Shown here in pieces: positions 1-28,746 of a stretch of 28,746 bases of DNA (position 1 is its first letter; each line of letters starts with the position of its first letter). The notes beneath the pieces were generated by a model. The model was not told the origin of the DNA. It worked only from the letters and a program-made list of their open reading frames with translations, and ran no database searches. Origin of the DNA: a virus (taxonomy: Duplodnaviria > Caudoviricetes); the IMG/VR virus record IMGVR_UViG_3300038314_001195, positions 1-28,746 of that record, one strand, 5' to 3'. The position numbers and the translations under genes were made by a program.

Positions 1-14
1 AGGGGGGGCCGACC
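1..14. repeat. 14-nt terminal direct repeat, left copy (AGGGGGGGCCGACC)
   Basis: Identical to 28733..28746; suggests circular closure or a physical genome end. Confidence 0.9.
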
Positions 15-28
15 TACCTGCCCCCCCT
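1..28. other. Putative cos (cosN-like) hyphenated dyad
   Basis: AGGGGGGGC-CGACCTACCT-GCCCCCCCT is a 9-bp perfect inverted repeat (10 bp across the circular junction) around a 10-nt spacer. It lies at the contig end, upstream of terS on the minus strand. Confidence 0.55.
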
Positions 29-61
29 CCGCTAACCCTGGACCGGGGGGGTACAGCCCCA

Positions 62-110
62 CTGTAATTTTCCGCTGTGACTGTAATCCTGATCCCGCTG
101 GCGCTGTAAT
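62..110. repeat. Three CTGTAAT boxes near the left end
   Basis: CTGTAAT at 62, 81 and 104; the last two are CCGCTG-NNN-CTGTAAT with a 23-bp period. Confidence 0.65.
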
Positions 111-200
111 GCCGCGCGCTCACGCCTTGCAGGAGGACAGGCCGACAGCACGTCTTGTGATGCCGGTCGAGCGCGCGGCCGGCGTAGTGTATCACAACGA

Positions 201-950
201 TCACGTGAACAGCGGCAGTTGTCCGGCTCGAGCGGCGCGCAGCGTCAGCCCTTGCGCCTCGGCTTGGAGTCGCTCGATCCCTATCTCCGCATAGCGTCCT
301 TGCGCCTCATGGCCGATGAAGCGCCGACCGAGCTGAAGACACGCGACGCCCGTCGTCATGCTGCCGCCGTAGGGATCCCAGACCAGATCGCCCGGATCCG
401 TGAATGCTTCGACAAGTTCACGCATCAACCACAACGGCTTCTGCGTCTCATGTACGCGCAACCGGTGCCCCCCGGCCTGGGTGGTGGGGCCGCTCCATAG
501 CCCCGCGTGCCCTCCCCTGTTCCACCGCTTGCGCCCTTTTGGGTGCATAATGGCGATCGACTCGCCCCAGACGGCAGGCCGGTCCCCGGTGAACTGTGGG
601 GTCGGGTTAGTCTTCACCCACGCCCCGGCCCGGATCCACCGATCCCCGGCCGCCGTCTGATAGCTCCCCAACTGCTCAGCAGCACAGAAACAGATCACCC
701 ACCGCCGCGCTACCTCTAGCAATCCAGGCACCAGATCCCCGGGATCGATCCCCATGAAGCTGGTGATCGTCGGCCGGGATAGAACCGCGCTCCCGTTGGC
801 CTTGCGCGCTGCCGCGCTGCGACTCACCCCGGAGCGAGCTCCTAGACTGGTCCGGTCGTCAAACGGTGGATCGCTGATGACATGATCGACGGCTTCCGGT
901 GGGCTGTCCTGCCATCGTCCGGCGATGACCTCCCAGCCCTCGCCCGTCAC
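201..950 (-). CDS. DNA N6-adenine/N4-cytosine methyltransferase, beta class
   Basis: Motif IV SDPPF, then HETQKP, then motif I DPYGGSMTT. GTG start at 950 overlaps the upstream TGA; the longer ORF-track start lies inside the RuvC-like gene. Confidence 0.9.
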   Translation of the reverse strand: MTGEGWEVIAGRWQDSPPEAVDHVISDPPFDDRTSLGARSGVSRSAAARKANGSAVLSRPTITSFMGIDPGDLVPGLLEVARRWVICFCAAEQLGSYQTAAGDRWIRAGAWVKTNPTPQFTGDRPAVWGESIAIMHPKGRKRWNRGGHAGLWSGPTTQAGGHRLRVHETQKPLWLMRELVEAFTDPGDLVWDPYGGSMTTGVACLQLGRRFIGHEAQGRYAEIGIERLQAEAQGLTLRAARAGQLPLFT

Positions 951-1549
951 GCGTCCTTGATCTCTCGTAGCTTCCACGCTTCGTGTATCCATTCCCATCC
1001 CCTGATCGGTGTCGACGGCTTGCCGTCCCAGCCGTGCGCCAACGCGTGAGCGTAGATAGCGATCCACGCCGCATCGATCGCGCCTTGACCTAGCCCTCGC
1101 AGCTGCTCGTAGTGCTCGAGCAGCACGCCGGCCGCGCGTCGCTTGCGTTCTTTGCTCTTGCCCTTGGCCGCGCCGACCATCGCTTGCCAGGACGACGGCG
1201 CGACGCGGTCGAGCAGGTGACACGATGAGCCGCCGAGGAGTTGCGCGGATAGCTCCCAGGCTGCCGCGTGCCCGGCGACGACCAGAGCCGACGCCTTCGC
1301 GAAGGTCGACGCGTACTGACGCTCTAGCGCCACGTTGAACGGTTGACCAGAGGACACGCGGCCAGCGTCGTCGAGCTGGATACCAGCGAAGCGTAAGACG
1401 TGCTGGAGTACCTCGATCCGTTGCCAGGGATCGGAGAGCTTCACCTTACGTGAGTCCGTCGCTATCAAGAGGTCCGAGCTCCTGACGACAGCCACGCCAG
1501 CGTGAGCGCCGGGATCGATACCGATCGTCGTGTCGACTACTCGCAGCAT
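947..1549 (-). CDS. RuvC-like Holliday junction resolvase
   Basis: IGIDPG..AGVAVV, VALE, VAPSSWQ and C-terminal DAAWIA motifs. Start taken at ATG 1549 (MLRVVDTT). Confidence 0.8.
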   Translation of the reverse strand: MLRVVDTTIGIDPGAHAGVAVVRSSDLLIATDSRKVKLSDPWQRIEVLQHVLRFAGIQLDDAGRVSSGQPFNVALERQYASTFAKASALVVAGHAAAWELSAQLLGGSSCHLLDRVAPSSWQAMVGAAKGKSKERKRRAAGVLLEHYEQLRGLGQGAIDAAWIAIYAHALAHGWDGKPSTPIRGWEWIHEAWKLREIKDA

Positions 1550-1884
1550 TCGGGACACCTCGCACACTCTGATCGTATGAAGTGCTCGCGCCAGTCGTCG
1601 GCCGCGACGTCCAGGTCGAGGCTCGGCAGCTCGCCCGGCAGTAACAGCCGCGGCGGCGCTTCTCTTGTCGTGACATAGTAGGCAGCGCCGAACGCTCCGA
1701 GCATCAGAGCCAGCACGAAGAGCGCCAGCGCTATCAGACGACGCGACGCCTTGCGCTGACAGTAGGTGCAGCCGTCGACGTTCCACAGCCGCACAGCGCC
1801 GCACAGGGCGCACGTCGAGCGCTCGTCAGCCCTGCTGATCGTGTCGTCCTTGAGCCCGAAGGCATAGTGATCGTTCTCTCCCAT
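1537..1884 (-). CDS. Hypothetical membrane protein with N-terminal zinc ribbon
   Basis: CALC-x10-CTYC, one ~21-aa hydrophobic helix, C-terminal CARCPECC; purine-rich RBS upstream. Confidence 0.7.
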   Translation of the reverse strand: MGENDHYAFGLKDDTISRADERSTCALCGAVRLWNVDGCTYCQRKASRRLIALALFVLALMLGAFGAAYYVTTREAPPRLLLPGELPSLDLDVAADDWREHFIRSECARCPECCE

Positions 1885-1897
1885 TCTCTCTCCTTGG

Positions 1898-3250
1898 TTA
1901 CAGATCGCCGAAGGTGCCGCCCCGTCGCACGCCGGCCCATGGTTCTGTCTGACCGTATGCGCTGAGTGCTTGCGAGCGCTCCGCTGATGTCGGCGGCACG
2001 AAGGCGAACGTCTTGGGCTCGTACATCAGCACGCCACGGATCAGCGTCGGGCCCTCTGAGTTCTTCGCCACGTCGAACCATGCCGGGTGACGGTAGTCGA
2101 CTCGGCGGCCGGCGTTCGACTCGAGCTGGTGCTCGGCACGTCCTAGCATCAGCACAAAGCGCGCGTCTTCGGTCAGCGCCTTGGCCCACTTCAGCGAGCC
2201 TATGGGCGGTGTCTTGAGCGGCGACCAGTCCCGCGAGCGTGTCAACTGCGACAGCACGACGAGCGCGACGTTGAGGTCAGCGGCGACGGCGCACAGGTCG
2301 TTGCTGATCGACTCGACCTCTTCGGTGCGCCCGTTGCACTTCCGGTCCGGCCTGAGGCGCTGGGCATGGTCGACGAAGACGAGGCGCACGCCCTCGCGCG
2401 CCAGCGGTGCGAGGTGTATCCGTAGCCTAGACGGCGTCAGCCTCGGCAGGTCGAGGATCCAGGCCTTGCGATCCCTCAGGTCATCGGCCCGGCTCCGCTT
2501 GACGAGGCGGTGAGCGAGCTTCGACGCCTTGTCCTCACACGATGCGAAGACCGACGGGATCCCCTGCTCGACGGCGTGCGCGAAGCAGGTCAACGCCAAG
2601 GCTGTCTTACCTACTGAGGGCAGGGCGCCGATGATCGACATGACCCCGACAGGCCAGCCGCCGCAGTCGCGATCGACCTCGTAGATACCCGTCGGGATGA
2701 ACTCAGACGCCCTCTGCTCCTCGTGGGACTGGTCAGGCCCGAAGAGGCGGCCGAAGTCCCAGAGCCCGCGCGTGGTCGCCGTCGAGCGCCGGAGCGGCTC
2801 TTGTGCCTCGATGATGTCAGCGCCAGCGCGGTCGAGGAAGTCGTCGACGGTGTCGGCGGTGAGCTTCTCACCCTTCGCCGTGATGCCTCGAGCGACATCG
2901 ACGAGGAGGCGAGCGGCAGCGTACCGCCTGACGATCCCAGCGTAGCGCCCGATCTCGACGCCTGCCGGGCACTCTGTCGCGAGGCCTACGAGGTAGTGAG
3001 CGCCTCCGGCTGTCCTCATCTTGCCGAGCTGGCGAAGGCATTGGCGAAGGGTGACCGGGTCGAGCGGCTGGCCTTGCGCTGATACGTAGATCATCGCCTC
3101 CCATATCGCGCGGTGCTTCTCAAGATAGAAGTCCTCGCGGCGTAGCTCGCCGACGGCAGGGACCTCGAGGGGTACCCGACGCTCAAGGATACACCCGCCC
3201 AAGATAGCAGCCTCGGCCCGCTCGTCGTATACGCTGTGTCCGTTCGTCAT
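1898..3250 (-). CDS. dnaB: DnaB-like replicative helicase (divergent)
   Basis: N-terminal AEAAILG...DFYLEKHRAIW domain, Walker A ALPSVGKT, VFVDHAQ, VLSQLTR, AKNSEGP. Confidence 0.9.
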   Translation of the reverse strand: MTNGHSVYDERAEAAILGGCILERRVPLEVPAVGELRREDFYLEKHRAIWEAMIYVSAQGQPLDPVTLRQCLRQLGKMRTAGGAHYLVGLATECPAGVEIGRYAGIVRRYAAARLLVDVARGITAKGEKLTADTVDDFLDRAGADIIEAQEPLRRSTATTRGLWDFGRLFGPDQSHEEQRASEFIPTGIYEVDRDCGGWPVGVMSIIGALPSVGKTALALTCFAHAVEQGIPSVFASCEDKASKLAHRLVKRSRADDLRDRKAWILDLPRLTPSRLRIHLAPLAREGVRLVFVDHAQRLRPDRKCNGRTEEVESISNDLCAVAADLNVALVVLSQLTRSRDWSPLKTPPIGSLKWAKALTEDARFVLMLGRAEHQLESNAGRRVDYRHPAWFDVAKNSEGPTLIRGVLMYEPKTFAFVPPTSAERSQALSAYGQTEPWAGVRRGGTFGDL

Positions 3251-3897
3251 CGATGCCGCTCAAGGGTGTTGAGGAGATGCGCTCTCATGTTCCGAGCTTC
3301 GATCCTGATGTCGTCGTCGCTCGACTCCTCAAGCTCGACCAGTCTGAACAGCTCGGCATTGATGTCGGTCCGGCTTGCGGTGCCCTCACTGATGAGAAAA
3401 AGAAGACGATCGTATGCTGACCCCTTCGGATCCGTTGACTCTGTTCGCCCTTCTTCTTCTTCTCTTCTTCTTCTTCTTCTTAAGGGCCGAGCAGCACGCG
3501 TATTTGATCCCGATTCTGGGATATCGTGTCCCGTTTTCGGGATATCGTGTCCCACTTTCGGGATATTAGATCCCGTTTTCGGGATATCGTGTCCCGTTTT
3601 CGGGACGAAGTCTGGTCCGACTCCGAGCCGCCAGTTGTGCCCCTCCTTCGTGACGGTGACGAGGCCGAGGTCTGAGGCTTGAGCCAGGCAGCGGTGAAGC
3701 GTGGAGCGCCTGAATCCATAGCCCGACATGATGCCGGCCGAGGTTGTGAGCCATTCCCGCCCGGCGTCACGACCGGCCGAGCGGCCGATCGTGTGCCGGT
3801 AGACCAGCCAGAACAGATCCTTGGTTCGGCCGGAGGTAGGGACGGAGCACACGCGCTCGAGCAGCGCGTGGCTCACTATGGAGTAGCCCTTAGCCAT
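3247..3897 (-). CDS. Phage replication initiator, lambda O-like
   Basis: N-terminal GYSIVSHALLE...VYRHTIG winged-HTH-like region and internal 7-aa repeats encoded by iterons; immediately upstream of dnaB. Confidence 0.8.
   Translation of the reverse strand: MAKGYSIVSHALLERVCSVPTSGRTKDLFWLVYRHTIGRSAGRDAGREWLTTSAGIMSGYGFRRSTLHRCLAQASDLGLVTVTKEGHNWRLGVGPDFVPKTGHDIPKTGSNIPKVGHDIPKTGHDIPESGSNTRAARPLRRRRRREEEEGRTESTDPKGSAYDRLLFLISEGTASRTDINAELFRLVELEESSDDDIRIEARNMRAHLLNTLERHR
3451..3605. other. Putative replication origin (iterons plus purine/pyrimidine-skewed tract)
   Basis: Four 21-bp repeats GGGATATCGTGTCCCGTTTTC (consensus) at 3518, 3539, 3560 and 3581, next to a (TTC)n tract at ~3451-3481, inside the initiator gene as in lambda. 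Confidence 0.8.
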
Positions 3898-4298
3898 CAG
3901 AACGGGATGTCGCCGTCGTCCCAGCGTGCGCGCTTGTGCTGCCCTTCGTGCTGCTCCTTCGGCCTGCGCGGTGCCTTAGCGGGCGACCTCGGCGGCTCGT
4001 TGTTGGCTCGGTCGTCACGCTTGGCGCCGAACTCGACCCGGTCAGCTATCAGGTCCCAGTACGTTTTGCCGTCGTGATCGCGTGACCTCATGCGCCCGGT
4101 GACGGCGATCCGGTCGCCCTTCTTCACGTACTGCGCCGAGAGTTCGGCCTGTTTGTCCCAGACCGTGACGTTGAACCATTGCGTCTCGCCGTTGCGCTCT
4201 GACGTCGCGACGCTGAAGTTCGCCACGGCCTTCCCGCTTTGCGTGTGTCGAAGCTCTGGATCCCTTCCTACGTTGCCGACTATCACTACTAGATTCAT
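3897..4298 (-). CDS. ssb: Single-stranded DNA-binding protein
   Basis: MNLVVIVGNVGRDPELR...NFSVATS...WFNVTVW and acidic DDGDIPF tail; ATG at 4298 overlaps the upstream stop. Confidence 0.95.
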   Translation of the reverse strand: MNLVVIVGNVGRDPELRHTQSGKAVANFSVATSERNGETQWFNVTVWDKQAELSAQYVKKGDRIAVTGRMRSRDHDGKTYWDLIADRVEFGAKRDDRANNEPPRSPAKAPRRPKEQHEGQHKRARWDDGDIPF

Positions 4299-4876
4299 TC
4301 TCTGCCCTCCTTGCTTGCCCTCAGGCTCTCGTCCCGCCATGCGGCGGGGATATTGTCGGCCGTACCATTCGCGGCCGTCTTCGGTGCCTTCGCGGCGATC
4401 CTCGCATCCCCGGCGAGTTCCGCTTGCCGGAGCGCTCGCAGTCGCCGCAGGTTGGCCGCCTCGAGCGCGGTGTCGACCTCTTGCCGACGCTCGGCCGTTA
4501 GCTCGCGAGCGCCGAACCACGCGCGAGCCTTCGCCAACTGGTCACCCTCGATCGCGTGCGTGACCTCTTCGGCCGTGGCGACTTGCCCGGCGAGGTCATA
4601 CCCGGCGATGCCCAGGCAGCGACCGATCGCGCTCGTCTCGCAGTTCTCGACGGCGCTCGTCTTGTTGATCCGGCTCGCTTGGCGTAGCTCTTCGGCGTGT
4701 CCCGTGGCGACGATCCGCCCGTCCTCGTCGAGCAGGACAGCGCGCATTAGGACGCGCTCGCCGTCGTCGACCAGGATCTCGGTCGTCAGTGTCCAGCTCG
4801 GCCGCTCCGCTCGGAACCTGCCGATCCGGCTTGCGACCGGTTCGTACTCTTTGCCGTGGATATTGATCGTGCTCAC
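4295..4876 (-). CDS. Putative ssDNA-annealing recombination protein (Rad52/Sak/Erf-like superfamily)
   Basis: GKEYEPVASRI, ATGHAEE and INKTSAVENCETSAIGR motifs; position between exonuclease and ssb. Confidence 0.6.
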   Translation of the reverse strand: MSTINIHGKEYEPVASRIGRFRAERPSWTLTTEILVDDGERVLMRAVLLDEDGRIVATGHAEELRQASRINKTSAVENCETSAIGRCLGIAGYDLAGQVATAEEVTHAIEGDQLAKARAWFGARELTAERRQEVDTALEAANLRRLRALRQAELAGDARIAAKAPKTAANGTADNIPAAWRDESLRASKEGRE

Positions 4877-5295
4877 TCGCTGTCCTCCAGTTCTGGGGTG
4901 TTGCGGCTCTTGATCAGCACGTCTTCACGGGCTAGAGCGGTCAGAATGCGGCGCTCTTGCTGCGTGAAACAGTCGCCGTCGTGAACGATGGCGAATAAGA
5001 CGTCCCCCACGCGATCACTCCAACCCCAGATCCAGCCGAGCCGGTAACGCCGCGGATACAGATCCTCGCCTCGGTGCGAGCGCTCCCTACATATTGAACA
5101 AACACCCTCGTATTGCGTGCTCACTTGCTTACCTCCTGCTTTGCTTTGGTCCATCGGAACGTGCGCCCGCCCGCGCTGATCCTTGTGTGCCTCTCGACGT
5201 TCCGGTTGCTCCGGGGCCGGGGGGGCCGGAGTCGTAAACATGTAGGCCAACTCGTTTGTGGTGAGCCAACCATCCCCTTCGTATTTCTTGCTCAC
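4873..5295 (-). CDS. Hypothetical protein with two in-frame starts (5295 and 5124); CxxC...H...C possible Zn site
   Basis: GGAGG RBS plus GTG is present in both copies of an 82-bp duplication; CSIC...HDGDC lies in the distal 83 aa. Confidence 0.55.
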   Translation of the reverse strand: MSKKYEGDGWLTTNELAYMFTTPAPPAPEQPERREAHKDQRGRAHVPMDQSKAGGKQVSTQYEGVCSICRERSHRGEDLYPRRYRLGWIWGWSDRVGDVLFAIVHDGDCFTQQERRILTALAREDVLIKSRNTPELEDSE

Positions 5296-5370
5296 TTGCT
5301 TACCTCCTGCTTTGCTTTGGTCCATCGGAACGTGCGCCCGCCCGCGCTGATCCTTGTGTGCCTCTCGACG
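5118..5370. repeat. 82-bp perfect direct repeat (5118..5199 and 5289..5370)
   Basis: Identical copies offset by 171 bp; the unit is the 3' end of the YqaJ gene plus the RBS and start of the next gene. Confidence 0.95.
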
Positions 5371-6248
5371 AGGTCATCGGGCGGCTCGAGCGCCTTCGTG
5401 ATCGCCTTGTAGTCGATCCGGGTCGATGCCTTGCGCGCTGACCACGTCACGCGCCCGACGCCTGCGGCCTCGATGCCTCGCGCCTCACCGATCCGCGTCA
5501 TCAATTGCGCCTTGGCTTCGCGCTCTTGTAGCTCGGCGAACTCGCGACGCTCTCGCCACTTCGAGTAGACGGCGAGCGCCTCGACATCGGCCTCGGTCGT
5601 GGCGGCTATCATCTCGCCCCCATCGGCTGCCGGGTATTGGCGCTCGGCTGCACCGTCGCGGACGCTCTCGCCGGTCGCCGCTGGTGCTCTCCCTGTCTCG
5701 ACGTGAGCGGCCCACCAGTCGACGACGTAGACGAACTCAGACGACGCCAGCTCGCGATCGAACGGGCGGCGATGGTACTCGATGACAGGCGCGAAGCCGC
5801 CGAGGCGGATCACGATGATACATAGCGTCTCGACCGGGCGATCGTTCGTCTCGAGGATCGAGCCCTGCCAGCGTACTTGCGCCCAGTGATAGCCCGGCGG
5901 CTCAGGCCATGACGCGAACGTGCATTTCACCTCGGTGATCGTCTTCGCTGCGGGGTCGTAGCCGTCAGGCGTCGCGCTCAAGTAGGGCAGCGCCGGGCAA
6001 GACAGCGTGCCGATTGGTTCGGGCCATCGCCCCGTCTCTTCCTCGTAGGCATCGAGTCCCATCTGTTCGAGCTCGCATCCGATCCGGACATGAAGAGACG
6101 CGCTCAGATCGTCGCCCTCGTAACTGCCCGTGACGACCTGCCATACCGCCAGCGGTGAGCGGTACGGGTGCTCGACGGCGGGCAGTATCGCCCCGACATC
6201 GGCCGAGCCGATCCGGCCTTGCCGTTCGGCGCTCCTATCCCTGTTCAT
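5292..6248 (-). CDS. YqaJ-like (lambda exonuclease family) viral recombination nuclease
   Basis: R..RIGSADVGAIL, GCELE, LSATPDG, EVKC and Y.WAQV..Q motifs. Confidence 0.9.
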   Translation of the reverse strand: MNRDRSAERQGRIGSADVGAILPAVEHPYRSPLAVWQVVTGSYEGDDLSASLHVRIGCELEQMGLDAYEEETGRWPEPIGTLSCPALPYLSATPDGYDPAAKTITEVKCTFASWPEPPGYHWAQVRWQGSILETNDRPVETLCIIVIRLGGFAPVIEYHRRPFDRELASSEFVYVVDWWAAHVETGRAPAATGESVRDGAAERQYPAADGGEMIAATTEADVEALAVYSKWRERREFAELQEREAKAQLMTRIGEARGIEAAGVGRVTWSARKASTRIDYKAITKALEPPDDLVERHTRISAGGRTFRWTKAKQEVSK

Positions 6249-6498
6249 TGTCGCCCCCTTCGGCGGCTTGCGCCTCGATCCAGTCGTCGAGGTCGGCCCG
6301 CTTGTAGCGGATGCAGCGCGATGAGTAGCGGTAGTACTTCGGCCCGGTGCCCTTTGATCGGCGTGCCTTCAATGTCGACGCTTCGACCCCCAGGTAGGCG
6401 GCCGCATCTCTGGGCGTCATCATGCCGGCCGAGTGAAGCACGCCGGCCGTTGACCCCGGCGGCGTCCGATGCTTCCGCCCTGTTCCTCCCTTCGCCAT
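6235..6498 (-). CDS. AlpA/Xis-like (MerR-type) HTH DNA-binding protein
   Basis: MTPRDAAAYLGVEASTLK..R..GTGPKY....IRYKRADLDDWI; GAGGTG RBS. Confidence 0.9.
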   Translation of the reverse strand: MAKGGTGRKHRTPPGSTAGVLHSAGMMTPRDAAAYLGVEASTLKARRSKGTGPKYYRYSSRCIRYKRADLDDWIEAQAAEGGDNEQG

Positions 6499-6527
6499 GT
6501 CGTCACCTCTTGCTATTTGGAGTTTCG

Positions 6528-6556
6528 TCCCTAACCCACTATCACCTACAAGTCAA
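6528..6556 (-). promoter_or_regulatory. Putative leftward early promoter
   Basis: TTGACT-17 bp-TAGGGA on the minus strand, upstream of the Xis-like gene. Confidence 0.5.
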
Positions 6557-6576
6557 CCGTGGTCACCCGTGGTAAC

Positions 6577-6605
6577 TTGCACACACCTTCCGCCCGTGCT
6601 ACCAC
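6577..6605 (+). promoter_or_regulatory. Putative rightward promoter (leaderless transcript)
   Basis: TTGCAC-17 bp-TACCAC with an extended TG; ATG lies 7 nt downstream with no SD. Confidence 0.45.
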
Positions 6606-6612
6606 TGACGCC

Positions 6613-6717
6613 ATGAAAGACACGATCCGATCATTACTCGCCCAGGCTGCCCGGATGACGGGCGCTCTGCTCTTCTTCGTCGGGTGCTTTTACGTCATCG
6701 GATGGTCGGTGCTATGA
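6613..6717 (+). CDS. 34-aa single-pass membrane peptide (not in ORF track)
   Basis: MKDTIRSLLAQAARMTGALLFFVGCFYVIGWSVL*; its TGA overlaps the ATG of the next gene (ATGA). Confidence 0.6.
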   Translation: MKDTIRSLLAQAARMTGALLFFVGCFYVIGWSVL

Positions 6718-7334
6718 AGACCTTTCGGGTACAGATACGGATCAGGAACAACCAACTGATCCAGCGCCGCGAGGAGCTTGGATTGACACAGCGAGCGCTC
6801 GGCGAGGCCAGCGGCGTCGATAGCAACACGATAAGCTCCCTCGAGTGCGTCAGATTGAGCCCGTTAAAGAAGCCGAGGCGATGGGAGAAGAGAAAGGATC
6901 CCGAATGGACGGCTGCAGCTCTTAGGCTTTCGGCCTTCTTCGGCGAGTCACCGGATACGCTGTTCCCGCGATCCGTGCTGAAGCTGAAGCGACCCGTGGC
7001 CGAGCGCGTGCTCGACGCCGAAGACCTGCACCAGTTGACAGCCGAGCAAAGCCCGATGCTGATCGACGAAGCCGCCGACCCGTCGCAACTCTTCGACGCG
7101 CACGAGCGAAGGCGATCACTCTGCCGCGCGCTTGCGACCCTTCCGCCGCGCGAAGAGTTGATCCTTCGTCAGCGCTTCGGCCTTGAAGAAGGCCAAGATC
7201 CCCAGACACGCGAGGATCTGGCGGAGGTCTGGGGTTTAACGCCTAACCGGATCCGCCAGCTTGAAGCGAAAGCGATCCGCAAGTTGCGACATCCGAAGAC
7301 CTCGGCCGACCTTCGGGATTTTTACGACGGATGA
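6714..7334 (+). CDS. XRE-family HTH fused to RpoD-like sigma-70 region 4
   Basis: N-terminus LIQRREELGLTQRALGEASGVDSNTISSLE; C-terminus LPPREELILRQRFGL...QTREDLAEVWGLTPNRIRQLEAKAIRKLRHP...LRDFYD; no sigma region 2. Confidence 0.85.
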   Translation: MKTFRVQIRIRNNQLIQRREELGLTQRALGEASGVDSNTISSLECVRLSPLKKPRRWEKRKDPEWTAAALRLSAFFGESPDTLFPRSVLKLKRPVAERVLDAEDLHQLTAEQSPMLIDEAADPSQLFDAHERRRSLCRALATLPPREELILRQRFGLEEGQDPQTREDLAEVWGLTPNRIRQLEAKAIRKLRHPKTSADLRDFYDG

Positions 7335-7340
7335 CCCCAG

Positions 7341-7367
7341 CGCAAAATTCGCAAAATACGCAGAATA
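7341..7367 (+). repeat. Three tandem 9-mers CGCARAATW, possible operator
   Basis: CGCAAAATT CGCAAAATA CGCAGAATA directly before the RBS of the wHTH gene. Confidence 0.6.
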
Positions 7368-7377
7368 GGAACGAACC

Positions 7378-7914
7378 ATGAGAAAACCACCGACACCAGA
7401 CGAGCGGATCTTCGCCGTCATAGCCGACGGCGCTCACCTCACCGGCGAGATAGCCCGAGCGCTCAACCGATCCCGGTCGAGCCTATACAAGCGCCTTCGC
7501 CGCATGGTCGACGCGCGAAAGCTGCGCTATGTAGACCAGTCGGTCCACTACCGAGGCGGGTATTACCTCACAGATCAGCCGGCGATCAGGCGCACCGAAG
7601 GCCCGATCGTCGTGCTCGACGCCATCGCGGCAGGGTGTCACACATGGACAGAGATCCGAGCTCGCACGGGAGGAACGGGTATCACTCACCACGTGAATGC
7701 GCTGATCAGGGAAGGCCTGATCCGCAAGATCGACCACCAGCTGTACGTGTGCAACGGTCGCCCGGTGACGGTGAAGCCGAAGAAGGCCACGAGCGCCGGC
7801 CCTCCGCCCGTATACGAGCGCCCAGGCGCCTACTATCACGACGCCTTCGAGGCGATGGTTGAAGAGGCCGGCAACGCTAGACGTGAGCGCCTGATCCGCC
7901 TCTTCGGCCACTAG
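7378..7914 (+). CDS. Tandem winged-HTH DNA-binding protein
   Basis: Two similar units: IFAVIADG..LTGEIARALNRSRSSLYKRLRRMV and VLDAIAAG..TWTEIRARTG....THHVNALIREGLIRK. Confidence 0.75.
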   Translation: MRKPPTPDERIFAVIADGAHLTGEIARALNRSRSSLYKRLRRMVDARKLRYVDQSVHYRGGYYLTDQPAIRRTEGPIVVLDAIAAGCHTWTEIRARTGGTGITHHVNALIREGLIRKIDHQLYVCNGRPVTVKPKKATSAGPPPVYERPGAYYHDAFEAMVEEAGNARRERLIRLFGH

Positions 7915-8687
7915 GCCAGATAGACGAGGTTCGCGTCGTGCCCTCGGCCGTCGGCGGTGCCGCCGATCCGTGAGCTAGTCCACTGGATAACGGGCGGCGC
8001 GCCTCGCCTGACCAAGTAGAAATTGGGCACCTTCACATTGTGGCCGTACTTGTTCAGGTTCGGCGGGTAGTGCGTGGGGCCGTCCCCGTAACGCGCGACC
8101 CAGATCGGTCGAAAGGTCTGATCGGCAGCTCGCGTGAATACCTGCTCAGTGTCGGGCCAGCGGTCGCCCGTGGCGTGCGTCGTCAACCAGCTGTCGTCGG
8201 TGTAGAGTCCGACCGGATAGCCGGCCTCTTCGACGTGCTCGCAGAAGGCGACGAGCCAGGCAAGGCCCGCCTCTTGCGTGAGGTTCGGCGCGTCGTTCTC
8301 GACGTCGAGCCAGACCGCGGCCGTTGATCCGTCTTGATAATGCAGCGTCATCGGCTCGACGCCGACCAGTTCGATCGCGTCGAGCAGGCTCTGAGCTTCG
8401 GCCCGTGCGTCGTCCTCGGTGCCGACGCTATCAGGCCGCCCGAAGTGGTAGAACTGCAAGCCGAGCCCTCGGTTGACTACCCGCGCGATCTGCTTCTCGG
8501 CCCACTCTTGGCGCGTCTTGTTGTCGAAGTAGCCGGGGCCGCCTTCGGTCATCTTGAGGATCGCCCCGTCATAGCCGTCGAGGACGAGGTCGCCCGATCG
8601 CCAGTAGGCGTCGATCCACTGTTCGACCCGGTGAGCGCCGGAGAGCGCGCGAGCGGGGTAGGGTGTCGAGCAGTTCGGCGGAGTCAT
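7911..8687 (-). CDS. Endolysin, GH25 muramidase family
   Basis: WIDAY, ILKMTEG, YHFGRP, WLDVE (DxE), GLYT, IWVARY, IQWTS and DAN motifs. Confidence 0.88.
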   Translation of the reverse strand: MTPPNCSTPYPARALSGAHRVEQWIDAYWRSGDLVLDGYDGAILKMTEGGPGYFDNKTRQEWAEKQIARVVNRGLGLQFYHFGRPDSVGTEDDARAEAQSLLDAIELVGVEPMTLHYQDGSTAAVWLDVENDAPNLTQEAGLAWLVAFCEHVEEAGYPVGLYTDDSWLTTHATGDRWPDTEQVFTRAADQTFRPIWVARYGDGPTHYPPNLNKYGHNVKVPNFYLVRRGAPPVIQWTSSRIGGTADGRGHDANLVYLA

Positions 8688-9303
8688 AGGAAGCCCATCA
8701 GGAGCAGGGCCACGACAGACAGACCGCCGAGCACTACTGACGCCCTCGGGCCGAACGTCGGGATCGTATACCGTGGCCGCAGAGGATCGCCGACACCGTA
8801 GTAACTACCGCTCCGGCCGTCTCGGCAGCGAGGGCGGCGTCGCCCGTCTGGATGCCCAGCACTACGGCCGGCACCGTCGCCACGATCGCCACTACTCCTA
8901 TCAGCTGCCGCCATTGTGCCCCCCTGCCAGATGGATCGTCCTCTATAGAATACACGATCCGGGTTATCCGCTGCGCCATTAGTAACACGTCTCGTCTCGA
9001 TTGTGGCGAGGGTAACGCCACGTCTACCAGTTCAGCCAGGCGCTCGGGCTCCCTACACACGCCGAGCTGTGGCTTGATAGTTAGCCGGGCGACCTCGTCG
9101 CAGACGAAGCGAACGAGCGCCGGTTGTATTTCATCCGTCAGGACGAGGATCGCGTCGAATTGGTCGAGGTCTTGCGAGCCTAGATCGTGGCTCGGCACGT
9201 GGATCCAGTCCAGCCGTGACGGAGCCTCGCGCAGGCCGGCGATGGTGACGCCCTTCGGGGTGACGACGCCGATCCGCCGGGTCTGAAACTTCACCGCGAT
9301 CAC
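8684..9303 (-). CDS. Receiver-like domain fused to 2-3 TM helices (candidate holin); apparent -1 frame change near 8780
   Basis: GTG start at 9303 coupled to the upstream stop. Frame 0 stops at 8734; the -1 frame continues with a hydrophobic helix to 8684, overlapping the lysin ATG. Confidence 0.6.
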
Positions 9304-9599
9304 TCGTCTAGCATCGGCAGGAGTGCCGCCCCCATGTCGCGCAGCGCGGCGCACGCGGCGACGTGCTCGAGTCGTTGCTCGGCGCATAGCTCCGCTTTAT
9401 GGATCGCCATTTCAGACAGCGCCCGGCGCTCCTCGTCGACCCGGTCGAGCCGCTCGGAGCAGGCCGCCTCGATGCGCTCGACCTCGCCGCGAAAGTGCAG
9501 GTAGACCGGCGCGGTGAGCGCCGAGGAGACGGCACCGACGAAGGCTATCGCGAGCCAGAGTTGACGCCCGGTGAGCCCGACGCCAGCGAAGGCGTTCAT
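9300..9599 (-). CDS. N-terminal TM plus coiled-coil protein (i-spanin-like)
   Basis: LWLAIAFVGAVSSALTAPVYL followed by a helical charged region with 3 Cys; ATGA coupling; lysis-block context. Confidence 0.55.
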   Translation of the reverse strand: MNAFAGVGLTGRQLWLAIAFVGAVSSALTAPVYLHFRGEVERIEAACSERLDRVDEERRALSEMAIHKAELCAEQRLEHVAACAALRDMGAALLPMLDE

Positions 9600-9820
9600 T
9601 CGGGCGCGTGCTGCCAATCGAGGCAGGCGCCGACCGGTATTCCGAGCGCTTCAGCCTTGCCGCACAGCGACGCCGAGGCCTCGACCGTGAGGCCGTCCGG
9701 GCCGTGCTCTAGCTTGACGCCCGCGCACGCGTTCGCCGAGATGCTCGCGTTGATGTCCTTGAGACTGAAGCCTGCGCCGCCGCACGACGTCAGGAAGACG
9801 ACGAGCGCGATCAGCCTCAC
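9596..9820 (-). CDS. Small lipoprotein (o-spanin-like)
   Basis: GTG start at 9820: MRLIALVVFLTS-C lipobox-like signal, 74 aa, three further Cys. Confidence 0.6.
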   Translation of the reverse strand: MRLIALVVFLTSCGGAGFSLKDINASISANACAGVKLEHGPDGLTVEASASLCGKAEALGIPVGACLDWQHAPE

Positions 9821-10173
9821 GGTTCGACCTCTTCGGGTGTCTCTTCGGGTGTCTCTTCGGGTGTCTCTTCGGTCGGCTCGACGTCGTGATCGGTGACCGG
9901 TGCGCCGAGCATAGCCTCGCCGTTCGGCCCCATGAAGTCGGGATCGCCCTCGGCCAGGCACCGCGCGACGCAGTCGGCGTTCGCGCTGACGTCTTCCCCT
10001 TGCGCCTCGTCCCATACTCCGACCGACACGAGGACAGCCGTAACGGCCGCGACGACGGCGGCGGCGATGCTCGCCAGCCGACTGATCTTGCTCTTGATAG
10101 ATGCGCCCTCGCCGGCCTCTTCGGCCTCTTCGGTGACGTCTTCGGCCTCGGTTGCGTCGTGCTCTTCGCTCAT
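9817..10173 (-). CDS. Single-TM protein with acidic termini (holin/antiholin candidate)
   Basis: LASIAAAVVAAVTAVLVSVGVW helix, Glu-rich N-terminus, (EETP)3 C-terminus; AGGAG RBS. Confidence 0.65.
   Translation of the reverse strand: MSEEHDATEAEDVTEEAEEAGEGASIKSKISRLASIAAAVVAAVTAVLVSVGVWDEAQGEDVSANADCVARCLAEGDPDFMGPNGEAMLGAPVTDHDVEPTEETPEETPEETPEEVEP
9829..9872. repeat. 12-bp coding tandem repeat CTCTTCGGGTGT x3.7
   Basis: Encodes the EETP repeats. Confidence 0.85.
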
Positions 10174-10182
10174 CGGTTGCTC

Positions 10183-10719
10183 CTATGGAAAGTCTCCGGC
10201 GACCATGTAGACCTCGCGGATCGTGTATCCGTAGATTTTGGCCTCGGTCGTGTGCTTCTTAATCTTGACCCGTGCTTGAAGCACGGCGCCCGGCGTCGCG
10301 AGCGTGTACTCCTCAGACAGCAGATCGCGACCGGTGCCGCCCGTGTTAGCGCTGCCGGTCGAGCTACCCTGATCGGTCTGTAGTTGAATGTAAGCGTCGG
10401 CCACGTCGGCGATCAACTCGACCTTGGCCACGTTCGCCCCGAGCTGGAAAATCAGATAAGGCGTGACCTCGACGAAGCTCGCCGACGTCGTCGCGGCGAA
10501 GTAGGCGGCGTTCAGGCCGAGCGATCCGGCCTGCGTCCACTTCGAGAAGCCGCCGATCGTGCGCGTCTTGTACGCCAGCGCGAAGTTCGTCTCCTGCGTG
10601 ATCTCGCGGAGCGTGCCGAACGTCAGATCGGCGGTCGCCTCGCCCGACTTGATCGCCTTGCCGCGGCGGAACTCTTGAGGGCTCAGGCCCAGCGATGATG
10701 TCGGTAGCCCGATCGCCAT
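10183..10719 (-). CDS. Putative minor tail protein
   Basis: Beta-rich, Ala/Thr/Gly-rich; last gene of the coupled tail block. Confidence 0.55.
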   Translation of the reverse strand: MAIGLPTSSLGLSPQEFRRGKAIKSGEATADLTFGTLREITQETNFALAYKTRTIGGFSKWTQAGSLGLNAAYFAATTSASFVEVTPYLIFQLGANVAKVELIADVADAYIQLQTDQGSSTGSANTGGTGRDLLSEEYTLATPGAVLQARVKIKKHTTEAKIYGYTIREVYMVAGDFP

Positions 10720-12329
10720 TAGAACACACTCGAGCGGATGCCCGCGCCGATGACAACGCAGACTTGATTGGCGTCGTCGTCGGAGAGTTGTCCCTCTATG
10801 ACCAGCCGGATCCCGTCAGTGTAGCTGATGCTGTCGTTCGCCAGGCGGCGCAGTCCGATGTTGATCACGTTACTCCAATCGTGAGTCGATGACATGTTGA
10901 GCGGATCGCGATAGCCGAGCAGGCCTCGTTGCTGCCAACTGGATCCGGCGCCGCCGTGCCACGTCGACCCGGCGATAGCGTGGAACATGGGCGAGTAGCT
11001 CTCGAGGTTGCGCGGGGCGTAGCTCAGCGAGCGAACGCGGGGGCCGATGAAGTCGACAGCGCTCAGCGTGACTTCTTCGCTTGACGCCTGGAGCGTCGTC
11101 GTCCCTGCCGTGTACGCCGAGAGCCGCAACTTGACGTCCGACTCGGTCGCCAGGCGCTCGAATCGTGGGAGGACCAGCGAGATGATCCCGAAGTATCCGT
11201 TGTCGTCGACGGGCTCTTCGAGGACGACGGCAGCCGCCAGCGGGAGCCAGCTCGAGGAGTCCAGCTCGGGCGCTCCCTCGTACTCCGTCGGCTCGCTCGA
11301 TGCACGGATCGGCCAGATCCTCGAGTGCTCGCCCTCGTCGACGGAGTCCGGCCCAGGATGGCACAGCCATTGCGGGGTTCGGTAGTCCACCAGGACGTTG
11401 ATCGACTGCGACAGCGTGAGCCATTGCTCGGCCGCGGGCGTGTCGGAGTGATAGGCCGGCGCGTGAGGCGCGAATGACGGCGCGACAGCCTCGATCGATA
11501 TCGACTGAAGCACGACGACGCCGCACGTATAAACGCCATACTCCGAGACGCTCGTCACAATGTCGTTGTTGATCGCCGCGACGTAGGACTCGGGGCCGGC
11601 GATCGGGAACAGCTCCGCCCAGCCCCGATCGTCACTAGCTACGATCTCCTCGACCGAATAGAATCCAATTTGGTAGACGTCTTCGGGCAGCATGAATCCC
11701 TGCGTCGGGACTCCCACTGGGGCGACCGCGATCACGCGCTCAGGTGGTTGATTGCTCGGGACGGATGAGAGCACTTCGACGCCGAGCGCGTTAGTCTGAG
11801 CGAGGAACGACTCGACGGATCCCGTGCTCTCGGCGGCGTCTGAATAGTTCGACCAGATCCAAAGGAACACGGGCATCCAGCCGTATTGATCGCCGTCGCT
11901 GAAGACCGCGACATCAGAGAAGGTGAGAAGCCCGCTGTCGCCCTTGTCGATCGCGTGCTCCCAGTCGTCCTTGATCCCGGGCGGGCGCTGGATGTACGGA
12001 TCGAAGGCTCGGCCGGTCGTGACGTGCAGGTATGCGGCCTCGGTGCCGGCTACCTGGCCATCGTAGTCGCAGCCCTCGATCCTGATCCGCACGTTGATCG
12101 CGCTGTAGGATTCGCCGGGGGGCAGGTAGATCCAGAATGGGCCTAAGCACATAGGCGCGAACGTGCACAGCCTCACCGGCTCGTCCTTCGGGAATGCGAT
12201 CCCGGTCTGCGGGGGCCGTGCTGCGGAGACATAGGCCGCGTTGTCCCGGAGCTTGACGCAATGCGCCGAGGAGAGCGGCGAGTCGCTGTCTGTCGTAAAG
12301 GCCCCGTCGTCGATCGTCGTCCAGCCCAT
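10719..12329 (-). CDS. Putative tail tip / receptor-binding protein
   Basis: 536 aa, acidic and beta-rich; N-terminal WTTIDD...DSPLS....KLRDN resembles tail-fibre attachment segments; follows the hub gene. Confidence 0.55.
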   Translation of the reverse strand: MGWTTIDDGAFTTDSDSPLSSAHCVKLRDNAAYVSAARPPQTGIAFPKDEPVRLCTFAPMCLGPFWIYLPPGESYSAINVRIRIEGCDYDGQVAGTEAAYLHVTTGRAFDPYIQRPPGIKDDWEHAIDKGDSGLLTFSDVAVFSDGDQYGWMPVFLWIWSNYSDAAESTGSVESFLAQTNALGVEVLSSVPSNQPPERVIAVAPVGVPTQGFMLPEDVYQIGFYSVEEIVASDDRGWAELFPIAGPESYVAAINNDIVTSVSEYGVYTCGVVVLQSISIEAVAPSFAPHAPAYHSDTPAAEQWLTLSQSINVLVDYRTPQWLCHPGPDSVDEGEHSRIWPIRASSEPTEYEGAPELDSSSWLPLAAAVVLEEPVDDNGYFGIISLVLPRFERLATESDVKLRLSAYTAGTTTLQASSEEVTLSAVDFIGPRVRSLSYAPRNLESYSPMFHAIAGSTWHGGAGSSWQQRGLLGYRDPLNMSSTHDWSNVINIGLRRLANDSISYTDGIRLVIEGQLSDDDANQVCVVIGAGIRSSVF

Positions 12330-14584
12330 CAGGCGTCCCCATACGTGTAGGCGCTCAACTGATTGATCCCGACGGTCGACACCGTGCCGCGTCGCCCGCC
12401 GTCGGCCAGGTAGGCGTGATTGGCCTGCTGATCCGCCGTCGAGTCGTCGAAGGCCGCGAAGGTGATCACGTCCGTAGCGACCGGCTCAGATGGTGAGAGG
12501 CCGAAGTCACCGTCGAAGGTGAGCTTTTCAGCGGCGATCGCTGTCACCTCTTGCACCGCTGATCCCTTCAGCGTCAGATCGGCGTTCAAGATCACACACT
12601 TGTCGCCGACCTTGAAGGCTCCGGCGTCGTCTGTGCGGGTGTAGTCCGACGGGTTAACGGCCGCCAGGTCGCTGGCCCCGGTCCACCCGGTGACCGTCGC
12701 CGAAGGTGCGATCGTGCCCACCTTCGCGGTCGCGGTGAATGCGATCGTGAGCTGCGTCGATCTCCTCGCGAAGTCCGGCGACAGGCTCGTCACCATCCCC
12801 TTGATCGCCGAGTCTCCCGCCGCCAGTCGATCGCCGGTCGTCGGGTCGCGCAATGCACGATCGTGGATCGTGACGGCGGCGCCGATGTCGAGCGAGCCGA
12901 ACAACTCCGGGCCTGTCTCGACCTCGACGTAGGCCACCCTCGACGCGAGCCGACGAACCCTCGACGCGATCAGGATGTAAGCCGCCGTCGTGTCGACGGC
13001 GAAGTCGACGTTGGTGTAGGGTGCATCGTCCCACGTCTCCGATCCGCCGATGAGGCAGCCGTACTGGTTCGGATACCAGCGCGATCCGGTCAGCTCGGTG
13101 ACGATCACCGGCTCACCTGTCTTACCGTCGGGCGTCGGATCCGGCTTGATCACTACCGAGTCGATCGCGCGGCCCTTGGCGTACTGCTTCCATTGGTCAG
13201 GCCGGATCAGGTGACGCGAGGTAATAGCCGTCACGGTGTCTGAACTGAATACATCGGCGAGGCGCAGGAACTTGATCTGCCCGTCGATGGCACGCCCGCA
13301 GGCGATCCCCCAGATCCCGAGCAGACGACGGAGCACGCTCGATAGCGTCTCGCTCTCCTCACCGCCGAGCCAGAACTTATTGGCTCGAATGCCCGGAGTC
13401 ATCGCGATCAGCTGGCGCACCGAGCCGAGGTCGATATCAGAGACGCTGATCCCGAGCGTGCAGTCGCTCGGCCAGGCTGAACCCAAGTCCCAGCCGCCAT
13501 TGACGCGCGCGCTACCGTCGCGCGACGTGAGCAGATTCATAGCGATGTCCAGGCAATGGTCGCTCGTGTTGCCGTCTTCGTCCTTGAACGGCGGGTATCC
13601 GTCGATCACGTTCGCGTTCGAGTATGCGATCTGATAGGCGTTCGGGGCGTCGGTCGTGAACAGTGACGCGGGATCGTAGTCCTCGTCAGAGAAGATCGGC
13701 ACCGGATCAAGCTGCCATTCATAGATCCCGGTTGAGCCGAACTCCGTAGCGATCCCCTTGTAGACCGCGCTCAGGTCTGGGAACCACCAATAGCCGCCCG
13801 TCGCGATGAATCGCGGCGCCGCCGGATCCGCGTCGTCGATCAATGGCGCCACGATTCGAGCGACGTCTGAGTCCTCGCCCGCGCGCGTAATTGTCACGGG
13901 CACGGGCACCGGCTCGGCGTTTAGCTCGGCGTCATGGAACTCCGAGACGACTTGGAATGTCGGCCAGTGCAGCCCGCTCGCGACCTCGCCCGAGATGAAG
14001 CCCTGCAGGATCAGCGATTCGCTCGCCGCGCTCGTCGCTGTCGTGGCGACTTCGTAGACGCTGACGCGGCGACCGGTCATCGCGGGCGGCGTGGCGAAGA
14101 GGTCAGCTCCTGCCGGATGCTCACGCGCTGTCGATCCCGCATAGCCTCGCGTTACGGTGATCGTCTCCGATCCGCTCACGTCCGATCGTGCTGTTACGTG
14201 CCACGACTCACGCTCGCAGTAGATGACCGAGCCGACCGCGAAGCCGTGCGCGCTCGATCCCTGCATCACCGGGATCACCGTAGTATCACCGCTCGCCGCC
14301 GTCGCGACGGCGGCCGAGGTCACGGTCTTAGCGACGGGCGCGATCAGCTGGAAGTTCACCGGCCCGACGTCCGGCCGAAGGATCACCGTGAAGCGGCCCG
14401 AACTAACGCTCGTCTTCATGATGTCGAAGGCTGACGACGTCCCGCGCGGCGGCTCGGCCAGGCCGGCGTTCGTCTCGGTGCCGGCGTAACTCGGCGCGGC
14501 CGGGAACGCATACTTGACGAGGCCGGCACCGCCGACCGTCGCCTCGCCGATCCCCTCGATCGTCATGAGGTAGATCACGGCCAT
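12329..14584 (-). CDS. Putative tail hub / central tip protein
   Basis: 751 aa, second gene after the tape measure; ITVTRGYAGSTAREHPAG and LDIGAAVTI segments typical of tail-tip proteins. Confidence 0.65.
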   Translation of the reverse strand: MAVIYLMTIEGIGEATVGGAGLVKYAFPAAPSYAGTETNAGLAEPPRGTSSAFDIMKTSVSSGRFTVILRPDVGPVNFQLIAPVAKTVTSAAVATAASGDTTVIPVMQGSSAHGFAVGSVIYCERESWHVTARSDVSGSETITVTRGYAGSTAREHPAGADLFATPPAMTGRRVSVYEVATTATSAASESLILQGFISGEVASGLHWPTFQVVSEFHDAELNAEPVPVPVTITRAGEDSDVARIVAPLIDDADPAAPRFIATGGYWWFPDLSAVYKGIATEFGSTGIYEWQLDPVPIFSDEDYDPASLFTTDAPNAYQIAYSNANVIDGYPPFKDEDGNTSDHCLDIAMNLLTSRDGSARVNGGWDLGSAWPSDCTLGISVSDIDLGSVRQLIAMTPGIRANKFWLGGEESETLSSVLRRLLGIWGIACGRAIDGQIKFLRLADVFSSDTVTAITSRHLIRPDQWKQYAKGRAIDSVVIKPDPTPDGKTGEPVIVTELTGSRWYPNQYGCLIGGSETWDDAPYTNVDFAVDTTAAYILIASRVRRLASRVAYVEVETGPELFGSLDIGAAVTIHDRALRDPTTGDRLAAGDSAIKGMVTSLSPDFARRSTQLTIAFTATAKVGTIAPSATVTGWTGASDLAAVNPSDYTRTDDAGAFKVGDKCVILNADLTLKGSAVQEVTAIAAEKLTFDGDFGLSPSEPVATDVITFAAFDDSTADQQANHAYLADGGRRGTVSTVGINQLSAYTYGDA

Positions 14585-15425
14585 CAGCCAGGCACCGCCA
14601 ATCCGGGAAGCTCGATGTTGAAGAGGTCAGCGCCTCCGGGCATCGGGCGGTTAGCGTTCGCTAGCGTGTCGTGTTGCGTGCCGCTGCCGAGCACCAGGTT
14701 ATACGGGCCGTCGTAGTCGTCGGCTGTGTAACTGTCCTGCTCGATGTAGAATCGCCACGGGCGGCCGCCCTCGATGATATCGCCGATGAGGATGTCGAAC
14801 GCGGCGTTCGGGTCTTCTGGCTCGAGGTTAACGCGATCCGCTCTGGTCGATGACGTGCCGCACGCGGCCGAGGTCAGCGCGGCGGCGACGTATTCAAAGC
14901 GCCAGCGGGCGGAGTCCAGGCTGACCCAGAACACCGAGTCAATATAGCCGCCCGTGGTCGTCTCTTGCGACGCCGTCACCGTCGCCCGTGGGACGTCAGC
15001 GTCGTAGACCTGGACCTGAGGATAGTAGCCGAAGCGGTGATTGTAATCCGAGTATAGCAAGCTCGATGCGCTCGTTGGGTTCGACGAGTCCTCAGACCAG
15101 CCGATAACCCGAGGGTCGAGCGTGGTCGCGGCGTCGTCGAGCTTGAGCGTGAAGTCACCCGTATTGATCGACAGCTTGATCCGGCCGTCCGAGATCGTCG
15201 GGTTGCTCACGTCGACCCCGACAATGTTGACTGTCCAGGTGACCGCGGTCGCGTCGTCGAGCGCGTCCTTGAGCGCTACCGCAAAGTCGTCGTCTTCGTC
15301 GTCGAGGCTCCAATAATACGAACCCTCGTCAAGCGTCGCGGTGACGTCGCCCGCTCCGGCGTCGAGCACGATCGCTTTATTCGTGCTGTCGATCGTGAAC
15401 TCAGAGATCACCCGTGCGCTGGCCA

Positions 15426-15426
<1 letters not shown>
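14584..15426 (-). CDS. Putative distal tail protein
   Basis: 280 aa, directly downstream of the tape measure; assignment by synteny. Confidence 0.55.
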
Positions 15427-17478
<2,052 letters not shown>

Positions 17479-17489
<11 letters not shown>

Positions 17490-17802
17490 TTGACCGGTCC
17501 TTCATGACTCGTGCGCGCTCGGAGATGCACGCCTCGCGAAGCGACCAGTACCAGAGATCGCAGTCATGCGGCGTGAGCGACTCAATGTTCGCAGCGCGCA
17601 CCGCGGAGATGATCCAGGGATCAGCCTCCACGCTTGGCACGGGGCAGCGGTTCGGGCCATCGGCCGGCTCGTCGTTGTCTTCGTCCTTCCGATCACAACC
17701 TAGTGCGCGTGCGCGCTGGCGCCAGCAGGATCGGCAGTCGTTGATCTGTCGTCCGGCGGCGTCTTCGGCGAGTCCGACTCTGACCGCTTCTCGGGCTTTC
17801 CC
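17479..17802 (-). CDS. Tail assembly chaperone, -1 frameshift extension (gpGT-like)
   Basis: Open -1 frame from the slippery site to 17479, overlapping the tape measure start. Confidence 0.8.
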
Positions 17803-18131
17803 ACGTCTGCCGCCGTCGCGTTCAGTGCGGTGAAGAAGGCGATCCAAACTTGCAGTCCTTCGCCGGCGTTCATCCCGGAGTCAAGCTGTTCAGCGGTGAC
17901 GCCGTCGGCCGCCTCGCCGTCGATGTCGCGCACATGCTCGGCGATCTCCTCGAGCATTCCGACATAGGAGTCGACGGTGATCGGAAATACTCTGGACGCA
18001 TCGTCAGAGCCTTGCGACAACTCAGCGACGCGCGGCGCCCAGCCGAGCACGACGGATCCCGGCGGCCGGTTGAACTTCCACGTGTGCCCAGCGGCTTCGA
18101 TTGTGACTGTCTTTGAACGTTGGAATATCAT
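17700..18131 (-). CDS. Tail assembly chaperone (gpG-like)
   Basis: Between tube and tape measure; contains G GGA AAG (Gly-Lys). Confidence 0.85.
   Translation of the reverse strand: MIFQRSKTVTIEAAGHTWKFNRPPGSVVLGWAPRVAELSQGSDDASRVFPITVDSYVGMLEEIAEHVRDIDGEAADGVTAEQLDSGMNAGEGLQVWIAFFTALNATAADVGKPEKRSESDSPKTPPDDRSTTADPAGASAHAH
17796..17802 (-). other. Programmed -1 ribosomal frameshift site GGGAAAG
   Basis: Same heptamer as the lambda G-T slippery site and in the correct phase (GTG GGA AAG). Confidence 0.88.
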
Positions 18132-19084
18132 GTGTACGTGATGGTCAAAGAGGAGTCAGTCCCCGCGGCGTTGTTCGCCGCAGACCCGGCGAGCGTCACC
18201 ATATTAGGCGCGCCCTGCGATATCGTCGGCGCGTTGAACGCCACGTTTAACAGCTCGAAGAGGATCTCGCGCGTGCCGTCGCCCAGCGTAAAGCTGACGT
18301 CTGACGCGGTCGCGGCCACGTATAGATCGAAGTAATCGAGAGTAGACGCGTCTACCGCCTCAAGCTCGAGGCTGACGGTACAAGCGGCGTCGCGACTGAG
18401 GATCGGCGGGAACGTGTAGCCGTTAGAATTAGCCAGGTCGACTCGCGGCGTCAGCGTGAGCCCTGAACTGACAGACCACGACCGGATCACAAGTCCGCTC
18501 GCCTTGCCCGCGATCGAGTAGGACGTGATCGGGAGTAGAGGCGATCCGCCGTTCGCCGTCGCGGACGTCAATGACGACACGTCGGCGGGCGCGGCGTAGC
18601 TGCCCATCCCCGAGAAGGTCGCCGTCGCGACGGCGTCCGCGCTGCCCTGCATCGTAAACGTAAAGTTAGTGTCCTCGGCGACGTAGTAGTTGCCGTCGAT
18701 CAACTCCTCGAAGCGGCAGTCGACCTCGAAAGCCTCCGTCGAACTGCTCGGGTCGGCCAACCATTCGTAGACGTGAGTCGAAGAATCAAGGGTTTGCGAG
18801 AGGCCGCTGGCCTTGAGTAGCCTGTTTATCTCCGGCAGTACCGAGGACGACGGCGTGCCGTCGGTGCCTTTAAGCTCGGTCGTGATGTTGATCGCGTAGT
18901 GCCTCGTCAGCGGCGCGTGTGCTGCTTGACGGTCGATGAAGGCACGAACGAGCGGGCGCTGTATCGCCTCGGTTGTGCCGGCGACGCTGAACGGCGACGT
19001 GCCGCGCTGGATCTCGACGAGGTGCGTGGGGTCAAGGGCCTCGCCCGCGTTTGAAATGAATAGTTGACCATCGGTGATCGGCAT
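18128..19084 (-). CDS. Major tail tube protein
   Basis: 318 aa, Ser/Thr-rich and beta-rich; position before the chaperone and tape measure. Confidence 0.8.
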   Translation of the reverse strand: MPITDGQLFISNAGEALDPTHLVEIQRGTSPFSVAGTTEAIQRPLVRAFIDRQAAHAPLTRHYAINITTELKGTDGTPSSSVLPEINRLLKASGLSQTLDSSTHVYEWLADPSSSTEAFEVDCRFEELIDGNYYVAEDTNFTFTMQGSADAVATATFSGMGSYAAPADVSSLTSATANGGSPLLPITSYSIAGKASGLVIRSWSVSSGLTLTPRVDLANSNGYTFPPILSRDAACTVSLELEAVDASTLDYFDLYVAATASDVSFTLGDGTREILFELLNVAFNAPTISQGAPNMVTLAGSAANNAAGTDSSLTITYT

Positions 19085-19087
19085 CGT

Positions 19088-19303
19088 CTAGCTCTCCTCT
19101 TCGGTAGTAGTTGCGGCCTTAGCCTTCGGTTTTGCCTTTGCCTTCGGCTTCGGCTTGCTGATCTCTTCGTAGTCTGTGCCAGGCGTGAGCCCGGTCAGGT
19201 TGCCCTCGCTGACCTCTCCGACGTCGCCCGCGCGCAAGATGCCGCCGTTAACGGCTCGCACGTTGCACGACTCGAGGAGCCACTTCACCTTGATCGCTGT
19301 CAT
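19088..19303 (-). CDS. Small protein with Lys/Pro/Ala-rich tail
   Basis: ATG at 19303 coupled to the upstream stop, GAGGGA RBS; MTAIKVKW...KPKPKAKAKPKAKA. Confidence 0.7.
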   Translation of the reverse strand: MTAIKVKWLLESCNVRAVNGGILRAGDVGEVSEGNLTGLTPGTDYEEISKPKPKAKAKPKAKAATTTEEES

Positions 19304-19791
19304 GTCTGTTCCCTCGTAGTGGCCACGTATAGCGTCGCCTCGACAATGCTGAAGCGTCTCCACTTGCGCGCGCCTTCGCCCGCCTCCTCGATCCGGCTCT
19401 CGATCCCGCCGACGAAGAAGAGACCGTCGATGTCGGTGACGGTGTCGGTTTCGGTGAGGACGTTGATCACGCCGCGGTTGTACGTCCTAGCGCAAAGATC
19501 AGGATCCACAGGGTTAGCCTCCGGCGCAACGACCGACGTCACACGCAACGGTATGTGTAGCCGATAGGCCGCAGGCATCAGGAGCTCGCTCTCTGTTTCG
19601 CCGCTGGTCTGCACGAACACGCCGGGCAGCTGGCCCGCGTCGTCGATGTTCCGACGGACCTCGAAGACCTTCGGAGCGGCGACCGTCTCGCCGCCGTCGT
19701 CAGCTATCAGGCCGAGCACTGTCTCGAGCCGAGACGCCAGCCGGGCGCGGATGCCCTCGAGGATCGACGCTGTCCAGAGTGCCTCACTCAC
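19300..19791 (-). CDS. Putative tail completion/terminator protein
   Basis: 163 aa, helix followed by LPGVFV beta pattern; upstream of the tube gene. Confidence 0.6.
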   Translation of the reverse strand: MSEALWTASILEGIRARLASRLETVLGLIADDGGETVAAPKVFEVRRNIDDAGQLPGVFVQTSGETESELLMPAAYRLHIPLRVTSVVAPEANPVDPDLCARTYNRGVINVLTETDTVTDIDGLFFVGGIESRIEEAGEGARKWRRFSIVEATLYVATTREQT

Positions 19792-20185
19792 CGTCGAGCC
19801 ACCATTCGAGCAACTCAGGGATGATCACATTGTCGATCGCGGCATCACTGATGAGCGGGAGAAAGGGCCTATTAGACGTGACCTTAATAGACTTGTCCGA
19901 GAGGCGAAGGCGGATCCGCCCTTCGTACCCGCCGCCGAACCACGCCGCCGCCGGCGGTCGCCCCTTCCCCAGTGGCCCAGGGATCGGCATCCGGTCGTCT
20001 ATGAAGCGTTCGGGTTTGTCGAAGTTCTGAGGGTTCGATGTGAGTTGGTCGCGAAGATCGGACCAGGCTTTGCGGTTCTTCTTCAGCCTGACGAGGACGT
20101 CCGACAGTCCAGGAGGGGCCGACGAGTCGGCGATTGAAATTTCCCGGCCGAACTCCTTTGATCCGACTCTCTCCTTCGCTGCCAT
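19784..20185 (-). CDS. Putative neck / virion morphogenesis protein
   Basis: GGAGG RBS; C-terminal RPFLP motif common in neck-region proteins; synteny. Confidence 0.55.
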   Translation of the reverse strand: MAAKERVGSKEFGREISIADSSAPPGLSDVLVRLKKNRKAWSDLRDQLTSNPQNFDKPERFIDDRMPIPGPLGKGRPPAAAWFGGGYEGRIRLRLSDKSIKVTSNRPFLPLISDAAIDNVIIPELLEWWLDGE

Positions 20186-20214
20186 ATATCCTCCGGCGTG
20201 CTACCGCTCCGCCC

Positions 20215-20523
20215 TCACTCCGGCTTAGTCGTGCTCCGCTTGGTCGCTTTCTTCGTGGCCTTCTTCGTGCTCTTCTTCGTGCTCTTCTTCGTGGCCTTCG
20301 GCTTGTCAGCCTTGGCGGCCTTGGCGGCCTTCGGCTTCGGCTTCGGCTTCGGCTTCGGCTTCGGCTTCGGCTTCGGTGCTGGCGCTGGCTCGAACCAGCC
20401 CGGCCGGCTGGCGATCGTGGCCTCGTCGAACCAGCCGGTTTCCCCGCTGCGGATCATCTCCCCGTTGATGTCGACGGCGCGGCCTTGCGGCCGTGGTCGC
20501 GTTATCTTCATCCGTCGCGCCAT
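20215..20523 (-). CDS. Small protein with histone-H1-like basic tail
   Basis: (PK)8, then AAKAAK and KKST/KKAT repeats; coupled to the upstream stop. Confidence 0.75.
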   Translation of the reverse strand: MARRMKITRPRPQGRAVDINGEMIRSGETGWFDEATIASRPGWFEPAPAPKPKPKPKPKPKPKPKAAKAAKADKPKATKKSTKKSTKKATKKATKRSTTKPE

Positions 20524-20990
20524 CAGTTGAACCCCGTTTTCTTACGCCATAACCCGAGCCGCGAGGACTTCGACGGCTGGCGGGTTACGTATGCTTGTGA
20601 GTCGAACACGCCCTTGACGCGGGAGCCCGGCGCGGGATCGGTGCCGATAGTCGACAGCTCGCCCGCGCGGATCCGCATCATTAGTCCGCCCCAGTCTACG
20701 AGCGCGGCCTCGGTGAAAGCGTCACTCTCGCGAGTGTTCGCCATTATCCAAGCCACGGCGCAACGGCGGATCAGGTTGCCCGCCATACTCCCGTGTAAGT
20801 TCGATCCCGACGGGATGTCCGACGGGGTGATCCCTGCGGCCTCGAGAGCTACCCCGAGGTCACTGGCGAACTGCTCGATTACCTCGGTCAACCGAGTCGA
20901 TGACGGCTCCGCATCAGTGTCAATTGTACCGCTCCAGGCGATGGCCGAGGCCACGTCAGAAGCTGTCACACCGAATACATACACCGCCAT
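20523..20990 (-). CDS. Putative head-tail adaptor
   Basis: Helical 155-aa protein immediately after the major capsid gene. Confidence 0.6.
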   Translation of the reverse strand: MAVYVFGVTASDVASAIAWSGTIDTDAEPSSTRLTEVIEQFASDLGVALEAAGITPSDIPSGSNLHGSMAGNLIRRCAVAWIMANTRESDAFTEAALVDWGGLMMRIRAGELSTIGTDPAPGSRVKGVFDSQAYVTRQPSKSSRLGLWRKKTGFN

Positions 20991-21011
20991 CGACTCGATC
21001 CCCCGTTAGCT

Positions 21012-21974
21012 TCAGCTAGTGCCAGAGATCCGAACGCCGAACTCAGGGAGTGCGACGATGTCGGTGTTAGCGGCGCAGTAGAAACCCGTCAGGCGCTGAT
21101 CGATTTCGCGGGGGCTGAACACCTCGAATAGATCGGAGCCTGCATGCGGCATGATGAGTCCGGCGCCCATCAGCACGCGCCCGCCAGGAGTCGCGATGCT
21201 CGCCCCTTCGGGCGGCGACACGAAGATGTTGACGTATTCTCCATATCTAGAATCAAGTCCGACCAGAAGCTCGCTTATGCCGATACTGCGAAGGCTCGCG
21301 GTGAGCTGATCGTGGTCGAGGCTACCGAGAGAGGCCGCCCCTCCCCAGAGTGAGGTCCACGAATCGTTGTATTTCATGGCCTCGTAAGTCGCTGATCCGC
21401 ATACCATTTTTAGCCTGCCTTCGGGCAGGCGCTCACCGACGGCGGCCTCTACCGCTTGGAGTGCGTCGCTGATCTCCTTCTTGATGTCGAAGGTGGTTGT
21501 GGTCCATGCCGCGGAGGCTTGATCGTCAGTCGTCCACGGGGTCGACCCTCCGGCCAGAAGATCGGAGGCCTTCATGTCAATGTAGTCCAGGCAGCGGTCG
21601 AACGTCTGAAGCGTTCCGGCCTCTTCCATTTCAGCCAGGCTGTCGACCGTAAAGCCGTCAGCTGAGTCCATGCGGACTTCCGATCCGAGATCTACGAGCA
21701 TCGCGTCGGCCGTCTTCCACTGTCCAGGCTCGGCCGTTGGGACGGCCTGACCGATCAAGCGCTCGCCCGTGTTCAGGCCGGAGCCATCGACGAACGTGTT
21801 CCGAAGGAAGTATTGCATCGACACCTTCGTCGACGGTCGTTGATTCGGGACTCGAGCCCCGAGCAGGTGGCCGATCCGGCTCGACCTAATCATAGGCTCG
21901 AACTCAGAAATTAGCCTTGTTAATGAACCACTTACGGTTCCAGCGGATCCTGATCCGCTCCAGTAGGTTCCCAT
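21012..21974 (-). CDS. Major capsid protein (HK97 fold expected)
   Basis: 320 aa, AGGAG RBS; follows protease/scaffold and decoration genes; C-terminal DIVALPEFGVRI pattern. Confidence 0.75.
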   Translation of the reverse strand: MGTYWSGSGSAGTVSGSLTRLISEFEPMIRSSRIGHLLGARVPNQRPSTKVSMQYFLRNTFVDGSGLNTGERLIGQAVPTAEPGQWKTADAMLVDLGSEVRMDSADGFTVDSLAEMEEAGTLQTFDRCLDYIDMKASDLLAGGSTPWTTDDQASAAWTTTTFDIKKEISDALQAVEAAVGERLPEGRLKMVCGSATYEAMKYNDSWTSLWGGAASLGSLDHDQLTASLRSIGISELLVGLDSRYGEYVNIFVSPPEGASIATPGGRVLMGAGLIMPHAGSDLFEVFSPREIDQRLTGFYCAANTDIVALPEFGVRISGTS

Positions 21975-21985
21975 TTTCTCTACTC

Positions 21986-22405
21986 CTAAGAGGTTTCAAC
22001 GGCGGAGACGCCGAGGACGTTAACTTGAATCAGATCGCCGGTAGCGGCTCCCTGAAGGGCGAAGGCTTTCACATAGTCTGTACCCGTACCCGGCGTGTTT
22101 ACCCACTCGGAGTCGGCGTTCGCGGAGAGCATCGCTCCGGCCGCGATGTTCGCCCCGGCGTACGCATAGCAAGGACCAGACAACTGAACGGTCGCAGTCT
22201 GGTTGCCGTCGGCATCGCTGCCAGCGATCGAGACGATGACGCCTACGACCACGTCGAGGTTGCCTGTGTCTGCTGTCGTCGCGATCGTTACGGTTTCGGA
22301 TCCTGCCGCGCCGCTAATCTTGGCGGCGTAACCTTCCTTTCCGTCATAGTCGGCTGCCGTTCCGAACGGCCCGGCGAGTGCCGGTGATGTGATCGTGAAT
22401 GCCAT
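21986..22405 (-). CDS. Capsid decoration/cement protein
   Basis: Ala/Gly-rich, with VQLSG..YAYAGANIAAGAML and ALQGAATGDLIQV motifs; lies between scaffold and capsid genes. Confidence 0.75.
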   Translation of the reverse strand: MAFTITSPALAGPFGTAADYDGKEGYAAKISGAAGSETVTIATTADTGNLDVVVGVIVSIAGSDADGNQTATVQLSGPCYAYAGANIAAGAMLSANADSEWVNTPGTGTDYVKAFALQGAATGDLIQVNVLGVSAVETS

Positions 22406-23790
22406 TATTTCACCTCTCGGACTGCAAGCCGTCGAGCTTGCGAATAGGGGATATTGCGCTCTGCGGAGAGTTGGACCGCGCGCTGCTCGAGGTCCTTGTC
22501 ATTGCGGATCGGCGGAGTGTCGCCCAGGATCGCCGACTCGGACAGCTGCCCGACGGGGATCCCGGTGCCGGCGCAACACGCCACGACCTGATCGACGAAG
22601 GCTTCGATCGCCTCGAAGGTCGACAGCTCGGCCGGCGTCTTGCCGCGAAGCAGGATCAACTCGCGCACGTTGGCGACCTGACCTTCACGCGCGAGGCGCA
22701 AGCACTGTTCACGGTTAGCGCTCGCCCGTGCGTTCGCTTCCGCTTTCATCTGTGCGGCCTCGACCGCGGCGACCTTCTCTCGCAAAAGACTGTTCTCGGC
22801 CTCGGCAGCGGCTAGGCGATCCGACAGATCAGGACCCGCCGTTGCCTCCGCTGTCGTCGCCTCGACCGGCGCCGCTTCGGCCTCGGTCAACTCGATCTGT
22901 TCGGACATCTTGTCCCCTTTGGTTAATGCCAGCCGGGCCAGCGCTGGCCCCATGATGTCAACGGCCCCATCGGGCGTGCTGGCCCGCGCGATGATACCGG
23001 TACCTTCGGCCGCTGGGCGGTGCGTGTAAGCCACGCCGACGCCTTCGGCTTCGGATGTCTCGCAATAGACGACAGCGCCCTCGACCACTTGGCCGGGTAT
23101 ATGCGTGCAGTCCGACGCGGTGTCGAACCAGGCAGCGCCGCACGCTCCGCATTCAACCGCTACTTTTGGATAGGTGTATTCGATACTCCAGCCCGGCTCG
23201 GCCGAGGCGGCCAGTTCGGCGAGCGCTCGCGATCCGGTGATCTCAAGCTCGCCATGGATCGCGCCGTCCTCGACCCAGGACGAACGGATCCAGCCTTGCA
23301 CGGGGTCACTGTCGGTGATCGGGCGGTGCTCGTAGTTGACCGGCGAGCCGCGCAGCGTCGAGGCTACGGCGGCCATCCCTGCCGCATTCAAGCGCGGCGC
23401 GGTGTAGAGCTTGACGCGCTCCGGCCGATAGATCGAGGCGGTGAGCTTCACGCCGCTGTCACGCTCGAGCGCCAGGCCGGCGGCGGCGTTCAGGTCGGCG
23501 ACCTCGTCGCCGTCGACGGTGCATCTGATAATGTCTGACATGGCGTCTCCCTCTTCGCCTGTAGCGGGCGCGAACTCGATCGGCTGGTAGTCGTTCGCCT
23601 CTAGCCAGTCGCGGGCGGCCTGCTCGCTGTGGCGTTCAGCGTCGAAGCGGATCGACTGTAGCTCGCTCCCGTCGTCGTTCGATCCGAAGATCGCGTCGAT
23701 GCCCTCGCCGAACTCGTCGGCCGAGCGGCGGAACTCGTCGAACTGGCCAGGCTCCCGGATGCGTGCGGCGTGCTCTGATGGATACGGCAT
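22405..23790 (-). CDS. Prohead protease-scaffold fusion with N-terminal accessory domain
   Basis: PVNYEH (His), GWSIEY (Ser), AYTHRPA; helical Ala/Glu-rich C-terminus; internal SD+ATG at 23541 and 22908. Confidence 0.8.
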   Translation of the reverse strand: MPYPSEHAARIREPGQFDEFRRSADEFGEGIDAIFGSNDDGSELQSIRFDAERHSEQAARDWLEANDYQPIEFAPATGEEGDAMSDIIRCTVDGDEVADLNAAAGLALERDSGVKLTASIYRPERVKLYTAPRLNAAGMAAVASTLRGSPVNYEHRPITDSDPVQGWIRSSWVEDGAIHGELEITGSRALAELAASAEPGWSIEYTYPKVAVECGACGAAWFDTASDCTHIPGQVVEGAVVYCETSEAEGVGVAYTHRPAAEGTGIIARASTPDGAVDIMGPALARLALTKGDKMSEQIELTEAEAAPVEATTAEATAGPDLSDRLAAAEAENSLLREKVAAVEAAQMKAEANARASANREQCLRLAREGQVANVRELILLRGKTPAELSTFEAIEAFVDQVVACCAGTGIPVGQLSESAILGDTPPIRNDKDLEQRAVQLSAERNIPYSQARRLAVREVK

Positions 23791-23792
23791 GA

Positions 23793-25088
23793 TCAGAAGT
23801 CCAGCAGATCGAGCGCTTGCTCGGTGAGGTCGGCCGCGCGCTCGGGCGCTATGACGCCGTCGCGTACCATCTCGAGGATCAGGCGTGCCTTGGCGATCGT
23901 GCCGTAGACCGTGCGATCGTCTCCGATGCCGCGGGCGACGACGCGCGGCGCGCGGTCGGCGGCCCAGCCGTTCAGGCTGACCAGCGGTTGCACGATCTGC
24001 GATTGGATAAGCGAAGCCATCTCGGTCGCCTCACCGGCGAGCGCCTGGTTAGACGCCGCCCGATACTCCGAGCCGAGCGCCCGCGACCCGTGCGAGTTCG
24101 TGCCGAGCTGCTCGAGGTCAGCGCCGACAGCTCGACTGATCTCTTGGTTGAAGACTTGGATCGGCGGCCCGAGCGGAGGCAGCACGGATCCCCCGTGGCG
24201 CGGGTTAATCTGCACCGACTCAGGGGTGATGACCCAGCGTTGCTCGGCCTCGCTCCATTGGTTGAGCTGGTCTTCAAGCTCGCGGCGCTCCGGGCTGCCC
24301 GCTTCAAAGTCGCAGGTCACCTCGAGCCAGCCTTCGCCGAGTAGCTGCCGGCTGGCCATGGAGTTGTTGTATATCTCAGACTTCGCCGAGACGGCGTAGT
24401 AACACGACCGAAGGAGGCTCACGCCTTCCCAGTTCCGACCAGTGAACCCGCGCGCGAAGTGCGCGAGCTTCTCGATCGGGATCGGGATGAGTCCGCGCTC
24501 GCCGCGCTGCAAGATGCCGACGAGGTAACCGGCCTCGTTCGTGAGCCACTTGTAGACGGTGCTCGGCTCGATGAATGCCAGATCCTCGAGGCGATAACGC
24601 AGCGTCGTCTCTTCGATTTCGTAAATCTGTTCGAGGAGGCTGAAGCCGTAACAATTCATCTGTGAGGCTTGGAACAATAATCCCGGCAATCCGCCGTGCA
24701 GCGACGCGAACACGTCGCGCACAAACTGCGTGATCTCCTGCTCTTCGTCGGTAGCGTCGGGCGGCGGTATCACCTGCCAATCGAGCGCGGTCAGGTTGCG
24801 CGCCCGCTGGTCGAGGCTTGCAGCGACCACGCCGTCTTTACGGACCATCTCAGCGAAGAGCGAAGGCCGAGGCCAGAGGCCTCGAGCGCGCGACGGTTTC
24901 AGAACGGGGTTGTGCTCTTGCGTGCCGACCCAACGCCCCCATCCGGCCGAACTCATCACCGCCTCGAGTTCGTCGGTCGACAGGGGTTTTAGATACTCCG
25001 AGCTGCCGGAGTGCGACGGCGGGTCGAATATCTGGATCGGTCGCCGGGTAGCGGGTGAGCGCTGACGCTGTCGTAGGAGTTGCGGCAC
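23793..25088 (-). CDS. Portal protein (Mu gp29/DUF935-like)
   Basis: MVRKDGVVAASLDQR, YGFSLLEQIY, GNWEG-like RNWEGVSLLRSCY, EISRAVG and GSRALG motifs. Confidence 0.88.
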   Translation of the reverse strand: MPQLLRQRQRSPATRRPIQIFDPPSHSGSSEYLKPLSTDELEAVMSSAGWGRWVGTQEHNPVLKPSRARGLWPRPSLFAEMVRKDGVVAASLDQRARNLTALDWQVIPPPDATDEEQEITQFVRDVFASLHGGLPGLLFQASQMNCYGFSLLEQIYEIEETTLRYRLEDLAFIEPSTVYKWLTNEAGYLVGILQRGERGLIPIPIEKLAHFARGFTGRNWEGVSLLRSCYYAVSAKSEIYNNSMASRQLLGEGWLEVTCDFEAGSPERRELEDQLNQWSEAEQRWVITPESVQINPRHGGSVLPPLGPPIQVFNQEISRAVGADLEQLGTNSHGSRALGSEYRAASNQALAGEATEMASLIQSQIVQPLVSLNGWAADRAPRVVARGIGDDRTVYGTIAKARLILEMVRDGVIAPERAADLTEQALDLLDF

Positions 25089-25093
25089 GCGGC

Positions 25094-25122
25094 ACGGTAA
25101 CCCGTGCGTAATAGAATTACAA
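25094..25122 (-). promoter_or_regulatory. Putative portal/head-tail operon promoter
   Basis: TTGTAA-17 bp-TACCGT, 5 nt before the portal GTG; no SD. Confidence 0.5.
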
Positions 25123-25179
25123 CGTCACTGTAATTTTACACCACTAGGTTCGTTTGTTCTATTCGTTGTCTGTTTTATG

Positions 25180-25207
25180 TTGACACAGGAAACAGGGCTG
25201 TTATGAT
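25180..25207 (+). promoter_or_regulatory. Strong sigma-70-type promoter of the moron
   Basis: TTGACA-16 bp-TATGAT with an extended TG, preceded by a T-rich UP-like tract. Confidence 0.8.
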
Positions 25208-25253
25208 CCTAAGCATGAACAGCGGAACACACACAGACAACGGAGCCGAGACG

Positions 25254-25430
25254 ATGAACGCAGGAACATTGATCACTAGCAGCAGGGGATTCATTGGAAC
25301 TGTCACCAGACGAGGACGATGGACAGGCGGACTGATCAGGCTCTGGATCCGTTGGGATCCAACCGACCGCGCTGAGGCTATGGCATGGCATGGCAACGGC
25401 ATATGGGAGCACGAGGCGACCGCCCGCTAA
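25254..25430 (+). CDS. Small hypothetical protein (58 aa; alternative leaderless start at 25215)
   Basis: GGAG RBS before ATG 25254; Trp-rich, beta-like sequence; directly after the promoter. Confidence 0.6.
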   Translation: MNAGTLITSSRGFIGTVTRRGRWTGGLIRLWIRWDPTDRAEAMAWHGNGIWEHEATAR

Positions 25431-25482
25431 CGGCGCGAGTCTGCGGCCTCCGGCAACGGAGGCTTCGGGCTGGAATCGTTAG
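25427..25482 (+). other. Long intergenic stem-loop with GCAA tetraloop (RNase III site-like)
   Basis: CTAACGG/TCGTTAG, AGTCTG/CGGGCT and GCCTCCG/CGGAGGC stems separated by symmetric 4x4 and 2x2 internal loops. Confidence 0.65.
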
Positions 25483-25503
25483 ACACCACAGCAGGAGGAC
25501 AGC

Positions 25504-25680
25504 ATGAAGACGAAGATAGACACCACGACGATGATCCTAGTGACTTGGCACGACTACAGCCGGCAGATATTCCCGCGCACGCTCGACACGCTCGATCACC
25601 TCGTCGCATACGCCGACGGCTACGAGTCGATCGAAGAGGTCGAGGTCGTGACCTTCACGGCCGAGGAGGTCGGACAGTGA
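25504..25680 (+). CDS. Small acidic hypothetical protein (58 aa, not in ORF track)
   Basis: AGGAGGA RBS; MKTKIDTTTMILVTWHDYSRQIFPRTLDTLDHLVAYADGYESIEEVEVVTFTAEEVGQ*; stop overlaps the next GTG. Confidence 0.7.
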   Translation: MKTKIDTTTMILVTWHDYSRQIFPRTLDTLDHLVAYADGYESIEEVEVVTFTAEEVGQ

Positions 25681-25883
25681 CCGGCGGCCGAGGGCGCCCG
25701 CCTATCCCCGAGGAGGTGAGGCGCTCGCGGCTGCTCCGGCTCCGCTGCACCGTGGCCGAGCTGGACGCCTACCGCGACGCCGCCGAGCGTGCCGGCGTGA
25801 CGCTGTCCGAATGGACCCGCGTCACTCTGGGCGTAGCTTGCGACGAGGTCGCCGCCTCACCTTCTGAGTCCTGCCAAGATTAG
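25677..25883 (+). CDS. Ribbon-helix-helix (MobC/CopG-like) DNA-binding protein
   Basis: GAGGAGG RBS + GTG; GRGRPP...LLRLRCTVAELDAYRDAAERAGVTLSEWTR. Confidence 0.75.
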   Translation: MTGGRGRPPIPEEVRRSRLLRLRCTVAELDAYRDAAERAGVTLSEWTRVTLGVACDEVAASPSESCQD

Positions 25884-27753
25884 CCGAGGCGTCCCGCCTC
25901 GCGCCTCCGCTGGAGTAGCCTCCGGCGTGCAGCTTCCTACCGAACTTCGCGCACAAGTGAAGACAGCCACCGTCGGCGATGGCGAGGTCATCATGGGAGC
26001 CGGCGCCTGACGGTGCTTGAATCATCCCTTCGTGTTCGCAGAGTCCGCCGATCTCCGCGACGGCGTAGCGCGAGCGGTGCGGCACCGTCGGGCCGAGCGG
26101 GAGGATCTCGCCGGTGACGCTGTCGAAGCCTGTCCCCTCGATCGCTTGCGACAGCGCGGCGAGGTAGGCGCTCCGAGTCTGGGCGCCGGTGTAGATGCCG
26201 GCACGCAGCTTGCGCGCACCCTTGCCAGCCTGCGGCCGGCGGTCGGCTATCTGCTCGGAGTAGAGCCCGGACTTCGTGCCAACCCTCAGGTTGTGCCGGT
26301 TGCGTAGGTGGTCTAGCAAGTCCTTGCCCGTGCCAGCGTTCCGCTCGACGGCGATCAGGTAGCGCGACGGGCGACGGGCGGCGCCCTTGCCGAGTAGCTT
26401 CTCGAGCACGTGGATCAAGCTGTCGGCCATCTCCGACGCTAAGCACTTGCCGTGTATCTCGGCGACGTACTGACAGGTCAGCGCCGAGCGGAAGACCGCC
26501 GCCGACCTGTCGACGCCGTGCTTGGCGGCGGTGTCGACGAAGACGATCAACTGCTCGTTGAGCGCGCGCACTTGCTCGCCGGTCATCCAGTAACTGACGG
26601 AGTGCAAGGTCCCGAGGCGGTAGCGCTCGATCGGGTCGGAGCATTGCGCGAGCGCCAGCTCGACGGCGTCGGGAGATAGCCAGCGCTTGACCTCCGTCTC
26701 TGCGAAGGCCTCTTCGATCTCTTCGGGATTCTCGGCGAGGTTCAACTTCCGCTGGTGGCTCGTACCGGTGAAGCGTTCGCGACGCCTGAACGCGACTTGC
26801 TCCGGGTCGAGGCCGAGCTCGCGCTCGTCGTCGACGGTGCCAGCTGGCAGAGTCGCGACGAACTTCGGCGAGTGCATCGCCTCGAAGCCCGGCGTGCCAA
26901 CGGCCAGCCGCTTCAAGGGATCGAGATACCAAGGCCAAAAGAAGGCTCGGCGGAACGATCCCGACGGCGGGTCCTGCGCGGTCAGTAGATACTCCTCGGC
27001 CATCCAGGCGGTTCGACTCGTCGGCGGATTCGACTCGGCGACGATCCAGCCGTTCGGGCCGACGGCCTTGCCGGCCGCGCTGAAGACGATCTCCGGCTCA
27101 TGGTAGGCGCGCGGCTCAGTGAGGTGGAGTACCATTAAGCTCTGGCCACGTCCGAGAGTCGAACTCACGCGAGCGTGCTGCCCTGCGGTATCCATTGAGT
27201 ACCTTGAGCCATTGCGGAAGCGGAAGCGATAGCCGACGCGGAGCACAGACGGATCCTCGCCGTCGGCCAGGCCGAGCCATTGCCGGGGCATCCGGCGCAA
27301 CGCGAAGAGGATCTGGTCGATCGCGCCTTCGAGCAGCGCGGCCTTCTGTGCCTGATAGACCGAGAGCGCCGAGACGCCCGGCAGGCGTAGCACGGTGTGA
27401 AGGATCAACGCATAGCACAGCGAGGAGAAGCGCACGCGCCGCGACTTGCAGACGATGTCCGAGCCGGGGATCGGCTGGCCTGCGTCGTCGTATCTGAAGG
27501 CCGTGCGCCGGTCGAGGTAGTCGATCTGCATCGCGTTGAGTTCGTCGCCGCCTACCGACCTCGGCGATCCGCTGTCGTCGAACTCGCTGATGTGAGGCCA
27601 GAAGACGAAGCGCCGGACGAACTCGGCAGGGTCGGCGGGTATCGGCTCGACCTCTTCAAGCTCGCGCGGCTTCTGTCGAGCTTGCTGATACTTCAGGACC
27701 TCGAGCGGGTCGGTACCGCTGATCAGTCGCTGCAAGGCGGCGAAGTCCATCAC
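25822..27753 (-). CDS. terL: Terminase large subunit
   Basis: IVCKSRRVRFSS (Walker A region), LHLTE (Walker B), VAESNP (motif C), IVFVDTA, AVERN and HDDLAIA nuclease motifs. Confidence 0.9.
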   Translation of the reverse strand: MMDFAALQRLISGTDPLEVLKYQQARQKPRELEEVEPIPADPAEFVRRFVFWPHISEFDDSGSPRSVGGDELNAMQIDYLDRRTAFRYDDAGQPIPGSDIVCKSRRVRFSSLCYALILHTVLRLPGVSALSVYQAQKAALLEGAIDQILFALRRMPRQWLGLADGEDPSVLRVGYRFRFRNGSRYSMDTAGQHARVSSTLGRGQSLMVLHLTEPRAYHEPEIVFSAAGKAVGPNGWIVAESNPPTSRTAWMAEEYLLTAQDPPSGSFRRAFFWPWYLDPLKRLAVGTPGFEAMHSPKFVATLPAGTVDDERELGLDPEQVAFRRRERFTGTSHQRKLNLAENPEEIEEAFAETEVKRWLSPDAVELALAQCSDPIERYRLGTLHSVSYWMTGEQVRALNEQLIVFVDTAAKHGVDRSAAVFRSALTCQYVAEIHGKCLASEMADSLIHVLEKLLGKGAARRPSRYLIAVERNAGTGKDLLDHLRNRHNLRVGTKSGLYSEQIADRRPQAGKGARKLRAGIYTGAQTRSAYLAALSQAIEGTGFDSVTGEILPLGPTVPHRSRYAVAEIGGLCEHEGMIQAPSGAGSHDDLAIADGGCLHLCAKFGRKLHAGGYSSGGARRDASANLGRTQKVRRRPRRKLRPE

Positions 27754-28157
27754 CCCGATCCGGTCTTGATCATCCGCTCCGCGATCGCCGCCTTAAGCGC
27801 GACCTCGGCCGCGCGTGCGTCGCCCGTCGTCGCGACTCCTCGCTCGATGCGGTCGAGCAGTAGCTCGCGGATCTCGGTGACCTCCGGGCATTCGTTCGGC
27901 GATGGCTTCACGACCTCGACGATCGGCGCGGCGATCATCAGCTCGGCCTTGGCTTGCGCCTTGGCCTTCTTCGTTCGGCCAGGCCGCCACTTGCCGCCGT
28001 GCCGATGACACACGAATGACTTCACGGTGTTGAGTCCGACGGGCACACCTTGATCAGCGAGCCAGGCTTGCACCATCGGCGCGGAGTCGCCGCGGGCGGC
28101 GCGGCGGAGCGTGTCTGCTGTTAGGCCTGCGAGTTCGATCTTCGAGCGTCTTGCCAT
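27750..28157 (-). CDS. Putative terminase small subunit
   Basis: N-terminal MARRSKIE plus HTH-like region; coupled (ATGA) to terL. Confidence 0.7.
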   Translation of the reverse strand: MARRSKIELAGLTADTLRRAARGDSAPMVQAWLADQGVPVGLNTVKSFVCHRHGGKWRPGRTKKAKAQAKAELMIAAPIVEVVKPSPNECPEVTEIRELLLDRIERGVATTGDARAAEVALKAAIAERMIKTGSG

Positions 28158-28165
28158 AATGGGCC

Positions 28166-28194
28166 ATGATAACTTGGCCCATTGTGGCCCACAA
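28166..28194 (-). promoter_or_regulatory. Putative terS promoter overlapped by TGGGCCA repeats
   Basis: TTGTGG-17 bp-TATCAT, 8 nt before the ATG; no SD. Confidence 0.5.
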
Positions 28195-28341
28195 CCTAAA
28201 CCGGGCCGGTCGTGGAACTGCGTTAAACTCTAGGGGCTTGCAATTGGGCCGAACACGCAACGCCGATCGCGGCAGCCCTAGACGCGGCGGCGAGGGAAGC
28301 GATCAGCGAGAAAGCGACAAAGCTGATCGGGGTGCTGCTCT

Positions 28342-28401
28342 ACACTTCAGGTTCTAACGGGTAACACTTCAGGTTCTAACCGGGAACACTTCAGGTTCTA
28401 A
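28342..28401. repeat. Three 16-bp direct repeats ACACTTCAGGTTCTAA with 22-bp period
   Basis: Exact copies at 28342, 28364 and 28386. Confidence 0.92.
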
Positions 28402-28732
28402 TTCAACCGGTATTGAATGATTCCGAACACTTACAGAACACCGACCGTGAACGGAACGGAACGGTAGTGTAGTACGGCCCTGAGTGGGTCCGCTTGAGCT
28501 ACCCCACTCGGGCCTTGTCCGGGATAGCTCATCACGATGGCGCTGGAATTTTGAACCCGAAAAATCGGCGCCTCGAGAAAACCAAAGTCGTCGAGGTTTT
28601 GCGTAGACGCACACAGAACGCGCGAGCGCTTCAAGGTATCGTCTGGTATGCGTCAGGCCATGGCCGGCCGCTACGCGGCCAGCACGTGCCCTCCTTGGTC
28701 ACGTTTCTGGGCTACTCATGCACAGAAAAGTG

Positions 28733-28746
28733 AGGGGGGGCCGACC
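28733..28746. repeat. 14-nt terminal direct repeat, right copy
   Basis: Identical to 1..14. Confidence 0.9.

Follow-up and report, generated by a model that had tools for sequence, protein, structure and literature searches.

An uncultured-phage family of regulators joining an XRE-type domain to a primary-sigma region 4

The gene at 6714..7334 (plus strand) of the window, by which we mean the whole 28,746-nucleotide stretch of viral DNA analyzed here, encodes a protein of a large regulator family from uncultured phages for which we found no studied representative, and in which an XRE/Cro-type domain is joined to a copy of region 4 of a primary sigma factor. The reading frame is intact, with an unbroken translation of 206 residues. 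By Pfam, NCBIfam and PDB sequence searches, together with an AlphaFold2 model (mean pLDDT 91.8, pTM 0.64, from a 43-row alignment), the protein divides into an N-domain (residues 1-112, 6714..7049), a linker (about residues 113-122, 7050..7079) and a sigma-derived domain (residues 123-206, 7080..7331), all on the plus strand. The N-domain has an XRE/Cro-type fold, with an HTH_3 match at residues 16-44 (E 5.5e-8, 33 bits against a cut-off of 23) and, in the model, a strand at 4-9, five XRE helices (13-21, 26-33, 37-44, 67-76 and 80-83), a strand at 95-100 and a helix at 102-112; the HTH_3 score and the model thus place it with the five-helix lambda-repressor-like domains of the XRE/Cro-C1 class. 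SinR, CylR2, the 434 repressor and HipB all match a profile of this N-domain at E 6e-4 to 0.04, but the fusion protein differs from such regulators in its flanking β-strands and in carrying sigma4 where they have a peptidase or oligomerization domain, and Pfam finds none of the S24 peptidase domain of CI-like repressors. The linker is predicted to be flexible (pLDDT below 50 at residues 115-120), and beyond it the model shows the helices of sigma4 with their tail.

The sigma-derived domain comprises a pre-region-4 helix, regions 4.1 and 4.2 and an RpoD-type tail. Sigma70_r4 matches residues 139-193 (E 9.1e-14), and in the PDB sequence search residues 132-205 align with residues 540-612 of E. 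coli sigma70, tail included, which bears out the preliminary description of a C terminus of about 70 residues that follows RpoD region 4 to its very end. Compared with region 4 of RpoD/SigA (PF04545) the protein is ∼50% identical over 70 residues, including the tail, and its predicted sigma4 fold superposes on chimeras of SigA region 4 and the flap tip at 1.6-2.0 Å rmsd over 70-75 columns. The region-2 model is absent from the Pfam scan, and the best NCBIfam matches, which are RpoD models, cover only residues about 119-205 (E 3.6e-19; 69 bits against a cut-off of 572), so that the absence of region 2, also claimed earlier, holds. TIGR02937 scores above its cut-off (57 against 43 bits), over residues 111-193 alone, and this C-terminal pass probably accounts for the automatic "sigma factor" names given to the family.

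Measured against the sigma-70 family, the protein has the region 4 helix-turn-helix with its core-binding patch, whereas region 2, which serves core binding and −10 melting, is absent here and is listed (as PF04542) for 0/57 homologues, and the −35 base readers Arg-584 and Glu-585 are Pro and Asn. The recognition helix starts T-P-N-R (7239..7250, plus strand) where sigma70 has T583-R584-E585-R586, placing Pro-177 and Asn-178 at the positions of Arg-584 and Glu-585 as the preliminary description had read them, in a register that uses a one-residue insertion printed in the alignments to two other RpoD/SigA chains. Relative to RpoD/SigA the protein has an XRE head instead of regions 1.2, 2 and 3.0, and Arg-584 and Glu-585 are variable in its family; with those regions absent it cannot open a −10 element. 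We rejected the assignment as a true sigma factor on the absence of region 2. The possibility of a frameshifted or truncated rpoD fragment was likewise rejected, given an intact fusion in 130/130 proteins and a purifying pattern of substitution in close pairs.

The family was sampled with the N-domain alone, so that sigma4 played no part in selection. All 57 hits of the N-domain profile (query included), in a search that covered proteins of at least 196 residues, list PF04545, and none lists region 2. A scan with the N-domain of the subfamily confirmed 126 of 150 stretches, and the best 80 of the 126 were used; 74 of these 80 loci, the remaining six having no complete ORF, were pooled with 55 profile hits (one N-truncated hit left out) and the query. 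In this pool sigma4 is present in 130/130 complete proteins. The XRE plus sigma4 architecture is thus conserved and apparently an obligate fusion, and the domain-architecture search proposed at the outset, for a helix-turn-helix and region 4 without region 2, leads to a large family of uncultured phages. Searching with the single protein returned six proteins, the query among them, and found no relatives in the viral contigs, whereas an alignment-based scan of the same contigs confirmed at least 548 of 599 pattern matches; the best 80 of these comprise 69 full-length matches, six true sigma70 genes and five partial ones. In the ESM Atlas we found ten cluster sets of 183-212 residues (scores 0.92-0.96) with 75-100% viral members, and the top BFVD match is a 200-residue protein of an uncultured marine virus (E 2.7e-12). 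No cultured-phage record covered 80% of the fusion protein (0/31 and 0/38), and querying cultured phages with the N-domain gave no match.

On chromosomes, relatives were present in 4 of 401 genomes sampled in the phylum of G001 and in none of those sampled in the phyla of G002 and G003 (0/301 each); in all four the RFG loop and RHP tail are missing. A tree of the sigma4 domain (73 rows, 75 columns) was unresolved and did not tell one origin from several. No studied family member turned up in the titles and abstract openings of a mainly open-access literature, and a term search within the text available from PMC9429907 returned nothing on region-4-only proteins.

Several related arrangements were seen in the course of this survey. 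Proteins P0006-P0027 form a divergent subfamily of 223-241 residues that has the XRE plus RpoD-type sigma4 layout, with a tryptophan-rich motif in a different linker. Two 291-residue viral proteins (L042 and L047) carry an RpoD-type sigma4 with neither the family N-domain nor region 2, and represent another sigma4 fusion. In the four loci from the phylum of G001 (L243:5974-12028, from G011; L244:6590-11297; L245:1471-5986; L246:427-4979) a family relative of 185-208 residues stands fourth in a conserved gene run, the first three genes of which encode, in L243, a TrlF-like ABC ATPase, a histidine-kinase-like protein and a receiver protein; L244, L245 and L246 have genes of similar size with like N termini. 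A sigma54 activator lies downstream in L243, which is flanked by IetAS-like and TM0106-like genes, and WYL genes flank three of the four loci. This run may be an undescribed defense or signaling module; among the papers listed by a literature search none mentions TrlF.

We assessed the conservation of individual residues in N-domain-selected relatives reduced at 70% identity to 33 sequences, with 39 sigma70s for comparison. The core-binding residues of sigma70, Glu-555, Arg-562, Phe-563, Ile-565 and Leu-598 (PMC4943231), are all present in the fusion protein and are kept in 28, 32, 29, 26 and 32 of the 33 relatives, respectively; Leu-607, which contacts the flap from the H5 tail (PMC2988021), is kept in the fusion protein and is kept or conservatively changed in 32/33. 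The DNA-contact residues Arg-554, Thr-572, Arg-586, Arg-588, Gln-589 and Lys-593 are retained in 28-32 of 33, most contacts to the DNA backbone being kept, and the activator face is also well represented (Arg-596 in 31, Lys-597 in 25 and Arg-603 in 28). For several residues conservation is slightly below that in the sigma70s (p 0.017 for Glu-555; p 0.003 for Ile-565 and Thr-583), and the window's copy has lost DNA contacts beyond most relatives (L573R, R584P and E585N), as well as Arg-603. The core-binding residues may be conserved for the fold rather than for flap contact. Judged from these patterns of residues, the sigma4 domain of the family seems to have kept contact with polymerase as well as with DNA while reading bases more loosely.

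That looser reading centers on the two residues that in sigma70 read −31 (Arg-584) and −33 (Glu-585) of the −35 element (PMC2613000). Arg-584 is kept in 21/33 relatives against 39/39 sigma70s (p 2e-5) and Glu-585 in 27/33 against 39/39 (p 0.007); in the unreduced sets the counts are 35 and 42 of 56 relatives and 87 and 88 of 88 sigma70s. Within the window's own 90% cluster Pro-584 is found in 10 of 11 copies, whereas Glu-585 is present in 4 of these 11 copies, which are 92-99% identical. Position 584 is the most changed of residues 140-204, with 15 non-synonymous changes in 35 independent close pairs (the next, residue 198, has 14). In the same pairs the helix at 179-194 shows a twofold excess of synonymous (0.22) over non-synonymous (0.11) change, although residues 179-187 served as the search pattern for loci L001-L080 and their conservation is thereby inflated; residues 36-41, in the XRE helix, show a non-synonymous value of 0.22. 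Base reading thus appears to be relaxed or diversifying across the family, with the canonical Arg-Glu pair still the commonest state, and TPNR is one member's variant rather than a defining trait. Because the Arg-Glu pair is kept by most relatives and Glu-585 is polymorphic among near-identical copies, the altered helix, which the preliminary description had taken as the key feature, falls to the level of variation between members. The counts given above for Arg-584, Glu-585 and the close copies also led us to reject TPNR as a retuned specificity code of the family.

Contact with polymerase was approached by predicting a complex of residues 118-206 with residues 831-1057 of the E. coli β subunit. 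The complex scored 0.47, which is weak support, against 0.00 for the best of three controls; the runs agreed in at least 92% of contacts, with a partner pLDDT of at least 74. The mark that this score passes is reached by 116 of 157 solved pairs and 2 of 215 mismatched pairs, but only 18 of the solved pairs that reached it, together with both mismatches, scored 0.60 or less, and since solved sigma4-flap structures exist the pass may reflect likeness to them. The proposal that the sigma4 mimic engages the β-flap accordingly gains from the retained core-binding residues and from the complex, to the extent that the latter reports more than this likeness. Summed over all readings that involve it, we consider docking on the flap in some form fairly probable.

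A 34-residue hydrophobic ORF (6613..6717, plus strand), without a Pfam or PHROG match but kept in 4/4 close relatives, overlaps the ATG of the fusion gene with its stop codon, and the two are likely translationally coupled. Upstream is a putative rightward promoter (6577..6605, plus strand; TTGCAC, 17 bp, TGn-TACCAC) with an extended −10 and no −7T, which was not called in the consensus scan; its TTGC and its −10 region are kept in 4/4 relatives. Back to back with it stands a putative leftward −35 (6551..6556, minus strand; TTGACT, or TTGACA in L237 and L238) that would serve the replication operon, which is headed by a divergent HTH_17 (excisionase/Cro-like) gene (6235..6498, minus strand) and continues with RecE-like, SSB and DnaB genes. 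The 34-residue ORF and the fusion gene form a short rightward unit divergent from replication and recombination genes. The four close relatives share the small ORF and the rightward promoter, whereas the leftward gene and promoter are swapped in two; a comparison of 6235-6580 with L237 and L238 indicates that near-identical phages exchange the HTH_17 gene together with its promoter, as one module. The winged-helix gene downstream (7378..7914, plus strand) is not a fixed partner, because in L237 a C5 methylase gene takes its place. Elsewhere in the operon the RecE-like gene ends in a duplicated stretch (4873-5412), with a 150-residue ORF that repeats its own N-terminal peptide, as either a real duplication or an assembly artifact. 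The putative promoters of this region, in the window and its close relatives, have TTG, 17 bp and TA and are without −7T, a lack described as common in Alphaproteobacteria (PMC8407463), which is a weak hint from promoter sequence at an alphaproteobacterial host.

Across 48 representative loci, with genes called by a crude ORF picker, the upstream neighbor of the fusion gene is co-directional in 40/47 and divergent in 7/47. The commonest neighbors are DNA polymerase, exonuclease, endonuclease, helicases and primase, and replication or recombination genes lie near the fusion gene in 27/48 loci. This mostly co-directional placement is unlike that of a typical divergent immunity repressor; the CI-like layout is seen in the window but in only those seven relatives, and the S24 domain is missing. 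A terL gene lies within the fetched flanks in 7/48 loci at no fixed offset, and immediately next (+1) in 1/48. In L096 a small helix-turn-helix ORF nearby resembled the N-domain profile only as HTH proteins in general do.

Among known systems, that of T4 AsiA/MotA, in which a phage DNA-binding function takes the −35 place of host sigma4 and host region 2 is kept (PMC2988021, PMC7403470), comes closest in the outcome proposed here. In T4, however, AsiA remodels the host sigma4 and MotA binds H5, whereas the fusion protein is itself a sigma4 homologue. AsiA or MotA homologues were found neither for the fusion protein nor among the 22 other window ORFs scanned or 45 neighbor clusters, and because the AsiA-like remodeler is absent from these searches the term sigma appropriation, in its T4 sense, does not carry over. 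T4 gp33, P23-45 gp39 and Xp10 P7 target the β-flap or the sigma4 site, and none is described as an XRE-sigma4 fusion in the available text of the two sources on them (PMC7403470, PMC7824862); gp33 works with a phage sigma, and PDB sequence searches with the fusion protein and with its N-domain matched none of the three. GafA of RcGTA and GafY/GafZ of CcGTA are phage-derived proteins with a sigma-like helix-turn-helix that contact polymerase and serve the degenerate −35 promoters of particle genes (PMC9638019, PMC11150451), but GafA binds omega and GafY binds RpoD domains 3-4, and the sigma likeness of the Gaf proteins is tentative. The RinA/ArpU late activators of Gram-positive phages have a C-terminal part that resembles sigma region 4 (PMC3152322); theirs is a limited likeness, unlike the near-RpoD sequence here, and the fusion protein has no RinA/ArpU match in Pfam, PHROG or NCBIfam and no fixed position directly before terS. 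Hence the protein is neither a sigma factor nor an AsiA/MotA system, though it may reach a similar end.

The reading we favor, tentatively and at a little under an even chance, is that the fusion protein acts as a DNA-anchored substitute for sigma4 on the β-flap, activating phage promoters together with host region 2 and with relaxed reading of −31. In this scheme the XRE head would attach to an operator on the phage DNA, the sigma4 copy would dock on the host β-flap in place of the host's own region 4 (a step for which the predicted complex lends weak support), opening of the −10 element would remain with host region 2, and phage promoters with a weak −35 would be switched on. That an operator is bound, that host sigma4 gives way, that the effect is activation and which promoters are the targets are all points that we infer. 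The broader proposition, that a widespread phage family swaps host sigma domain 4 in trans to form a hybrid holoenzyme (host sigma2 with phage sigma4) whose −35 reading is retuned at Arg-584 and Glu-585, we regard as doubtful; if true, it would amount to one-protein promoter redirection unlike AsiA/MotA, gp33/gp55 or gp39. The main difficulty for a sigma4 substitute is that an untethered copy must out-compete a host sigma4 that region 2 tethers in cis, and the divergence of the unit from a replication operon, here and in 7/47 relatives, is the classic position of a repressor.

Candidate targets lie before the putative terS and the portal gene, where the hexamers had been cited in favor of redirected transcription. 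A weak promoter before the putative terS (28153..28194, minus strand; TTGTGG-17-TATCAT) has a 14-bp inverted repeat flanking its −10, and a weak promoter-like site before a Mu-type portal gene (25094..25138, minus strand; TTGTAA-17-TACCGT) has a 10-bp inverted repeat over its −35 side. The hexamers are present as described, but the sites score only 8/12 (TTGTGG, at 28194) and 7/12 (TTGTAA, at 25122), so that neither passes the 9/12 consensus scan, and the seven sites of this loose form in the window are no more than chance would give (11.1 ± 3.7 in 100 shuffles). Both retain G at −33, the base of Glu-585, and lose C at −31, which fits loss of Arg-584 only. In a crude pooled test across family phages residue 584 did not covary with the −31 base, C standing at −31 in 11/22 sites where the protein has Arg-584 and in 17/33 where it does not. 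Weak −35 boxes are in any case typical of ordinary activator-dependent promoters (PMC11150451), and the two hexamers are not diagnostic for action of the fusion protein.

The packaging region has features of its own. The terS and terL labels derive from position: neither the putative terL (25822-27753, 643 residues) nor terS (27750-28157, 135 residues) matches Pfam or PHROG, and the viral scan found no terL relatives, so that these genes appear to form a very divergent packaging module beside the Mu-type portal. The 14-bp inverted repeat (28153-28188, 93%) takes in the terS start codon and could act as an operator or form a hairpin in the RNA; transcription from here would leave almost no leader. 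Three tandem 22-bp direct repeats upstream (28342-28407) may be packaging sites or iteron-like sites. Just one strong consensus promoter is present in the region (25180-25207, plus strand; 11/12, extended −10); it sits in a small insert between terL and portal and heads away from the portal, toward the terL end.

Other readings divide according to whether they need the polymerase. A two-headed repressor would dispense with it, the XRE domain holding an operator and sigma4 gripping the adjacent −35, so that the promoter is occluded. The divergence from the HTH_17 gene with back-to-back −35 elements, seen in the window and in L082, L085 and L095, suits such a protein, as do the conserved DNA-contact residues and the variation of both recognition helices in close pairs, and the sigma4-like part of RinA is itself thought not to act as a sigma (PMC3152322). 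We nevertheless hold repression to be unlikely, since it leaves the retained core-binding patch and RpoD tail unexplained, most members sit inside operons, and the flap complex did receive its weak support. That support and the conserved flap patch would serve equally an inhibitor that docks on the flap and either displaces host sigma4 or plugs the RNA exit channel, turning off −35-dependent promoters and sparing extended −10 phage promoters, of which the fusion gene's own putative promoter has the form. The sigma4-targeting phage factors in the part of PMC7403470 that reviews them all inhibit −10/−35 promoters, and gp39, P7 and AsiA alone shut off −35-dependent promoters likewise; but unless the inhibition were local neither the conserved DNA-contact face nor a specific XRE head would be needed, and we rate inhibition as quite unlikely, below repression. 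A decoy that sequesters the host's anti-sigma factors or class II activators, or the proteins with which rival phages bind sigma4, would explain the well conserved activator face, and the structural matches include solved complexes of sigma4 with partners of this kind; the DNA-backbone residues and a head fused in every member (130/130) would then be needless, and this role seems to us improbable, marginally more so than the antiterminator discussed below.

A Q-like antiterminator would be loaded from its operator onto the flap once host sigma4 has been ejected, and would afterwards travel with polymerase through elongation. A genuine sigma4 in that place would be expected to hinder the exit of RNA, not to help it, and the fusion gene has no fixed position before late genes, so that this too is improbable, more so than inhibition. 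In its favor the flap is free after promoter escape (PMC2988021), which removes the competition with host sigma4, and GafZ, with its sigma-like helix-turn-helix, binds between −10 and −35 and antiterminates (PMC11150451); the occurrence of terL in the fetched flanks of seven loci and the inverted repeat around the terS −10 point the same way. Finally, the protein could be half of a two-subunit sigma factor with its region-2 half encoded elsewhere in the phage. A region-2 profile found nothing in 136 family loci, searched over flanks of up to 8-10 kb, although it detected all six true sigma70 genes in the non-family loci, and none of the 45 commonest neighbor clusters is a region-2 protein, one 52-residue ORF matching the region-4 part only. 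The window's genome is 41% complete, and a profile derived from group 1/2 sigmas could miss a region 2 that has diverged, but with an adjacent region-2 gene in 0/136 loci a split sigma is very improbable. With no region-2 partner nearby, the sigma4 substitute that we favor would have to take its −10 recognition from the host sigma.

Hundreds of marine, freshwater and other uncultured phages thus carry a gene of this family, for which the usual automatic label "RNA polymerase sigma factor" is wrong, and the TPNR change in the window's copy matters less than was first thought. Even if the protein proves to be a repressor, this is a large family of regulators for which no characterized member was found. 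If instead it binds the flap, a DNA-anchored phage protein is able to provide sigma domain 4 in trans, which would be a novel means of redirecting bacterial transcription and a natural model on which to build programmable activators.
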